Positions 1-64,000 of a stretch of DNA of 64,000 nt are shown here, piece by piece; positions within the stretch are counted from its first letter, which is position 1, and each line of letters starts with the position of its first letter. The position numbers were made by a program, and so were the translations under genes. Source of the stretch: a virus (Duplodnaviria > Heunggongvirae > Uroviricota > Caudoviricetes); IMG/VR virus record IMGVR_UViG_3300007747_000008, positions 45,828-109,827 of that record; one strand, written 5' to 3'. The notes beneath the pieces are model-generated. The model worked only from the letters and a program-made list of their open reading frames with translations. It made no database searches and was not told the origin of the DNA.

Positions 1-2689
1 AAGTCATCCAGTTACTTTGATCATAATTTGTAGTACTGTTAGAAATACCGTTAGTAGCGATAAAGTTGATATATCCACGTAGTAATAGAGTGTTATGTTC
101 AGTAGAAGAATAATCAGTACTATTAAAATATGGAGTAGGGAATAAATCACTAGAATCCATTGGTGGTTGATAGTCTACAACTTTAAACGCATTATCAATA
201 CTATTGAAAATACGATTTTCTAATTCAAAAATGATATCATCCATTTTATCGATACCATTAATAACTTTATATGCTTTAGAAATAATACCAGTATGGCTAA
301 TATTATAGCAGCCTAAATCTTTACCGGCATAAACATATGTAGCTTTTTGTGGTGCAAATGCTTTTAAAATTCCCAAGAATTGTGGAGTTGGTGGAATAAA
401 AGTACGAGATGTGCTTATAGTACTACCAACATTATCCAAATAGAATGGGAATGTATCATTTTTACCAACGTTAATAATCCCAAAAATTGCATCAACTAAG
501 TTGGAAGCACTATTTGCAAGGAATGCGTTCTTATCTGCATCATACAAATTAATCATTTGGGTGTTAAATTTATTCAAGAACCTGAAATATTCACTTTGTA
601 AGAACATGAACGCTTCAAAAAGATCGATATTTTCATTTGCGGTATTAAGCATTAAAGGAAGCATTGATGCTTCGTTTTGAATAATTTGAGTACCTACCGA
701 ATTATCAACTAGCCCTTCACTCAAACGTTCTTCGTAATCATTAAAATCGTCAACACTACCAGAGGTAATATTTTTTCTAATAATTTCTTGGAAGTGTGGA
801 GTATAATCACCCTGATGAATATATTTTACAGATTCATTGTATGGGTTATTTTTTAAGTTAATTGGTATTTCATATGCACCGATATTTAAATCTGGAACTT
901 TATCTTTACTATAGGTACGGATGGTAACAACACTATCTTCAGTGATATCAACGCTATTATCAATAACAACTGAATCTACCATACCACTTAAATTTAATTT
1001 AACGGTATAATCATTAATTTTAATACCATCAACCATAATTTCTAAAATATCAGAAGTGTTTGACGGATCTATTTTCTGTGAAACTTCATAAGTGTGGTTA
1101 TATACATCATATGCTGCTGGTTGGTCAGAAGTTCTGTGCCAATCCATAAAAGTACTGTTATCCGCTTTATAGTAACGATAGTTTGCATCAACACTTCTCA
1201 CATATGCATACATGTTTTCAACTGGAGCATTGAAAAGTTCCATATCTTTCACTGTATCGAATACACGATACATTGCTGTTTTAGTTACTTCAGGAACTTG
1301 GAAAACGAATTGTTTAGATTCGTCGGTTGAGCGAACCCAGTCTGTTTTTAAATTATTTTGGAACCCAGTATCGTTCTCGGTGATGACATTATAATAATAC
1401 AATCCCGGAATCTCAGTAACCACCCCAAGTTTATTAAATGTATATCGAACACTTTGGATAAAGTTTTCAAAAACATAATAGTTATACGAACTCAATTCAA
1501 CATTAGCACCATAGATACTACTAAAATTATAATCGAAGTTAATTTTCAAGCCAAAGAGGGACGACCCAGCAAAATTACTACTAGGGTATAGTTGAGAATC
1601 ACTCAATTTTTGTGCATTGCGATCATACAACTGGAATAATGGGAATGTATTAATTCCAGCTTTAGCTTGAGCACGAGTCCATGCAGAGCCATTCCAGTAC
1701 AATGCGATATTTGCATATACATTACCGGACTTAACTAGAACTACATCACCAACATGTGGTTCACCACTTGGACGGTCAGTTGTTTCTTCATCTTCATCCA
1801 ATGCCAAACCATACACACGAGAACCACCATCCATTGATTTAATATAAACCTTATAAATGCGGTTATTTTCGCCGGGGTTACCAATACTAGTGAATAGTAC
1901 TCGATCACCCGCTTTTAAAATATTACCATCAACACGAATATTATCAGATTGGGATTTATTAACGATATCTTCTGGCTTTACTGAATCAGAAAGATAGTTA
2001 ACAACACCACGGAATTTAGTTCCATAGTTTAATAGTTCGATATTTTTATTATATTCAATAACTGGAGCTTGAGCACGAGCAAAACGAGAACTTTGTGCAA
2101 GTTCGTCAGTTAGAATAGTACCATCAGCTAGTGTTTGACCAACAGTATACCAGAAATTTTGCAATGACCAAGTATTGCCATTCAAGGCACCGCGTTCCAT
2201 TACCACATAATCAGGTGCAATGGCATATTCATTCTCAGTATCCCAAAGATAGGTACTGTAGTTAATTAATTTGTTTGGGTTGATTGGTGGAGTCCATGAA
2301 TAGAACTTACCATTGAAAAGGCGGTCTTGGTTTTCAGCTAGACAGCCGTAATTCTCTAGATAACCAACTAGATCTTCATAAAATTGCATACTGCGAATGC
2401 TTTGGTCTTCATTTTTAGATACATAAGCTGGACTTAGCTGATACGCTTGTCTTTGTTCTGTTAATTCTTTAATGAAAATCTTACCGGAAGCCGCTGGGGA
2501 GCTACTATCACCGATATAGCCGTCTACGATCTCTTGCTCAGCAGGATTAAACCACTGTTGAATAATATCATCACAAAAAGTTTGGATCTGTTCTAAACCT
2601 TGCATCCATTCTGGTAGTCTTTTTATGAACAATTTCTTGTTAACAGCTTCAGCAACTACAGTGGGCTGGAATTTAAATTCATTAGCCAT
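1..2689 (-). CDS. Large baseplate wedge/structural protein (gp7-like), runs off the left edge
   Basis: ATG at 2689 with GGAG RBS; my translation (MANEFKFQPTVVAEAVNKKLFIKRLPEWMQ...) stays open to the window edge; follows gp6-like gene; late promoter at 2725-2732. Not in the ORF track because it is truncated. Confidence 0.7.
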   Translation of the reverse strand, partial: MANEFKFQPTVVAEAVNKKLFIKRLPEWMQGLEQIQTFCDDIIQQWFNPAEQEIVDGYIGDSSSPAASGKIFIKELTEQRQAYQLSPAYVSKNEDQSIRSMQFYEDLVGYLENYGCLAENQDRLFNGKFYSWTPPINPNKLINYSTYLWDTENEYAIAPDYVVMERGALNGNTWSLQNFWYTVGQTLADGTILTDELAQSSRFARAQAPVIEYNKNIELLNYGTKFRGVVNYLSDSVKPEDIVNKSQSDNIRVDGNILKAGDRVLFTSIGNPGENNRIYKVYIKSMDGGSRVYGLALDEDEETTDRPSGEPHVGDVVLVKSGNVYANIALYWNGSAWTRAQAKAGINTFPLFQLYDRNAQKLSDSQLYPSSNFAGSSLFGLKINFDYNFSSIYGANVELSSYNYYVFENFIQSVRYTFNKLGVVTEIPGLYYYNVITENDTGFQNNLKTDWVRSTDESKQFVFQVPEVTKTAMYRVFDTVKDMELFNAPVENMYAYVRSVDANYRYYKADNSTFMDWHRTSDQPAAYDVYNHTYEVSQKIDPSNTSDILEIMVDGIKINDYTVKLNLSGMVDSVVIDNSVDITEDSVVTIRTYSKDKVPDLNIGAYEIPINLKNNPYNESVKYIHQGDYTPHFQEIIRKNITSGSVDDFNDYEERLSEGLVDNSVGTQIIQNEASMLPLMLNTANENIDLFEAFMFLQSEYFRFLNKFNTQMINLYDADKNAFLANSASNLVDAIFGIINVGKNDTFPFYLDNVGSTISTSRTFIPPTPQFLGILKAFAPQKATYVYAGKDLGCYNISHTGIISKAYKVINGIDKMDDIIFELENRIFNSIDNAFKVVDYQPPMDSSDLFPTPYFNSTDYSSTEHNTLLLRGYINFIATNGISNSTTNYDQSNWMT

Positions 2690-2724
2690 TTATTTCTCCG
2701 TAAAATTCATTTCATCATTTGATT

Positions 2725-2732
2725 TATTTATA
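2725..2732 (-). promoter_or_regulatory. T4-type late promoter TATAAATA
   Basis: Exact T4 gp55 consensus on minus strand 36 nt upstream of the ATG at 2689. Confidence 0.7.
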
Positions 2733-2763
2733 AAAAAATAAAGGCATCCGAAGATGCCTTTAA
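2733..2763 (-). terminator. Intrinsic terminator (cUUCGg loop)
   Basis: TAAAGGCATC-TTCG-GATGCCTTTA followed by a T-rich run on minus strand, right after the gp6 stop. Confidence 0.85.
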
Positions 2764-2765
2764 AA

Positions 2766-5700
2766 TTAATTACCAATATTAATATTACTCTTAGCAAGTG
2801 AGCTAATGATAGATACGTTATCAACCGTTGCAGTACTAATGAAAAGTTGGTCTGGATCACACGGAATCTCGAACAATTCACCAAATTTACTGTTTGGATT
2901 GTTTGGAACTAGAACAACCGTACTAATTTCAGTACTCAACTGCATATGAATGTAAGCACATAATTCAGTAAAGAAGAAAGTGTCCCCAAAATCCCAGTTA
3001 TCAACACTAAAGAATGTAGTCATCAAAGATATAATACGTTGTCTAATTTCATCATCACTCAATGAGCTATTTGGAACTTTAACAACTTTTATATCAGCTT
3101 GATAAGATGGGTCTGCACTTGGACCAAATAATGGAACATAATTAGCACTGTGCCAAATTATACTATCACTTATTACAATTTTATCTTCAACATCAACAAA
3201 CATGTCCTTTAATTCAACACTAGTTGGTGGTTTAGGGAATGTTCCAACCGCCCCATTCTTAACCCATAAGTCAAGATTGGTTTTATATGAATTAGTCAAT
3301 ACATACATATCAATTAAGTTAGTTTTACTTGGATCAATTCGATTATCATCAGGAGCATAATGCTTCCAATGGAACATAATACCAGTTCTTGCATTAGTTT
3401 TGAAATAATATTGACTTGACACGTCAACATATCCATAATATGATAGTTTCTTTGTTTCTGGAAGTGAATTATTACCACTATTCATTATAGCTCGATAGAA
3501 TGCCAATTCTGGAGTCATCGCCACCGTGTCTCCCGGTTCAGCCATAGCTGACATGAAATTATTCAATCTATCATTATTATTTCCAACATTCTGCTCAACG
3601 AAATATGAATTACCTTCGTATTGGAAACCAATAGTAAATCCAGAACCTTTATTAAACAAATCTCCCATTGTAGTGCTTCTTAGCTCTACATTTCGTAAAA
3701 ACTCATTACGTTTGTAGACGTTTGTTTCTGCCTGTGCATCTGATTCTGTATATGTCCAAGAAGAATCCAGTACAGTAAACGTAGACGTTGGTAAATCCAA
3801 AATATCAATGGTAAAATCATCATTTTCCCGGAATACCAAGATTCCACCGTATTTTAATGCGTCAGTTCCAGTAAAATTAGGAACTAAAGTAGAAAATTGA
3901 TTAGGTTCCAACGGAATACCATTACTATCAACATTTTTACTTGTCATAATCACACGAGAACCATCAATATAACCATTTTCTTGTTGAATTGTATCCAAAA
4001 TTTGAAAATCTATGTTCTGTGAAAGTCCTAAGTTAGTTGTTGCATCGCTATTACACGCTAAAACATCAATTTTATCTGCTTGTACTGTACCAGTACTAAT
4101 ATCTGATATACGCTTAGTACTAACAAAGTAGAATTTTACCTTATCACCACCAACAAATATATAATTTACACCATAACCATCAAATTCCCATGATTCAGCA
4201 GTGTATTGAACACGTACAAGTACTGGGTAGATAATATTGTTATAAACCACAGTAGATTCAGCAGTACTAACTTCAACGGGTATCCATGATAATGTCGTAG
4301 TATCATATATGATAACAAAATCGGTCTTTTTAGCCATTACTATTGAAATTGCTTGAATTTCTACTGCATCAAATTGAACACGATATGGTTTAATATAAGA
4401 ATAAATCGTCATTCCTTCTGGTATTGGTTGGGACAGAATATAATACCCATTTTCTTCCTGACCGATAATACTTGTCCAGTTTCCTGAAGAAGTTGAGCTT
4501 CTAAAATTGATTAGTGTTCCTACTGAGAATGATAGAGAAGGATTCCCACTAATTAAAATACGACCATATGTGTTTTTACTATATAATGAATTATATTCTG
4601 GTGTCCAAACTTCATTATCAGTTGGCGATACAGTATTTGGTGCCCATTCTTGATATGTTTGAATTACTGACGTTTGACCAATGATAGGCTGAATAGAATC
4701 CACAATAATAGTTTCATTAGACTTAACAGTTGGTAATAGCACACTATTACGATACGTAGTATTCTCTTTATACATTGCTCCATCATCGGCAAATACGTCT
4801 GTATTTTGGTATTTTCCAGTAGGATCATTGATATCAATAAATCTAGACTGCCCAGAGTAAATTCGATTTAATGCTTTAGCTTTTAGTACTGTGTTTCCCA
4901 ACATCAAAGGTGCAATATTATAATCTTCACCATTAACGAAACGGTTTTGGGTATAATACATTTGTGGTGCACGATCTTTAATTTGATCAATGGTTTCTGA
5001 ACTCTGAGCTAAGCCAGTTTCATATTGCAATGAGAATTTGATGTCTAAATTACTATTTTCGAAATCAGTTTGTGATTTAGTTCGGTAAACATATTTTACA
5101 CTCTTATTTTGAATGTCAGAAGTTTTAATCGTATAGGTTTCACCGTTACTAACACGATACCAAACACGGAAAGTTCCACGTGGTACTACACCACTACGTT
5201 GATCTGGAAATTTAATACTAATTTGGTCATTGTCGCGTGTTGTCACTGAGAAAATAGTTTTCTTCTTGCGATCAACCGAGTTATATGCAATACTTTCCAT
5301 TGATGGAACTTTTGTCCATTCGGTTCTTACAATACCATCTTCGTTGATTTCTTGTACCCAAACATCTGTTTCATTAATGTTATTTGTGTTGACATCCTGT
5401 AAGCGGTTCTCAATTCTAACATCATACTGGTAATCAGTGTATGAAAGAGTCCCCTGTTTGAAATAAACAAAAAAACCAGTATTTGGTGAAGAGAAACCAT
5501 TACCATCATTGCGATATATGATATATTTCTGATCCTGTGGTTCAGGGTGACGTTCATCTGCACCAATACTAGTAATATCAGGATTAACAACTTCAAATGT
5601 AGTTGATGTTCCATTTATGGTCGCAGTAAAAGGCAAACTAGGAGCACTCATTGGTAAAGTATTCATCCGATATAACTGATTTGATACACCGTCGGTTGTA

Positions 5701-6230
5701 TTTTTCTTAACAGGGTTACCAAATTGGTTAGTACTAACAAAAGCACTATTCATAACTAGAATAAAGTTTTCATACCAGTTTTGATCTGCTGGATCATTCC
5801 AGCGAATTGTTTTATTTTTCAATGATTCATTAAAACTGTTACGGATATCTTGGTTTGTTTTAATTTCAGTCAATTTAGCCAAGGCACGACCCGGATATGC
5901 ACGTTTTGGAGCATAGGAAATCATTTTCGCAAGTTTAAGTACTGATGCACGTCTCTCAGCAGTATCTAGAAAGTTTTCACGTGAGTTCAAGTCCATGCGG
6001 AAAGCCAAGTTCTGTCCTAGCATACTTATTGTATCTAATATGAAGATGAATTCTGAGTTTTCAATCCAGTCATTAAATGAATCTGGGTAGGTGAGGCGTA
6101 AGTAATTTATCATACTCTCACGAATGGTATCAAAATCGTAGGCGGTCAAATTGATTTTAAAAAAACTTTCATATACTTGTTTCCAGTTCTCTGCCGCATA
6201 AAGATTGGATTGTCTTTTTTGTTGTGTCAT
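2766..6230 (-). CDS. Baseplate wedge protein, T4 gp6-like
   Basis: 1154 aa; N-terminal YDFDTIRESMINYL...DWIENSE...FLDTAERRASVLKLAKMISY and QNRFVNGEDY motifs typical of gp6/baseplate J; follows gp25. Confidence 0.85.
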   Translation of the reverse strand: MTQQKRQSNLYAAENWKQVYESFFKINLTAYDFDTIRESMINYLRLTYPDSFNDWIENSEFIFILDTISMLGQNLAFRMDLNSRENFLDTAERRASVLKLAKMISYAPKRAYPGRALAKLTEIKTNQDIRNSFNESLKNKTIRWNDPADQNWYENFILVMNSAFVSTNQFGNPVKKNTTDGVSNQLYRMNTLPMSAPSLPFTATINGTSTTFEVVNPDITSIGADERHPEPQDQKYIIYRNDGNGFSSPNTGFFVYFKQGTLSYTDYQYDVRIENRLQDVNTNNINETDVWVQEINEDGIVRTEWTKVPSMESIAYNSVDRKKKTIFSVTTRDNDQISIKFPDQRSGVVPRGTFRVWYRVSNGETYTIKTSDIQNKSVKYVYRTKSQTDFENSNLDIKFSLQYETGLAQSSETIDQIKDRAPQMYYTQNRFVNGEDYNIAPLMLGNTVLKAKALNRIYSGQSRFIDINDPTGKYQNTDVFADDGAMYKENTTYRNSVLLPTVKSNETIIVDSIQPIIGQTSVIQTYQEWAPNTVSPTDNEVWTPEYNSLYSKNTYGRILISGNPSLSFSVGTLINFRSSTSSGNWTSIIGQEENGYYILSQPIPEGMTIYSYIKPYRVQFDAVEIQAISIVMAKKTDFVIIYDTTTLSWIPVEVSTAESTVVYNNIIYPVLVRVQYTAESWEFDGYGVNYIFVGGDKVKFYFVSTKRISDISTGTVQADKIDVLACNSDATTNLGLSQNIDFQILDTIQQENGYIDGSRVIMTSKNVDSNGIPLEPNQFSTLVPNFTGTDALKYGGILVFRENDDFTIDILDLPTSTFTVLDSSWTYTESDAQAETNVYKRNEFLRNVELRSTTMGDLFNKGSGFTIGFQYEGNSYFVEQNVGNNNDRLNNFMSAMAEPGDTVAMTPELAFYRAIMNSGNNSLPETKKLSYYGYVDVSSQYYFKTNARTGIMFHWKHYAPDDNRIDPSKTNLIDMYVLTNSYKTNLDLWVKNGAVGTFPKPPTSVELKDMFVDVEDKIVISDSIIWHSANYVPLFGPSADPSYQADIKVVKVPNSSLSDDEIRQRIISLMTTFFSVDNWDFGDTFFFTELCAYIHMQLSTEISTVVLVPNNPNSKFGELFEIPCDPDQLFISTATVDNVSIISSLAKSNINIGN

Positions 6231-6233
6231 GTT

Positions 6234-6383
6234 TTATTCCTCTAAGAATGACCAGTTGTGCCATTTTGTATTTTCAGATTTACAACGTTCGGAAACTGTT
6301 TGGCTAACGATATTATAATACTCAGCACATTCGTCCGAACCATGATGAGAACCGATATATCTAAACCCATAATATTCTTTCAT
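6234..6383 (-). pseudogene. Possible remnant of a Seg-like GIY-YIG homing endonuclease (49 aa)
   Basis: MKEYYGFRYIGSHHGSDE resembles the YIGSH motif of Seg-type GIY-YIG N-termini; ATG at 6383 with GGA RBS; ATAAATA upstream on the same strand. Confidence 0.35.
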
Positions 6384-6417
6384 ATTGATTCCATAAGTTA
6401 ATATAGAAATATTTATC

Positions 6418-6448
6418 AAAAATAAAGGCACCCCGAAGGATGCCTTTA
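6418..6448 (-). terminator. Intrinsic terminator (UUCG loop)
   Basis: TAAAGGCATCC-TTCG-GGGTGCCTTTA-TTTTT on minus strand after gp25; near-identical to the 2733-2763 terminator. Confidence 0.85.
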
Positions 6449-6453
6449 ATATA

Positions 6454-6846
6454 TTAAAAATTGGAAGCTATTGCTACCATCTTTTCGTTTGTTCGTCTAT
6501 CGAAAACAATTTGAAGTTCTTCAACCGAATCTAATTGCACATAGTACAATTGAATATTAATTCGATATCCATAATCAGTGTTTAGAACTTCCAAATATTC
6601 AAGATTAACTCTAGGTTCTTCATCAATTATACGCCGAGCGTCATCATCCAATGATTGTTTGGCACTCGGAGAATCTAATTCAAAAATCAAATCCCATCCA
6701 ATAAAACCATACTCTGCATCAAAAGCCCTTTCACCTTTTCTTGTATTAAAATGATTTAGTAAATCTTGTTTAACCAATTCTTCATCATATAATACATTAG
6801 TTAGTCCGACAACTGGGGATGAAAACCCTTTAAACGTAATTGCCAT
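6454..6846 (-). CDS. Baseplate wedge subunit, gp25-like
   Basis: 130 aa; LVKQDLLNHFNTRKGERAFDAEYG...EPRV is the gp25/GPW signature. Confidence 0.9.
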   Translation of the reverse strand: MAITFKGFSSPVVGLTNVLYDEELVKQDLLNHFNTRKGERAFDAEYGFIGWDLIFELDSPSAKQSLDDDARRIIDEEPRVNLEYLEVLNTDYGYRINIQLYYVQLDSVEELQIVFDRRTNEKMVAIASNF

Positions 6847-6856
6847 TAATTAATCC

Positions 6857-7345
6857 TTATTGTAATCCCTCTACGATTCTAGCCATTTTTTCAGCACGTG
6901 AGGTTGTTTGTCGATACCACCTTGAATCACGCATTTCTTTACCAGCAGTTGCGTAATCACCTTTACCCATCGCAAGTAGTGCTTTGCGGAAATTAAGTAC
7001 TGATGCTTTTCCCATTTGGAAAGTCATTTGCCATAATACACGTTGTAGTGCGTCTGGACCCTTCATCCCGAATTGTTCATAAATTGATTTAGCATCATTA
7101 TATGCATTGCGAGCATCTTTTAGTAGTAAGGCGTCTGCTTCAGCTTCGGTAAGACCGTTAGCAAAGTTTTCCCCAGCACGAACTAAATGACCATATCCGA
7201 TGGTTGGTAATCCTAGGCTATCTTTATAGACCCAAAATTTTCCATTTTTAAAATACCCTTTGGTGGCTTGAAACTCCTTAGTACCTTCATAGATTTTTAC
7301 ATCACTGAAAAACTGTGAGTCATTTGCGGTTAAAGTCCAACTCAT
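6857..7345 (-). CDS. Phage lysozyme (GH24, T4L-like)
   Basis: YEG...YKDSLGLPTIGYGHL (E11/D20/T26 equivalents) and SRWYRQTTSRAEKM C-terminal motif. Confidence 0.9.
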   Translation of the reverse strand: MSWTLTANDSQFFSDVKIYEGTKEFQATKGYFKNGKFWVYKDSLGLPTIGYGHLVRAGENFANGLTEAEADALLLKDARNAYNDAKSIYEQFGMKGPDALQRVLWQMTFQMGKASVLNFRKALLAMGKGDYATAGKEMRDSRWYRQTTSRAEKMARIVEGLQ

Positions 7346-7381
7346 ACTTTTATTCTCCTTTATTTAGTCGCGTAAAAATAT

Positions 7382-10048
7382 TTATTGACAAGCCTCCAAA
7401 TACCTCGCCATTGTTTCAGCACGTCTGGTTGTTTGACGATACCATAATGAATCACGCACATGTTGAGCAGCTAATTTATAATTACCCTTTTGTAATGCAG
7501 TAAACATTCCTTTAAATTTACCCAATGCACCAACCCCCATTTGGTAGGCCATTTCAGCTAATACAATCTGTGCCAAATATGGAGTTTGTAATGAGTATTG
7601 AGCATATAAACGTTTAGCACCATTGACCGACATCTGTAAATCTTGCATTAATATTTGCTTAGCCTGTTCTGGCGTGATACCATTATTAAATGCACCACTG
7701 GATCTCTCACTTGCGGTCACAAGGTGTCCATAACCAATGTCCTGTCCTTTTACCGGGTCTGGGAATACCCAGAATTTTCCATTACGGAAATGCCCAACAG
7801 CAGTTTGGTACGCAATAGTACCTTCAAAGTTTATAGTATCATTAACTAACTTTTCATCACTCGCGGTTACTTTCCACCCAATAGCAGCTTTATCAACATC
7901 ACCAATGGTAATTGCTGGTGTACTATCAATTGGTGCAGTCCGCTTAGCAGATTTTCTTCTAGGAACGTTTCTTGAACCGCGTTGAGAATATGTACTACCT
8001 ATACTTTTTACATTAGTCATTACTACTAATTCATCACTATTTTCAGAATAGGTTGTTGCATCCAATTGTGGAGCATTGGGATTACTTGGCTGTCCACCAG
8101 TTAATGTTTTATTAGCTGCATCTGCACCTTGACCAGTAACTGCGGTATAGAATAGTCCCGGATCAACAGTACCACTGAATCCATATAATGCGGATGATAT
8201 ACGTCTTATTTCAAATTGAATTACGCCAGTACCAGTACCAATTACATCACCTTTTTGTATTTTATTTCCATTAGAAATACTTGGATTAATACCATAGAAC
8301 ACTGATTTATACCCACTCATGTGGGCAATAACTAATCCATCAGTACCAATTAGAGTTACAGTACCAAAATCAGGTGCAACAATATTGCCTTTAGTTTGGA
8401 TTACCCATCCATACCGATCAGCAGTTTTACCATCATCGGTAGGCACTCCCTTACCCCAGTATCCAAATTCACGAATAGTACCAGTACATGGCATATACAT
8501 ATAAAGTCCTTCGAACGTCTGAGGATATGACATGCTATCACTGGAATAAAGCATGTCCTGAGTTACTACCTGTGATACTTCCTGAGTGCTGTTGATGTAC
8601 TGTACGGCCTCATAGGTCGTTTCTTCAGGTAAGGTAGGTGATACATCATTTGCGGGCTGTGCGGGCTGTGCTGCCGCTGCTGAGGACGATCCACCGCCGT
8701 TTATAGGGGGTGCCATAGCATTACTGTGATTACTTGCATCACTAAATGCAGCGTGCATGTGTATGTGGTCATTAAGTCCAACTTGTGGAGTTACAAAGTT
8801 TGGAGCACCAACTTGTTCAGTACTTGCAGTCCCGCCGCTTTTTACAGAGAAGTTATTACCACCACCACTTATATTCACGGATGAACCCATAATATCAACT
8901 GTACTGGATGCAGTAATTGCAGTATTGCTTCCTGATGTTATATCAACACTTGAACCTGCTTGTGCACGTAAAGAAGCACCAGTTACTAATCGTAAATCTG
9001 CACCAGCATTAATAACAACTTGACCACCAATTTTTGCATCTAATGAACCGACTAGATTTAATTTACTATTACCAGCAACACTACATTGAAAATCAGCACC
9101 TGCTTGAATGTTAATAGATCTTCCAGCAACTAAGTTTATATCCTCACCCATTCGAGCATTAAAACTTTTATCTCCATGAAGCATAATATCACCTTCTGGT
9201 GTCATTTCTATACGGGCAGTCCCATCGCGGTTAATTATAAACACAGAACCAGTACTTTCCGAAAGAAGTAATTGAGCACCACTTCGAGTACGTAATACAA
9301 TACCTTCATTTTTACGTGTTCCAACTGCTGTATCATTAACTGGGTTATTAAATTGAGTATCTTGGTAACCATCAGGGTCTTGGTTCCAGTTTTGTTGATT
9401 CAATTCAGAATCAGTATATCCATCATCCAAAACAAAACTATTTCCACGTGGAGAACTTAGACCATATACAGTACTAGTTACAGTACGAGTACTTGACCGG
9501 TTTGCTGCCCCTTTTTCTTCATCATAAAGAAGGTTTTGTTTTTTCAAACCTTCAATTGTGGGAACATTTGGATATTTTTCTTGTAAGTTGCTTTGGATTG
9601 TGTTACGATCATAATCAGTGACAGGGACGGGCATGTCATAGCCACTATTTGGTAAATTTTCAGTTGCCATTCCCGGAACCATTGTGTTCATACGATCATC
9701 GTACGCACAACCAAACCAGTAGGCTTCAAATTGACGTCCTTGAACGAATAGCACGGCAACTGTGCATCCTACATCAGGTGGAACTGCCCACCAACCGTAT
9801 CCCTTGGGAAATTGTTGGTATGAATTGGCTCCGGGAACACCCGGAGTCCTCCCTGCGAATGGGGATAGGTATGCAGCCTCAATCCATGAATCTTTTGCAT
9901 CTCTATCTCCTTGTGAACCTTGAATCCACACTTTTAATTTACCACTGTGTGTTGGATCACGGTTGTCCATTACAGTTGCTAGTTGTGGCAATCGTGGGTC
10001 AAATCTATTGAGTTGATCCTTAGCATACGCTTTACTTGTATCAGCCAT
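7382..10048 (-). CDS. Baseplate central spike, gp5-like (OB fold + beta-helix) with C-terminal M23-like and lysozyme domains
   Basis: DPTHSGKLKVW...PPDVGCTVAVLF OB-fold motif; Gly/Ser/Val beta-helix repeats; LNDHIH apex; C-terminal IGYGHL...SLWYRQTTRRA lysozyme. Start moved to ATG 10048 (AAGGA RBS; overlaps the upstream stop). Confidence 0.85.
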   Translation of the reverse strand: MADTSKAYAKDQLNRFDPRLPQLATVMDNRDPTHSGKLKVWIQGSQGDRDAKDSWIEAAYLSPFAGRTPGVPGANSYQQFPKGYGWWAVPPDVGCTVAVLFVQGRQFEAYWFGCAYDDRMNTMVPGMATENLPNSGYDMPVPVTDYDRNTIQSNLQEKYPNVPTIEGLKKQNLLYDEEKGAANRSSTRTVTSTVYGLSSPRGNSFVLDDGYTDSELNQQNWNQDPDGYQDTQFNNPVNDTAVGTRKNEGIVLRTRSGAQLLLSESTGSVFIINRDGTARIEMTPEGDIMLHGDKSFNARMGEDINLVAGRSINIQAGADFQCSVAGNSKLNLVGSLDAKIGGQVVINAGADLRLVTGASLRAQAGSSVDITSGSNTAITASSTVDIMGSSVNISGGGNNFSVKSGGTASTEQVGAPNFVTPQVGLNDHIHMHAAFSDASNHSNAMAPPINGGGSSSAAAAQPAQPANDVSPTLPEETTYEAVQYINSTQEVSQVVTQDMLYSSDSMSYPQTFEGLYMYMPCTGTIREFGYWGKGVPTDDGKTADRYGWVIQTKGNIVAPDFGTVTLIGTDGLVIAHMSGYKSVFYGINPSISNGNKIQKGDVIGTGTGVIQFEIRRISSALYGFSGTVDPGLFYTAVTGQGADAANKTLTGGQPSNPNAPQLDATTYSENSDELVVMTNVKSIGSTYSQRGSRNVPRRKSAKRTAPIDSTPAITIGDVDKAAIGWKVTASDEKLVNDTINFEGTIAYQTAVGHFRNGKFWVFPDPVKGQDIGYGHLVTASERSSGAFNNGITPEQAKQILMQDLQMSVNGAKRLYAQYSLQTPYLAQIVLAEMAYQMGVGALGKFKGMFTALQKGNYKLAAQHVRDSLWYRQTTRRAETMARYLEACQ

Positions 10049-12374
10049 TGCTTGCATTTCCTTCATCATTGTCTGTTAACTGGTCACGTCTGCGTAATGA
10101 ACGCATAACGATACCAGCGGATAATTGTTGTGTGAATGACCCATTTGGACCAAATTCACTTACTACTTTGTTTACTCTATAAACTGTTTGTGAAAATATA
10201 GTAGGAGTATCGTAATCCAAAATACCAGTACGTTCACTAATTGAAACAACAGGTTTTATATTAAGTAATAGATATGCTTCACTGTTAATCCAGTTTGCAA
10301 AGTGTACGTCGGTAGTATCTACTTCAATATCTTCACCAGCTACTGCTTTTTTCAAATAGTTCATGTATGAAATATCACTCCATCCTAACCAGAATGGGTC
10401 ACCAACAACTTTCATATCTAGTTTACTTAAGAATGAACGGTTATAATAGTTATCACGCATTAAACGACGATCCATTTCATAACTAGTACTATTATCATTC
10501 ACAGAACCAGATTTGGTTGTTTTAATATTTTCAGGTTCAGTAGGTATTGCATCGACTGTACCATTTTTACCACCAATACCCTCAGTACCGGCATATGTCA
10601 TATCGTATTCGTTTCGATAGTCTTCGATGTATCTTGGTCCAGTACTTTGATAACCAATATTATTAGTTTGTTCGTCCTGTTGACCAACTTTCATCTGTGT
10701 TACTGCATCAGTATCTCGGATAAATTGTAATTCTGACTGAGATAAAGTTCTACCCTTAGCTTGTTCATCTTTTAAATCTTGAGATTTACTCCACATGTCA
10801 GTTACATTTGATGCAATATTAGTATTATATGTTACATCACCTAGTTGAATATACTCAGCGGCGTGTGTACCCTCTCGGTTTTCAATATCACGTTGAGTGT
10901 CAGGGTTACGGGTTACTGCTATGTTGAAACCTTGATCAAATTTAAGTTCAAGGTTTAATATTTCTTGGTTTAACCCAGTAAATTGGTAATCATAACGCTT
11001 TATATTAAGCTTAGGTTCATTATTACCCGGTTCTGCATACTTGTCAGCATTTTCAAAGAAGTATTCGAAGTTGAATTTTTCATGTTTAAGGTCTTCTTCA
11101 CTTACCACATCACCTATATTATATTTTACAATATAAAAGTGGTTTTTATATGCTAAATTTGCACGAATTGGATCATAACCAACAACTTTTTGTACTGGAA
11201 TAATATTAATAAATTGTCTACGGCGATCAGTACTTGATTGTACTGGAATGCAACAGTCAATAACGTCATCAAATGCACGTGATACTGGAACATCAGCACT
11301 CCATGAGAAGTTTTTAGCACCATCGGAACCATTTGCGGTGGTTCCTACTTCTTTGGATTGCTTCATATCATAGTTTATAGACATACCAGCTAATTCATCA
11401 GGCACATGAATCTCATAATAAAGACCATTTGCAAATTCAGAGTACTTATGTTGTAAGTAACCATATTGTTTGTTTGCCATACTGTTCAATTTGTCCTGTA
11501 TTTGTTGAACAAAATCCCCAAAGGTCGCAGAAGTACAAGTATAAGGTTCTTTTAACATCCAGTTTTTGTTTTCAACTAATCCTGCACGAGCACGAGTCAT
11601 TTGCAAATCATATATCATAGTACCACCACTATCAGTTGCACGTGCTTTAATAGTATTGATTCGGACTGCCCATTTACGATTCAATCCGGGAATTCTATTT
11701 GGTTTACCAGTTACTGGGTGAAATCCAATGAAATCCATTTCCATAATTAATGGGAGATCCATAAATTTGTTATATCCTAGATCATTTGCTAGTACTACCA
11801 AATCATTAAACAAACTCATACCATTATTTTCGGATATTGACATGACACAGTTGTTAAAAGAGAAGTTTGATGTCAATCCCGGTGATGCTGGTCCTGCCGT
11901 GGTTATTTGTACACTATCTATACTAAATCGTCCAGTTACTCCACTCTCTGCTATTATATGTCTATTAACTTCGGTATCTGGATTATCCCAAAATAGCTGA
12001 TACTCAGAACTACTCAATCCAAACAGTGTGAAGTGATAGGTATAATTATCATACTGCAAAAGAACATTATCGTATGGTACAACGAAATCGTTTAGATTTG
12101 AATTTGAATATGTACCTTCAGTACTATCCCAGTTTTTTGGTCGCTCTCCAGTAATTTTTGCTTTGTATGGATTTGAGCTATTAGGATTAACCCCCGGAAT
12201 ATCACCTGATACTAATTCTTTTGATTTATTAGTAGGGACAGTACTTACAACATTCTGTGATATTGTTTCTGCATTGTTAACTGCGTTATATGTTAATTCA
12301 TTGGCCTGAGCACCTATACCAGACGTTATTTCATTTATTGTATTCGTTGCTGCTTTTGGAATTTCGTTAGCCAT
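10041..12374 (-). CDS. Baseplate hub protein (gp27/late control D-like, putative)
   Basis: 777 aa between gp53-like and gp5-like genes, the usual hub position; C-terminal GDPFWL...YRVNKVVSEF..GSFTQQL. Confidence 0.55.
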   Translation of the reverse strand: MANEIPKAATNTINEITSGIGAQANELTYNAVNNAETISQNVVSTVPTNKSKELVSGDIPGVNPNSSNPYKAKITGERPKNWDSTEGTYSNSNLNDFVVPYDNVLLQYDNYTYHFTLFGLSSSEYQLFWDNPDTEVNRHIIAESGVTGRFSIDSVQITTAGPASPGLTSNFSFNNCVMSISENNGMSLFNDLVVLANDLGYNKFMDLPLIMEMDFIGFHPVTGKPNRIPGLNRKWAVRINTIKARATDSGGTMIYDLQMTRARAGLVENKNWMLKEPYTCTSATFGDFVQQIQDKLNSMANKQYGYLQHKYSEFANGLYYEIHVPDELAGMSINYDMKQSKEVGTTANGSDGAKNFSWSADVPVSRAFDDVIDCCIPVQSSTDRRRQFINIIPVQKVVGYDPIRANLAYKNHFYIVKYNIGDVVSEEDLKHEKFNFEYFFENADKYAEPGNNEPKLNIKRYDYQFTGLNQEILNLELKFDQGFNIAVTRNPDTQRDIENREGTHAAEYIQLGDVTYNTNIASNVTDMWSKSQDLKDEQAKGRTLSQSELQFIRDTDAVTQMKVGQQDEQTNNIGYQSTGPRYIEDYRNEYDMTYAGTEGIGGKNGTVDAIPTEPENIKTTKSGSVNDNSTSYEMDRRLMRDNYYNRSFLSKLDMKVVGDPFWLGWSDISYMNYLKKAVAGEDIEVDTTDVHFANWINSEAYLLLNIKPVVSISERTGILDYDTPTIFSQTVYRVNKVVSEFGPNGSFTQQLSAGIVMRSLRRRDQLTDNDEGNASNG

Positions 12375-12385
12375 TTAAACCTCTA

Positions 12386-12700
12386 TTAATTAACTCTTCG
12401 TGGACTGCTTAGATAAATTTGAATTCTTTGTAATGATGGAATTCTAATAACAGTCCCTGCTTTAAAATCATAAATTGGATCTACTAAAATATTAGGATTT
12501 AGTAGTGAGAATACATAATACAAACGTTCATTACCATATAATTCGTATGATAATCTCCACGGTTGCTCATCATATTCACTAGGAATAGTATAGTTGATAT
12601 CTGAATCAGCAGGTAAAATTCCTATTGGTAAACTATAAGATAGAAACCATGTTTGGCGTACTTTCGCGTATGGAGAGTACTGACTATATGTTGATGCCAT
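12386..12700 (-). CDS. Baseplate wedge gp53-like (LysM-like)
   Basis: YTIPSEYDEQPWRLSYELYGNERLYYVFSLLNP...YDFKAGTVIRIP matches the gp53 pattern. Confidence 0.8.
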   Translation of the reverse strand: MASTYSQYSPYAKVRQTWFLSYSLPIGILPADSDINYTIPSEYDEQPWRLSYELYGNERLYYVFSLLNPNILVDPIYDFKAGTVIRIPSLQRIQIYLSSPRRVN

Positions 12701-13431
12701 TAGATAAATCCTCCTTTTCTCATTAATGCTCCACGTTTGAATGCATTAAGATTAAAATCTTTTGTCATGTAATCGGATGTTGGTTGTTCTTCCAATTGAA
12801 TTGTAATTGGTAATTTTTGGGGAATCCAAACTTCATTTTCTTTATTCATTACCCCAGTTGATCGTAAGTTATTAAAGAATGCACGGGAATCCTTATCAGT
12901 AATGTTGAATTTAGAAGTTACTGAATCAACTGGTACTTGGATTAGTGGTACGTCATTTTGTAAACTAATATTATACGATTTAATTATCACTGGAACGTCA
13001 TTATACATATACCTTCCATAACCACTGAATAGTAAAATTGGCGGTGCAGCACCAACAACGGCAATATCTGGGTTATTTGCCACTGCCGCTTGTCTACCAA
13101 AGTCCATTAGTGATGTTGCCCTGAAAAAGTTCATACAGGCTAATGTGTACATTGCTTCTGCCGCTGTATTGGAATAAAAATCACCTTGAATAGTTATAAT
13201 TGCATTAGATGTGTTCTTATAGTTGTTATAGTTGGCATTACTATGCATAGTTTGTTGAGTTTCATAGGAAACTGAACGTTGTTCGGAAACAACTGGTGTA
13301 TAATTCCATACTACTCCGTTGGTAGAACGTAGTATAGATAATAATGTTGGGTTACTTAAATCACCACTATCACCATACACGTAATTTTGTGCTGCCGGGC
13401 GTGGTCGTAATCTAATTCTGCGGTCTATCAT
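12700..13431 (-). CDS. Baseplate/tail-tube initiator protein (gp48/gp54-like, putative)
   Basis: Likely start ATG 13431 (AGGAG RBS; MIDRRIRL); APPILLFSGYG.YMYNDVPVII motif; first gene of the baseplate operon. Confidence 0.55.
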   Translation of the reverse strand: MIDRRIRLRPRPAAQNYVYGDSGDLSNPTLLSILRSTNGVVWNYTPVVSEQRSVSYETQQTMHSNANYNNYKNTSNAIITIQGDFYSNTAAEAMYTLACMNFFRATSLMDFGRQAAVANNPDIAVVGAAPPILLFSGYGRYMYNDVPVIIKSYNISLQNDVPLIQVPVDSVTSKFNITDKDSRAFFNNLRSTGVMNKENEVWIPQKLPITIQLEEQPTSDYMTKDFNLNAFKRGALMRKGGFI

Positions 13432-13459
13432 AAAAATTCTCCTAAAAAGACTTATCATA

Positions 13460-13467
13460 TATTTATA
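13460..13467 (-). promoter_or_regulatory. Late promoter TATAAATA for the baseplate operon
   Basis: Exact consensus on minus strand 29 nt upstream of ATG 13431. Confidence 0.75.
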
Positions 13468-13470
13468 AAC

Positions 13471-13500
13471 TTGGGACAAATCAAAAAAATGTGATATAAT
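13471..13500 (+). promoter_or_regulatory. Pre-replicative promoter (TTGGGACA...ATGTGATATAAT class) for gp55-47-46
   Basis: GGGACA 13473-78, 16-nt spacer, TATAAT 13495-500 with extended TG; one of 10 copies in the window. Confidence 0.8.
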
Positions 13501-13551
13501 AGTGAGGTGGGACACGGATCGTCTCATGGAAAAAATATGGAGTGTTACAAT

Positions 13552-14397
13552 ATGATCACTAAAATGAAGCGTAAGAAGTATCTTAATAACGCTGACCTAC
13601 TTAGAGAAATTCACATAAGTAAAATGTCGTACTGTTGGTTAATTGATAACAGTTATAGCATGTATGACTATATAGTATTTGATGTCAATGAAATTGATGA
13701 AGAGTTACTAGCAAAAGCTAGTGCAGCAAGAATTAAACGTCTTAATAATGAAACAGTTGATGGTATACGAGCACGAGACAGTCTTTCAGCAAAGAAAGCG
13801 AAAGAATATGCCGACTCAAATGGTTTAATCCTTACCTCAGTTCCAATAGATGAAGTAGTTATCAGGGTTATCACTGATGAGCATATCCCAGAAGATAAGG
13901 GAAGTAAGATTCGTGTTAATTTTGAGCCATTCAAACATTACATCGTTGATGAAGACAACATTTTTTATGAAGTTGCTCGTTCACACTGGTTAGGTGACAC
14001 TGACAGTGGGGAGTTTTGCTTAACTCACGGAAGGATGACCAATGAATTAGGTAAAATGTTTATCAAACTTGCAGAAGAAATTTCCCATAAAACTAATTAC
14101 CGTAATTATACGTACTTAGATGAAATGATGGGTGATGCAAGAATACAATTAGTTAAGAATGCATTACTTTTTAAAGAAAGTATTTTGTATAAAAAAGACA
14201 AACCTGCTGTTCAATTGAATCCCTTTTCCTATTATACATCATTTGTCAACAATGCATTCCGTTCAGTACTTAATACTGAAAAGAATGTTCGTAATATCAG
14301 AGATGACTTACTCGAAATCAATGGTTTCACCCCTAGTCATACAAGACAAATTGAAATTGAAATGAAAATGATGGAAGGAAAAAATGGCTCTATTTGA
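13552..14397 (+). CDS. Late-transcription sigma factor, T4 gp55-like
   Basis: MTNELGKMFIKLAEEISHKTNYRNYTYLDEMMGD...NPFSYYTSFVNNAF matches the gp55 core; precedes gp47/gp46 as in T4; start at ATG 13552 (GGAG RBS). Confidence 0.85.
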   Translation: MITKMKRKKYLNNADLLREIHISKMSYCWLIDNSYSMYDYIVFDVNEIDEELLAKASAARIKRLNNETVDGIRARDSLSAKKAKEYADSNGLILTSVPIDEVVIRVITDEHIPEDKGSKIRVNFEPFKHYIVDEDNIFYEVARSHWLGDTDSGEFCLTHGRMTNELGKMFIKLAEEISHKTNYRNYTYLDEMMGDARIQLVKNALLFKESILYKKDKPAVQLNPFSYYTSFVNNAFRSVLNTEKNVRNIRDDLLEINGFTPSHTRQIEIEMKMMEGKNGSI

Positions 14398-15415
14398 TAA
14401 AGCAGTAACCTTTACTGATATTCATCTAGGATTGAAGAATAATAGTAAAGAACATAACATAGATTGCGTGAACTTTGTTAAATTCATGATAGAAGAAGCA
14501 AAGCAACGCGGAATTACTATTTGCATTTTTATGGGAGACTTTTTCCATAACAGAAGTAATGTTAATATCAGTACTTTAAACCACGGCCTAGAAATTATGA
14601 ATCTCCTTAATGAAAACTTTGAGAAGACTTATTTTCTAGTAGGCAACCATGATATGTATCATAAAAACAAACGCGATATTACCAGTATTAATATGGCAAA
14701 GGCGTTTAATAATATCGAATTCATAAATCAAATAACAACAATCGATGATTGTACTTTTATTCCATTTATGGTTGATGATGAATACACAAAATTACCTTCC
14801 TTAACAAGTAAGTATGTTTTTGGTCACTTGGAACTTCCGGGTTACCTTTTGAACAAAATGGTTGAGATGCCAAATCATGGCAAAGAGACGCAAGAATCCT
14901 TTAACGGGTGTGAATATGTTTTTACTGGTCACTTCCATAAGAGACAGTCTAAAATAACACCTTCCGGTACTAAAATCATTTATACCGGAAACTGTTTCCC
15001 ACATAACTTCTCAGATACATGGGATGATGCTCGTGGTATCATGTTCCTAGAACACAATAAAGAGCCACAGTTCAAAGCATGGGATGCAGCACCAAAATAT
15101 AGAACTTTCACACTATCAGAACTTCTAAATGAACCATCATATTATGTTCAAGATAATGTTATCGCTAAAGTACAAGTAGATATTCCAGTATCGATGAATG
15201 AAATTAGCTATATTCGTGAAGTATTCACAAAACTATACAATATTAGGGAATTTAATATTGTTAATAGTAAGAAAGCGTTACAGGAAAGTTTAGAGTACGG
15301 TAAAACAGAAACAAATACTGAATCAGTCGATGAAATTGTATTAAAACAAATACAAGAAATTGACTCCCCAATGTTTGATAAGAATCTACTAATGCAAATT
15401 TATACATCATTATAA
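14384..15415 (+). CDS. Recombination endonuclease subunit, gp47/Mre11/SbcD-like
   Basis: DIHLG, GDFFH, GNHD, GHLE, GHFHKR phosphoesterase motifs. Confidence 0.92.
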   Translation: MALFDKAVTFTDIHLGLKNNSKEHNIDCVNFVKFMIEEAKQRGITICIFMGDFFHNRSNVNISTLNHGLEIMNLLNENFEKTYFLVGNHDMYHKNKRDITSINMAKAFNNIEFINQITTIDDCTFIPFMVDDEYTKLPSLTSKYVFGHLELPGYLLNKMVEMPNHGKETQESFNGCEYVFTGHFHKRQSKITPSGTKIIYTGNCFPHNFSDTWDDARGIMFLEHNKEPQFKAWDAAPKYRTFTLSELLNEPSYYVQDNVIAKVQVDIPVSMNEISYIREVFTKLYNIREFNIVNSKKALQESLEYGKTETNTESVDEIVLKQIQEIDSPMFDKNLLMQIYTSL

Positions 15416-15426
15416 TGGAGAAATGA

Positions 15427-17583
15427 ATGTTAAACATAAAAAAAATTACCATGAGAAACTTTTTCTCATTCGGTAATGCACCACAAGAACTTGAATTCCA
15501 AGGAAAGGATATTTCACTAGTACTAGGCCAAAATAATGACGTTGTTGTTGATGGTGGTGACAGTACTGGTAGACGTAATGGTGTTGGTAAATCAGCAATC
15601 ATTCAAGGTCTTGTTTATGGTTTGTATGGTAGAAGTATTGGTAACGACATTAAAATCCCAAACTTAGTTAATAAAACTAATACAAAGAATTGTGAAGTAA
15701 CTATCGAATTCGATAAAGATGGAATTGAATATCGTGTTGAACGTGGGCGTAGTCCCACGTATTTCAATTTCCTAACTGTCAAAGACGGTGTAGTAATTGA
15801 AGATGATTCTAGAGGGGAAAAGAAAGATACACAGGAAGAATTGAATGAAATTCTAGGTATCTCACAGACGTTATTTGAACATATCGTAGTTCTTAATGCT
15901 AACGTAGACCCTTTTCTTTCACTGAGCGTACAAAAGCAACGCGAAATGATTGAGGAACTACTTGGAATTACCCAACTCACCGAAAAGGCTGAGCTTCTTA
16001 AGGATATGCAAAAAGATTCTAAGAAAATGGCAGAACAAGAAAAGTTTAAAATCGATACATTAATATCATCTAATGTTAGAATTCAAAAAAGTATTGAAAA
16101 TCTTCAACTACAAGCTAATACATTCGAAAGTAATAAGGTTGCCAAGATTATCGATTTGGAAACTAAATTGAAAGATTATGATTTTGCTGAACAGTTTGGT
16201 TTTGAACCACTTTATACGAGTGCCAGTGAAATGGAAAAGGCAATTGAACACAATAATAAAAGAGCAGTTCTAGAAAATAGACTTAACTCTATTATGGAAA
16301 AACGTGAACAATATGATCAAAAACTAAAAACCAACAAATTATTAGTACTTTCAAAGATTGAAGAACTTAAATCAATTGATATAGTGGAAGAATTAAAACT
16401 CCACGATGAAGTTGAATCATGGAATCAATTAGAATCTATTTTGAAAACTAATAAAAATACTAAGCTTCTCAAAGATCACACGCTTAAACAACGTGAAACT
16501 GAATTGAATCGTTTAATCAATTCAATTAAATCAGAAGAAGACAAGCTTAGTACAGTTAAAGATAGTAAATGCCCAACATGTAATAGTACATTGGAAAAAG
16601 ATCATAACCATTCAGATATGATTAATAAAATAAATGATACAATTACTGAATTGAAATCCCATAAATTGAATGTAGAAGGTGAGATATCTGTTATAGTTGG
16701 TGAGATTGGTGAGATTGAAATTTTTGATATGCCAGCAAAACCGGTTACAAAATATTCAACATTATCAGAAGCTAAACTTCATGAGCATATGCTTTCAGAA
16801 AATATGAAAAAATATGAAATTGAAGAAGTTAATATATACGACGAGGAACTAATCAGTACTTATACTGAATTAGAAAGTACTGCCTTGATGGAATATGATG
16901 TAGTTTTCAGCACATCTGAAGTACAGACAATGGAAATGATGTTTAAATCGTTAAAGGAACAGTTACAACGTGAACAAAGTACAGATAACCCGTATTTTTC
17001 ACAGATTGAAACCTTAAAGACTGAATCTCTACAAACAGTTGACTATTTGCAGTATGATGAATTGGAAAAATTAGCTAATCACCAAGATTTCTTGGTAAAA
17101 TTACTACTCAATAAAGATTCATATGTTCGTAAACGTATAATTGAACAAAATATCACGTTCCTTAATACTAGACTTCAATATTACATTGAACAGTGTGATT
17201 CTGAACACTTTGTTAAATTTATGAATGATCTAAGTGTTGAAATTACATTGAATGAACAGTCATATGATTTTAAACAATTATCTAGAGGTGAAAGGACACG
17301 TGTTAACGTGGCATTGTCATTAGCATTTAGGGATACATATGAATCACTATATCAACCAATTAATATCGTAATCATTGATGAAATGATTGATGTTGGATTG
17401 GATCCATCAGGTATAGCACGTATGTGGACAATTTTTGCTGATTTTGCAGTGATTGAACGTAAAAATGTGTTTGTTATCTCTCACAAAGAGGAATTACTTA
17501 GCAAAACTGAGAATATACTCAAGATTGTTAAAGAAGATGGTTTCAGTACTATCGAATATGCGTCACTTGATGACGTTTTTTAA
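15427..17583 (+). CDS. Recombination ATPase subunit, gp46/Rad50/SbcC-like
   Basis: Walker A RNGVGKS, coiled coils, CPTC zinc hook, LSRGE signature, IVIIDE Walker B, VISH. Confidence 0.95.
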   Translation: MLNIKKITMRNFFSFGNAPQELEFQGKDISLVLGQNNDVVVDGGDSTGRRNGVGKSAIIQGLVYGLYGRSIGNDIKIPNLVNKTNTKNCEVTIEFDKDGIEYRVERGRSPTYFNFLTVKDGVVIEDDSRGEKKDTQEELNEILGISQTLFEHIVVLNANVDPFLSLSVQKQREMIEELLGITQLTEKAELLKDMQKDSKKMAEQEKFKIDTLISSNVRIQKSIENLQLQANTFESNKVAKIIDLETKLKDYDFAEQFGFEPLYTSASEMEKAIEHNNKRAVLENRLNSIMEKREQYDQKLKTNKLLVLSKIEELKSIDIVEELKLHDEVESWNQLESILKTNKNTKLLKDHTLKQRETELNRLINSIKSEEDKLSTVKDSKCPTCNSTLEKDHNHSDMINKINDTITELKSHKLNVEGEISVIVGEIGEIEIFDMPAKPVTKYSTLSEAKLHEHMLSENMKKYEIEEVNIYDEELISTYTELESTALMEYDVVFSTSEVQTMEMMFKSLKEQLQREQSTDNPYFSQIETLKTESLQTVDYLQYDELEKLANHQDFLVKLLLNKDSYVRKRIIEQNITFLNTRLQYYIEQCDSEHFVKFMNDLSVEITLNEQSYDFKQLSRGERTRVNVALSLAFRDTYESLYQPINIVIIDEMIDVGLDPSGIARMWTIFADFAVIERKNVFVISHKEELLSKTENILKIVKEDGFSTIEYASLDDVF

Positions 17584-17586
17584 ACT

Positions 17587-17613
17587 AAAGGGAGCAATTA
17601 GCTCCCTTTTTTT
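17587..17613. terminator. Bidirectional intrinsic terminator
   Basis: AAAGGGAGC-AATTA-GCTCCCTTTTTTT between convergent gp46 and endoVII. Confidence 0.85.
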
Positions 17614-18092
17614 ATATTAAGCATATCCAGCTTACCTTCCTTGATCAATTTTCGGGCTTGGTTAGCTCTTTTCTTGACATTACTCTCTGGAATAACACCA
17701 AATGATGATAAAATATCACATTGTTGTTTTGCAGGTAATGCCTTGTACTTTTTCACGTCTACTGTTAGTGCTGTATGGTGTATTACCATATCTTCTTCAC
17801 TAATATTACCATTTTTTTCCAAATAGTCAGCTAAATTACGTAGTACTTCATGAATAGGCTTATTAGTTAAATGACCTAAACATCTTCTATATGAATTAAC
17901 CACTCTTCCTTCCCAACCATTTACTTCATTCTGTAGTACTTCTCGGCAATGTTGATTACCTTGATGATAATGGTCTAGTACTGGCTTAGTAATCTTAATA
18001 CCAATAATAGGATCTATGCCATTTTGTTTTTTTAACAATTCATTACGATACTTTGCAGCATCTTTTGAATCTTTTAATCGTCGTTTTCCCAT
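17598..18092 (-). CDS. Endonuclease VII (gp49-like Holliday junction resolvase)
   Basis: KQNG...VLDHYH...VLQNEVNGWEGRV...LRNLADYL aligns with T4 gp49 (D40/H41/N62/E65 equivalents kept). Confidence 0.75.
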   Translation of the reverse strand: MGKRRLKDSKDAAKYRNELLKKQNGIDPIIGIKITKPVLDHYHQGNQHCREVLQNEVNGWEGRVVNSYRRCLGHLTNKPIHEVLRNLADYLEKNGNISEEDMVIHHTALTVDVKKYKALPAKQQCDILSSFGVIPESNVKKRANQARKLIKEGKLDMLNIKKGS

Positions 18093-18134
18093 TTAAGTAC
18101 TTTCCTTAATAATTTTCTATATGTATTTAGAATT

Positions 18135-18165
18135 TCGGGACAGATCCGGTTTTATGTGATATAAT
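18135..18165 (+). promoter_or_regulatory. Pre-replicative promoter pointing into the non-coding region
   Basis: GGGACA 18137-42, 17 nt, TATAAT 18160-65 with ATGTGA upstream; same class as the replication-gene promoters. Confidence 0.8.
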
Positions 18166-18171
18166 ATAGAT

Positions 18172-18617
18172 AACCCAGTGTGGATGCGTAAAAGCATACA
18201 ATTCAAACCTGATTCACTCGAAAATGTAGAGGACAGATGAGCAGACCACACGTGCGAAGTGCAAATTATACCCGTTAGGAGATGGCGATTGTACCACCCA
18301 CGGCAATGCGGCACTATAAATGAACGCGATAAGCAGACTGACGTTCACTAGATAGACATATGAGGAAACACCTTACCACACTTGCTAAGGGAGTTTAGAT
18401 TTTGCTGGCTATAGATCCGCCCAAAATTTGAACAACATTAAGATTCGATTGTATGGATTTTAATGTAGCGTAGTAGGACTACGACCGTTGCACATGACAG
18501 TGATAGAGAGAAACAGAGCAACCCGCTTTCGTTCTAATCAATTTAGAAATTCACTATACAATAATTCCGATGCTATCAGCGTCAAGCAATATTCAGATCC
18601 TTAATTGGGTCTTTTTT
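18172..18617 (+). ncRNA. Candidate large structured non-coding RNA (~445 nt), family unassigned
   Basis: Bounded by a class promoter and an intrinsic terminator; no ORF of 60 aa or more on +; at least 7 hand-found helices; more GC-rich than flanks. Confidence 0.6.
18595..18617 (+). terminator. Intrinsic terminator ending the ncRNA candidate
   Basis: AGATCC-TTAATT-GGGTCT then a T run. Confidence 0.65.
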
Positions 18618-18623
18618 ATTGTC

Positions 18624-18647
18624 TTCATCCCCCTGCGGGGGGATGAA
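18624..18647. repeat. Perfect GC-rich inverted repeat
   Basis: TTCATCCCCC-TGCG-GGGGGATGAA, 10-bp stem, no adjacent U-tract on either strand. Confidence 0.85.
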
Positions 18648-18816
18648 ATTGCCTCTACAAATCTCGTCAAGTATTAAAGTACATAAGAATTTAAAACAAT
18701 TATCTAAATGAATTGAAATTATGAATAACGAATGAAATGAGTTATGAATAATTGAAAATTCTTAGACAATCGTAGATTGGCTAATCACATAATATAAATT
18801 ACATTATTACAGATAT

Positions 18817-18842
18817 AAAAAAACCAGCAAAATATGCTGGTT
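18817..18842 (-). terminator. Intrinsic terminator for the gp26/gp51-like unit
   Basis: AACCAGCA-TATTT-TGCTGGTT-TTTTT on minus strand, overlapping the stop at 18841. Confidence 0.85.
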
Positions 18843-18999
18843 ATTGTTTGTTTTCTTTTGTAACTTTTTTGTTATATGCCTTAACCAGAAGATCTCTTTC
18901 ATTAGTTGGCATGTTTAATAGCGTCTCATAGTTCGTATTAGTGATATAGACTGATATCTCCATCAAAGCTGCTTTTAACTCTTTGACATTCAGTTCCAT
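18841..18999 (-). CDS. gp51-like baseplate hub assembly ORF (52 aa from ATG; probably reached by -1 frameshift from gp26-like)
   Basis: MELNVKELKAALMEISVYITNTNYETLLNMPTNERDLLVKAYNKKVTKENKQ*; LNMP..ER motif of gp51-like proteins; frame is open back to the slippery site at 19053-19059. Confidence 0.6.
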   Translation of the reverse strand: MELNVKELKAALMEISVYITNTNYETLLNMPTNERDLLVKAYNKKVTKENKQ

Positions 19000-19016
19000 A
19001 TCACTAATAAATTTAC

Positions 19017-19892
19017 TTATTTCTTCTGGCTTTGCGATGAGAAGCTGTATCCGAAAAAATGAGATGGGTCATAACGAAGTTTATCAATTGTCCATTCATG
19101 GTTACACTCGGAACAACCTACTTCCATTTCATGACTAATACCAATCTCTTGAATCTCATCACTCGCTTCACGTACTTGTTTAAGTGTGTTCTTAGGTAAA
19201 GAACTTACCCACTCTGTGACAAATTCCGACTCTTCAACTACATCTCCATCAGGTGTTTCAATTTTCTCAATACTTTTGACAATCATATCAAAGTTTAATT
19301 GAGTCATTCCCTCGAAAACTTCAGTGAATAATTTCTTTTTCAACTGGAATGCTTCGTCATCATCACCTTCTAAAGTATCAATATACTCAGATTTTTTCTG
19401 TTCTTGGAACATACGTTGACCAAAATCACTATATTCATTCCATGTATATGGCTTAAAGTACACTTTAAGTCCATTGGATAGCTCTAGAATAGGCTGATTT
19501 TCAAAATAAGTCATAGTTTCTAATAATGCTTTCAAATCACGATGGAATGCACCCTCGTGACCACATTCAGGACACTTAGTCTGTATTTCATAATGATCTT
19601 CTTTAGAAGCAACTTTAATTGCGATTAATAATTGCTCAACATCATTTACATATAACTCTCCTGCTTCTTCAATATCAGGTACACAGTTTTCAATCACTTT
19701 AATAATTGCATCACCACCAATCAATGCATCTGGTGTGTTTAACATAATCTCATCACGTGCAGATCTCGCACAAACACCCAACTTAATACTTTTTAATACT
19801 TCAGGTTTGTATTTCATAACGTTATTAGAAGCTAGTTTAACAAAAAGTTCTTCAATCTTAGTGTACTTAGCTAACGGGTTCATCTTACTCAT
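19017..19892 (-). CDS. Baseplate hub assembly chaperone, gp26-like
   Basis: NPLAKY...ARSARDEIMLNTPDAL...DVEQLLIAIKVAS...CPECGHE...CSECNHEW...HFF, the pattern of jumbo-phage gp26 homologues. Confidence 0.75.
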   Translation of the reverse strand: MSKMNPLAKYTKIEELFVKLASNNVMKYKPEVLKSIKLGVCARSARDEIMLNTPDALIGGDAIIKVIENCVPDIEEAGELYVNDVEQLLIAIKVASKEDHYEIQTKCPECGHEGAFHRDLKALLETMTYFENQPILELSNGLKVYFKPYTWNEYSDFGQRMFQEQKKSEYIDTLEGDDDEAFQLKKKLFTEVFEGMTQLNFDMIVKSIEKIETPDGDVVEESEFVTEWVSSLPKNTLKQVREASDEIQEIGISHEMEVGCSECNHEWTIDKLRYDPSHFFGYSFSSQSQKK

Positions 19893-19944
19893 TGGGACTC
19901 CATATAATAAATAATTCTATATGATTTATTTATAAGGAAAGTAT

Positions 19945-22170
19945 ATGGCAATTGATAACAGTTTTATCTTGCAACAAATACTTTTAGAGCAATCAAAAAC
20001 AAATGATGATCTTTCAGCAATGAGAGATATATTAGCTGATACATTAAAATTGCAACAAAAGAATAGCAGGAAAAATGATGGTGGTAATGGTAACCCCCCA
20101 CCGTCAGGAGGTGGTAACCCTCCCGGAGATCGCCGTCGCAGGCGTGGTCCCGGTGGACCCGCTGGTGGAAATAACTCCAGTTCTGGTATGTTTAAAAACA
20201 TATTTGGAGAACTAAAGAACTTCTCAAAAACAACATTAGGCAATAATGCCACTGCAAGCAATGTAGTCAACTCCTTCGGTACTAGCTTAGGTTCAGTCAC
20301 TGGTGCATTAAAAATGATACCGGGTCCAGTAGGGGCTGCCGCAACCGCATTTACGGCGGTAGTTGATGCAGGTATGGCTGTTTATAATTATATGAACGAA
20401 CAACTTAGTATGTATAACAAGTTGAACAGTGCTGGTGTGACCCTACGAGATGGTATGCTCTCTGCAAGAAAAGCTGCTGCGGGATCATATATGAGTCTTA
20501 ATGAGTTTAATGATGTAATTCAAAAGAACAGTGAATCTATTGCTGCAATGGATGGTGAGTACGGAAATGGTATCCAAACATTCTCTAATTTAATGGGTTC
20601 TTTACAAGATCTCCAACAGGTTAATGGAATATATGGTGTATCACAACAACAATTAGCAGACCTAGCAGCAAAAAACTTTAAGTATGAGAAATTATATTCA
20701 TCTCAGAACGCATTAAAGAATATGAACCAAGCACAAAGTACTGCTGAATTCGTTAATCAAATGACTAACCTAAGCAAATCGGTCGGTAAATCGGTCGATG
20801 ATCTATTAGGCAAATTTGATTCAATGGGTAACACACTAGACAGTACCGTATCACAGTATGCAATGAGTGATAATTGGGGCTTTGATTCTGATAAAGCTGC
20901 TGATGTAACCAAAGCGATGAATGCTGCATATTCAAGTATGGGCGAAACTGGTCAAGTTTTACAAAAAATTAACGCATCAAGACTATCATTATTCCAACTA
21001 CCAGATGAATATAATAACCAATTCATGCAAGGTTATGCAGATATGATGGAACAGCTACAGCGTGATGGTGTAACTGACTCTAAAACAGTTAGAGAAACAA
21101 TGAACAAATATGTTCAAACTCACTCTGAACAATTGAAGCTAGAATTAATTGCACAACAACGAAGTGGTAATATTCAAGCAGCCGATTTATTAACTAAAAT
21201 TCAGAACCAAGAAAAATTATTCAATGAAAGTAACACTACTACCAATGCTCAATTAGAACAGTATACTAGTAATTTTAATGTATGGATAAGTAAAACATTC
21301 ACTGGACCATTTAATGAGATGTATGCAAAATTACAATTGAGTACTATGAAATATTTGAGTGACATGGTATCACAATCTGATGGTGTATTCTCGTTACTTG
21401 GAAATATCGCATCAGATGCTTATCGATATTTGAGTACTCAAACTTCGGGTATGTTCGGTGCTATGGCTGATGTTCCGGGTCAGATAATGAAAATAATTTT
21501 AGGTGATTCATATGACAAAGTGAAAGCTGCGTTTGATGATATGATGGCTGATTTAATAAAAATTCCATCAAGATTGGCTGGATTAATATGGGATTGGATG
21601 ACTGGTAATGATATCACTCAATCACAAAATGATTTAAAAAGTTCAGTGCATGATGTTTTTAATGATTTTGGAAAATATTGGGACTCAATTAAGAATATTA
21701 AATTTAATTATTCAGATATGAAAACCAGAATTCAAGATGCATTTGAAAGTATGAAAAAATCGATATCAGGTTGGTGGGATACTGCAAAAGGGTGGTTTAG
21801 TAGTGAAGATCCAATTCCAGATGATGGGAAAAAGACCGCTAAAAATGGCGTACCAAACACTCCGATAAATAACAATACTACACAGGATCCAGTTACTGCA
21901 ACTGTTGCACAAAATAAACCGCAACAACCTCCAGTACTGGCAACTCCACCAAATAGTAAACCTGAACAAATTTCGGACGATGCAAAGAAAGATGATACTC
22001 AAACTGCAAGTACTGCTTCACCAATACCAGTTGTTGATTATGATGAATCTATTCTATCAACATTAAAAGCAATTGCAAGTTCAATGGAATCATCTAACAG
22101 TACTAATCAGCAAACAGCTCAACTACTTCGTCAAATTTCGGAGAATACCGAAGCTCAACGCCAGACATAA
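19945..22170 (+). CDS. Putative tape-measure/baseplate hub protein (gp29-like)
   Basis: 741 aa, helical Ala/Ser/Gln/Met-rich; divergent from gp26-like gene; late promoter ATAAATA at 19907-13. Confidence 0.5.
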   Translation: MAIDNSFILQQILLEQSKTNDDLSAMRDILADTLKLQQKNSRKNDGGNGNPPPSGGGNPPGDRRRRRGPGGPAGGNNSSSGMFKNIFGELKNFSKTTLGNNATASNVVNSFGTSLGSVTGALKMIPGPVGAAATAFTAVVDAGMAVYNYMNEQLSMYNKLNSAGVTLRDGMLSARKAAAGSYMSLNEFNDVIQKNSESIAAMDGEYGNGIQTFSNLMGSLQDLQQVNGIYGVSQQQLADLAAKNFKYEKLYSSQNALKNMNQAQSTAEFVNQMTNLSKSVGKSVDDLLGKFDSMGNTLDSTVSQYAMSDNWGFDSDKAADVTKAMNAAYSSMGETGQVLQKINASRLSLFQLPDEYNNQFMQGYADMMEQLQRDGVTDSKTVRETMNKYVQTHSEQLKLELIAQQRSGNIQAADLLTKIQNQEKLFNESNTTTNAQLEQYTSNFNVWISKTFTGPFNEMYAKLQLSTMKYLSDMVSQSDGVFSLLGNIASDAYRYLSTQTSGMFGAMADVPGQIMKIILGDSYDKVKAAFDDMMADLIKIPSRLAGLIWDWMTGNDITQSQNDLKSSVHDVFNDFGKYWDSIKNIKFNYSDMKTRIQDAFESMKKSISGWWDTAKGWFSSEDPIPDDGKKTAKNGVPNTPINNNTTQDPVTATVAQNKPQQPPVLATPPNSKPEQISDDAKKDDTQTASTASPIPVVDYDESILSTLKAIASSMESSNSTNQQTAQLLRQISENTEAQRQT

Positions 22171-22186
22171 TTGGAGAATTAAATTC

Positions 22187-23932
22187 ATGAGTTGGATAAG
22201 ACAAATGACAACTGCGAGGTCAAAAGTATCGGCCTCCAAAATGGAACAAGGTAAAAGTACTTCTAAAACTACTGGTTCCAAATCTAACTACGCTTCATAC
22301 TTACCGGTTGTATATACCGGTTTGTCTAACCGTACTGATAGATACCGACAATATGACCAAATGGATCAGGATCCAGAAATTCGAACAGCTTTAGACATTA
22401 TTTCTGATTTTTGTACTCAAAGTATAGAAGACTATGGCCTACCATTTAAAATTAGATATAAAGATAAAATTGGCGACTCTGAAGTAACTACTCTAGAAGA
22501 TAGATTGGAATCATGGGCTGACCAAAATGACTTTAAAACTAGAATATATGAAATCGTACGAGGACTTCTTAAGTACGGTGACCAATTCTTTATTCGAGAT
22601 CCAGAAACTATGGATTGGGTATGGGTTAACCCTGCGAACGTAGAGGGTGTTTTTGTAAACGAAGAAACTGGTAAAAATCCAGTAGCTTACTTTATGAGAG
22701 ATGTATCCTATAATATGCAAGATAAAATCTTCTCCAACCTACAAGTTGGATTTGATAAAATGGCATATCCGGGTTCTTTACCAAATGCTTTAAGTGCCGG
22801 TGCCAGCCAATTCGGTGGTATGGGTGGTGGTTATGCTAATGCCGGAAATGCAAATAGTGCTGACCCATTTAATATGGCAGCAGGTAGAAAGGATGTCATT
22901 CCAATCGCAGCAGAACATGTTGTTCATTTAACATTAAATACCGGACAAGACCCAGTATGGCCTTTCGGTACTAGTATACTAGAAAATATATTTAAAGTAT
23001 ACAAACAAAAAGAATTACTTGAAGACAGTATCATAATTTATCGTGTTCAACGTGCTCCTGAACGTCGTGTATTTAAAATCGATGTAGGTGAAATGCAAAC
23101 TCACCAAGCAATGGCATATGTAGAACGATTTAAGAATGAAATTCACCAACGTAGAATTCCTTCTAATAAAGGTGGCAGTACTTCATTAATGGATGCAGCA
23201 TACAACCCATTAAGTATTCTAGAAGACTATTTCTTCCCTCAGTCATCTGAAGGTCGTGGTAGCTCAGTGGAAACTTTACCGGGTGGTGATAACTTAGGTC
23301 AAATAGATGACTTGCGTTATTTTAATAACCAATTAATTCGTGGATTACAAATCCCAGCATCATATCTACCACAAGGTCCAGATGATGGTGGTGTAGCGTT
23401 ATTTGGTGATGGTGCAACACAAGCAATGGCAAGTGAATTACGCTTTAATAACCAATGTATGCGTTATCAGCGTTTAGTTGCTCGTGTATTTGATATGGAA
23501 TTCAAACGTTATATGGTTAAGAATGGTTATAGCATTAGTGCTTCATCATTCGAAGTTATCTTTAACCCACCAATTAACTTTGCTTCATATCGTCAGGCTG
23601 AGTTGGACGCTAAACTTATTAGTACTTACATGCCGCTTGATGGTCTACGTTATATGTCTAAACAAACCATTCTTAAGAAAATGGGCTTTGACCAAGATGA
23701 TATAGTAGAGAACGAACAAAATTGGATGATGGAAAATCCAGATGCTATGAATCAACAGCCAAATTCAGACGGTGAAGCAGGTCTTCAATCAGTCGGTATT
23801 GATGCTCCAAATGATCCGGGGCAAGATTTAGGAATGGACGCTGATGGAAATATGGAAAGTGCTGATAAAGAGTTCCAAGAATTAGCAGGAAATGGTGATT
23901 TTAATCCTAATAATTTAGGTAGTTCTTTCTAA
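22187..23932 (+). CDS. Portal protein, gp20-like
   Basis: GTSILENIFKVYKQKELLEDSIIIYRVQRAPERRVFKIDVG...EDYFFP...VETLPGGDNLGQIDDLRYF matches T4 gp20; start at ATG 22187 (GGAG RBS). Confidence 0.95.
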   Translation: MSWIRQMTTARSKVSASKMEQGKSTSKTTGSKSNYASYLPVVYTGLSNRTDRYRQYDQMDQDPEIRTALDIISDFCTQSIEDYGLPFKIRYKDKIGDSEVTTLEDRLESWADQNDFKTRIYEIVRGLLKYGDQFFIRDPETMDWVWVNPANVEGVFVNEETGKNPVAYFMRDVSYNMQDKIFSNLQVGFDKMAYPGSLPNALSAGASQFGGMGGGYANAGNANSADPFNMAAGRKDVIPIAAEHVVHLTLNTGQDPVWPFGTSILENIFKVYKQKELLEDSIIIYRVQRAPERRVFKIDVGEMQTHQAMAYVERFKNEIHQRRIPSNKGGSTSLMDAAYNPLSILEDYFFPQSSEGRGSSVETLPGGDNLGQIDDLRYFNNQLIRGLQIPASYLPQGPDDGGVALFGDGATQAMASELRFNNQCMRYQRLVARVFDMEFKRYMVKNGYSISASSFEVIFNPPINFASYRQAELDAKLISTYMPLDGLRYMSKQTILKKMGFDQDDIVENEQNWMMENPDAMNQQPNSDGEAGLQSVGIDAPNDPGQDLGMDADGNMESADKEFQELAGNGDFNPNNLGSSF

Positions 23933-23990
23933 GAATAAATAATATTAATGAGTTCACTTCAATGCGAAGTGAACACATTTGGAGATGTAT

Positions 23991-24233
23991 ATGTTAAATG
24001 AACTATTTGAATCACGAAATGATTCAATGTATGACCCTGAAGATGATCAGACAGTCTATAAACTTACTGATACTCGAAAACCAAAATTAACTTTGAAAGT
24101 ACTTAATAATCTAAGAAAGTACCGAGATTTCAAAACTAATGAAATGGATAAACGTGCTACGGTTGTTGCAGTAGTATATGCCCCATCACCAGAAGGTGAC
24201 GGCGGTATGGGTGGCATGGGTGCCCCAATGTAA
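23991..24233 (+). CDS. Small prohead-region protein
   Basis: 80 aa between portal and core genes; GGAG RBS; late promoter ATAAATA 23935-41. Confidence 0.7.
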   Translation: MLNELFESRNDSMYDPEDDQTVYKLTDTRKPKLTLKVLNNLRKYRDFKTNEMDKRATVVAVVYAPSPEGDGGMGGMGAPM

Positions 24234-24279
24234 AAATTCCGCTTTTTAAAGCTCTTTTTGAAAATGGAATTTTTAAACT

Positions 24280-24287
24280 TATAAATA
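24280..24287 (+). promoter_or_regulatory. Late promoter TATAAATA
   Basis: Exact consensus upstream of the acidic core gene. Confidence 0.75.
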
Positions 24288-24333
24288 ATGACATACTTAA
24301 TTTAAAAGATTTGTATATCTATTGGAGGATATA

Positions 24334-25221
24334 ATGGCAAACAAAAAACTATTGCAAGAAGCAATTCAAGCTTTTGCTAATAACGAACAAGATGTTGCTG
24401 CTAAGAAAATGCGTAAGTATTTCCTAGAAGCTGCTCAAGAAATTAACAAGAAACTAGAAGAAGAAATGGAAGAAGATTGTGAACTATCTGAATCCGAATT
24501 CGATGATGCTGAAGAAATTACCGACAATGACGACGACCAAGTAACTGAAGATATTCAGGGTGGTCAATCTCAAGGTCTAACCGGTGAAATTCAATATCCA
24601 CTAGGTGAAGAAGAAGAAACCGAAGACTTTACTGCTGATGAATTTAGTTCTGACGGCGAAGAAGAAGAAACTGAAGATTTCACTTCTGATGAGTTTGGTT
24701 CAGAAGAAGGTTCCGAGGCTCCATCTGGTGACGAGTGGGAATCAATCAAAGATGCTTTCGCAGACCTAGAAAAAATGTTCGACCGCATTGGCGGCGAAGG
24801 TGATTTCGATGTTGACGCTGAAGGTGATGACGAAGGTAATGCTGAAGAAGAAGAAGTTGATTTCGGTTCAGACGATGGCGATGACTATGCAGACGTAAGT
24901 TTCGGTGACGAACGCGTTGGTGAAGCATACAAAATGAAATCTGTTTCCAAACCAGCTAATGATGCATCTAAATCCCGTTCCCCTGTAGCTCCTAACGCTA
25001 AATCTCCTGTAGACGGCGTAGCTCCAGTTAAAATCAAAGACGGCACCGTAGTTACTAACGATGGTGATCTACTAAAAAATAAAGATGCTGAATCTGTAAA
25101 AGTAGACGACATGAATAACGTTATGGACAATGCGAAAGGCATGATGAAAGATGTGAAAAAACCAAAGAACACTGCGGATAAATCACGTTCACCACTACCT
25201 AAATCACAACCAAAATTTTAA
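24334..25221 (+). CDS. Highly acidic prohead core/scaffold-like protein
   Basis: ATG 24334 with GGAGG; Asp/Glu-rich middle, basic Pro-rich C-terminus; position of T4 gp67/gp68. Confidence 0.7.
   Translation: MANKKLLQEAIQAFANNEQDVAAKKMRKYFLEAAQEINKKLEEEMEEDCELSESEFDDAEEITDNDDDQVTEDIQGGQSQGLTGEIQYPLGEEEETEDFTADEFSSDGEEEETEDFTSDEFGSEEGSEAPSGDEWESIKDAFADLEKMFDRIGGEGDFDVDAEGDDEGNAEEEEVDFGSDDGDDYADVSFGDERVGEAYKMKSVSKPANDASKSRSPVAPNAKSPVDGVAPVKIKDGTVVTNDGDLLKNKDAESVKVDDMNNVMDNAKGMMKDVKKPKNTADKSRSPLPKSQPKF
24604..24705 (+). repeat. In-frame 51-bp tandem duplication
   Basis: GEEEETEDFTADEFSSD / GEEEETEDFTSDEFGSE. Confidence 0.9.
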
Positions 25222-25255
25222 TCATAAATAAAACAAAGAAAGGAGATCATTAACT

Positions 25256-25879
25256 ATGAGTATGATAAGAGAGTGGTCTTCATTCAGTGATTCTAAAATT
25301 GTACTAGAACATCGTGATAATCCGTTCGGTGGTAAAGATTGCTACCTTCGTGGTATTTCAATCCAAGCTGACCAGCGGAATAAAAACGAACGTATATACC
25401 CATTTGCTGAAATAGCACATGCGGTTGAAAATATGAATCAACGCCTAGTAAGTGGTGAAAGTATTCTATGTGAATGCGATCACCCTGAAACCCTTACAAT
25501 TAACCTAGACCGTGTAGCAGCAATGATTACTAAAGTCTGGATGGAAGGTAAGAACGGTATGGCTGAGATTAAATTACTTCCAACTGCACACGGCGAAAAT
25601 ATTCGCAAAATGCTAGAATGCGGCGTTAAATTGGGTGTTAGTTCTCGTGGTTCAGGTAATGTGGATCATAATGGCATCGTTTCTGATTTCGAAATCGTAA
25701 CTATTGACATTGTGGCACAACCGAGTGCTCCAGAAGCGTATCCTACGGCAGTATTTGAATCTCTTATGAGTAAGTACGGTTCACCTATTAATGGAAGCAG
25801 AAAAGCAATAGTGGAATCTAAATCATCAAATGATGTAGAAAACGAAATTCACGCTTTTTTTAAGAAATTAAAAGGCTAA
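25256..25879 (+). CDS. Prohead protease, gp21-like
   Basis: NKNERIY, ECDHPE (catalytic His), LGVSSRGSG (catalytic Ser), DIVAQPSAPEA. Confidence 0.95.
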   Translation: MSMIREWSSFSDSKIVLEHRDNPFGGKDCYLRGISIQADQRNKNERIYPFAEIAHAVENMNQRLVSGESILCECDHPETLTINLDRVAAMITKVWMEGKNGMAEIKLLPTAHGENIRKMLECGVKLGVSSRGSGNVDHNGIVSDFEIVTIDIVAQPSAPEAYPTAVFESLMSKYGSPINGSRKAIVESKSSNDVENEIHAFFKKLKG

Positions 25880-25890
25880 CAAAATAAATT

Positions 25891-25898
25891 TATAAATA
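25891..25898 (+). promoter_or_regulatory. Late promoter TATAAATA
   Basis: Exact consensus upstream of the scaffold gene. Confidence 0.75.
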
Positions 25899-25946
25899 TT
25901 TGTACATCAAAAGTGCGAATATTTAAGTACTTTACAGGAGATTACA

Positions 25947-27065
25947 ATGTCTAAATTAGATAAGTTTCTAAAAGAATCATCTCTTTCTGAAGAAGCAAAA
26001 CAGCTAATTCAGGAAGCATGGAATGAAGAAAAACAAACAGTCGCTGCTGAAATGCGTGAGGAAATGAAAGGTCGCTATCAAGAAGATCTATCTCGTCTCA
26101 CCGAAGGGCTAGACAAAATGATGACCACCGTTATTTCTGAAGAAATGACAAGCGTTTATAACGAAAAAGCAAAACTCGTTGAAGACCGTGTTACATTGCG
26201 TAAAACCCTAGGCAACTTCGGTTCATTCGCTAATAGCGTTCTAGCAGAAGAAGTTAAACAAATGCGTAACGAGAGCAAACTCGTTAAAGAAAGTCTAGGC
26301 AAATTCGCAGGATTCAGTAACCGTATCCTAGCAGAAGAACTAAAAGACTTCCACCAAGAGAAACGTCAATTAGTAGAAACCCGCGTCAAACTAATTGCAG
26401 AAGGTTCACAAAAGATTAATGAAGCTCGTCAGAGTGTAATTAAACGTATTACCGAAACTTCCGCTCAATATATCGCTGAAACAACTCAACGTAACTTAGT
26501 TGAATTGAAAGGTGAATTGCGTGAAGCTCGTCAAAATATGTTCGGTCGTAAAATTTTTGAAGCTTTCGCTACTGAGTTCTATAGCAACCAGTACAAAGAA
26601 AATTCTATTCTACGCTCTCTAACTGAATCTATTAAACAGAAAGAAAATGAAGTCATCGATGTAAAAATGAAACTTCAAGAATCTAAAGCTGAATCAGAAG
26701 CCGCTAAAAAGAAAATGCGTATCATGGAAGATACAAATGCTCGTACCGCAATTATTTCTGAATTGGTTAAGCCTCTTACTGTTCAACAGAAACAAATTAT
26801 GGAATCACTTCTTCAAGCTACTCCTACCGAGAAACTTAAAGACGATTTCAGTAAGTACCACAAGTCTGTACTAAAAGGTACTATCAACGAATCTGCTGCA
26901 AATCGTAGCCGCCCAGCAGTTAATACTAAGGCTAAAAATACTCTCACTGAAGGTAAAGTCGTTACTGGCAACCGAGAAAGTATGATTAACGAAAGTGAAC
27001 TAGATTCCGACGACCTAGATTTCCTAAAATCTCTAGAGCGTAATGCAGGAATCCACAAAAAATAA
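25947..27065 (+). CDS. Prohead scaffold protein, gp22-like
   Basis: 372-aa Glu/Lys-rich coiled coil between protease and capsid genes. Confidence 0.85.
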   Translation: MSKLDKFLKESSLSEEAKQLIQEAWNEEKQTVAAEMREEMKGRYQEDLSRLTEGLDKMMTTVISEEMTSVYNEKAKLVEDRVTLRKTLGNFGSFANSVLAEEVKQMRNESKLVKESLGKFAGFSNRILAEELKDFHQEKRQLVETRVKLIAEGSQKINEARQSVIKRITETSAQYIAETTQRNLVELKGELREARQNMFGRKIFEAFATEFYSNQYKENSILRSLTESIKQKENEVIDVKMKLQESKAESEAAKKKMRIMEDTNARTAIISELVKPLTVQQKQIMESLLQATPTEKLKDDFSKYHKSVLKGTINESAANRSRPAVNTKAKNTLTEGKVVTGNRESMINESELDSDDLDFLKSLERNAGIHKK

Positions 27066-27146
27066 ACATTTTTAATAAGCTAGTTTTTTCAGGGATAAAT
27101 AATAACATACTGAAAAACGAAAAAACATCTTTTAAGGAGATATATA

Positions 27147-28322
27147 ATGTCACAACTATTAACTGAATCTAAATGGGCTGCTGTAAAAGAGAAGCTTGTT
27201 GAAGGTCTAAAAGATAACCGTAAAACCGTTATGGAAACTGTACTAGAGAACCACCGCAAAGTAATGCTTCGTGAAAGTGCTTCCCAAGGTGCAACCTCCG
27301 CTGGTAACATCGCAACACTAAACAAAGTAATTCTACCAATTATGCGTCGTGTTATGCCTACCGTTATCGCTAACGAAATTATCGGCGTTCAACCGATGAC
27401 TGGTCCTGTTGGTCAGATCCACACTCTACGTGTTCAATATGCTGACAACGCACCGGGCGTTATCGCTGGTGAAGAAGCTCTATCACCATACAAAATCGCT
27501 AAATCATATACCGGTGAAGTGAACTCTGATAACGAAAACCCACGTGCAGCTCCTACTAGCCAACTAGAAGGTACTATGGGTCGTCGCGTAAATATCCGTA
27601 TTCTACGTGAAACCGTTGAAGCGAAATCCCGTCGTCTATCTGCTCGTTGGACTATTGAATCTGCTCAAGATGCTCAGTCTCAACACGGTATCGATGTAGA
27701 AGCTGAACTAATGGCTGCTATCGCTCAAGAAGTTACCACTGAAATCGACCAAGAATTGCTACACAAACTACGTGCTCTACCGGGTGCTGCTGCTGTAACT
27801 TATGACCAGTCTAAAGTTACCGGTGTTGCTACCTTCGTAGGCGACGAACACGCTGCTCTAGCTACTCTAATTAACCGTCAGGCTAACGAAGTTGCTCGTC
27901 GTACCAAACGTGGTGCTGCTAACTGGGCTGTTGTTTCTCCAACTGCACTAACTATTCTACAGTCTGCTACTACTTCTAGCTTCGCACGTACCACTGAAGG
28001 TACTTTCGATGCACCTACTAACGTTAAGTTTGTTGGTGTACTTAACAGTACTATGAAAATTTATGTGGATACATACGCCGACGACTCGACCGACGTGCTC
28101 ATTGGTTTCAAAGGTAATGCTGAAACTGATGCTGGTGTATTCTACTGCCCGTACATCCCACTAATGGCGTCTGGTACTGTAATGGATCCAAACACTGGTG
28201 AATTAGTGACCACTTTCTTAACCCGTTATGGTTATGTACAGTTGACTGATAGTACTTCATCCCTAGGTAACGCTGCTGACTACTACAGCAAAATTGCAAT
28301 CCGCAACGTAACCTTCATGTAA
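27147..28322 (+). CDS. Major capsid protein, gp23-like
   Basis: ILPIMRRVMPTVIANEIIGVQPMTGPVGQIHTLR...AKSRRLSARWT.ESAQD...EIDQE...FYCPYIPL...TRYG; late promoter GATAAATA 27094-27101. Confidence 0.97.
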   Translation: MSQLLTESKWAAVKEKLVEGLKDNRKTVMETVLENHRKVMLRESASQGATSAGNIATLNKVILPIMRRVMPTVIANEIIGVQPMTGPVGQIHTLRVQYADNAPGVIAGEEALSPYKIAKSYTGEVNSDNENPRAAPTSQLEGTMGRRVNIRILRETVEAKSRRLSARWTIESAQDAQSQHGIDVEAELMAAIAQEVTTEIDQELLHKLRALPGAAAVTYDQSKVTGVATFVGDEHAALATLINRQANEVARRTKRGAANWAVVSPTALTILQSATTSSFARTTEGTFDAPTNVKFVGVLNSTMKIYVDTYADDSTDVLIGFKGNAETDAGVFYCPYIPLMASGTVMDPNTGELVTTFLTRYGYVQLTDSTSSLGNAADYYSKIAIRNVTFM

Positions 28323-28363
28323 TTGAAGTGAACTAAGTTAGATTTATAATTTAATAAAAAACT

Positions 28364-28396
28364 GAAAAGGGACTCTTGACGAGTCCCTTTTCTTTT
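28364..28396 (+). terminator. Intrinsic terminator after the capsid gene
   Basis: GAAAAGGGACTC-TTGAC-GAGTCCCTTTTC-TTTT, 12-bp stem. Confidence 0.9.
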
Positions 28397-28404
28397 GCTA
28401 TAAT
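28376..28404 (+). promoter_or_regulatory. Sigma70-type promoter TTGACG-N17-TATAAT embedded in the terminator
   Basis: -35 at 28376-81 (hairpin loop), TG extension, -10 at 28399-404, 28 nt upstream of the endonuclease ATG. Confidence 0.65.
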
Positions 28405-28432
28405 ATTTTTTTAAATTACATGGATATAAAAA

Positions 28433-29419
28433 ATGGCAAAAAAACATCAAGAACATTATATTAGTATTATCAATAATGTAATAGTTGAAAATAATTTACC
28501 ATTGAAATTTATAGGGTTCATTGATTTTGAATCAGCAAAAAAATCTGGTAATACAAAAATACATTTTTTCTGCACTGAATGTAATGATGAGATTACCTCT
28601 ATGTCAATTGATAATTTTAAGAAAAACCGTAAGTGTTCTGGTTGTTCTAAGAGAACCGTATCAGAACGGTTTTTAAAACCACTACCACATTATCTTAAAT
28701 TAATTGATGATGAGATTTTATTTCGTAATGTACCTTACATCTGCAAAGGAACTACCAACTTTATAGACAGAAAAAATACAAAAATTGATTTTTTCTGCAC
28801 TAAACATGATATTCCATTTTCAATGAGCATTGATAATTTTTTACGTGGTAAGGGATGTTATGAATGTGGAAAAGAAAGAACTACAAGTTCAAAAGTAAAA
28901 AGTTTAGATGAGCACATACAAAAATTTGTTAACCTTCATGGTGAAAAGTATTCCTATGACAAATTCATATGGGTTAATAATCAAACAAACTGCACTATTA
29001 CTTGTAAAGTACACAACTATGATTTTCAAAAAACACCAGCAAATTTTAGACGCACAGTAGAGCATTGTCCATTATGCAACGGTGAGGTAGACATAAACAC
29101 GCTCCCAACACAATTATATGTACAGTCAATCGTAAAAGATGGTTTAAATTTTGGAAAATTTGGAATTAGCTTGGATACACATCGTCGGATGACACAACAA
29201 CAGTGGAAATCAGGTGCAGAACATCAAGTACTGACAACTGTTACCTGTAATACTCGCACTGAAGCACTGAAGCTTGAAAAACTACTTAAGGAATCAATTC
29301 CTAGTGGTTTTGTTGATTCATCCGTACTACCAGATGGACACACAGAAACCTTTGATGCCCAGTACTTAAATATTGTTTTAGAAATTGTAAATAGTTTTAA
29401 TAGTAAAGAAGAGGATTAA
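28433..29419 (+). mobile_element. Free-standing putative homing endonuclease (Cys/His zinc-binding repeats + C-terminal GIY-YIG-like domain)
   Basis: Repeated FFCTEC/FFCTKH...F..S..NF..G.GC..C units; C-terminal LYVQ...KFGIS...RR...LEKLLK; very AT-rich; inserted directly after the capsid gene. Confidence 0.7.
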
Positions 29420-29424
29420 AAAAA

Positions 29425-29832
29425 ATGTTAAGAGTCAAGGATGACATGACAGTAACGGTATATAACATACCGAGACAGGGTTTCTTTCCGACATTGGAAG
29501 GTGGCTTTGATATGTTAGTTGATATGGGTACTGAGGTTGCATATTGTGAATCACTCCAGCAGTTATATATAAGTTTGGATGGTGTTAGGTATAGTAAAAC
29601 GCAGTACATTGATGATATAATCAGGACAACTAGTACTGAGATGTTATATGGTGATTATGTACAGATGTGCAAGGATAAACTAACAGCGAAATACCCTGAT
29701 GCACCAGTACTAGCAACTATAGAGTTAGATGCATCGGGGAACCCTAAGCCGGTAGTACCGGATCATTTAAAGCCACACGATGGATTTAAGGCATTACGTG
29801 ATGCGGGATTAAACTTCACAATTCAGCGATAA
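29425..29832 (+). CDS. Hypothetical protein
   Basis: 135-aa ORF with GAGGA RBS. Confidence 0.6.
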   Translation: MLRVKDDMTVTVYNIPRQGFFPTLEGGFDMLVDMGTEVAYCESLQQLYISLDGVRYSKTQYIDDIIRTTSTEMLYGDYVQMCKDKLTAKYPDAPVLATIELDASGNPKPVVPDHLKPHDGFKALRDAGLNFTIQR

Positions 29833-29860
29833 TAAATACTCCCAATGATAAGGGGGTATT

Positions 29861-30169
29861 ATGTCGCAAATATGTTATGTAGTAATTAATCCGGCTTGGC
29901 CTGAGTGGGTAAAGATTGGGTTCACATCGAAATCGGAAATGAAGACACGTTTAAGTACTTACCAGACGGGAACACCGTTTAGGGATTATGAGGTATACCA
30001 CGAGGTATATTTTGATGATGCAAAAGAGGCTGAGAAAGAGGTACATCGCAGATTGAAGTTAATGAATGCGACTAGGAGTCCCGGTACTGAATGGTTCAAG
30101 ATGCCTAAGAGTATTGCAGCTAATATGATTGATGGAGTATTTACGGACTTGGAGAATGACCTTCTATAA
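29861..30169 (+). CDS. T5orf172/MUG113-type GIY-YIG domain protein
   Basis: CYVVINPAWPEWVKIGFT...RLSTYQTGTP...EAEKEVHRRL...EWF. Confidence 0.8.
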   Translation: MSQICYVVINPAWPEWVKIGFTSKSEMKTRLSTYQTGTPFRDYEVYHEVYFDDAKEAEKEVHRRLKLMNATRSPGTEWFKMPKSIAANMIDGVFTDLENDLL

Positions 30170-30207
30170 TAAATATCATTATAGTATAAACATAAAAGGA
30201 TTTATAA

Positions 30208-31809
30208 ATGAGTATTAGTTTTAATCATCCTAGTAACACGATGACTAGTACTGGATCATTGAATTTAATCGTAAATGGTGGTAATCCAACATCACCTATG
30301 CCGATAAGATTCAACTCCACATCGGTTGTCATGCCAGTACGGGCATTACCTTCGGGTGAGTCTGGTGCAATGGTATTTGATAATGGTACAAAAACAATGA
30401 AATATCACAATGGTACTAGTTGGGTTGAAATATTGGGACAGGATGTAATTCTTGCACCTATCTATCAGCAATTAACAACCATCAATCAGCAATTAGGTAA
30501 AAAGATTGATAGTGTATCATATATGTCTGCTTCAGTTCCACAAGCATCTATTAGTGGAACACAATTAAACATCACCTTCCCTCTATCTTCTGGTGGTAGC
30601 ACTGGATCTAATGGTCTTTATACTTCATCTAAACAGGGTAGTATTCAGATGTATGCATTGGCTAGTGGTATGGGTGCAGATGCTATAAGAGAGCAAATGA
30701 GTGGAGTATCTGGCGGTCAAGGTGGTCGAGCTGGGACACAAAGCAATCCGTACATAACGAACGATGGTTGGTGTTTTGCTGATGGAATGTGGTGGACATG
30801 GATTGGAGATTCTGGTACAGTAACCCAGCAAGTCCCGAACTTAAATCAAGAAGCTTATTTGAAGCCTATGTCATTGGGTGGATTTACTCAAACTTCCAGT
30901 GTGATTCAATCGTCTGCTAGTATCGGTAACACCACAATTCAATTCCCACAACATTTCCACGGTATTGGTCAAATGAGCAGTACTAGTGGTGCAGGAGGAG
31001 ACGATGGTTACTTTATTTTCGGAAAAACGTGGAATGATGGTAATACTTATCAAGCCGCTGGTATTTTTGGAGAAAGAGATGGTCGTCAAGTAATCACTGC
31101 AAGTGGGGCTAACGCTCAAACTGCTTTAACTACTACTAATGCAATATATACTAGTGGTTCAGATTCGGTAACCCACACCCATACGTTGAATAACTTGGAT
31201 GTATCTCACCAAAACGTTGCAGTACTATACAACATTGCTACTCCGTCGTTTGCTTTAAATGAAGCAGCAGCGAACAACAAATATGTACTAAAAAGTGGTG
31301 ATGTTATGACTGGCTCATTGTCTATTGCTAGTAGTGCAACAATTCGTTCTGATGATCCTAATTTAGTATTATGGTTCAGAAATAATTCTGGTGGTGAACG
31401 TGCAGTAATTTATCATGACTCAACTACCAACACTTTAAGATTCAGATCTGCTGGTGGTAGTGAAATGACTCTTAACAACGCTGCTGGATTAACAACTTCA
31501 TCTATATCTACTTCATCACTTTCAGTATCAAGTAACACTGCAACTGTTGGTGGCAAAAACGTAGCACGTAGTATTAATGGTGTTAATGCTGATGGTGCTG
31601 GTAATATTACCGTTAATTTTTCAGCAGTACAGGCAATTCGTTTTGGTGCATTACAAAGTTTCAGAAAACGTAATGGTACTGAGAGTATTCAGGGTGGTGT
31701 AATGACTGCGTGGGCTGACTTTGGCGATTCAAATTATTGGGTATACTTACGTCCGCTTCAATATCAGATTAATGACGTTTGGCAAACAGTAGCATATACT
31801 AACGCATAA
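30208..31809 (+). CDS. Tail fibre protein (collar, HxH motifs, fibre repeat, P2/Mu-type tip)
   Basis: GWCFADG...VPNL collar; PQHFHG and HTHT; KYVLKSGDVMTGSL fibre repeat; C-terminal LRPLQYQINDVWQTV; late promoter at 30168-75. Confidence 0.8.
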   Translation: MSISFNHPSNTMTSTGSLNLIVNGGNPTSPMPIRFNSTSVVMPVRALPSGESGAMVFDNGTKTMKYHNGTSWVEILGQDVILAPIYQQLTTINQQLGKKIDSVSYMSASVPQASISGTQLNITFPLSSGGSTGSNGLYTSSKQGSIQMYALASGMGADAIREQMSGVSGGQGGRAGTQSNPYITNDGWCFADGMWWTWIGDSGTVTQQVPNLNQEAYLKPMSLGGFTQTSSVIQSSASIGNTTIQFPQHFHGIGQMSSTSGAGGDDGYFIFGKTWNDGNTYQAAGIFGERDGRQVITASGANAQTALTTTNAIYTSGSDSVTHTHTLNNLDVSHQNVAVLYNIATPSFALNEAAANNKYVLKSGDVMTGSLSIASSATIRSDDPNLVLWFRNNSGGERAVIYHDSTTNTLRFRSAGGSEMTLNNAAGLTTSSISTSSLSVSSNTATVGGKNVARSINGVNADGAGNITVNFSAVQAIRFGALQSFRKRNGTESIQGGVMTAWADFGDSNYWVYLRPLQYQINDVWQTVAYTNA

Positions 31810-31820
31810 GAGATACTATT

Positions 31821-32381
31821 ATGAAAGTTGTATATGGTTTACATTTAAGTTCTAATGAGAATATTAATTTCAATGGTTTGAAAAACAACTTTGAAATTAA
31901 ATATGACTCATATCCTATATTTTCTGATAAAGATGGTAGATTGTGGACAGAACATATTTCTGAATTTAAACAAGACACTTTAAAAGTACTAGTAGATTCT
32001 GATGGTATGATTACCAGTTATGCATATGATGTAACTGAAATTGGATTACCAAATACTGAATCTACTATTGCTGAAGTATTGGTTAACGATTTACCTGAAA
32101 ACTTTTTTGACAGAGACATGTTTACTAACTGGTCATGGGATAATATTCAAGGAATACACCCTAGGGTTCCATCAGAAGAAGAAACTGTATCTATTAATAC
32201 CTCTAAGAAGAAAAGATTTACCAATGAAGTATTGAATGAGATAGTTAAGTTGCAAGTACTAGAAAAGTACAACATACTCACTGATGAAGATGCGGAGAGA
32301 TTAAAAACGCTTGAATTGGCGTTGATTGACTTATCCCGACTCGACTTGACCGACCCAAACATTTCATGGCCTTTGATTTAA
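31821..32381 (+). CDS. Tail fibre assembly chaperone (Tfa-like)
   Basis: C-terminal LELALIDLSRLDLTDPNISWP, typical of the Tfa family; follows the fibre gene. Confidence 0.75.
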   Translation: MKVVYGLHLSSNENINFNGLKNNFEIKYDSYPIFSDKDGRLWTEHISEFKQDTLKVLVDSDGMITSYAYDVTEIGLPNTESTIAEVLVNDLPENFFDRDMFTNWSWDNIQGIHPRVPSEEETVSINTSKKKRFTNEVLNEIVKLQVLEKYNILTDEDAERLKTLELALIDLSRLDLTDPNISWPLI

Positions 32382-32392
32382 GAAAAATATTC

Positions 32393-32423
32393 TTGGGACA
32401 AAATAATCATCATGTGATATAAT
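32393..32423 (+). promoter_or_regulatory. Pre-replicative promoter (GGGACA-N17-TATAAT)
   Basis: TTGGGACAAAATAATCATCATGTGATATAAT. Confidence 0.8.
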
Positions 32424-32476
32424 AATGGCACGACGCAGTGAAGCATCGTGCCTTTTTTTATACATGGAGAAATACA

Positions 32477-32773
32477 ATGGCTAAGAAGACCGAAAATAAA
32501 GTTGAAATTCAAGATCTAAACGACGAACAACGTAAACGTTTAGGTTCTGGTCTAAACAACGCAGTAGTACAGCTCACCTACCTAGAAGATACTAAAGCAG
32601 CCTATGGAGACTTCATTGAATCTCTAGCAGACGAACTTGGTATTTCTGCTGCATCAATCAAACAAGCTGCAACCCGTATGCACAAAGGCGACTTCTTTGA
32701 TAAAGTTCGCAAACAGGATGAGATCGAAACAATCCTTCAAATCACTGGTAATCTACCAGAAGACGACGAGTAA
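32477..32773 (+). CDS. dsDNA-binding protein, T4 DsbA-like
   Basis: MAKK...IESLADELGISAASIKQAATRMHK resembles DsbA (DELG...HK); start ATG 32477 with GGAG. Confidence 0.55.
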   Translation: MAKKTENKVEIQDLNDEQRKRLGSGLNNAVVQLTYLEDTKAAYGDFIESLADELGISAASIKQAATRMHKGDFFDKVRKQDEIETILQITGNLPEDDE

Positions 32774-32781
32774 TCGTTCCC

Positions 32782-32805
32782 AGCCTCCTAGTATGGAGGC
32801 TTTTT
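32782..32805 (+). terminator. Intrinsic terminator
   Basis: AGCCTCC-TAGTAT-GGAGGCT-TTTT. Confidence 0.75.
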
Positions 32806-32836
32806 AATTGAAGTATGTTTATTATAAGGAAATAAG

Positions 32837-35800
32837 ATGTATATAGATGGATTTATGGAAAGAAAACGTACTGGTGATATTTTACATGTTGCAGAACGGG
32901 TAAATGGGCGTCGTATTCTACGACAATTTGATCCTGTTTATGAATACTATGTAGAATCACCAAACGGATCTTACAAAACAATTCACGGTACTATGGCAGA
33001 GAAACATACATTCTCTAACCAACGTGAAATGCGTAACTCCGTAGAATTACACCAAGGACATAGAATTTACGAATCTGATTGTAACGTTACTTTTAAAACT
33101 CTTGCAAAAGAGTATATGGGTAAGGGATCTCCAGATTTAAATATGGTGTTTTTCGATATTGAAACCGACTTTCATAAGAAACTCGGATATGCACCCCCTA
33201 GTAATCCATTTAACCGAGTGACAGCAATTTCGTTATATCAAAGCTGGACTGGAAAAGATTACGTACTTACTCTTGCACCAGAAGATATGAGTACAGTCGA
33301 AGCACAAGACATTGTAACTCGTTTGAATGCTGAAACTAATGATCCTAACAGTGTAGTACTTTTATATACTGAAGAAACTGAAATGTTTACAGACTTCTTT
33401 GATTTGATTGAAGATTCTGATATTTTATCAGGCTGGAACAGTGAGTTTTATGATATTCCGTATATGGTTAATCGTACGGAAAAAATCTTTAATGCAGCAA
33501 TGACTGCACGTTGGTGTTTGTGGAATCGCAAACCTATTACACGTGAAGCTGACATGTTTGGTAAAACTATTGTAACTTACGACTTGGTTGGTCGAGTACA
33601 CCTAGACTATCTAGCATTGTATAAAAAACATGCTGGACAAGTAGAACAGTCTTACAAACTTGATTATATTGCTGAAAAAGTAACAGAAGAGAATAAAGTA
33701 TCCTATGAAGGATCACTTGACAAGTTGTATCGAGAAGACTATATTACCTTCTTGCGTTATTCAAAGCAGGATAGTATTCTTCTTAAAAAGATTGACGAAA
33801 AACTTGACTTCATCAATCTACACAATCGATTGGCACATAAAGAGTGTGTACTAATCAGTACTACAATGGGTTCAGTAGCACTAATTGACACTGCTATTAT
33901 CAATCTTGCACACAGTCGTGGTGAAGTAGTATTTGACAAAAAACCACAAGAAGACGCACAGAGTGAAGAAGATGATCGTTATGATTATCTAATTGAAGAT
34001 GAAGATGATGGTAGTGATAATGAACCGGTATCTGCAAAAGCTGCGGGTGCATGGGTTCAAGATCCAGTACTAGGACTCATCGATTATCTTGGATGTACTG
34101 ACTTCAACTCTCTATATCCTACCGTGTTACGTGCATTAGGAATGAGTACTGAATGTATTCTAGGACAAATTCGACAAGACTATACAGAGGCACATCTTGC
34201 ACGACGCGTAGATGAACAACGTATTCGTTCTAAGTCTAAGAAGTTTGAACCAAACTGGACTGAAGCATGGCATGGTTTATTTGCTAGTGTAGAATTCACA
34301 ATGGTTCGTGAAAAGTCTAAAGAAACATTGGTAGTCGATTTGGAGGATGGTTCTAGCTTCCAAGTGACGGGCGAGGAATTATATAATATCATTTATGCAC
34401 CTGATAGTACTATTGTACTTTCCGCTAATGGTACTATGTTTGATAAAACCAAGAATGGTGTTATTCCTGAAATTCTAACTCAATGGTACTCTGAGCGTAA
34501 ATCACAGCAGAAAATGGTGATTGACTTTAAACACATCTATTCTGATGGATGGGAAATGCCAGAAACAGCAGTTGATGCTATAAGTGCTGCTATGGCTCGT
34601 CACAACCGTTCTGAGACGATGAAACGTTCTAACCTACACGAAGACGATCCTGTCTATCAAATCCGTCAGGCGTTGGTACAGAGCGATTTTGAGCAGGTTG
34701 GGAAGCTAATCACAGAGAATGGTCTTCTATTAGAAGATGGACGTATCAAATGTACTAAAGAAGAAAAAACCTACTGTAAGGCACAATCTGCATTTTGGAA
34801 ACAAAACCAACAGATTCGTAAGATTCTTCTAAACTCACTTTACGGTGCACTACTTAACAAAGGTTCCCGCTTCTTTGATAAGCGTTTAGGTCAATCAGTA
34901 ACCCTAACCGGTCGAAGCATGACTAAACATATGGCATCTAGAATTAACGAAGTATGTACAGGTACATATGATCACAGTGGTGGTGTAGTAGTATATGGCG
35001 ATACTGACTCAGTATATTTCAGTGTAGCTCACTATATGAAAGAACAAGGCTTACCATTTGATTTATCAAAAGATGAAGTTGTCGATTTGTATGTAAAAAT
35101 TGGTGATGAAGTTGGTGAATCATTCCCAGAGTTTATGGATGAAACTTTCAACACTGGTATTGAAAATGGTAAAATAGTTGGTGCCGATTTAGAAATGGTT
35201 GGTTCTCGTGGATTATTCTTGAAGAAGAAACGTTATGCTATCTTGAAGTACTGGGAAGATGGATTCCGTAAAGATAAAGGAGATTCACCGGGTGAAATCA
35301 AGGCAATGGGTCTAGAAATTAAACGTTCTGATACACCAAAGTATATTCAAAACTTCCTTGAAGAAACACTAATTGCATTACTAGTTGGTGAATCGGAAGA
35401 AGAGTTGCGTAAACGAGTTCGTGCATTCAAGATGCTATTCAAAGACAAACCTATCCAACAAAAAGGTCAACCTAGAACCGTTAAAAATTACTCCAACTTA
35501 GAAGAAGATTATAAGAAGACTGGGAAACTATCAGTTTCGCATGTACTTTCAGCTATTCAGTGGAATAAATTGCGGGAAATCTACGATGATCAATCTGTTC
35601 CAGAAGCAACAGATGGTACTAAGGTAATCGTTTGTAAGTTAAAACCAAATCCAATGGGAATAAAAGCTGTAGGCTACCCAATTGATTGTGCTGAATACTT
35701 ACCAGAATGGTTCTTAGATTTACCATTTGACGAAGATGGAATGGAACAATCAGTCCTAACCAAGAAGTTAGGTAATATATTTGGTATTCTTAATATGGAT

Positions 35801-35857
35801 ATCGCAATCAACGAAAAGAGCACACTTGAAATGAATAGTGGATTCTTTGAATGGTAA
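32837..35857 (+). CDS. DNA polymerase, family B (gp43-like)
   Basis: Exo motifs FDIET, GWNSEFYD; polymerase motifs DFNSLYP, KILLNSLYG, YGDTDS, KKRYA. Confidence 0.97.
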   Translation: MYIDGFMERKRTGDILHVAERVNGRRILRQFDPVYEYYVESPNGSYKTIHGTMAEKHTFSNQREMRNSVELHQGHRIYESDCNVTFKTLAKEYMGKGSPDLNMVFFDIETDFHKKLGYAPPSNPFNRVTAISLYQSWTGKDYVLTLAPEDMSTVEAQDIVTRLNAETNDPNSVVLLYTEETEMFTDFFDLIEDSDILSGWNSEFYDIPYMVNRTEKIFNAAMTARWCLWNRKPITREADMFGKTIVTYDLVGRVHLDYLALYKKHAGQVEQSYKLDYIAEKVTEENKVSYEGSLDKLYREDYITFLRYSKQDSILLKKIDEKLDFINLHNRLAHKECVLISTTMGSVALIDTAIINLAHSRGEVVFDKKPQEDAQSEEDDRYDYLIEDEDDGSDNEPVSAKAAGAWVQDPVLGLIDYLGCTDFNSLYPTVLRALGMSTECILGQIRQDYTEAHLARRVDEQRIRSKSKKFEPNWTEAWHGLFASVEFTMVREKSKETLVVDLEDGSSFQVTGEELYNIIYAPDSTIVLSANGTMFDKTKNGVIPEILTQWYSERKSQQKMVIDFKHIYSDGWEMPETAVDAISAAMARHNRSETMKRSNLHEDDPVYQIRQALVQSDFEQVGKLITENGLLLEDGRIKCTKEEKTYCKAQSAFWKQNQQIRKILLNSLYGALLNKGSRFFDKRLGQSVTLTGRSMTKHMASRINEVCTGTYDHSGGVVVYGDTDSVYFSVAHYMKEQGLPFDLSKDEVVDLYVKIGDEVGESFPEFMDETFNTGIENGKIVGADLEMVGSRGLFLKKKRYAILKYWEDGFRKDKGDSPGEIKAMGLEIKRSDTPKYIQNFLEETLIALLVGESEEELRKRVRAFKMLFKDKPIQQKGQPRTVKNYSNLEEDYKKTGKLSVSHVLSAIQWNKLREIYDDQSVPEATDGTKVIVCKLKPNPMGIKAVGYPIDCAEYLPEWFLDLPFDEDGMEQSVLTKKLGNIFGILNMDIAINEKSTLEMNSGFFEW

Positions 35858-35872
35858 AAGGAAGTCTAAAAA

Positions 35873-36367
35873 ATGACTAATATTTTTCAACGCATTGGGG
35901 AGGCATTGGCCTCCCAAGGTAGAATTACTTTAGTAGCAGCACGTACCCCATCAGAGGGTGAAGTACTAAAAATTGCTGGTTTCAAAAATGTGGGAAGTAC
36001 TGATATTGATGGTGATCTAATTGACATTTATGAAGTTAAAATTACACAAGTAATTAATACCCCACCAAAACAAATTAAAGTACCAATCAAAGACGAAAAA
36101 CCTTCATGGCCTTATCAAGATCCGTGGCCTAAAAATTATCGCTTGTACAGTAATAGTTCGTCTACGCCAAGTACTAATTATCGTGGAATTACATCTTCAT
36201 TAATGGATGCAGCTTATAATCCACTAAGTATACTAGAAGATTATTTCTTCACCGATACTGATGGGACTACCACGTTTAAAATTCAAGTTGATGAGAGATT
36301 ATCCGGTGAAGAAGCCGTTAATTTTATCAATGAGATCAAAGACGAGATTCAAAGTCGTCGGAAATAA
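35873..36367 (+). CDS. Protein with a permuted copy of the portal clip region in its C-terminal third
   Basis: SLMDAAYNPLSILEDYFF identical to portal; downstream FKIQVDE...KDEIQSRR similar to portal FKIDVGE...KNEIHQRR; AAGGAAG RBS. Confidence 0.85.
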   Translation: MTNIFQRIGEALASQGRITLVAARTPSEGEVLKIAGFKNVGSTDIDGDLIDIYEVKITQVINTPPKQIKVPIKDEKPSWPYQDPWPKNYRLYSNSSSTPSTNYRGITSSLMDAAYNPLSILEDYFFTDTDGTTTFKIQVDERLSGEEAVNFINEIKDEIQSRRK

Positions 36368-36378
36368 AAAACAAAAAG

Positions 36379-36409
36379 TTGGGACGTATGTAAAATAATG
36401 TGATATAAT
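36379..36409 (+). promoter_or_regulatory. Pre-replicative promoter (GGGACG-N17-TATAAT)
   Basis: TTGGGACGTATGTAAAATAATGTGATATAAT. Confidence 0.8.
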
Positions 36410-36465
36410 ACATACGTCACAACGTAAAAGATACGTTAATAACAAAATGGAATTGGAGATTTAAA

Positions 36466-37197
36466 ATGGATTTACGCAACGTACTACGCGACTTAGTAAA
36501 CACAACTACCGGCATGGAATTCTCTTGTATCGCAGTTTCAAGCGAAGACCGTGGAGAAGGTCAACGTCTTTACCTAGAAGCATACACTGATGATAAGACG
36601 CTAATTATGCGAGCAGAAACTAAAGAAGATGTACCTGAAGTCACCGGTCGTTTCGGTTTAGGTAATCTTGGTATGCTACAAGGTCTTATGAATCTAAAAA
36701 CTTACAACTCAGACTCTGCAAAGATCGCAGTCAATTCAGCGAATGGTGTTGTAAAAAGTCTAGCATTTACATCTGATGATGCAAGTACTAACTTTATTGT
36801 TCAATCGGAAAAATTTATTCCTGATCAACCACGCTTTACGCCACGACCATTTGATGTACAGGTTACACCTAGTGCTGCAAAAGTCGGTGAACTAAAGTCT
36901 TTCTCAAGTGTATTCAAAACTTTCTCTGCCTTAGTTACTCCTTATACTGAAGGCGATACACTTTATTTCCATGTGGGCGAAAAGAATAAATCAAACCATA
37001 GCGGTGCTTTAGCATTCACCAAAACTGACGGTGAACTAAATCTAGGTTATGGATATGCGATTGATCGTCTTCTTCAAGCATTGAACCGAGCTTCAAATGC
37101 TGAAGAAATCTCTTTAGGCATTACCAAGACTGGGATGTTAAACGTTACTGTTGATACTGGTATCACATTGTTTAAATTCTACATTCAAGGTTGCTAA
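36466..37197 (+). CDS. Putative sliding clamp (gp45-like)
   Basis: 243 aa alpha/beta pattern; RAETKEDVPEVTGRFGLGNLGMLQGLMNL resembles the gp45 AE.....FGIYDL..FL segment; near PolB. Confidence 0.55.
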   Translation: MDLRNVLRDLVNTTTGMEFSCIAVSSEDRGEGQRLYLEAYTDDKTLIMRAETKEDVPEVTGRFGLGNLGMLQGLMNLKTYNSDSAKIAVNSANGVVKSLAFTSDDASTNFIVQSEKFIPDQPRFTPRPFDVQVTPSAAKVGELKSFSSVFKTFSALVTPYTEGDTLYFHVGEKNKSNHSGALAFTKTDGELNLGYGYAIDRLLQALNRASNAEEISLGITKTGMLNVTVDTGITLFKFYIQGC

Positions 37198-37205
37198 TAA
37201 CTAAT

Positions 37206-37229
37206 AGGGGAACTTAGTTCCCCTTTTCT
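37206..37229 (+). terminator. Intrinsic terminator
   Basis: AGGGGAAC-TTA-GTTCCCCT-TTTCT. Confidence 0.8.
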
Positions 37230-37245
37230 AATTAGAGGTACTAAA

Positions 37246-37869
37246 ATGAGCACACCACGCTTTATCGCGGATACACACTTGGGTCACCGCAACATTTACA
37301 AGTACAGAACCGTGTTTGACAGTACTAAACATAATGACCTGTACTTTATTAAAATTTTACAAGAGTATTCAAAAAAACGCGATTCAATGTATTTTTTGGG
37401 TGATATTTGTTTTGATGAGTACTACTTACCAATGATTAAAGAATTACCGGGTCAAAAGATTCTTATTGCTGGTAATCATTGTACTGAGTACATTCCAATG
37501 AAGAAGTTAGTTGATGTTTTTGATGAAACACACGCACTACTTAAATACAAAGAATTTTGGCTATCACATGCACCACTACATCCCGAAGAGTTGCGTGGTA
37601 AGAAAAACATTCATGGACATGTACATGCGGCATCTGTTGAAAATACTAACTACTTGAACGTATCAGTAGATAGTGAATTCATGCGTTTCCTACCTAGAAC
37701 ATTACACGAAGTTCGTGAAGCTGTAAGTACTATGGAGACTCTTGGTTCTCACTTTGGTGGACTAGAAGATCGTGATGATTGTTTAGAAGTGATCATGAGT
37801 GATCCTATTTCAGCAGAAGCATATTTGTGGGCTAAAAAAGAAGCAACAAAAGTTATGGTTTTTCAATAA
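37246..37869 (+). CDS. Calcineurin-like metallophosphoesterase
   Basis: ADTHLGH, LGD, GNH, SHAP, HGHVH motifs. Confidence 0.88.
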   Translation: MSTPRFIADTHLGHRNIYKYRTVFDSTKHNDLYFIKILQEYSKKRDSMYFLGDICFDEYYLPMIKELPGQKILIAGNHCTEYIPMKKLVDVFDETHALLKYKEFWLSHAPLHPEELRGKKNIHGHVHAASVENTNYLNVSVDSEFMRFLPRTLHEVREAVSTMETLGSHFGGLEDRDDCLEVIMSDPISAEAYLWAKKEATKVMVFQ

Positions 37870-37880
37870 GGATATTAAAA

Positions 37881-38084
37881 ATGCCATTATATACATATAA
37901 ATGTCAGAATGAGTCATGTGACCATTCTGAGGATAAAATCGTCAAATTGGCACAACGTGATGAACCACGCCAATGTTCTGAGTGTGACACACTTACTATG
38001 ACTCGTGAGGAATTTTCGTCGGGTGATAAAGGGTCAACATTCCGTTATCGTGGTAACTGGTTTGCAACAACAAGGAGCTATTAA
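37881..38084 (+). CDS. FmdB-family zinc-ribbon protein
   Basis: MPLYTYKC...C...CSEC...F...G.WF. Confidence 0.8.
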   Translation: MPLYTYKCQNESCDHSEDKIVKLAQRDEPRQCSECDTLTMTREEFSSGDKGSTFRYRGNWFATTRSY

Positions 38085-38374
38085 TGAGTACTTTAAAAAT
38101 GATTAATGACTATGTACTAGTCGAACTATTAGAAAATGCAACCACCAGTACTGGTGGTATTATTCTCACGAACGTAGAACCGCCTTGTATCGGTCGTGTA
38201 CTTTCTGTTGGTCCCGGTCGTGTCCTAAATAATGGTGACAGGGCTGAACATAACATTGAACCAAAAGATATTATTGTATTTGGTAAATCTTCCTTAAATC
38301 AGCCATTAGAAGATGATAAAGTGACATATTATGTCATGAAAATTGACGAGGTATTTGGCAAGAAAAATGGCTAA
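38084..38374 (+). CDS. groES: Co-chaperonin GroES-like
   Basis: DYVLVE...TSTGGIIL...GRVLSVGPG...KDIIVFGK...MKIDEVFG. Confidence 0.88.
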   Translation: MSTLKMINDYVLVELLENATTSTGGIILTNVEPPCIGRVLSVGPGRVLNNGDRAEHNIEPKDIIVFGKSSLNQPLEDDKVTYYVMKIDEVFGKKNG

Positions 38375-39068
38375 GAAATTACCATTCTGGATTATCCCCG
38401 CCCACTGGGGATTATCTGGAAAAGCAAAAGAACTAGCAAAGATTAATTATCAGTATGAAGGTTATGAAGCAGATATACGTTGTGCTCAACATATATACTT
38501 AACTGATTATGAAATTGATAAAGCATTAGTTGAAATAGAAAAGAAGTACAACAAACTTTCTGAACTTGAATTCGAGTTAAAAGTACTAGATGTTGATTTA
38601 AAACATAAAAGAATTAATAAAAGTACTAGAGATACTAAATCAGTGGAAGTTAGATATAAGTTTCATGAACTTACTGAGCGGGAATATGACGCTGAGATGA
38701 TTGAACTTATGGAAGATGGTGATGATAAGAAAATAGCAGCAACTGAGTTTGCTTTTAAATATCATGATATCACTGAGCATGAGTACAATAAAGAAATGTA
38801 CACACTTCGAAAGGAACCGTGGGCAGATTTTAATATAGAATTTGAACAAGAAACAAATGAAGTACAATTTACGTTTGATTACAATGAATACTTTTGGAAG
38901 AAATTAAAAGCCGAAGGTCATCCGGGTACAGACGAAGACGAGATCATTGAAAACTTTATTCGTGATTGGGGTCGTAAATTAGTTGATGAAGAGTACACTG
39001 ATGATCCAGATGTAAACTTAACTCGAATGACTGATGAGTTACCTGAGAATATTAAATTTTACAAATAA
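38367..39068 (+). CDS. Hypothetical protein with short helical repeats
   Basis: Start MAKKLPFW (38367); repeats such as LTDYEIDK, LTEREYDA, ITEHEYNK. Confidence 0.7.
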   Translation: MAKKLPFWIIPAHWGLSGKAKELAKINYQYEGYEADIRCAQHIYLTDYEIDKALVEIEKKYNKLSELEFELKVLDVDLKHKRINKSTRDTKSVEVRYKFHELTEREYDAEMIELMEDGDDKKIAATEFAFKYHDITEHEYNKEMYTLRKEPWADFNIEFEQETNEVQFTFDYNEYFWKKLKAEGHPGTDEDEIIENFIRDWGRKLVDEEYTDDPDVNLTRMTDELPENIKFYK

Positions 39069-39099
39069 AAAAAAGGAGAACATTGCGTTCTCCTTTTTT
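39067..39099. terminator. Bidirectional intrinsic terminator
   Basis: A8-GGAGAAC-ATTGC-GTTCTCC-T6 between convergent genes. Confidence 0.9.
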
Positions 39100-39109
39100 A
39101 TTGTTTTTA

Positions 39110-39763
39110 TTAATCTAGCAATGCTGGGATTGATTTGTAAATCTTGATAGCAAAGTTACCAGCGGCGTCAGCAGCGGAACCTTTAAGAATTACTTCAGCA
39201 CCAGTTTTGTCCATTAGTGGAACACCAGCCAAGTCATCTAGAAGTAGACGACCTTCATCGATTGATACAGATGGAACACCTTGGAAAGATGTAGCGTCAC
39301 GGTCGAACACGTTCGCACGTTCTACTAGGAAGGTAATCACATCAGCAGCAGCGATAGTAGCAGCAGCATCAACACCATCAACAACTTTCTTGAATCCAGC
39401 AACAGCAGTAGCTGAAGCGATGTCAGAAGTAGCGATGATAACAGCACGTTGCTGAACAACGTCAACGATACGCTTTAGGTTGGTCTGTGCAGCAAATGAC
39501 TCAGTGTAATCTGCTTCTAGGGTTGCTTCAATGAATTGAGAACCATCAACGCGAATAACACCTTTTTCATTTAGAAATGCTACGATTTCGTCAGCGTTTT
39601 GGGTGTTTAGAAAATGTTGTAGACCCACGAATGAGCACACAGCACCAGTAACTACAAGGGCGATATCGCCAGTAGTGTCGATAGCAATAGAAGCTAAGGC
39701 GTTCTTACCTTGGAAATAACCAAGTACGCTATCTTCGGAGAAACCATTAATACGTTCTAACAT
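39110..39763 (-). CDS. Abundant virion structural protein (decoration-like, putative)
   Basis: Ala/Val-rich; codon choice like the capsid gene; similar to its neighbour. Confidence 0.6.
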   Translation of the reverse strand: MLERINGFSEDSVLGYFQGKNALASIAIDTTGDIALVVTGAVCSFVGLQHFLNTQNADEIVAFLNEKGVIRVDGSQFIEATLEADYTESFAAQTNLKRIVDVVQQRAVIIATSDIASATAVAGFKKVVDGVDAAATIAAADVITFLVERANVFDRDATSFQGVPSVSIDEGRLLLDDLAGVPLMDKTGAEVILKGSAADAAGNFAIKIYKSIPALLD

Positions 39764-39776
39764 ATTATTCTCCTTA

Positions 39777-40340
39777 TTATACTAGTACTGGAAGTGATGC
39801 GAACACTTTGATTGCTACAGGAACAGCGTCAGCAGCAGTACCATCTTTCTTACGGAATGCACCAGCTTGTGCAAGAGATGCAGATAGTTCAGCACATGGA
39901 TCAACTGGAACTGGGTAGTTAGAACCCGGACGAACTGGTTGAGCAGTTAGAACATCTTGACGTTCGATAATGTAAGTAATACCGAAAGAAGTAGCAGTAA
40001 GAGTACCGGATTTACCGAAAGCAATTACGTTACCACCGATAGTACCAAAGCCAGCACCAGAAGCATCAACAGTACCTTTCGCTAGCATAGAAGTAGTAAC
40101 TTCTACAGAGCGTTGTGCTAGAATTTGAGCAATCATAAATTGGTTATATTCAGCAGCGGATAGTGCGGTTTGTGCAGCGTTGTCACCGAGTTCAGTACCA
40201 TCAGGTAGAACAGTGGTTTCACCGATTTCAACATCAGCAGGTAGGGAAACAACTACAGTTACAAAACCGTTGTTACCACCCCAGTATTCGCGACTATTAG
40301 CTGACATACCATAGTTACGATCAAAAGTATTAAGACCCAT
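39777..40340 (-). CDS. Abundant virion structural protein (decoration-like, putative)
   Basis: Ala/Gly/Val-rich; ATAAATA late promoters upstream on minus strand (~40385-40392, ~40451-40458). Confidence 0.6.
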   Translation of the reverse strand: MGLNTFDRNYGMSANSREYWGGNNGFVTVVVSLPADVEIGETTVLPDGTELGDNAAQTALSAAEYNQFMIAQILAQRSVEVTTSMLAKGTVDASGAGFGTIGGNVIAFGKSGTLTATSFGITYIIERQDVLTAQPVRPGSNYPVPVDPCAELSASLAQAGAFRKKDGTAADAVPVAIKVFASLPVLV

Positions 40341-40464
40341 AAAAATCTCCTTGTCTAATTTTTTGCAGGATTATCCTGCTTAAGATTATTTATCAAATCT
40401 TTTCATCACCTTTAGATAAATGAGAAAAAATCCAACATGTTTATATGATAATATTTATCAATTG

Positions 40465-40494
40465 TTGGGACAAACTGAAAAAATGTGCTATAAT
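40465..40494 (+). promoter_or_regulatory. Pre-replicative promoter (GGGACA-N16-TATAAT)
   Basis: TTGGGACAAACTGAAAAAATGTGCTATAAT. Confidence 0.8.
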
Positions 40495-40507
40495 AATAGA
40501 GAAATAA

Positions 40508-41514
<1,007 letters not shown>

Positions 41515-41515
<1 letters not shown>

Positions 41516-42015
41516 TGGCTATTTTAAAAAAATTAACTGATTATTCATTTATACTTGAAACACATGCCGGAGAACAACTCGGCATTGTTGTAGATTATAG
41601 TGCGGGTACGTCGGAACGTACTGGTATTGAGCTATTCAATCAAGACGATGTATTTCAATTTAAATCATTATCTGAATTGGAAGAATCTATAGGTGAAACA
41701 TTTGAAGTACAGGAAAAAGAATTAAACGATAATACTGTTAGTACTAAAGAAATTGAGGGATATCCGGTCAACGATACTGATTTGATTGTAGATATTAAAA
41801 TTGATCCAATTACTGGCTATCCGACATTTAGAAAAAGTACTAGATCTAAGAAACAGTTTATCCCCGGTTGGTGGATTGTACAAACTGGAAAAGGTTCATA
41901 TAACCCTAGACTTACTTTAAGTTTGGATAATTACAATGAACGCAAAGATACTGGTGAAATATATGGTCCATATAAAACTTATATGGAAGCCAACTATCAG
42001 TTAAAATCACTATAA
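41515..42015 (+). CDS. Hypothetical protein
   Basis: 166-aa ORF coupled to rnh. Confidence 0.65.
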
Positions 42016-42037
42016 GGATACTTCGGTATCCTTTTTT
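42014..42037 (+). terminator. Intrinsic terminator (cUUCGg)
   Basis: AAGGATAC-TTCG-GTATCCTT-TTTT. Confidence 0.9.
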
Positions 42038-42099
42038 AATTACAAATAATATAGTTTCATTTGAAACTATATTTGAGGTCATAAAACAATCTTTCATAA

Positions 42100-43770
<1,671 letters not shown>

Positions 43771-43790
43771 ATAGATTTATAAAACATTGA

Positions 43791-45086
<1,296 letters not shown>

Positions 45087-45106
45087 GGGAGTATATCTCC
45101 CTTATC

Positions 45107-45220
45107 TTGGGACAAAATGAATTTTTTGTGATATAATAATATTACGAAAGTATGACAACAAGAAGTCATTAAAAAAATCTTGAAATATTATGGGACATTT
45201 GATAAAAAATGTGATATAAT
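45107..45220 (+). promoter_or_regulatory. Tandem pre-replicative promoters for gp32
   Basis: GGGACA 45109-14 / TATAAT 45132-37 and GGGACA 45192-97 / TATAAT 45215-20, both 17-nt spacers. Confidence 0.85.
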
Positions 45221-45334
45221 ATACATACCGAGGGAAATGAATTCTATCGGTATTGCGAAGACCTAGGATGGGTTGGAGCTAACAAAGAAGCAAAATTAAA
45301 ATGAAACAAAGAAACCAATGTAAAGGAATACAAT

Positions 45335-46378
45335 ATGAAATCTCTAGCTGAAATTCGTGCTCAATTAAAAGCAGACGCAGACCGTAACGAAGCAATCAAA
45401 AACGGTACATTCACTGGCACCCGCCAAGCAGATGCGTTCCTAGCTTTCTGGAACATTCCAGAGAACCAAGCACTAAACCTACGCTTCCTACCAGATGCTG
45501 ATGAAAACAATCCATTCTTCTGGCGTGAACGTGACATGATTACCCTTGAATTCAATGGCGTTGTTGGTCAACATACCGATAAAGTTCGTGTTCAAGTACC
45601 ATGTAACGAAATGTGGGTTCCAAAATCTTGCCCAGTACTAATCGAACTACGTAAGTGGTATGAAAGTGCTAAAGAAACTGGCAACGATGAACTAAAACAA
45701 CTAGCTAGCAAATACTGGAAGAAAAAATCTTATCTACTACAGTGCTTCATTGCACCAGATTCAGTAGCAGTAAAAGATGATATGGCTCCAGAGAATCCAA
45801 TTCGCCGTGTACTAGTAAACAAGGAAATTTTCGATAAAGTAAAATCTATCCTAATGAATCCGGGAATCAAAGAAATGCCTACTCATTATCAAGAAGGTCG
45901 TGACTTTGGTGTTGTTAAAACTCGTAATGGTGGTGGCTTCAACAAATATGACATGTCTCAATTCTCCATGTCAGAGCGTCCACTAAATGCAGAAGAACTA
46001 GCGGCAATCGACCAATACGGTCTTTTCGATCTAGGTGAATTTATGCCTAAGCAACCGACTCCAGAAGAGTTGCAAGCTATCGCAGAAATGTTCGAAGCAT
46101 CTGTTGATGGAAAAGCTTACGACCCAGCTAAATGGGCATTTGCTTACCGTCCAGCAGGCGTTCAAAAACCAAGCGGTACAACTTCTACCACCACTACACC
46201 AGTACAACAGACTGTTGCTCAACCAACTCCAGCAGTAACTGCTCCAGTTGTTGAAACACCAACTGTGACTGCTCCAGTAGTAACTGCTCCAGTGGCACAA
46301 ACCACTCCAGCAGCAGCAACTAAACCAGCAGTATCTGCTTCTGATTTAGTAGCTCGTCTAAAAAGTGGTAACAAGTAA
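45335..46378 (+). CDS. Single-stranded DNA-binding protein, gp32-like
   Basis: LRFLPDADE...CPVL..L..WY...YW.KKSY...GRDF...YD.SQF core of T4-type SSB. Confidence 0.88.
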   Translation: MKSLAEIRAQLKADADRNEAIKNGTFTGTRQADAFLAFWNIPENQALNLRFLPDADENNPFFWRERDMITLEFNGVVGQHTDKVRVQVPCNEMWVPKSCPVLIELRKWYESAKETGNDELKQLASKYWKKKSYLLQCFIAPDSVAVKDDMAPENPIRRVLVNKEIFDKVKSILMNPGIKEMPTHYQEGRDFGVVKTRNGGGFNKYDMSQFSMSERPLNAEELAAIDQYGLFDLGEFMPKQPTPEELQAIAEMFEASVDGKAYDPAKWAFAYRPAGVQKPSGTTSTTTTPVQQTVAQPTPAVTAPVVETPTVTAPVVTAPVAQTTPAAATKPAVSASDLVARLKSGNK

Positions 46379-46388
46379 TTTTTCATAT

Positions 46389-46416
46389 GGGGCTACGGAT
46401 TAGCCCCGTTTTATTT
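46389..46416 (+). terminator. Intrinsic terminator
   Basis: GGGGCTA-CGGAT-TAGCCCC-GTTTTATTT. Confidence 0.8.
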
Positions 46417-46430
46417 CAAGGAGTGAAATA

Positions 46431-47558
46431 ATGAAACTATCGTCTGGTTTTTCTAATATTCTAAAAAACAGTGCTGCATCAGTTAAAAAGAATTCTGGTG
46501 TTAGTGTAGGATTCCATGATCCAGATACATGGATCAGTACTGGTAATTTAGCTTTAAACTATCGCATTAGTGGTGATTTTAAGAAGGGTATTCCCCTAGG
46601 TAAAGTTACTATGTTTGCTGGTGAATCTGGTAGTGGTAAGTCTTTCATTGTGAGTGGTAACATTGCACGTGAAGCACAAAAACAGGGTATCTTTGTAGTA
46701 CTAATCGATTCTGAGAATGCGTTGGATTCAGATTGGCTACATGCACTAGGTGTAGATACTGCTGAAGACAAACTACTAAAAATGAACATGGGTATGATTG
46801 GTGATGTTGCTAAATTTACTTATGAGTTCATTGAAGGTTATCGTAAAGAATACGAGAACGTTCCACGTGATGAAAGAATGAAAGTACTATTCATCATTGA
46901 CTCAATTGGTATGTTAAATACCGAAATTGCAAATGACCAAATGAAAGCCGGTAACCTTAAAGGTGATATGGGTCACAAGCCAAAACAACTTAAAGCATTC
47001 ATCACAAACTGTGTTAACAGTATTGGTGCATTGAATATGGGCTTAGTATGCGTTAACCACTCATATGAAAGTCAAGATATGTTTAGTCCTGATCCAAAGA
47101 TCAGTGGTGGTAGTGGCTTAGTATATGCATCTTCTATTGTAGTAGCTATGGGTAAACTAAAGCTAAAAGAAGATGAAGCTGGTAATAAGACTTCTGACGT
47201 TAGCGGTATTCGAGCTAAATGTAAAGTAATGAAAACTCGTTACAATAAACCATTCGAAGATGTGGAAATTAAAATCCCATATGAACGTGGTATGGATCCA
47301 CTAAGTGGTCTATTTGATATGTTCCAGAAATACGAACTAATAACAAAAAATGGCAATCGTCATTTATACGTTGACATTGATACTGGTGAACAGATTCTAA
47401 TGTTTGAAAAAGCATGGCGTCAAAATACCAATTCATGTTTGGAATTAGTAATGGAACAATTCAACCGTCACCCTAACTTTGATCATATTCCTGAAAACGA
47501 GAAAGGTGATGAAAGCTTTGGTGTAGACGAAGATGTAAATGGTGCAGGAGAAGAGTAA
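46431..47558 (+). CDS. uvsX: RecA-like recombinase (UvsX)
   Basis: AGESGSGKS Walker A, IDSENA, IIDSIG, SGGSGLVYASS. Confidence 0.92.
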   Translation: MKLSSGFSNILKNSAASVKKNSGVSVGFHDPDTWISTGNLALNYRISGDFKKGIPLGKVTMFAGESGSGKSFIVSGNIAREAQKQGIFVVLIDSENALDSDWLHALGVDTAEDKLLKMNMGMIGDVAKFTYEFIEGYRKEYENVPRDERMKVLFIIDSIGMLNTEIANDQMKAGNLKGDMGHKPKQLKAFITNCVNSIGALNMGLVCVNHSYESQDMFSPDPKISGGSGLVYASSIVVAMGKLKLKEDEAGNKTSDVSGIRAKCKVMKTRYNKPFEDVEIKIPYERGMDPLSGLFDMFQKYELITKNGNRHLYVDIDTGEQILMFEKAWRQNTNSCLELVMEQFNRHPNFDHIPENEKGDESFGVDEDVNGAGEE

Positions 47559-48019
47559 TGCGACCTTGGCATTGGGTTATTAAAGATGACAAAACCAAGA
47601 TTGTTGACATGATTGAATTTTATGATGGTGAGCTTGAAGAGGCTCGCCGTGAAGTAAAACAGATTGGTATAATCGAGAAACTAGCTCAGCAATTACCGGC
47701 TTGGCATGAATCCAGATATAGCCAGTTGCAACAACTTGAAGCAGTACTTGAAGTATTGGAAATAGAAATGAAACAGTTGGAATCGGAGAAGTTTAAACAC
47801 TTCTTGGAACATTACAAACGCCAACTTTCTAGTTCAGATTGTAAAAGATATGTTGAGGGTGACAAAGACGTTGCCGAATTAGCTGAACTAATTAACGAAG
47901 TAGCTTATATTCGTAACCAGTACACAAGTATTATAAAATCGTTAGAGATGAAAGCTTTCCAGTTAAACAATATTGTTAAACTAAGAGCACAAGGAATCGA
48001 AGACGCAAGATTAGACTAA
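47558..48019 (+). CDS. uvsY: Recombination mediator, UvsY-like
   Basis: YKRQLSSSDCKRYVEGD...IIKSLEMKAFQLNNIVKLR; follows uvsX. Confidence 0.75.
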   Translation: MRPWHWVIKDDKTKIVDMIEFYDGELEEARREVKQIGIIEKLAQQLPAWHESRYSQLQQLEAVLEVLEIEMKQLESEKFKHFLEHYKRQLSSSDCKRYVEGDKDVAELAELINEVAYIRNQYTSIIKSLEMKAFQLNNIVKLRAQGIEDARLD

Positions 48020-48025
48020 ATTATT

Positions 48026-48055
48026 AAGGACGCATTGTATGCGTCCTTTTCTTTT
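48026..48055 (+). terminator. Intrinsic terminator
   Basis: AAGGACGCAT-TGT-ATGCGTCCTT-TTCTTTT. Confidence 0.88.
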
Positions 48056-48066
48056 GAGAAAACAAT

Positions 48067-48885
48067 ATGAATAAGATGGAAGAATTTTTACAAAACGTAG
48101 TAGTAAATGATACTGAAACAACTGGTGTTTCCGAAGATGATGATATTATTGAATTCAGTGCGTCATTTCCAATGAGTACAAATGATGATATTGATGAAAT
48201 CATGAACTACACGCAACGTTATAAGCCATTAAAGCCAGTTCCAGCAATTGCATCATCTGTGCATTTCATCACTGATGAAGATTTAGAAAACTGTGGAACC
48301 TATAAAGATGATATTGAGAATATTGATTCACTATTTGGTTCACGTGAATATTATGTTGGGCATAATGTTGTTTTTGATCGTGATATGTATGTACAGAACC
48401 ACCGTAGAAGTACTGGTATCGTACCATCATATATGACCGAAAACCGCAAATGGATCTGTACTTTACGCTTAGCAAAAAAACTATTTTCGGAAGATATGGA
48501 GTATGAGAATTTTAAACTAAGTTACCTTTGGTTTAAATACGGATTGAATAAAGACGTTAATCGCCCAATTAATGCTCACGCAGCAAAAGACGATGTATTC
48601 ATGTGTTACAAGGTATTAGTACGGTTAGTTGAAATATGTATTGAACGAGGGGAGATTGACCCTAACCAAGATATTGGTGAACAAATCATTGCTTTTTGTG
48701 ATAAGCCTTATCGATTCCAATTGATGCCAATGGGTAAACACAAAGGCATGAAAATGAAAGAAGTACCATTGAACTACTTAACATGGATGATAACTAATAG
48801 TGACATTCTAAATTCCGATTTACCAAATTATGATGCTGATTTGGCTTACACCATAGAATGTGAGTACGCAGAAAGAACCAATTGA
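48067..48885 (+). CDS. DEDDh 3'-5' exonuclease (ExoX/DnaQ-like) with C-terminal DUF3820-like motif
   Basis: DTETTG, GHNVVFD, CTLRLAK, HAAKDD; MPMGKHKG...VPLNYLTWM. Confidence 0.88.
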   Translation: MNKMEEFLQNVVVNDTETTGVSEDDDIIEFSASFPMSTNDDIDEIMNYTQRYKPLKPVPAIASSVHFITDEDLENCGTYKDDIENIDSLFGSREYYVGHNVVFDRDMYVQNHRRSTGIVPSYMTENRKWICTLRLAKKLFSEDMEYENFKLSYLWFKYGLNKDVNRPINAHAAKDDVFMCYKVLVRLVEICIERGEIDPNQDIGEQIIAFCDKPYRFQLMPMGKHKGMKMKEVPLNYLTWMITNSDILNSDLPNYDADLAYTIECEYAERTN

Positions 48886-48902
48886 TTTAAAAGGACTCAA
48901 GG

Positions 48903-50387
48903 ATGAGTGGAGTTTGTAGACTAATACTTCAGGATGAAGTGAACTGTAAATTTGAGGGGCTAGACCCCTCTGTAAGAAATAAGATGATTAATGAAGTTTC
49001 CTATGTACTTCCTTATGCACGATATACACCAGCAGGTCGTATGGGTCGTTGGGATGGTAAGGTAAACTTTATGAATATGGGTGGAAGTACTTATTATCAT
49101 ATGTTGGATAAGTTACTACCTATATTAGAAAAACAAAATGTAATGATCGATGTAATTGATGAGCGTATTCAGTTTGATATGCAATTTGATGACATTGATG
49201 AAAACATTTTTGATTATGTTGATTTTCCTGCTGGTCACCACATGGAAGGTCAAAAAATAGTTTTACGTGAACACCAAGTTAATGCAGTTAATGCGTGTTT
49301 GAAAAACAATCACGGATTATTGCTTGCAAGTACTAGTTCTGGTAAAACTTTAATTACCGCTGCATTATCTAAAAGTGTTGAAAAATATGGAAGAAGTATT
49401 ATTATAGTACCAAGTACTGATTTAGTACAACAGACTTATAATGATTACGCAATGGTTGGTTTAGATGCTGGTGTGTTTTATGGTGATAAAAAACAATTAG
49501 GTCATCAACATACTATTACTACATGGCAATCTTTAAACTCTTTGTGGAAGAAGACTAAGAAAGATGAGATTGCAATGACCGAGGAAGACATATACGACTT
49601 CATTAATGGCGTCGTGTGTGTTATGGTGGATGAGGCACATACAAGTGCTGCTGAAGCATTACAGGCTGTTCTAGGGCAGGTTATGTGTAAGATTCCATTG
49701 CGTTGGGGATTAACTGGGACTATTCCCAAAGACCCAGTACTTGCAGCTAAAATCAAGTGTAATGTTGGTGATATTATATACACCATTACTGCTAAGGAAT
49801 TACAAGACAAAAATATATTGAGTACTTGTAATGTGAACTGTATTAAACTAAAAAGTTCATTAAAATTTGCAACCTATCCAGAAGAGATGAAATTCCTAGT
49901 AACTGATAGGGATCGAATGAGATATATTGCAACTTTAATTGGTGCAATTTCCGAAAGTGGAAATACTTTAGTTTTAGTTGATAGGTTAGAAGCTGGAGAG
50001 TTACTATGTGAATTCTTGGGTATTCCAAAATCAGAATTCGTTAGAGGAAATACTAAGAAGAAAGATCGCGAAGCATCTTATGGTGAGATCCGATGGGCTG
50101 ACAACAGAATACTAATTGCAACCTATGGAGTTGCCAGTACTGGTATTAGTATTAGTCGATTATATAATGTTGTTTTGATTGAACCGGGTAAATCATTTGT
50201 GAGAACCATTCAAAGTATTGGTCGTGGGTTACGTCGTGCAGAAGATAAAGATCATGTTGAAATTTATGATATTTCTGGAACGAACAAATATTCAGCAAAA
50301 CATTCAAGAGAACGAACTGCATACTACAAAGAGGTTGAATATCCTTTTGAAAATGTGGTAGTGAACGATTGGCAAAACTTGGGATGA
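48903..50387 (+). CDS. uvsW: SF2 helicase, UvsW-like
   Basis: STSSGKT, DEAH, GLTGT, QSIGRGLR. Confidence 0.9.
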   Translation: MSGVCRLILQDEVNCKFEGLDPSVRNKMINEVSYVLPYARYTPAGRMGRWDGKVNFMNMGGSTYYHMLDKLLPILEKQNVMIDVIDERIQFDMQFDDIDENIFDYVDFPAGHHMEGQKIVLREHQVNAVNACLKNNHGLLLASTSSGKTLITAALSKSVEKYGRSIIIVPSTDLVQQTYNDYAMVGLDAGVFYGDKKQLGHQHTITTWQSLNSLWKKTKKDEIAMTEEDIYDFINGVVCVMVDEAHTSAAEALQAVLGQVMCKIPLRWGLTGTIPKDPVLAAKIKCNVGDIIYTITAKELQDKNILSTCNVNCIKLKSSLKFATYPEEMKFLVTDRDRMRYIATLIGAISESGNTLVLVDRLEAGELLCEFLGIPKSEFVRGNTKKKDREASYGEIRWADNRILIATYGVASTGISISRLYNVVLIEPGKSFVRTIQSIGRGLRRAEDKDHVEIYDISGTNKYSAKHSRERTAYYKEVEYPFENVVVNDWQNLG

Positions 50388-50409
50388 ATCACAAAAAATG
50401 TGATATAAT
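50379..50409 (+). promoter_or_regulatory. Pre-replicative promoter (GGGATG-N17-TATAAT)
   Basis: TTGGGATGAATCACAAAAAATGTGATATAAT. Confidence 0.75.
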
Positions 50410-50444
50410 ATAACTGTAACAAAACTTAAAAAGGAAATTTTGAA

Positions 50445-50882
50445 ATGGAACTTCGATCTTGTATAGCTTTTATTAGCGATTCGGCAACGCTTGATAAGAT
50501 CGATTCCTTGGTTAACGAGGAATCTTTGATTGATGATATGGTATTCTCAGTAGATTTTATTCCAGAATTGGAAACTTCTGATACATACGTATATCGTTGC
50601 TATTCTAATAGTGATTCATGGATTAACATCTATGAAATACAAACACGATTTGCTGAATATCTCAGCAATACAAAATATGATATTATATATGCAAGTACTG
50701 ACTCAAAAACATTTGTTGATGTAGTTAGTATTACTGGTAATTTCGATGCATATGTTGATACTGATACTGATAAAATTCAGGAAATTTGTAATACTTATGG
50801 GTTGGAGTACTTTGGGTCTACTGATGAAGACGAAGATGACTATCAGTACGATGATTACGATGACAATGACTATTACAACTAA
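50445..50882 (+). CDS. Hypothetical acidic protein
   Basis: 145-aa ORF directly after the promoter, AAGGA RBS. Confidence 0.65.
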   Translation: MELRSCIAFISDSATLDKIDSLVNEESLIDDMVFSVDFIPELETSDTYVYRCYSNSDSWINIYEIQTRFAEYLSNTKYDIIYASTDSKTFVDVVSITGNFDAYVDTDTDKIQEICNTYGLEYFGSTDEDEDDYQYDDYDDNDYYN

Positions 50883-50892
50883 GGAGGGTACA

Positions 50893-51390
50893 ATGCAAAT
50901 ATTGACTCCAGAAAATTATGCTTATGAAATGGATTTAGTATCAGATGAAATACCAGACGAAATGTACTGTGTACTAGACTTGAGTGAGCAGGGTGATTCT
51001 GATTTTTACTTCAGACCAATTAATCACACTGTATCATTTAATAGTCTAAGTGCTGATTTACAGATTGGTGAAAAGATAATTCAAGTACCATTAGGGTGGC
51101 AAATCCTATTAGGTGATGAAGATACTGGTATGGTCGAGATGTGTACTATTGAAAACATCTTGAATATGAAAGAGCCAAAAGCTTACGTATATAATCCAAT
51201 ACGCTCTATGTACGCTCGATTTGAGAGTGTTAAAGTACTACGAGTGTTCACACTAACAACTAAATGGCAAATGCCGATGGTGCAACGTAAAAACTTACTT
51301 GCAGTACCATTGTGTACCGGGTTTAATCCGCAGTGCGTGTTTTTTGCTGATGAAAATGAAAAAATACCAGATCTATTTTTGGGGATATAA
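50893..51390 (+). CDS. Hypothetical beta-rich protein
   Basis: Start ATG 50893 with AAGGAGG (MQILTPEN...). Confidence 0.7.
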   Translation: MQILTPENYAYEMDLVSDEIPDEMYCVLDLSEQGDSDFYFRPINHTVSFNSLSADLQIGEKIIQVPLGWQILLGDEDTGMVEMCTIENILNMKEPKAYVYNPIRSMYARFESVKVLRVFTLTTKWQMPMVQRKNLLAVPLCTGFNPQCVFFADENEKIPDLFLGI

Positions 51391-51392
51391 TA

Positions 51393-52235
51393 ATGTTTGA
51401 TTTCGGTAATGTTAAAGAGTCTTCGGATGAAGCTTATGAAGTTGAGAAGAAAGTTGAACTTGATATGAACCTTCTACTTGAGAAAATTGACACAGCACAA
51501 TATGATTACTTTGAAACACTTACTGAGAATGAAAAGAAAAGTTTTCAGCCATACGTGATTCAACGTTGGATTAGTTCACTCGATGATTCTATGCAAGTCA
51601 CCTATTCTGCTAAAGTAGTAGAATCCATTTTTGGTAAATGGTCAAAGGGTGGAAAGGATGCATTGAATGAGTTAAAGACTGAGTTTAGAAATCAGGGCAT
51701 TGAGTGTATTGGTGTTGCAAAGTACCAACATTCTCAATATGACTGGCGTATTAAATTTTCAGTAAAAGATAAAGAATCGGCTGATAAATTGATCAATGCA
51801 ATGAAAGAATTTAGTATCAATGGATTCGAAATTGTTTCATTAGTAGATAGTACTACATATAAGTACTTATTGATTATGCTTAATGATATGGTCAATGATG
51901 GTATGTGGGATTTACAAAACTCACCTGAATTGGTGTATCAACTATTATGTTCCGTATCATCACTAGTTGGTGGAAAGAAGCAAGCCCACACGTGGTTACC
52001 TTTCCCAAAAGGTTTAAAGAACGTCAACAAAGACTTGTTTGAACTAATAAAGAAAACGCAATCCATGTTAATATCTTCACAGTTATCAGAAGATGAATAC
52101 AAGATTCTACTTTTGGGTTATGATAAAAAAACATTTGAAACACTACTTGATGACTATGGTTTTCAGGATAGTGATAAGAAAAGTTATTTAAAGTTATTCA
52201 AAGCGGAGTGTGAGAAGTATGGCAAAGGCACCTAA
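51393..52235 (+). CDS. Putative clamp-loader small subunit (gp62-like) with an internal insertion
   Basis: FQPYVIQRWIS...NDMVN...PELVYQLL...HTWL pattern. Confidence 0.5.
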   Translation: MFDFGNVKESSDEAYEVEKKVELDMNLLLEKIDTAQYDYFETLTENEKKSFQPYVIQRWISSLDDSMQVTYSAKVVESIFGKWSKGGKDALNELKTEFRNQGIECIGVAKYQHSQYDWRIKFSVKDKESADKLINAMKEFSINGFEIVSLVDSTTYKYLLIMLNDMVNDGMWDLQNSPELVYQLLCSVSSLVGGKKQAHTWLPFPKGLKNVNKDLFELIKKTQSMLISSQLSEDEYKILLLGYDKKTFETLLDDYGFQDSDKKSYLKLFKAECEKYGKGT

Positions 52236-52938
52236 AATAGCCAAGAAAGCACCCACATATAAATGTGGGTTTTGCAACAAAGAATTTAAAAGAGAAGAAA
52301 CAGTACTAACACATAAATGCGAGAAGCGAGAACGATATAACAATCGTGAATCACGAGAAATGCGTGAAGCATTTAGGTTATACATGTCGTTCATGAATAA
52401 GCATAAACTTAGTATTGGTAAGAATGAAGAACCACTAATGCACTTCATCAAATCAAAGTACTTCAATGATTTTTATAAATTTGCAGAGTATCTTTTGAGT
52501 AATGATATTTTGAATAAAGAACAATTTATTGATAACATCATTACCAGTGGAAAGCCAGTATACGAATGGATGACACACAAGACGGTAGAAGAGTGGGTTA
52601 TTAAATGTATCAAAGAAGAACACCCTAGGCGTGGTGTGGAACGTTCTATACCTGCATTAGTTGAATGGTCTGAAATTACTGGAAATGATTGGAATACTTT
52701 TTTTTACAATGTAAGTCCGGTACGTGCCATACAATGGTTTGAGTGTGGAAAAATATCCCCTTGGTTAATATTCATTAGTCGTCCCGAAGTAGGGAATGCA
52801 TTGTTATCTCGTTTATCTCGCTCTGAGTTAGACTATCTCGTAAAATTCATAGACCCTACTTTTTATCAAAGAAAACAATTAAAGTACATCAACGATTGTA
52901 ATGATATACGAAACCTACTTACTGAGGCAGGACTATGA
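52219..52938 (+). CDS. Hypothetical protein with N-terminal C2H2-like zinc finger
   Basis: YKCGFCNKEFKREETVLTHKC. Confidence 0.7.
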   Translation: MAKAPKIAKKAPTYKCGFCNKEFKREETVLTHKCEKRERYNNRESREMREAFRLYMSFMNKHKLSIGKNEEPLMHFIKSKYFNDFYKFAEYLLSNDILNKEQFIDNIITSGKPVYEWMTHKTVEEWVIKCIKEEHPRRGVERSIPALVEWSEITGNDWNTFFYNVSPVRAIQWFECGKISPWLIFISRPEVGNALLSRLSRSELDYLVKFIDPTFYQRKQLKYINDCNDIRNLLTEAGL

Positions 52939-53297
52939 GTAAAATGTATAAACGACCAAACACAATTCAATCAAAACCTACAATTTATAATACGCCGCGA
53001 ATTGATGAAAAAGAAAATAAAACAGAAAATGCACCTGAGCCAACGCAGAAGATTACATTTCTTCGAGAAGCACACGTTACCGAGATCACCCTTGGAAGTC
53101 AAACATTGCGTGTTATGGACGCAGGACATATTCAAGGAGTAATCAATACTATTGAGAAACAGGATCGTGCTATTAAAGAATTGAACAAAACTGTCAATAC
53201 TTTGAATCGAAACATCCAAACGTTGCATCAACAGTTATCAGGTATGAAAACTGAAATTACCGAATTAAAAGGAAAGTTGAATGGAAACTTCTTATAA
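52935..53297 (+). CDS. Hypothetical coiled-coil protein
   Basis: C-terminal heptads IKELNKTVNTLNRNIQTLHQQL. Confidence 0.65.
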   Translation: MSKMYKRPNTIQSKPTIYNTPRIDEKENKTENAPEPTQKITFLREAHVTEITLGSQTLRVMDAGHIQGVINTIEKQDRAIKELNKTVNTLNRNIQTLHQQLSGMKTEITELKGKLNGNFL

Positions 53298-53907
53298 AAA
53301 AGCCAGAACTGACGTTGATATAGATGTTAAAAATTCAAAAGAAGTTATAGATTCACTACCGTGTATTCGTAGTGTTGAGCTAATTAAAGAAGATGGATTA
53401 CTAGTACATAAAAGTGGGATACACTTTGACAATATACCGGTTGACCCGGTATCTGGGTATGCTAGCATTCAATATAAAGAAGCCGAAAGATTAGGATATC
53501 AAAAAGTTGATATACTTTCTCAATCGGCATACGAACATGTTCGTGATCGTGAACATTTAAAAGAATTGATGGAACGTGAGCCTGATTGGACTTTATTATT
53601 AGTACCAGAGATTGTTGAACAACTTTCTCAGATAAAGAAACACATATCGTTATTGCAGCTTTGGAAGCCATGCAACGTTGATGAATTGGCAATGTTTATT
53701 GCTATGATTCGTCCGGGTAAAAGGCAATGTCAGAGTATGAATAGTTGGGCAGAGGTAAGGGCTACGATTTGGGATTATGGTACGATTGGGCATGACGGAG
53801 CAGGAAATAAACTACGGTACTTCAAAAAGCCTCACGCATATGCGTATAGTCTAATGATTGTAGTACAGCTTAATGCTTTAGTTGAATTTCTTACTTCTTC
53901 TTCTTGA
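53281..53907 (+). CDS. Minimal DNA polymerase III alpha (DnaE)-like protein
   Basis: TDVDID, HKSG, KVDIL, AMIRPG, FKKPHAYAY are collinear with DnaE PDFDVD, HAGG, KFDFL, ALFRPG, FNKSHSAAY. Confidence 0.8.
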   Translation: METSYKKARTDVDIDVKNSKEVIDSLPCIRSVELIKEDGLLVHKSGIHFDNIPVDPVSGYASIQYKEAERLGYQKVDILSQSAYEHVRDREHLKELMEREPDWTLLLVPEIVEQLSQIKKHISLLQLWKPCNVDELAMFIAMIRPGKRQCQSMNSWAEVRATIWDYGTIGHDGAGNKLRYFKKPHAYAYSLMIVVQLNALVEFLTSSS

Positions 53908-54241
53908 GGGCTATATTTCGGCGTTTGATTCGTTTTGTTGGCAGGTCGCTCAACGATATTGTGGGACCAGAAATAAATTTAACACTATCAGTATTAAATC
54001 GTAAGGTGTGGCAATCATATTTTTCCATTTCTTCTTGCATAAAAAGACAAATAGGAATGGTACGGTTACATTGCCACCACCACGTATTAGATAATTCTAA
54101 TAACTCTTTCTGTTGAGATTCTTCCATTAAGTGGAAACAGTATAAAGTTGTATATTGTTTACTTCTAATCTTTATAATCCCATAATATATATTACCGTTA
54201 TGTTCTAGTACTGTCACATACGGTGGGTATGTTTTACTCAT
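53891..54241 (-). CDS. Hypothetical protein (late)
   Basis: Start ATG 54241 with GGAG; TATAAATA on minus strand at 54285-92. Confidence 0.65.
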   Translation of the reverse strand: MSKTYPPYVTVLEHNGNIYYGIIKIRSKQYTTLYCFHLMEESQQKELLELSNTWWWQCNRTIPICLFMQEEMEKYDCHTLRFNTDSVKFISGPTISLSDLPTKRIKRRNIALKKKK

Positions 54242-54303
54242 TAATAGGACTCCCATAAATATTATATAGTTTAAAAGTACATAGTATTTATAGAGGTAAA
54301 CTA

Positions 54304-55275
54304 ATGGCACATTACGGCGTTTATACGTACCCTACAAACAATGAAGTTGCATTAGGCAATTTCAACATGCCTTTCAATCAAGAAAAGGTAGTAATTTATA
54401 GAGGTGCAAACAATTCATTATCATTCTCAGTTCACAATGCTGATGGTAAGTACACACTACTACGAGATGATGAATATTTAACATTTTCAATTTTTGATGC
54501 TCGAAACAATACAAAAATATTTGATGTACTGTTAGAGAAGATAATACCTTCATGGGTATCAGAAGCAGGTCAAGCAAGACCAACATTAAGTAACAAACAA
54601 AAAGTATATTATGGTTGCATAGTTCCTGCTGGTGTAATACAAGATTTAAGTCCCGGTTCTAAGTATCGTTGGAGTATGCATAAAGTAAAGCTCAACGGTG
54701 ATTTAATTGAACCAACCGAATTCTTATATACTGGTTTAGGATTTGAAGCTAGTGCTGATTTAATAATCAGCGATCAAGCTGCACCTATATTTGTGGGATC
54801 AACTGAAATTAGTTCAGAACATAATAGTTCATGGCTACCAGTTGTCCATAAATCAGAACAGCCTATTGGTAATGGTGTTCGTGGTGATTTTGATATATTA
54901 AGGACTTCTGCTATTCGTGCTGGTTGTCAGTATGGTTTAGTTGAAGGTTTAAGTACTATTGCATTTTATTTCCAGAATTTCATTGGTAGAATACAACTAC
55001 AAGGTTGTTTGGCGAATAACGCACCATTGGATAGTGAAGAATATAAATGGTTCATCATTAAGTTGGATGGAAAGGATTACATAGAAAGTGGTTGGGACGA
55101 ACATGGTCACCCTAGGTCGATTGATGGAATCCAAGCATTTAACTTCAAAGGTAATTACATGTGGGTTAGAGCAGTATGTTGCATTCCACCAGTAGTTAGA
55201 AACTATCCACCTAATGAAATTGTAAAAGAATACAAGCCTTTATTAACTGTTCCTAAAATATTGATCAGACGATAA
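54304..55275 (+). CDS. Hypothetical virion protein
   Basis: 323 aa beta-rich; late promoter CATAAATA 54254-61. Confidence 0.6.
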   Translation: MAHYGVYTYPTNNEVALGNFNMPFNQEKVVIYRGANNSLSFSVHNADGKYTLLRDDEYLTFSIFDARNNTKIFDVLLEKIIPSWVSEAGQARPTLSNKQKVYYGCIVPAGVIQDLSPGSKYRWSMHKVKLNGDLIEPTEFLYTGLGFEASADLIISDQAAPIFVGSTEISSEHNSSWLPVVHKSEQPIGNGVRGDFDILRTSAIRAGCQYGLVEGLSTIAFYFQNFIGRIQLQGCLANNAPLDSEEYKWFIIKLDGKDYIESGWDEHGHPRSIDGIQAFNFKGNYMWVRAVCCIPPVVRNYPPNEIVKEYKPLLTVPKILIRR

Positions 55276-55277
55276 AC

Positions 55278-55308
55278 TTGGGATGAATCTGATAAAATGT
55301 GATATAAT
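55278..55308 (+). promoter_or_regulatory. Pre-replicative promoter (GGGATG-N17-TATAAT)
   Basis: TTGGGATGAATCTGATAAAATGTGATATAAT. Confidence 0.8.
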
Positions 55309-55330
55309 CAACGTACAACGAGGATAAAAT

Positions 55331-56380
55331 ATGAATCAGGTTCAAATCATTGTGGCGAACTTGATGCAAGATCCCATTCCAGCAATGGGAGCATGGAAGC
55401 ATCATAATTGCCCAGCTTGTGTATTCAGAGGACAACCACGACCAGATACACGCGGACGTGGAAATCACGTATTTAATAATGATGGTGGAATCGGCTACAA
55501 CTGCTTTAACTGTAATATCAAAGTAAACTGGCAACCCGGACGATATATGAGCAACGATATGGAAACGTTGCTCATTTCATATGGGGCATCAGATAAAGAT
55601 ATTGCATTTTTAAAACTATTCATTGATGAAATGATTAAAAGCGGTGAATATGAAGTAGAAGAATCTGCCACCAATAAGTTATTTCAACGAATAACAAAAC
55701 GAGAACTACCACCTGAGTCAAAGAGATTTTCAGAGTGGGTACAAGAAGATAAAATACCAGCACAATTCATGAGTGTGTTGGAAGCGGTCAATAGTAGAAA
55801 TCCATACTTATTAGATTTGGATCTATACTGGAGTCCAGTAAAAGACCACCGCATGTATGATAGGTTTATTATACCTTATTACATGAATGGCGAAGTAATA
55901 GGATATACGGCTAGACACAAAGATCCATATAGCGAATTTCGTTATGTGAATCAAGTAAGTACTAGCCTTCTTTATAACTTTGATTTGCTCAATGATGAGC
56001 GGTTAAAAGTTATACTGGTAGCTGAAGGGCCGATTGATGCTGCATTAATGGGTGGTGTATCAGCAAATAACTATCATTTAACCACCGCTCAGATTGAACT
56101 ATTAAAAGTAGCACAGGCTAATGGTAAGAAGATAGTAATAGTTCCAGATCGCGATAAAGATGGATTACGTGCAATTGACCAAGCAATTGAACATGGTTTT
56201 AGTATTGCGTGTCCAGATTATGGAACAGTTAGAACAGTTGATGGAAGGGGAATCCGTCATGTAAAAGACTTAGATGAAGCATGTTCTAAGTATGGAAGGT
56301 TATTCTGTGTGAAATTAATTCACGAAAGTATAATTGATGATCCTTTCAAAATAGAAGTACAAAAAGGCAAATGGATTTGA
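55331..56380 (+). CDS. DNA primase (DnaG/gp61-like)
   Basis: CPAC...CFNC zinc domain, RFIIP...GYTAR, EGPID, PDRDKDG TOPRIM. Confidence 0.9.
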   Translation: MNQVQIIVANLMQDPIPAMGAWKHHNCPACVFRGQPRPDTRGRGNHVFNNDGGIGYNCFNCNIKVNWQPGRYMSNDMETLLISYGASDKDIAFLKLFIDEMIKSGEYEVEESATNKLFQRITKRELPPESKRFSEWVQEDKIPAQFMSVLEAVNSRNPYLLDLDLYWSPVKDHRMYDRFIIPYYMNGEVIGYTARHKDPYSEFRYVNQVSTSLLYNFDLLNDERLKVILVAEGPIDAALMGGVSANNYHLTTAQIELLKVAQANGKKIVIVPDRDKDGLRAIDQAIEHGFSIACPDYGTVRTVDGRGIRHVKDLDEACSKYGRLFCVKLIHESIIDDPFKIEVQKGKWI

Positions 56381-56390
56381 GGAAATAATA

Positions 56391-57935
56391 ATGGCAACAG
56401 TAAACACGGACGTTAAGCAGTATGGGATTCAATATCAACTTTATCTATTATCTCAGGTTTTCAGTAATCCAGATGTATTTGTACGTTGTAAGGGGATTCT
56501 TAAACCAGATTACTTTGATAAAGAATATCATAACAGTATTTCATTTGTACAAGAACATGCACAGAAATATAATACCAGCCCAACATTAGATGATATTGAA
56601 TTCAAAGGTGGTTTCCGTTTTCCAGAAATGAAAGTAACTGCATTAAATGAGCAAGCAATACTGGATGACATTGGTGAGTTCTGCCGTCATAAAGCATTGG
56701 CCTTAGCAGTACAACAAGGTATGGAATTAGTCAATCAGAAAAAATATGGTGGCATCGAAGAATTAATTCGAGAAGCAATGCTAGTTAGTGTTCAGAACGA
56801 ATTGGGTTTGGATGTTTATGAAAATCCAGAAGATGTAATCAGATCATTGAATGACAACTTAGGCTCATTTAAAACCGGTTGGGAAACATTAGATTATAAA
56901 CTATATGGTGGCTTCGGTCGTCAAGAATTAGAAATCTTTGCTGCTGCATCTGGTGGTGGTAAATCGATAGTACTACAAAACTTAGCAGTAAACTTTTCTA
57001 AACAGGGAAAAATTGGTGCCTATATTTCACTAGAACTAGCAGAAGATCTTGTTGCAGTTCGTATCTATTCCATGATGGTGAATAAAAACAACCAAGCGGT
57101 TAAAGCTAATCCTGAGTCTGCTGGTATGCAGATTAAATTAGAAGAGAAGACCAATGGTAAGTTACGCATAAAGCGTCTACCAGAGTCAGTAACGACAGTT
57201 AATGACATTGAAAGTTATCTACGAGAACTACAAATTAAAACTGGGTTGAAGTTAGATTACGTGTGTGTTGACTACTTAGATCTATTAACATCCGATCGTT
57301 GTGGCCCAAATGACAAATCAAACGCATTCGTTAAGGATAAGTTTGTGTCTGAAGAACTTCGTGCCTTAGCAATGAAAATGGATATTACAGTACTAACAGC
57401 GTGTCAGTTTAACCGTAGTGGTATTAGTGAAGAGAAGAAAAGTACATCACAAATTGCTGGTGGTATTTCTAAAATCTATACTGCGGATAACGTTATCTAT
57501 ATTGAAGCACGTCGTGAGACGGGTGAGATGTGGTTTGACTTCCAGAAGACCCGTAACAGTGGTGCAGTTGGTTCTAAACTACGTATGTCATATAATACCG
57601 ATAGTCTACGTGTACTAGATCATAGTATTACAGTACAGCAAATGGAAACTGATGGAAGTGGATTTAAACATAGTGATGCGAACAGTGCATTGAAAGTTGG
57701 TGGTGGAAACGTTACAGGATTCCCGTCAGCCGCACAAATTCAAACCCCTATGCAGATGCTTCATTCACATTTCCAATCAACACCGAGCGTCCCAGACGCA
57801 TCTAATGGCATCCCTGCACCCCAATCTCCCGGTATTCAGGATACTTCCAATTCATCTGTTATAAATACTACAAATGACACTAGCGTGAATAATGAAAATA
57901 TGCTAGCTATCAGGAGTTTATTGAATAGGAAATAA
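56391..57935 (+). CDS. Replicative helicase (DnaB/gp41-like)
   Basis: AASGGGKS, YISLE, VCVDYLD, TACQFNR, KTRN; Ser/Pro/Thr-rich C-terminal tail. Confidence 0.93.
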   Translation: MATVNTDVKQYGIQYQLYLLSQVFSNPDVFVRCKGILKPDYFDKEYHNSISFVQEHAQKYNTSPTLDDIEFKGGFRFPEMKVTALNEQAILDDIGEFCRHKALALAVQQGMELVNQKKYGGIEELIREAMLVSVQNELGLDVYENPEDVIRSLNDNLGSFKTGWETLDYKLYGGFGRQELEIFAAASGGGKSIVLQNLAVNFSKQGKIGAYISLELAEDLVAVRIYSMMVNKNNQAVKANPESAGMQIKLEEKTNGKLRIKRLPESVTTVNDIESYLRELQIKTGLKLDYVCVDYLDLLTSDRCGPNDKSNAFVKDKFVSEELRALAMKMDITVLTACQFNRSGISEEKKSTSQIAGGISKIYTADNVIYIEARRETGEMWFDFQKTRNSGAVGSKLRMSYNTDSLRVLDHSITVQQMETDGSGFKHSDANSALKVGGGNVTGFPSAAQIQTPMQMLHSHFQSTPSVPDASNGIPAPQSPGIQDTSNSSVINTTNDTSVNNENMLAIRSLLNRK

Positions 57936-57938
57936 TAC

Positions 57939-58220
57939 ATGTCAGGTGAAAAGAAAACTCTTCTTGATAGTATCTTTAACTATACACCAGAAAAAGGAAA
58001 ATTACAGGATTTCAGTTCCAAGGCTGATAATGCCATTAATTCTGTAATTTACTTACTTGAGTATATTGATACTGAATTTAATCATGAAGATGCTGAAGAC
58101 TTAAAGAAGCGTCTGTTTCTAAGTATTAAAAACAGAGACTATAAAAAGTTTCAGCGTGGATTAGATAATATAGCTCTTGATGAAAAAAGACTACCCAAGG
58201 GAGGGCGATTGGATGAATAA
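57939..58220 (+). CDS. Hypothetical protein
   Basis: 93-aa ORF. Confidence 0.65.
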   Translation: MSGEKKTLLDSIFNYTPEKGKLQDFSSKADNAINSVIYLLEYIDTEFNHEDAEDLKKRLFLSIKNRDYKKFQRGLDNIALDEKRLPKGGRLDE

Positions 58221-58383
58221 GAAACTTAAAGAGAATGCATCATCAGGGTCTACTAGTGCAGGTAACATTGCATCTTGTAGTACTGGACTTCATTTTCCAT
58301 TGTTCAAAAGAATGCCCGCTACCAATTTATTTGGTGGCTACAATGAAGTTGAAATGAAAAAGAGTAAAAAGGATAAAAAATGA
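58213..58383 (+). CDS. 56-aa protein similar to the capsid protein N-arm
   Basis: LKENASSGSTSAGNIAS vs capsid LRESASQGATSAGNIAT; GGAGGG RBS; overlaps neighbours on both sides. Confidence 0.75.
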   Translation: MNKKLKENASSGSTSAGNIASCSTGLHFPLFKRMPATNLFGGYNEVEMKKSKKDKK

Positions 58384-58781
58384 AACCATACACGTTTTAC
58401 ACAATCAATACGGTTGTTGATATAGGTGATGGTAGCACACCAACTATAAGTGATGGTAAATTTACAGGTGCAATGAATCTTTCTAGAATTGTTGAATCAG
58501 TTATGGAATATGATTATCCCATGATGGTAAGTGTTATCAAAGCTGAGGTTGATTTGTCTAAGGGAAACAATTCTGAATTTTATGCATTACCACCATCATG
58601 GGGTAAATGTATAGTCAGTACTTTCAAATTCGCCTTACCTGTTAATGTTCATATCAATTTGAACGGAATACCTTTAGTACTTCCAACTATGGTAAACAAG
58701 ACTAGGGTAACTAGATTTAATATGGTTACTTCAACACGTAATATAAGCATAAGCAAGCAAACCTTTGCAATGGCTAAATAA
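58380..58781 (+). CDS. Hypothetical protein
   Basis: 133-aa ORF. Confidence 0.6.
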   Translation: MKPYTFYTINTVVDIGDGSTPTISDGKFTGAMNLSRIVESVMEYDYPMMVSVIKAEVDLSKGNNSEFYALPPSWGKCIVSTFKFALPVNVHINLNGIPLVLPTMVNKTRVTRFNMVTSTRNISISKQTFAMAK

Positions 58782-58808
58782 AGTAAAGGTTTTCTTTTGG
58801 GAGATACA

Positions 58809-59744
58809 ATGGATATTCAACAAACCGCAACGGAATTGCAAAAGTTCGCTGATGCGAATGGTTTGCAGATGGATGTATCAGTTGTCTTAGATAATATGGA
58901 TGCTGGCGATTTTGTCGCTATCAACCAAGCTATGGACAATTCAGATAATCATTCCATCTTAAAAATTTTACAAAAATATAAATCTCGTACATTCGAGAGT
59001 TATAGCTATTTCAATGGTACGATGATCACAGAAGATGAGAGTATCAATCTCGTCAATGATTTATCACCAGATGAACTAATTGAACATTACCGTACAATTG
59101 AAGGTATGGTACATGATGTTACACATCTTACACTAAATGAACTAAGAACTTTAGTATATGAAGATCTAACATCTAATTTACAAGCTAATCAAATTGTTGG
59201 TCGTAACACTACAACTCAACAACAACAGATTAATCCACAGACTCAAGCTAAAGTGAAACAGGCTGACATTCAGCGTAATGCTAATAACTCAGCATTTAAA
59301 GTTTCAGTACCGGGAAACCAACAAGGTACTCAGCAAATTCAATCAGTAGTAGGTATTGATCCGGGTCCAACTACACAGCAATCACTCGTAGTAACTAAAG
59401 ATCAAACACAACCTAACCAAGTAGATGTATATAGTTTAGATGATGTTGAAACTGTTCAACAACAAGGGCAAACTAATATCAACGAAGAACTATCTGCACA
59501 GGAAGCGAATGATGAAGTAATGGGACCACCAAGTACTAATGATAATGTTGGCGGCGGTCCATCCACATTAAGCACTACTGCACCGGGAATGGGTGAAATC
59601 ATTCAAGCAGTAAGTAATGCTGTTTCTTCTAATGTAGAAGATGTAAGTGGTGAACAAAGTCCAATGGGTAATGATGCTACTGCTGCTGATAATGATATGA
59701 TTGATCAAATTATAGATTTCTGTACTAGAATGCGGGGTAGGTAA
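58809..59744 (+). CDS. Hypothetical Gln/Thr/Asn-rich (probable head) protein
   Basis: Start ATG 58809 with GGAG; TAAATA upstream. Confidence 0.6.
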   Translation: MDIQQTATELQKFADANGLQMDVSVVLDNMDAGDFVAINQAMDNSDNHSILKILQKYKSRTFESYSYFNGTMITEDESINLVNDLSPDELIEHYRTIEGMVHDVTHLTLNELRTLVYEDLTSNLQANQIVGRNTTTQQQQINPQTQAKVKQADIQRNANNSAFKVSVPGNQQGTQQIQSVVGIDPGPTTQQSLVVTKDQTQPNQVDVYSLDDVETVQQQGQTNINEELSAQEANDEVMGPPSTNDNVGGGPSTLSTTAPGMGEIIQAVSNAVSSNVEDVSGEQSPMGNDATAADNDMIDQIIDFCTRMRGR

Positions 59745-59959
59745 TGAGATTAGCCAAGAACGAATTTGGCATTTCAGTAATGGTATCTAATGAAGAGTAC
59801 AGAATACTTCGTAAGATAAAATCAATGGGAAAGGTTAAAGTTGACTTAGTACCTGATTACTATCAGGAGTTGTCTGATAAATTGGTATCTCGTGGAATTC
59901 TAAATAGAGTAGAAATTGACGATGAAGAGTTTTATGTACCAATTAAGGAGAAGAAATGA
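59744..59959 (+). CDS. Hypothetical protein
   Basis: 71 aa, translationally coupled. Confidence 0.6.
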   Translation: MRLAKNEFGISVMVSNEEYRILRKIKSMGKVKVDLVPDYYQELSDKLVSRGILNRVEIDDEEFYVPIKEKK

Positions 59960-60690
59960 TAGATCGTAATGAAGTAAGTGGCTTTATGGATATTCTTGGT
60001 TCTTTAAATGAGATCGAAGCAGGAACTAATAAACCAGTGGCATCACAACAATCGTATGATGCAACACGAAATCTTCTTAACAGTTTAAATGATGTAGGAT
60101 TAGCCTATGGAACATTATTAAATCCAGAGGATTCTATTCCTGATCAAATACAACCTCAAACCATGTATGAAAGTCATGATGATTGGGAAGACCAAGAAAA
60201 ACTGAACCGAATTTATGAACAAAACCCAAATGGTGTAATTGATTATGGATACCAAGAACCAATTCAAAAAACACCAACACAATCTCGCTCTTTTAATAAC
60301 CCTAGTACTGCATGGTCATTGGTTGAAGGAGTAGTGGAAGGTACTAAAGGTACTAAAATATATAGTATTCAGTCAAATCATAGTGGGCAGAAAATCATGG
60401 ATGGTATCATGATGTATGAAGCTGCCTTGACTATTACCAACCTACTAAATGAAGGTAGAATGATTACCGATACTAAGATGCTTGGTATTATTAGTTCAGG
60501 ATTACAGTACACATCGGTAGTTAATGAAGCATTGAAAGCAGCTAAAGACCGACAAACTGTACTTAAAGAATCTCGCTACGATGATGCAAAAGATTTAGAT
60601 ATAATCATTGCTGAAAAGAAAGCGGAAGCGTACAAGTTAAAAGAACGTGTACTTACCTTCTTAAAGAAAGAAGGTTATATTGGTAAATAA
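59956..60690 (+). CDS. Hypothetical (probable head) protein
   Basis: 244 aa; LVEG, LNEG, LKES motifs. Confidence 0.6.
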   Translation: MIDRNEVSGFMDILGSLNEIEAGTNKPVASQQSYDATRNLLNSLNDVGLAYGTLLNPEDSIPDQIQPQTMYESHDDWEDQEKLNRIYEQNPNGVIDYGYQEPIQKTPTQSRSFNNPSTAWSLVEGVVEGTKGTKIYSIQSNHSGQKIMDGIMMYEAALTITNLLNEGRMITDTKMLGIISSGLQYTSVVNEALKAAKDRQTVLKESRYDDAKDLDIIIAEKKAEAYKLKERVLTFLKKEGYIGK

Positions 60691-60722
60691 ATTAGGGAAT
60701 TAATCTTATAAGGAAATAAGAA

Positions 60723-61367
60723 ATGTCTAAACAATTTAAAAAGATGATGGAATCCGAATCTAAGGCACATGCTATGACATTCGTCCAGCTTACTGAATCA
60801 AATATTGAGAAAGCTGAGATTGTACTAGCAGTTAAGGGTGAAATCGTAGATAAACTTCAACGTCAGTCTGAAGTAATTAATAACATGGGTGTTGACGTAC
60901 TTGGACCATTGCTTGATCGTATTAAAGCTGAACATGGTTTAGAAAGTGCAGATTCATTCCGTAATAACATCAGTGGTCTACTTGACCATGCAGTAAAAAC
61001 ACTAATGGATGTTAAAGACAAGATTAGTACTGAAACACTAAAACTCACTGGTGACATTACTAGTTCTCCAGATGTTAGTTCTATTGGTGGAACAGATGAT
61101 ATCTCTGTTGATATTGACACTCCAGATTTTGATTTTGAAGGTGATGCGGATTTGGATGCAGGTGATGATTCAGTCGATGTTGATTTAACCGAACCAGTAC
61201 CAGCAGAACGTGAAATGCGTGAAAGTGCTAAACCACGTGTTGGTGTAAAATTAGAAAGCAAAAGTGGAAAAATTGGGAATAAATTCTTTGAATCTAAAAC
61301 TGAAATGAAACATTGGCTTACTGAAAATGAAAATAAAATCAAACGTGTAATTGGTATTCTAAAATAA
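60723..61367 (+). CDS. Hypothetical (probable head) protein
   Basis: 214 aa; helical N-terminus, acidic linker; LTES, MRES motifs. Confidence 0.6.
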   Translation: MSKQFKKMMESESKAHAMTFVQLTESNIEKAEIVLAVKGEIVDKLQRQSEVINNMGVDVLGPLLDRIKAEHGLESADSFRNNISGLLDHAVKTLMDVKDKISTETLKLTGDITSSPDVSSIGGTDDISVDIDTPDFDFEGDADLDAGDDSVDVDLTEPVPAEREMRESAKPRVGVKLESKSGKIGNKFFESKTEMKHWLTENENKIKRVIGILK

Positions 61368-61377
61368 GAGGTGCATT

Positions 61378-61710
61378 ATGAGATTCAGTGATTTAACTGA
61401 AGATGCACCTGCAAAAGATATTCGCAACATGATCACAAGTGTTGCTTTATCATTGGTTGCCAGCGGTCGTGAGAATGTTAGTATACAGTCATTAATTGCA
61501 GAAATTAAAAAACGTACTAATATCGACGTACCCTACAATGTCATGATGGATATTTTAAATTCTCTTCCATTCGTACAGGACGCAAGTTCTGATATGGTTC
61601 AGTTTGCAGGTGCAGACGAAAGTAGTTCAAGTGAAGAGGGCGAAAGCTCGGAAGACATGGTTAGCGATATGGCAACCAAAGCTGCAACAAGCAGCATGAG
61701 ACAAAAATAA
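61378..61710 (+). CDS. Hypothetical protein
   Basis: 110 aa; GAGG RBS. Confidence 0.6.
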   Translation: MRFSDLTEDAPAKDIRNMITSVALSLVASGRENVSIQSLIAEIKKRTNIDVPYNVMMDILNSLPFVQDASSDMVQFAGADESSSSEEGESSEDMVSDMATKAATSSMRQK

Positions 61711-61741
61711 TTGAGACAAAATACAAAAAATGTCCTATAAT
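61711..61741 (+). promoter_or_regulatory. Pre-replicative promoter variant (GAGACA-N17-TATAAT)
   Basis: TTGAGACAAAATACAAAAAATGTCCTATAAT. Confidence 0.7.
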
Positions 61742-61754
61742 AGGAGTACAACGG

Positions 61755-62462
61755 ATGTACACACCCCCTATGACAAATCGGTACGAGTATCTTGGTTATG
61801 AACGCATTGAAGGCGGCCCAGAAGGTCGCCTTTATTCTACCCCAACCGGGAACCTACCATCTGTTACAACCATCTTGAGTGCAACCTCAGATGATGACGG
61901 TTTAAAGCAATGGCGAGCATTTGTTGGCGATGCCAAGGCAGATGAAATCGTTTTAGAAGCTTGTACAATCGGAACCTTTATGCATGAGAATTTGGAAAGA
62001 CGCCTTGTCGGTGATGAAGATCATCAAGGTGGGATGCCAATTCGTGTACTAGCAAGAAGTATGGCTGACGTTATTCAACGTGAGGCATGGCCTAAAATTA
62101 ATGAAGTATGGGGACAAGAAGTACCATTATTTTACGAAGGTCTTTGGGCTGGAACAACTGACTTAGTTGGAATGCATGATGGAATACCAACAATAATGGA
62201 TTACAAGAATTCCCGTAAACCTAAAAAGTGGGACAAGATAGAAAACTACCGTCTACAAACCGCCGCATATGCAATAGCACATAATCAAATGTTCGGAACA
62301 GATATTAACCGTGGTGTTATTTTTATTTGTGTTCGAGAAGATCCAAATAACCTAAAATACCAAGAATTCATAATTGAAGGTCAGGATTTTGAAGATGCTA
62401 AGAAAGGTTGGATTGAACGAGTAGAACAATATTACATTATGAAAGGCGACATAAAAGAGTGA
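61755..62462 (+). CDS. PD-(D/E)xK exonuclease
   Basis: PSVTTIL, GTFMH, QEVPL, AGTTDL, IMDYKNS, QTAAYA. Confidence 0.88.
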   Translation: MYTPPMTNRYEYLGYERIEGGPEGRLYSTPTGNLPSVTTILSATSDDDGLKQWRAFVGDAKADEIVLEACTIGTFMHENLERRLVGDEDHQGGMPIRVLARSMADVIQREAWPKINEVWGQEVPLFYEGLWAGTTDLVGMHDGIPTIMDYKNSRKPKKWDKIENYRLQTAAYAIAHNQMFGTDINRGVIFICVREDPNNLKYQEFIIEGQDFEDAKKGWIERVEQYYIMKGDIKE

Positions 62463-63016
62463 ACAGAGCAATGAAAGAAGATATTTTTACAATTAAAGCA
62501 CTTGAAAGTAAAGGTTATCAGATCAATGAACTAATTGAATTATCTGATGAACAACTAGACGCACTACCAATTTCCCAGCGTCTTATTGAAGGTATTAAAA
62601 CCGTTAAAGCACGTGGTGGTAAAACTGCTGATGAGATCGCAGAAGAACTTGCTGATCTAATGACCCATGATGTTACCAGTACTGAAGAAGTTAATGCTCC
62701 TGAACTTGCAGAAGTATATGAAACCAATACCGAAGAACATAATGTTATCCAAGAAGAAATCAAACAAGAAGTCATTGTTGAAGAATTGAAAGATGATGAA
62801 GTTATTATCGTTCGCAAAGAATCAAATCAAGATGATGTTACTACCGTTGTTGAAGTACTAGCAACCAAAGAATACAAATCATTCCAGCCATATATCAAAT
62901 TACTTCAAACTGAAGTTCCAAAACCTATTTTGGACGCAGTTGACAGCACACTTCTAACTGAGCTAATCGAAAAACGAATTGCCGAAGTTAAAGCCGAAGC
63001 CAAAAAAAATAAATAA
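62459..63016 (+). CDS. Acidic protein with possible N-terminal helix-hairpin-helix domain
   Basis: IKALESKGYQINELIELSDEQLDALPISQRLIEGIK then a Glu-rich region. Confidence 0.55.
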   Translation: MNRAMKEDIFTIKALESKGYQINELIELSDEQLDALPISQRLIEGIKTVKARGGKTADEIAEELADLMTHDVTSTEEVNAPELAEVYETNTEEHNVIQEEIKQEVIVEELKDDEVIIVRKESNQDDVTTVVEVLATKEYKSFQPYIKLLQTEVPKPILDAVDSTLLTELIEKRIAEVKAEAKKNK

Positions 63017-63045
63017 TCCTATACTAATATAGGAGATTTTTAGTT

Positions 63046-63618
63046 ATGGCACAAAAACAAATTGCCTTACAGCAAGTGAGATCAGGTAAGCAACGTGATT
63101 TACCTGATGCACTTGAGAAAGGTCAAATCGGATTCAGTACTGACGTAGGCCGTGTATTCATAGGACTTCCAAGTAGTTCAGACCCTGCTTCTTTAGTTGC
63201 AGGTCGTAACTGGACTAATGCACCTAATAGCGGAAAAGAAAACGTAGAAATCGTAACTGAATTTACACCGTGGGGAATTGTTAACGGTATCGTTAATAAA
63301 CCTAATGTTCTACAATTGGCACCTAATCAAACTACAGTAACCACCGTTCGCTCAACATCTCGGGTATTTCTTGAGTATGTTGCATATGATGATGCTACGT
63401 TGCTTGAAACTGGTGCAGTTCAAATTGTAGCATTTGATAATACTAGAGTATTAATTTCTCAACAGAACAACACAAACAAAACTGATGGTATAATTGAAAT
63501 AGACTTCGAGCAACCATCATATGATACTAGTACTCAACGACTAACCATTTCAGTAAACAATGGTAGTACTTCGAGTATTACACTTGAATTTATTATAAGA
63601 GGGTGGGATGAGCAATAA
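63046..63618 (+). CDS. Virion protein with Mtd-N/hyaluronidase-N-like attachment motif
   Basis: QQVRSG...LP..LEKGQIGFSTDVGRVFIG. Confidence 0.6.
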   Translation: MAQKQIALQQVRSGKQRDLPDALEKGQIGFSTDVGRVFIGLPSSSDPASLVAGRNWTNAPNSGKENVEIVTEFTPWGIVNGIVNKPNVLQLAPNQTTVTTVRSTSRVFLEYVAYDDATLLETGAVQIVAFDNTRVLISQQNNTNKTDGIIEIDFEQPSYDTSTQRLTISVNNGSTSSITLEFIIRGWDEQ

Positions 63619-63640
63619 AGGCGAGTCCCGCCTTTTTATT
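63617..63640 (+). terminator. Intrinsic terminator
   Basis: AAAGGCG-AGTCC-CGCCTTT-TTATT. Confidence 0.8.
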
Positions 63641-63684
63641 CCCCATAATAAATAAAAAACAAAATAATTACACAAGGAAGTCAA

Positions 63685-64000
63685 ATGATCAACGTTACTA
63701 AACGTGATGGTGCGAAAGAAGCACTAGATTTAGAAAAAATTCACCAGATTCTTTTTTTCGCAGGTGAAGGATTAGCAGGTGTTTCAGTTTCAGAAATTGA
63801 AGTAAAAGCACAGCTACAGTTTTTTGAAGGTATTGAAACAACGGCTATTCATGATATTCTAATCAAAGCAGCATCAGAACTTATCTCGGCTGATACCCCT
63901 AATTACCAATACGCTGCTGGCAGATTGATAAACTATTCACTACGTAAAAAAGTGTATGGTGATTATGAACCTCACAAATTTACTGCACATGTACAGGATA
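63685..64000 (+). CDS. nrdA: Ribonucleotide reductase alpha subunit, 5' part (ATP cone)
   Basis: MINVTKRDGAKEALDLEKIH...IHDILIKAASELIS...PNYQYAAGRL...LRKKVYG. Confidence 0.92.
   Translation, partial: MINVTKRDGAKEALDLEKIHQILFFAGEGLAGVSVSEIEVKAQLQFFEGIETTAIHDILIKAASELISADTPNYQYAAGRLINYSLRKKVYGDYEPHKFTAHVQD

What the first reader, a model, noticed from the sequence alone, without database searches (positions are those of the whole stretch)
18172..18617. Promoter- and terminator-bounded ~445-nt densely structured non-coding RNA
Seen: a full copy of the replication-gene promoter (18137-18165) points into a stretch with no + strand ORF of 60 aa or more, ending at a hairpin plus T run (18595-18617). 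Hand-found helices: 18321-26/18342-47, 18371-75/18386-90, 18397-404/18422-29, 18435-46/18455-66 (12 bp with G-U pairs), 18469-74/18478-83, 18487-91/18518-22, 18532-37/18543-48. TGATAG (18501-06, inside the 18487-18522 loop) can pair with CTATCA (18573-78), a possible pseudoknot. The region is more GC-rich than its flanks. Established: phages carry large ornate RNAs of unknown function (ROOL, GOLLD), and T4 origins use middle-promoter transcripts as R-loop primers. Inference: this is a functional large RNA, either a new ornate RNA or an origin-priming transcript. I could not assign it to tmRNA, RNase P or an intron.
Basis: partly seen in the sequence, partly recalled or inferred. Interest (0 to 1): 0.78.

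Follow-up and report, generated by a model that had tools for sequence, protein, structure and literature searches.

The report
Multi-copy knotted RNA gene, jumbo phage
The gene-free gap holds one of about five evenly spaced copies of a large, multiply knotted RNA that RaK2/121Q-like giant phages keep; it matches no catalogued RNA family and its job is unknown, and it ends in an odd duplicated segment on either side of a weak terminator.

Summary
A strong promoter (18137-18165) points into a GC-richer stretch without a plus-strand ORF of 60 aa. That stretch folds better than shuffles on the plus strand only and ends at a weak hairpin plus T run (18595-18617). One helix and the proposed pseudoknot are wrong: 18499-18503 pairs with 18551-18555.

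The locus is paralogue "A" (between endonuclease VII and the baseplate hub) of a family with four or five co-oriented, evenly spaced copies per RaK2/121Q-like genome. Two E. coli chromosomes carry one copy in a small integrase island. A diverged subfamily occurs in uncultured phage and bacterial contigs. Nothing in Rfam 15 matches, and RNase P and tmRNA are excluded.

This scan has already followed up this family at least 15 times on other DNA, including copy B of this genome.

New here: the conserved unit runs on to about 18790. The segment that closes the core is repeated after the terminator and a C5/G6 hairpin, and the two repeats change in step.

Function is unproven. My best guess is a cis-acting two-state leader (about 0.35). 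The rivals are a trans-acting ornate RNA and an RNA-primed origin.

The parts
18137..18165 (+). Promoter GGGACA-N17-(TGTGA)TATAAT. The same class occurs about 18 times in the 174-kb genome piece, always on the + strand.
   Evidence: present in front of every copy
18172..18392 (+). 5' domain of the RNA. It contains PK1 18178-83/18246-51, P2 18209-11/18234-36, P2b 18217-19/18229-31, H3 18241-43/18253-55, P4 18259-62/18311-14, P4b 18272-75/18300-03, P5 18321-26/18342-47, PK2 18332-36/18382-86 and P6 18362-65/18371-74. It also holds the invariant blocks GAAAATGTA, AGATGAG, CGGCAATGCGGC, CTAGATAGACATAT and TAAGGGAG.
18393..18433 (+). Optional peripheral module (..TATAGATCCGCCCAAAATTTG), closed by 18393-96/18430-33. 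In other copies it is absent, or it sits instead inside the hairpin that corresponds to 18532-48.
18435..18563 (+). 3' domain. It contains P8 18435-46/18455-66, whose loop 18449-54 pairs with 18556-61 (PK3), and P9 18469-74/18478-83. P10 18487-91/18518-22 is interleaved with P11 18506-10/18526-30, forming an H-type knot. PK4 is 18499-503/18551-55 and P12 is 18532-37/18543-48.
   Evidence: 87.8% of changed cells still pair in the long-range pairings
18564..18586 (+). Proximal closing segment (AATTCC..CTATCAGCGTCAAG), the first of two identity-coupled repeats.
18595..18617 (+). Weak intrinsic-terminator-like hairpin (6 bp, 3 G-C) plus T6. It is present in A- and B-type copies, built differently in D/E types and absent in C types.
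18624..18647 (+). Near-invariant tail hairpin TTCATCCCCC-TGCG-GGGGGATGAA.
   Evidence: occurs only beside RNA copies
18647..18671 (+). Distal repeat (AATTGCC..CAAATCTCGTCAAG), which changes in step with 18564-18586.
18725..18745 (+). Hairpin X (ATAAC / GTTAT) with a CGAATGAAATGA loop (ACGAAGTGA-like in other copies), inside an AT-rich stretch.
   Evidence: read from the sequence
18756..18786 (+). Hairpin Y (CAATC-GTA-GATTG, 18767-79) in the conserved frame AAAATTCTTAGA..GGCTAAT. At least eight different stem sequences occur in the family. In other paralogues it lies 5-25 nt before a ribosome-binding site and start codon. Here no gene follows.
18822..18852 (.). Two-way terminator hairpin. It has a good T run for the - strand (hub operon) and a poor one for the + strand.

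Best explanation
Shown with high confidence (about 0.95): window 18137 to about 18790 (+) is a gene for a large non-coding RNA. It is the 'A' paralogue of a family that RaK2/121Q-like jumbo phages keep in four or five co-oriented copies about 55-85 kb apart.

A sigma-70-like promoter with an extended -10 starts the transcript near 18172. The first 415 nt or so fold into two domains. These are tied together by a 5'-end/loop pairing, two further loop pairings and an H-type knot.

Inferred (about 0.35): the RNA acts in cis on its own transcript as a two-state leader.

The strand that closes the core (18564-86) is repeated (18647-71) on the far side of a weak terminator and a C5/G6 hairpin. The two copies are kept identical at every variable position. 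This is what is expected if they compete for the same partner.

On this reading the fold decides between two outcomes. Either transcription stops at 18617 and releases a ~445-nt RNA, or it runs on through the tail and hairpins X and Y. In four of the five paralogues, and in a distant subfamily, those hairpins abut the ribosome-binding site of the next gene. In this copy read-through meets only the weak + strand side of the 18822-42 hairpin and the convergent hub operon.

What the fold senses or binds is unknown.

The confidence figure given for this entry (0.4) is for the whole statement, mechanism included.
For: RNA gene:
- Fold z = -2.87 on the + strand against +0.20 on the - strand.
- Over 115 proposed pairs, 85% of cells pair against 66% in shuffles. 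Cells with double changes number 1153 against 366 +/- 17.
- Seven helices are 100% paired with compensation.
- PK1 is at least 7 bp in 70% of units against 12% when loops are swapped between units, with 29 different duplex sequences.
- 68-88% of changed cells still pair against at most 45% in shuffles.
- There is no conserved reading frame, and careful annotators leave the gap empty.

Family:
- Five copies each in 7t3, GAP32, CBB, BF and Hallingskeid, and four found in 121Q and UE-S1, all on one strand.
- A second copy lies in this genome.

Cis leader:
- The tail and the hairpin Y frame occur only beside RNA copies.
- Y sits just before a Shine-Dalgarno sequence and ATG in the B-E paralogues and in the diverged subfamily.
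- Repeat coupling: the Y position reads TT in 31 units and CC in 25, with none discordant. Mutual information is 0.99 bit against 0.55 for the next column, with at least 4 switches on the tree.
- GTGTCA, CTTCA and CGAAG variants each appear in both repeats of a unit.
- In D/E types the proximal repeat is itself the 5' strand of the terminator.
- E types pair the proximal repeat with the 5' leader over 9-13 bp.
- Even spacing and the retention of every paralogue at its syntenic place argue for a position-bound role. P(minimum gap) is 0.001-0.005 per genome on a circle; the genomes are not independent.
Against: This copy has no downstream + strand gene, yet it keeps the tail, X and Y in every genus.

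The genes that follow the other copies are unrelated to each other.

A 415-nt sensor is far larger than any known riboswitch or put-type element.

No complementary partner that covaries with the repeats was found. GTCA can pair with TGAC after PK1, but GTCA never varies.

There are no expression data: no RNA run is on record for this phage.

An earlier fixed test by this scan, on another copy, found only 50.8% of changed places still paired. My figures are higher, but they rest on a structure partly derived from the same alignment.
Confidence: 0.4

Rival explanations
1. It is a trans-acting 'ornate' RNA. The ~445-nt RNA released at 18617, or a processed form, works through its fold as a scaffold, decoy, ribozyme or multimer, as is supposed for ROOL and GOLLD. 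The downstream elements only process or stabilise it.
For: This copy is a stand-alone unit with its own promoter and terminators and no gene behind it.

The fold is elaborate, with long invariant unpaired blocks.

An E. coli island took over just this unit and no phage protein. That would suit a decoy.
Against: It does not explain several things: the even spacing, the retention of five diverged paralogues at fixed places, the identity-coupled repeats around the terminator, or the conserved hairpins that abut ribosome-binding sites.
Confidence: 0.3
2. It is an RNA-primed replication origin. The promoter transcript forms a persistent hybrid in the AT-rich DNA behind the G6 run and primes leading-strand synthesis by the T4-like replisome, as at T4 oriF/oriG or with ColE1 RNA II. 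Islands borrow the unit so that the phage amplifies them.
For: Copies are evenly spaced and co-oriented.

The unit needs no protein of its own and was captured whole by an island.

The 150 nt behind the tail are 66-78% A+T against 64% for the genome.

The gp46/47-like and endonuclease VII genes lie next door.

An earlier agent reached the same lead (e1-122907).
Against: T4-type origins need no conserved RNA fold.

Hairpins X and Y covary like RNA and sit at ribosome-binding sites.

GC skew does not change at the five units: delta is -0.04 to +0.04 against a genome sd of 0.075.

No copy was found on 72,556 plasmids.

The diverged subfamily sits in front of ordinary genes.
Confidence: 0.15
3. 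It is a DNA-level repeat or a decayed gene with no RNA function.
For: Several deposited genomes annotate short ORFs across it.
Against: Those ORFs differ in frame and strand between close relatives.

Compensatory changes preserve pairing on one strand only.

The - strand gains nothing over shuffles.
Confidence: 0.03

Closest known systems
ROOL (RF03087) and GOLLD (RF01998): large 'ornate' RNAs of phages and prophages
   Same: A several-hundred-nucleotide, pseudoknotted, promoter-driven non-coding RNA carried by phages and mobile islands, with no known function. These RNAs are RNA-only assemblies by cryo-EM (10.1101/2024.12.08.627333, listed).
   Different: Neither covariance model matches, even at E up to 10. 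The present family is multi-copy, evenly spaced and co-oriented within one genome, and it carries a duplicated 3' closing segment. Multimer formation was not tested.
T4 oriF/oriG R-loop origins and ColE1 RNA II
   Same: A promoter transcript is followed by an AT-rich stretch. There are several dispersed sites per genome, and for RNA II the pre-primer is a folded ~550-nt RNA with a G-rich anchor.
   Different: There is no evidence of an R-loop or of replication starting here. The fold is far more constrained than RNA II, and X and Y lie at ribosome-binding sites.
Terminator-controlling leaders: riboswitches, T-box, HK022 put RNA
   Same: The order is promoter, folded RNA, weak terminator, then genes. 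Two interchangeable strands flank the terminator, and the downstream genes are of any kind, as with put.
   Different: The RNA is 3-6 times larger. No ligand, tRNA or polymerase contact is known. This copy leads no gene.
ncRNA001-004 of the related jumbo phage PA5oct (PMC7318152)
   Same: These are abundant 236-619-nt ORF-free transcripts in a distant relative of RaK2-like phages. They show that such phages do make large ncRNAs.
   Different: The family profile shows no similarity to ncRNA001 or ncRNA002 (best nhmmer E = 5, off target).

Membership tests
Any Rfam 15 family (4227 models) | Covariance-model score at or above the gathering threshold | tested here: not met
   There were 0 hits in the whole window. 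With E up to 10 on 18050-18900, nothing falls inside 18172-18535, and only chance-level hits of 15-17 bits lie at 18536-18628.
Bacterial RNase P RNA (RF00010) | Match to the model, or sequence similarity to E. coli M1 RNA (conserved regions I and V) | tested here: not met
   There is no covariance-model hit. The local alignment score against the E. coli rnpB taken from L128 is 19, against a shuffle mean of 18.1 (35% of shuffles as good). Shared 6-8-mers are at chance level.
tmRNA / tRNA | tRNA-like domain found by ARAGORN | tested here: not met
   0 genes in the window.
ROOL / GOLLD | Homology to the family model | tested here: not met
ROOL / GOLLD | Homo-oligomeric RNA-only cage | not testable with these tools
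   This needs cryo-EM or native gels.
T4-type R-loop origin | Promoter followed by an easily unwound AT-rich element | tested here: inconclusive
   The promoter is present. The 150 nt behind the tail are 66-78% A+T against 64% for the genome. GC is 0.24-0.29 at 18600-18899.
T4-type R-loop origin | Persistent RNA-DNA hybrid and a replication start at the site | not testable with these tools
   GC skew shows no change at the units. For T4-like phages that is weak evidence either way.
Terminator-controlling leader (riboswitch / attenuator) | Folded domain, then an intrinsic terminator, then a controlled gene | tested here: not met
   For this copy the fold and a weak terminator are present, but no + strand gene follows. 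The feature is met by the B-E paralogues and by the diverged subfamily.
Terminator-controlling leader (riboswitch / attenuator) | Mutually exclusive pairings that share one strand | tested here: inconclusive
   Two strands kept identical flank the terminator. The shared partner was not identified by covariation.
The jumbo-phage RNA family itself (this scan's earlier findings) | Full-length profile match, own GGGACA promoter, and the conserved blocks GACCGT..GAAAC..ACCCGC with the tail hairpin | tested here: met
   nhmmer E = 6.7e-163 for the window copy, and all blocks are present.

The most novel reading that the evidence does not exclude
The five units are position-bound machines, not just RNA genes. 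At five evenly spaced sites on a 350-kb phage chromosome, a knotted nascent RNA toggles between two identical closing strands. That choice sets either how far host RNA polymerase travels (protein-free processive antitermination on a giant scale) or where replication is primed. Bacterial islands would have stolen the unit to plug into that control.
Probability: 0.2. Interest if true: 0.9.

Novelty: new variant of a known kind. Interest (0 to 1): 0.7.

Why it matters
Large structured RNAs without a known job are rare, and each one solved so far has revealed new RNA biology.

This one sits in culturable E. coli, Salmonella, Klebsiella, Erwinia and Serratia phages such as 121Q, PBECO4 and phAPEC6, so it can be deleted, probed and imaged at once.

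Three features are not seen in ROOL, GOLLD or OLE, and they make a cis-acting chromosomal role directly testable: five ancient paralogues at fixed, evenly spaced places; capture of the unit by host islands; and the in-step duplicated closing strand around a terminator.

There is also a practical point. Many deposited genomes annotate spurious small proteins across it.

Tried and rejected
- RNase P resemblance. Several short strings looked like M1 RNA, but alignment and k-mer tests were at chance.
- Hammerhead-like core (CAGATGAG .. GAA). Considered from the alignment and dropped, because positions essential to hammerheads vary (AGTTGAG; CGATG/CGCAG/CGTTG) and no Rfam ribozyme model hits.
- Small ORF starting at GGGGGGATG (18643). 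Homologues differ by 1-nt indels inside the conserved tail, so the frame is not kept.
- PA5oct ncRNA001/002. No homology.
- Expression. No RNA holder is listed for this stretch. The four runs laid were contigs of uncertain kind and showed neither transcript ends nor levels.
- One-genome-per-species collection. The first pattern found nothing, and the seven hits of the looser pattern were chance, with no profile match.
- Plasmids. No match.
- The island's neighbouring proteins have no homologues in jumbo phages.
- Internal guide complementary to the repeated motif. No consistent site.
- A general 5'/3' closing helix. Clear only in E-type copies.
- GC-skew shift at the units. None.
- Literature. 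No paper describing this RNA was found. The catalogue of 10,006 unnamed viral candidates (PMC10690425) could contain it; I could not check.
- I did not use the count of structure pairs, to avoid typing an 846-character structure string. The same counts were made by script.

Full report
**What is at the coordinates**

The window belongs to a RaK2/121Q-like jumbo phage. Its closest records are Salmonella phages 7t3, SE_PL and Munch (about 90% identity) and Erwinia phage Hallingskeid (85%).

The finding lies between a minus-strand endonuclease VII gene (17598-18092) and a minus-strand baseplate-hub operon (18841-19892).

- A GGGACA-17-TATAAT promoter with a TG-extended -10 sits at 18137-18165.
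- No plus-strand ORF longer than 38 aa follows inside 18172-18617.
- GC rises to 0.39-0.45 from 0.24-0.34 in the flanks.
- A 6-bp hairpin with a T6 run lies at 18595-18617.
- The plus strand folds 2.9 sd better than dinucleotide shuffles (0 of 100 as good). The minus strand is no better than shuffles.

So the raw observation stands.

**It is one member of a multi-copy family**

The same 0.5-0.7 kb unit occurs at four or five places in each related genome, always on one strand:

- 7t3 at 30.7, 103.1, 162.8, 243.7 and 325.5 kb.
- GAP32, CBB, BF and Hallingskeid with five each.
- 121Q and UE-S1 with four found.

The held part of this genome (174 kb) has a second copy 82 kb downstream.

Copies within one genome are only 60-70% identical. 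They share long invariant blocks separated by stems of different sequence.

The spacing is even. The chance that five random points on a circle leave a smallest gap this large is 0.001-0.005 per genome. The genomes are syntenic, so these values are not independent.

This scan has already followed up the family at least 15 times on other windows, including copy B of this same genome (e1-1715920). Each time the verdict was "new large pseudoknotted RNA, function unknown". My tests agree with that verdict independently.

**Structure**

I collected 56 non-redundant copies from eight isolate genomes, IMG/VR contigs and one E. coli island and aligned them (A2).

- Five of the seven helices, plus the terminator stem, are 87-100% paired with many double changes.
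- Among 855 cells that differ from the commonest pair in those six stems, 78.2% still pair. The best of 200 shuffles gives 36.0%.
- The helix 18371-75/18386-90 is not supported.
- The proposed pseudoknot 18501-06/18573-78 is contradicted. 18501-03 vary freely against 18576-78, while 18499-503/18551-55 shows two or three Watson-Crick types at each of five pairs and no mismatch in 56 sequences.

A column-pair scan and per-helix counts give the following model.

- The 5' domain runs from 18172 to 18392. The extreme 5' end pairs with the loop of hairpin H3, and the loop of P5 pairs with 18382-86.
- The 3' domain runs from 18435 to 18563. It is built on an H-type knot (P10 interleaved with P11), with two more long-range pairings, PK3 and PK4.
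- Seven helices are 100% paired with compensation.
- The 5'-end pairing is at least 7 bp in 70% of units, against 12% when loops are exchanged between units, and it uses 29 different duplex sequences.
- Overall, 85% of cells pair against 66% in shuffles. Cells with double changes number 1153 against 366 +/- 17.

An earlier fixed test by this scan on another copy reported only 50.8% of changed places still paired. My figures are 68% for all 20 helices, 79% for those in well-aligned columns and 88% for the long-range pairings. The caveat is that part of my model was derived from the same alignment.

**It matches nothing known**

- Rfam 15 gives no hit at gathering scores anywhere in the window, and nothing meaningful at E up to 10.
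- ARAGORN finds no tRNA or tmRNA.
- A resemblance to RNase P RNA that I thought I saw did not survive alignment and k-mer tests against the E. coli rnpB gene.
- The RNA-seq-proven ncRNAs of the distant relative PA5oct are not homologous.
- I found no paper that describes this RNA.

**The unit is longer than reported**

Behind the T run comes a near-invariant hairpin, TTCATCCCCC-TGCG-GGGGGATGAA (18624-47), and then CCTCTACAAATCTCGTCAAG (to 18671).

Next is an AT-rich stretch with hairpin X (18725-45) and hairpin Y (18767-79). Y sits in a conserved frame, AAAATTCTTAGA..GGCTAAT. Its stem has at least eight different, perfectly complementary sequences across the family.

In this genome the tail and the Y frame occur only beside the two RNA copies. 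The promoter type, by contrast, occurs about 18 times.

In paralogues B-E, hairpin Y lies 5-25 nt before the Shine-Dalgarno sequence and start codon of the next plus-strand gene. In copy A no gene follows in any genus. The unit runs instead into a hairpin at 18822-42, which is a good terminator for the minus strand and a poor one for the plus strand.

**A feature that I did not find in the notes of earlier agents**

The segment that closes the core (18564-86, AATTCC..CTATCAGCGTCAAG) is repeated after the terminator and the tail hairpin (18647-71, AATTGCC..CAAATCTCGTCAAG).

Wherever the motif varies, both repeats of a unit carry the same letter:

- The pyrimidine in A-Y-C reads TT in 31 units and CC in 25, with none discordant. 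Mutual information is 0.99 bit against 0.55 for the next best column in the alignment, and there are at least four independent switches on a tree built from the rest of the RNA.
- E-type units have GTGTCA in both places.
- RaK2-type units have CTTCA in both.
- The final purine agrees in 51 of 56 units.
- An upstream word (TCC, TGG, TGC, TAC, ATC, TGT, AAC or TGA) also agrees in most units.
- A diverged subfamily has CGAAG in both places.

Paralogues inside one genome differ from each other, so a single trans-acting reader does not explain the match.

I found no segment complementary to the whole motif. GTCA can pair with the TGAC/TGGC/TGAT that follows the 5' strand of PK1: pairing is 81-91% in that register and at most 41% on average in slid registers. 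GTCA itself never varies, so that is not covariation.

In D/E-type copies the proximal repeat forms the 5' strand of the terminator hairpin. In E-type copies it pairs with the 5' leader over 9-13 bp, with compensation.

**Outside jumbo phages**

Two of 5426 complete E. coli genomes carry one full unit (phage-type promoter, RNA, terminator and tail). It lies in a ~10-kb island next to ffs. The island also holds an IS3-split integrase, hypothetical proteins and a DuOB-DUF488-mSLOG/DUF4326 conflict system. The island shares no protein with the phages.

Metagenome contigs add a diverged subfamily that keeps the 3' domain, the tail and hairpin Y. It occurs in other phage-like contigs and in one bacterial contig, where it lies beside an MFS transporter gene and large BNR-repeat (Sortilin-Vps10-like) protein genes. 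In each case it again sits directly before a ribosome-binding site.

No copy was found on plasmids or in the one-genome-per-species collection.

**How it most likely works**

That it is a functional structured RNA is close to certain. The mechanism is inference.

I give about 0.35 to a cis-acting two-state leader. On this reading the nascent fold chooses between the proximal and the distal closing strand. That choice sets whether transcription stops at the weak terminator or runs on into the tail, X, Y and the next genes. This accounts for:

- the repeats kept identical around a terminator;
- the hairpins that abut ribosome-binding sites;
- the gene-agnostic placement at the heads of long co-oriented blocks;
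- the retention of each paralogue at its place.

It is weakened by this very copy, which leads no gene, by the sheer size of the fold, and by the missing partner.

About 0.30 goes to a trans-acting ornate RNA. Copy A looks like a free-standing gene, and the island copy could be a decoy.

About 0.15 goes to an RNA-primed origin. Even spacing, an AT-rich stretch behind a G run and capture of the whole unit fit it. Against it, there is no GC-skew change at the units and a knotted fold is not needed.

There are no expression data. No RNA run is on record for this phage.

**Verdict**

The object is a real and interesting orphan RNA family that this scan has already met many times. The added value here is a corrected pseudoknot map for this copy, the longer unit, the in-step repeats and the diverged subfamily.

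Noticed in passing
G000:C1, e.g. window 13473, 32395, 40467, 45109, 45192: The promoter GGGACA-N17-TGTGATATAAT occurs about 18 times in the 174-kb genome piece, always on the + strand. It is a phage-wide promoter class with a non-canonical, strongly conserved -35 box, perhaps read with a phage factor.
   Followed up: partly
window 18397-18429; L006:~1990-2030; L009: An optional module of about 35 nt (..GTACAAnAnAGATCCGTCCAAAATTTG) is inserted at one of two different places in different copies: after TAAGGGAG, or inside the hairpin that follows CCCGCTTTCG. Some copies have it at both places. In some copies it can form its own small pseudoknot (GGACGCA/TGCGTCC with ATTTT/AAAAT).
   Followed up: partly
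L146:7950-8600 (-), L171:7130-7800 (+), L151:700-1650 (-): A diverged subfamily of the RNA has a different 5' domain but the same 3' knot, tail and hairpin Y. It occurs in uncultured phage-like contigs, one of them with Thg1-like and DUF6267 genes. It also occurs in a bacterial contig beside an MFS transporter gene and large BNR-repeat (Sortilin-Vps10-like) protein genes.
   Followed up: partly
L051:10959-21303 (E. coli LR-29-1, next to ffs): A ~10-kb integrase island carries the RNA unit, three hypothetical genes and a DuOB-DUF488-mSLOG/DUF4326 predicted conflict system. The integrase is split by IS3.
   Followed up: partly
L011/L013 (UE-S1, about 174.5 kb): One UE-S1 copy has an internal partial duplication of the P4 region (ACCCGTCAGATGTGGGCATAGTTTGAACCCCTCACGGCAATGCGGC appears twice).
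   Followed up: no
L002:2908-3553; L016:2088-2625; L020:1556-2060: Records 7t3 and Hallingskeid annotate three or four 'hypothetical proteins' of 30-70 aa across the RNA genes, mostly on the opposite strand. 121Q, GAP32, CBB and BF leave the gaps empty. The small ORFs are almost certainly spurious.
   Followed up: yes
window 20000-20400: There is a local GC peak (0.45-0.48) inside the 741-aa structural-protein ORF (19945-22170), well above the ~0.33 of its surroundings.
   Followed up: no
C-type copies, e.g. L043:1125-1175, L047, L055: Some paralogues begin with a strong hairpin plus T run (GGACAGC..GCTGTCC TTTTTT) directly after the promoter, before the conserved RNA starts.
   Followed up: no

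What the first reader, a model, noticed from the sequence alone, without database searches (positions are those of the whole stretch)
35873..36367. Circularly permuted mimic of the phage's own portal clip, encoded beside the DNA polymerase
Seen: 36197-36250 encodes SLMDAAYNPLSILEDYFF, identical to portal 23183-23236. The DNA differs at 6 of 54 nt and all 6 changes are synonymous, so selection acts on the peptide, not the DNA. After an 8-aa linker, 36275-36364 encodes FKIQVDERLSGEEAVNFINEIKDEIQSRRK, which aligns with portal FKIDVGE-MQTHQAMAYVERFKNEIHQRRI (23072-23155). The two segments are in swapped order relative to the portal. Established: the matching T4 gp20 stretch (RRVWYVDTG...MSMTEDYWL) is the clip, where terminase docks, and portal clip sheets are built from strands of neighbouring subunits. 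Avs4 anti-phage NTPases detect portal proteins. Inference: swapping the order could let one chain rebuild an inter-subunit clip surface as a monomer. Its position in the replication block suggests it is made before the real portal. It could be a decoy for portal-sensing defences or a competitor that holds terminase until proheads are ready. I know of no described phage protein with this design.
Basis: partly seen in the sequence, partly recalled or inferred. Interest (0 to 1): 0.9.

Follow-up and report, generated by a model that had tools for sequence, protein, structure and literature searches.

The report
Free-standing rearranged copy of portal clip
A giant phage carries a small, conserved, expressed gene whose tail is a reordered copy of the docking surface ("clip") of its own portal protein. 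It probably acts as a soluble stand-in for that surface, but what it binds is still untested.

Summary
ORF164 (35873-36367) carries an 18-residue peptide identical to portal residues 332-349. The DNA differs at 6 of 54 bases and all 6 changes are synonymous. It then carries a significant copy of the portal strand and helix that come before that peptide in the portal, so the order is swapped. Both pieces map to the T4 gp20 clip (residues 279-358).

The gene sits between the DNA polymerase and a 243-aa gene in RaK2/Munch-like jumbo phages. Relatives show every stage: carrier domain alone, clip pieces in portal order, swapped order, or one piece only. The peptide is the best-kept part of the protein. 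The portal's own copy is invariant in 8 phages, so the test of whether the copy tracks its own portal gives no answer. The Klebsiella phage fENko-Kae01 orthologue was detected by mass spectrometry.

Function is not shown. My leading reading (about 0.3) is a monomeric mimic of the inter-subunit clip groove that competes for terminase or neck docking. An immune decoy and a binder of portal subunits remain live rivals. Structure predictions were low in confidence.

This scan has noted the same family before in a giant Salmonella phage, and free-standing clip copies in unrelated phages. No published description was found.

The parts
35873..36367 (+). ORF164, a small protein with a carrier domain, a linker and a rearranged portal-clip copy
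   Evidence: There are 19 close homologues and 71 profile hits. It matches PHROG 25089 at E 2.7e-22. The fENko-Kae01 orthologue was detected by LC-MS/MS.
35858..35864 (+). ribosome-binding site AAGGAAG, 8 nt before the ATG and 1 nt after the polymerase stop codon
   Evidence: read directly
35873..36043 (+). N-terminal carrier domain (aa 1-57), helix-strand-helix-hairpin
   Evidence: AlphaFold pLDDT is about 80. It is present in all family members. It has no homology to the portal (hhalign probability 0.2%). Fold matches are only generic (Z 6.1 or less).
36044..36196 (+). Pro/Trp/Tyr-rich linker (aa 58-108), predicted disordered; possibly a decayed first copy of clip strand 1 and helix 6
   Evidence: pLDDT is below 50. 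Colinear alignments to portal 295-330 are weak. Members in portal order carry strand 1 and helix 6 at this position.
36197..36250 (+). clip peptide (aa 109-126): the loop before strand 2 plus strand 2, identical to portal 332-349
   Evidence: It is the most conserved block of the family (0.88 against 0.31-0.72 elsewhere).
36251..36274 (+). 8-residue connector (aa 127-134) that replaces the portal's inner clip loop and strand 3
   Evidence: Homologues P0006, P0008, P0009 and P0015 keep the loop and strand 3 (GRGNSVET) here.
36275..36364 (+). copy of clip strand 1 plus helix alpha6 (aa 135-164), homologous to portal 295-322 and to T4 gp20 285-312
   Evidence: A helix at 145-162 has pLDDT 77-80. 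The T4 peptide 288-311 binds gp17 (PMC4493910).
22190..23932 (+). portal gene (580 aa, Portal_T4 family), source of the copied elements
   Evidence: Pfam E 1.9e-116. PDB hits are 3JA7, 6UZC and 9LU6.
23072..23155 (+). portal clip strand 1 plus helix alpha6 (aa 295-322)
23183..23236 (+). portal clip peptide (aa 332-349), invariant in 8 related portals
32837..35857 (+). family-B DNA polymerase, immediately upstream and probably co-transcribed
36378..36423 (+). stable hairpin after ORF164 that contains a copy of the recurring promoter motif GGGAC-N14-GTGATATAAT (36381-36409) for the next gene
   Evidence: Folding z-score is -5.0. The motif occurs 9 times at 1 mismatch or fewer, or with a 1-nt register shift (12 matches at 3 or fewer mismatches against 2 expected).
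36466..37197 (+). 243-aa neighbour, always next to the gene; annotated in fENko-Kae01 as similar to the gp45 sliding clamp by HHpred
   Evidence: It matches PHROG 12062. I could not confirm the clamp similarity by sequence.

Best explanation
ORF164 is a real, expressed, conserved gene of RaK2/Munch-like jumbo phages. It encodes a small carrier domain and a flexible linker. These are followed by a partial, circularly permuted copy of the phage's own portal clip: the loop before strand 2 with strand 2 first, then strand 1 with helix alpha6. In the portal ring, strand 1 of one subunit pairs with the strand 2/3 hairpin of its neighbour. The docking groove for incoming proteins lies between neighbouring alpha6 helices. 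Joining strand 2 directly to strand 1 and alpha6 in one chain could therefore rebuild one inter-subunit unit of the clip as a monomer. I think it most likely works as a soluble competitor for a protein that normally docks on the clip, either the large terminase (42142-43770) or the neck adaptor. That would delay or tune packaging or head completion. Shown: homology, permutation, selection on the peptide, expression of an orthologue. Inferred: the fold, the binding partner and the effect.
For: Identity and permutation rest. The peptide is the best-conserved block in a family that is otherwise 36-66% identical. The gene keeps its place after the polymerase in divergent phages. Intermediate architectures exist: portal order in 3 members, swapped order in 19, and one piece only in 5. 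This points to modular, selected use rather than decay. The orthologue ENKO_294 was detected with 5 spectral counts. The T4 literature adds four points. The clip is gp20 279-358 and is the docking site of gp17 and gp13. A synthetic peptide 288-311 (helix alpha6, the homologue of ORF164 residues about 140-164) binds gp17 and inhibits packaging (PMC4493910). The gp13 C-terminal arm inserts between two alpha6 helices and one clip strand. T4 N323, which maps onto the conserved DAAY of the peptide, contacts a neck-protein arm together with N291, K309 and R311 (PMC12929587; mapping).
Against: No binding is shown. The helix-tip residues that contact gp17 in T4 (N291, M292, R295, K296) correspond to E-M-H-Q in this portal but to acidic E-L-E-E in ORF164, so the copy is not faithful at that spot. 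Many relatives lack one or both clip pieces (121Q, the Serratia BF-like phage, GAP32). The function is therefore dispensable, and the two pieces can act separately. AlphaFold gave no confident clip-like sheet for the tail, either in the full protein (pLDDT 38-65 around the peptide) or alone (mean 68, helices only).
Confidence: 0.3

Rival explanations
1. Immune decoy or shield. The monomeric clip copy binds host sensors that recognise the portal, and titrates them without providing the ring or the full fold needed for activation.
For: Defence proteins that sense portals are known. Avs4 recognises portal monomers (PMC12642450). SpbK binds the clip domain of the SPbeta portal YonE, and an escape mutation lies in the clip (PMC11984713). 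RAZR assembles around portal rings. The patchy presence and rapid remodelling of the clip part among close relatives is typical of accessory, arms-race genes. The gene is probably transcribed with the polymerase, so before or alongside late proteins. The same genome has a second small ORF that copies a capsid-protein segment.
Against: No sensor is known to bind this peptide in enterobacterial hosts. Known Avs recognition uses large fold surfaces rather than a 60-residue piece (my recollection of Gao et al. 2022; that paper was not held). No anti-defence family matches. A decoy could itself trigger the sensor.
Confidence: 0.22
2. Portal-subunit binder. The copied strands are the only main-chain inter-subunit contacts of the ring, so the protein docks on free portal protomers as a surrogate neighbour. 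It would chaperone, cap or mask them until ring assembly.
For: [quoted passage not shown] The one partner certain to recognise these elements is the portal itself. The two pieces occur independently in relatives, as expected for two separate interface peptides. The tail is predicted to be poorly ordered on its own, which is consistent with folding on a partner.
Against: A copy identical to the phage's own interface would risk poisoning its own ring assembly. No evidence of binding is available. In swapped-order members the two elements are joined by only 7-17 residues, which favours pairing within the chain.
Confidence: 0.2
3. Replisome accessory protein. The family's core job lies in the N-terminal domain, between the polymerase and a clamp-like gene. 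The portal-derived peptide was co-opted as a hydrophobic docking tail, for example for the clamp, and is unrelated to packaging.
For: Synteny between the polymerase and the 243-aa gene is invariant. Twenty of 59 small family members have the N-domain only. From memory, SILEDYFF resembles clamp-binding tails of T4/RB69 proteins; this was not tested here.
Against: A docking tail would not need the DAAYNP loop or the strand 1 and alpha6 copy to be kept. The motif is internal, not C-terminal, in most members. The clamp identity of the neighbour rests only on a GenBank note and was not confirmed by sequence.
Confidence: 0.1
4. Neutral relic. A portal fragment was captured by recombination and has no function of its own.
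For: Small phage ORFs often arise from illegitimate recombination. The clip part has been lost in several lineages.
Against: The peptide is nearly invariant across members that are 36-66% identical, while the flanks vary. All 6 DNA differences are synonymous and flanking DNA is unalignable. Orderly architectural variants exist. The protein is detected.
Confidence: 0.03

Closest known systems
Clip domain of the T4-type portal protein (gp20 residues 279-358; Pfam PF07230; PDB 3JA7, 6UZC, 9LU6)
   Same: ORF164 residues 105-164 are homologous to clip strand 2 with its preceding loop, and to strand 1 with helix alpha6. The 18-residue peptide is identical to this phage's portal.
   Different: It is a 164-aa stand-alone protein without wing, stem or crown. 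The element order is swapped and strand 3 is missing in this member. The helix tip is acidic rather than neutral or basic. It is fused to an unrelated N-terminal domain.
Synthetic T4 gp20 peptide 288-311, which binds gp17 and inhibits DNA packaging in vitro (Lin, Rao and Black 1999, as cited in PMC4493910)
   Same: It covers the same clip helix as the C-terminal 25 residues of ORF164. It shows that an isolated clip piece can bind terminase and compete with the portal.
   Different: It is a laboratory peptide, not a gene product. The gp17-contacting residues of T4 are not conserved here. ORF164 adds the strand 2 peptide and a carrier domain.
Uncharacterised orthologues in RaK2-like jumbo phages (PHROG 25089 and 36847; Munch CPT_Munch_291, 7t3_0466, fENko-Kae01 ENKO_294, GAP32_258, 121Q gp612)
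   Same: They share the gene position after the polymerase and the N-terminal domain. Most share the clip peptide.
   Different: All are annotated as hypothetical proteins. Architectures differ: Munch-like members add a C-terminal tail, GAP32 keeps only the peptide, and 121Q keeps only a strand 1 and helix remnant.
Portal-clip sensing by defence proteins (SpbK-YonE, PMC11984713; Avs4)
   Same: They show that the clip or portal monomer is a recognised surface for which a mimic could compete.
   Different: These are host sensors, not phage mimics. The known counter-measure Nip binds the NADase domain and is not a portal decoy.

Membership tests
T4-type portal protein (PF07230 Portal_T4) | Match to the family model above Pfam's gathering score | tested here: not met
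   ORF164 scores 13.4 bits against a cut-off of 22.9 and covers only model positions 245-280 of 433. Some homologues carry precomputed PF07230 hits.
T4-type portal protein (PF07230 Portal_T4) | Full wing-stem-clip-crown architecture (about 500-600 aa) in native order | tested here: not met
   The protein is 164 aa. Only clip elements are present and they are in swapped order. The N-domain is unrelated to the portal (hhalign probability 0.2%).
Portal clip domain (as a fold) | Three-stranded sheet plus helix alpha6 | tested here: inconclusive
   The helix is predicted with pLDDT 77-80. The strands are not confidently predicted in either model. Strand 3 is absent in this member and present in P0006, P0008, P0009 and P0015.
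PHROG 25089 / RaK2-like 'post-polymerase' small protein family | Profile match and conserved position between the polymerase and the 243-aa gene | tested here: met
   E 2.7e-22 over residues 2-130. Synteny holds in Munch, GAP32, 121Q, fENko-Kae01 and two metagenomic phages.
Terminase-binding clip mimic (functional class, by analogy with T4 peptide 288-311) | Physical binding to the large terminase | not testable with these tools
A biochemical assay is needed.
Anti-defence decoy of portal sensors | Binding to, or inhibition of, a portal-sensing defence protein | not tested
   No candidate host sensor is available for this uncultured phage. The literature search found no described portal decoy.
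T4 RegA translational repressor (it occupies the post-polymerase slot in T4; recalled from memory) | Match to the RegA family model | tested here: not met
   The Pfam scan at E up to 1 returned only Portal_T4. No RegA structure appeared among the fold matches.

The most novel reading that the evidence does not exclude
The protein is a phage-encoded monomeric decoy of the portal clip. It disarms portal-sensing immunity, such as sensors of the Avs4 or SpbK type, by occupying them without providing the ring or full fold that activates them. It would be one instance of a wider habit of phages to carry small mimics of their own head proteins, such as the capsid N-arm copy at 58213-58383.
Probability: 0.2. 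Interest if true: 0.9.

Novelty: categorically new. Interest (0 to 1): 0.7.

Why it matters
The portal clip is the hub where the packaging motor and then the neck dock, and it is a surface that bacterial immunity senses. A natural, selected, free-standing clip copy would be a new type of phage regulator or counter-defence, made by self-mimicry of a structural protein. It would also be a ready-made probe for the poorly resolved terminase-portal interface of T4-like phages. The family also offers a rare natural series showing how a circular permutation arises: portal order, then duplication, then decay of the first copy. The experiments are simple and can be done in cultured relatives (Munch, 7t3, fENko-Kae01).

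Tried and rejected
1. Complex prediction of full-length portal with ORF164 scored 0.00 and the controls were not run, so there is no verdict either way.
2. AlphaFold of the whole protein and of the tail alone gave low confidence in the clip part, with no sheet. The planned superposition on the clip could not be made.
3. Foldseek against the PDB, VIA-align wide and the ESM Atlas for the N-domain gave only generic small alpha/beta matches (tail ends of GNAT acetyltransferases, R3H, Smr; Z 6.1 or less). No family was assigned.
4. hhalign of the N-domain against portals showed no homology. This rejects the idea that the whole protein is a shrunken portal.
5. The test of whether the copy tracks its own portal failed. 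The portal peptide is invariant in 8 phages, including those whose copy has drifted or been lost.
6. I looked for recent gene conversion. Third-position differences between the copy and the portal (5/18) are like those between portal orthologues of different genera (2-7/18), and the flanks are unalignable. Neither recent conversion nor its absence can be proved, but it is not needed.
7. A PDB profile search with the tail gave spurious protein A repeats only.
8. Clamp identity of the 243-aa neighbour was not confirmed by phmmer against the PDB.
9. The Gao et al. 2022 paper on the Avs4-portal structure was not held, so the Avs4 interface could not be checked.
10. IMG/VR yielded only 4 related loci.
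11. A formal dN/dS was not attempted. Available orthologues are about 50% identical and synonymous sites are saturated.

Full report
**What the window is.** The region is about 80% identical in DNA to Salmonella phages Munch, 7t3, SE_PL and PHA46 and to Klebsiella phage fENko-Kae01. It is more distantly related to GAP32, 121Q, PBECO4 and Erwinia, Serratia, Yersinia and Xanthomonas jumbo phages. The window lies in a 173.8-kb IMG/VR contig estimated to be 48% complete. It is a RaK2-like jumbo myovirus with T4-type head genes: a portal at 22190-23932 (Pfam Portal_T4, E 1.9e-116) and a large terminase at 42142-43770.

**The observation.** ORF164 (35873-36367, +) starts 15 nt after the stop codon of the family-B DNA polymerase and has an AAGGAAG ribosome-binding site.
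- Residues 109-126 are identical to portal residues 332-349. BLASTP gives 19/23 identities, E 3e-10.
- The DNA differs at 6 of 54 bases, and all 6 changes are synonymous. Only 19.8% of single-base changes in these codons would be synonymous, so P is about 6e-5.
- The 54 nt on either side match at 21/54 and 13/54, which is background.
- After an 8-residue connector, residues 135-163 align best, over the whole portal, to residues 295-322. The score is 48 against 25.4 +/- 3.7 for 2000 shuffles, and none reached it.

The portal order is 295-322 then 332-349. ORF164 has the reverse order.

**What the segments are.** HMMER aligns this portal to T4 gp20 (3JA7, 6UZC, 9LU6), with portal residue n corresponding to T4 n-10 up to the loop. 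The T4 clip is residues 279-358 and consists of three strands and helix alpha6. [quoted passage not shown] The clip is exposed outside the capsid and docks gp17 and gp13. Residues N291, M292, R295 and K296 face gp17. A peptide covering 288-311 binds gp17 and inhibits packaging (PMC4493910).

Portal 295-322 is therefore strand 1 plus alpha6, and portal 332-349 is the loop before strand 2 plus strand 2. In the T4 portal-neck complex the gp13 C-terminal arm inserts between two neighbouring alpha6 helices and one clip strand. N323 maps onto the first Ala of DAAY in the peptide. Together with N291, K309 and R311 it contacts a neck-protein arm (PMC12929587). The elements kept in ORF164 are thus the ones that line the inter-subunit docking groove.

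**The family.** A word-indexed search found 19 close homologues (alignment A3). A profile search of 1.84 billion representatives found 71 hits. Sub-profile scanning of the 59 small proteins (260 aa or less) gave these architectures:

| Architecture | Members |
|---|---|
| N-domain only | 20 |
| N-domain, strand 2 peptide, strand 1 + alpha6 (swapped order, as here) | 18, plus 1 with a duplicated peptide |
| N-domain, strand 1 + alpha6, strand 2 peptide (portal order) | 3 (P0018, P0019, P0021) |
| N-domain, strand 1 + alpha6 | 3 |
| N-domain, strand 2 peptide | 2 |
| No N-domain | 12 (11 are ordinary portal fragments from short contigs; P0073 is described below) |

- P0073 is a 90-aa stand-alone clip without the N-domain, on a 2.9-kb contig of small genes.
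- In P0006, P0008, P0009 and P0015 the copy also keeps the inner clip loop and strand 3 (GRGNSVET), followed directly by RTFKIDVG and the helix. P0009 gives two separate significant matches to the portal in swapped order (2e-15 and 1e-08).
- Members in portal order carry strand 1 and alpha6 exactly where swapped-order members have the Pro/Trp/Tyr-rich linker. Weak colinear alignments of that linker to portal 295-330 appear.

The simplest history is that an N-domain protein acquired a clip piece in portal order. Strand 1 and alpha6 were then duplicated behind strand 2, and the first copy decayed. This is inference.

**Selection and expression.** Along ORF164, the mean share of the 19 sequences with the majority residue varies by block:

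| Block | Mean share |
|---|---|
| Peptide | 0.88 |
| N-domain | 0.72 |
| Linker | 0.55 |
| Strand 1 + helix | 0.42 |
| Connector | 0.31 |

- The portal's own peptide and its flanks (STSLMDAAYNPLSILEDYFFPQ) are invariant in eight portals. These include phages whose small protein has drifted (for example SILDDHLFS and SILSDYTLP) or has lost the clip altogether.
- The copy is therefore under weaker constraint than the portal. It is not being homogenised by conversion, and the proposed co-variation test has no power.
- Third-position differences between copy and portal (5/18) resemble those between portal orthologues (2-7/18).
- In fENko-Kae01 the orthologue ENKO_294 (CDS_294) was identified by LC-MS/MS with 5 spectral counts in a retentate above 300 kDa. 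The polymerase had 13 counts and the capsid protein 106. The authors caution that this preparation does not prove a virion location (PMC11218385).

**Transcription context.**
- Terminator-like hairpins lie at 32782-32801 and 37206-37224.
- A recurring promoter motif, GGGAC-N14-GTGATATAAT, gives 12 matches at 3 or fewer mismatches in the window against 2 expected. One perfect copy lies at 36381-36409, inside a stable hairpin between ORF164 and the next gene (z -5.0).
- None lies directly before the polymerase or ORF164. ORF164 is probably read from the polymerase transcript, while the 243-aa neighbour has its own promoter.
- The wider neighbourhood mixes tail-fibre, virion, exonuclease and terminase genes, so calling it a replication block is only loosely right.

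**Structure.**
- AlphaFold on the family alignment gives a moderately confident N-domain (residues 1-57, pLDDT about 80). Residues 59-110 are disordered, the peptide has low confidence, and a helix at 145-162 has pLDDT 77-80.
- The tail alone folds as three helices with mean pLDDT 68.
- Neither model shows a confident clip sheet. Autonomous folding is therefore unproven, and folding on a partner is possible.
- The N-domain has only generic small alpha/beta matches, is unrelated to the portal, and is single-copy in the contig.

**Mechanism.** Three partner classes fit the data.
- **A natural clip ligand (terminase or neck adaptor).** This has the only experimental precedent, the T4 peptide. It also explains why the groove-lining elements are the ones kept and why joining strand 2 to the neighbour-type strand 1 and alpha6 makes sense. 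Against it, the helix tip is acidic (E-L-E-E) where the portal has E-M-H-Q and T4 has N-M-R-K, and many relatives do without one or both pieces.
- **A host sensor (decoy).** Portal sensing is common (Avs4, RAZR), and SpbK binds the clip itself. The patchy, fast-changing architecture looks like an accessory gene. No sensor for this peptide is known.
- **The portal protomer itself.** The copied strands are the ring's own interface.

I rank these at about 0.30, 0.22 and 0.20. A replisome-accessory reading gets about 0.10 and a neutral relic about 0.03, leaving the rest for something not listed. The one complex-prediction job (portal plus ORF164) returned no verdict.

**Comparison with what is known.** Literature searches for portal decoys, clip mimics and anti-Avs proteins found nothing of this design. 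The orthologues in GenBank are all labelled hypothetical proteins. The protein is not a portal: it falls below the Pfam threshold, carries clip elements only, and has them in swapped order. It is a member of the uncharacterised PHROG 25089.

Earlier notes of this scan describe the same family in a giant Salmonella phage. They also describe free-standing clip copies with other carriers in unrelated phages. Those are unchecked AI notes. They agree with what I found here and suggest the design has arisen repeatedly.

**Verdict.** The clip assignment and the permutation are correct. Function is open. The finding is of high interest because it is unusual, is under selection, and can be tested directly in cultured relatives.

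Noticed in passing
window 58213-58383 (+) versus capsid gene 27147-28322: A 56-aa ORF copies capsid-protein residues 41-72, near the expected prohead-protease cleavage site (15/33 identical, E 1e-6). It is a second small self-mimic of a head protein in the same genome.
   Followed up: partly
window 36466-37197 (+): The 243-aa neighbour is annotated in fENko-Kae01 as similar to the gp45 sliding clamp by HHpred. Yet it gave 46 spectral counts in the phage preparation, in the range of head proteins, and it has its own strong promoter. I could not confirm the clamp similarity by sequence.
   Followed up: partly
window 13473, 18137, 32395, 36381, 45109, 45192, 50381, 55280 and 61713 (+): A recurring promoter-like motif, GGGAC-N14-GTGATATAAT, has five perfect copies, two with 1 mismatch, one shifted by 1 nt and one weaker copy. 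The scan gave 12 matches at 3 or fewer mismatches against 2 expected by chance. It marks one transcription class of this phage.
   Followed up: partly
proteins P0045 and P0065 (portal fragments of related T4-like phages): Intein-like insertions begin immediately after the conserved clip peptide (..FFPQ followed by Cys). This fits the peptide being one of the most constrained sites of the portal.
   Followed up: no
homologues P0004-P0015 and Munch L001:1501-2070: Munch-like orthologues carry an extra conserved C-terminal tail (DSWTSYN..GNRD.RNW) that is absent from the window's protein. Its role is unknown.
   Followed up: no
L028:492-764 (protein P0073): A 90-aa stand-alone clip protein without the carrier domain has two tandem copies of strand 1 plus helix, followed by the strand 2 peptide. 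It sits in a cluster of small unknown genes on a 2.9-kb metagenomic contig.
   Followed up: partly
window 42142-43770 (+): The 542-aa large terminase matches only positions 435-890 of the 890-position PHROG 36964 profile. Some relatives therefore carry a much longer or interrupted terminase gene.
   Followed up: no
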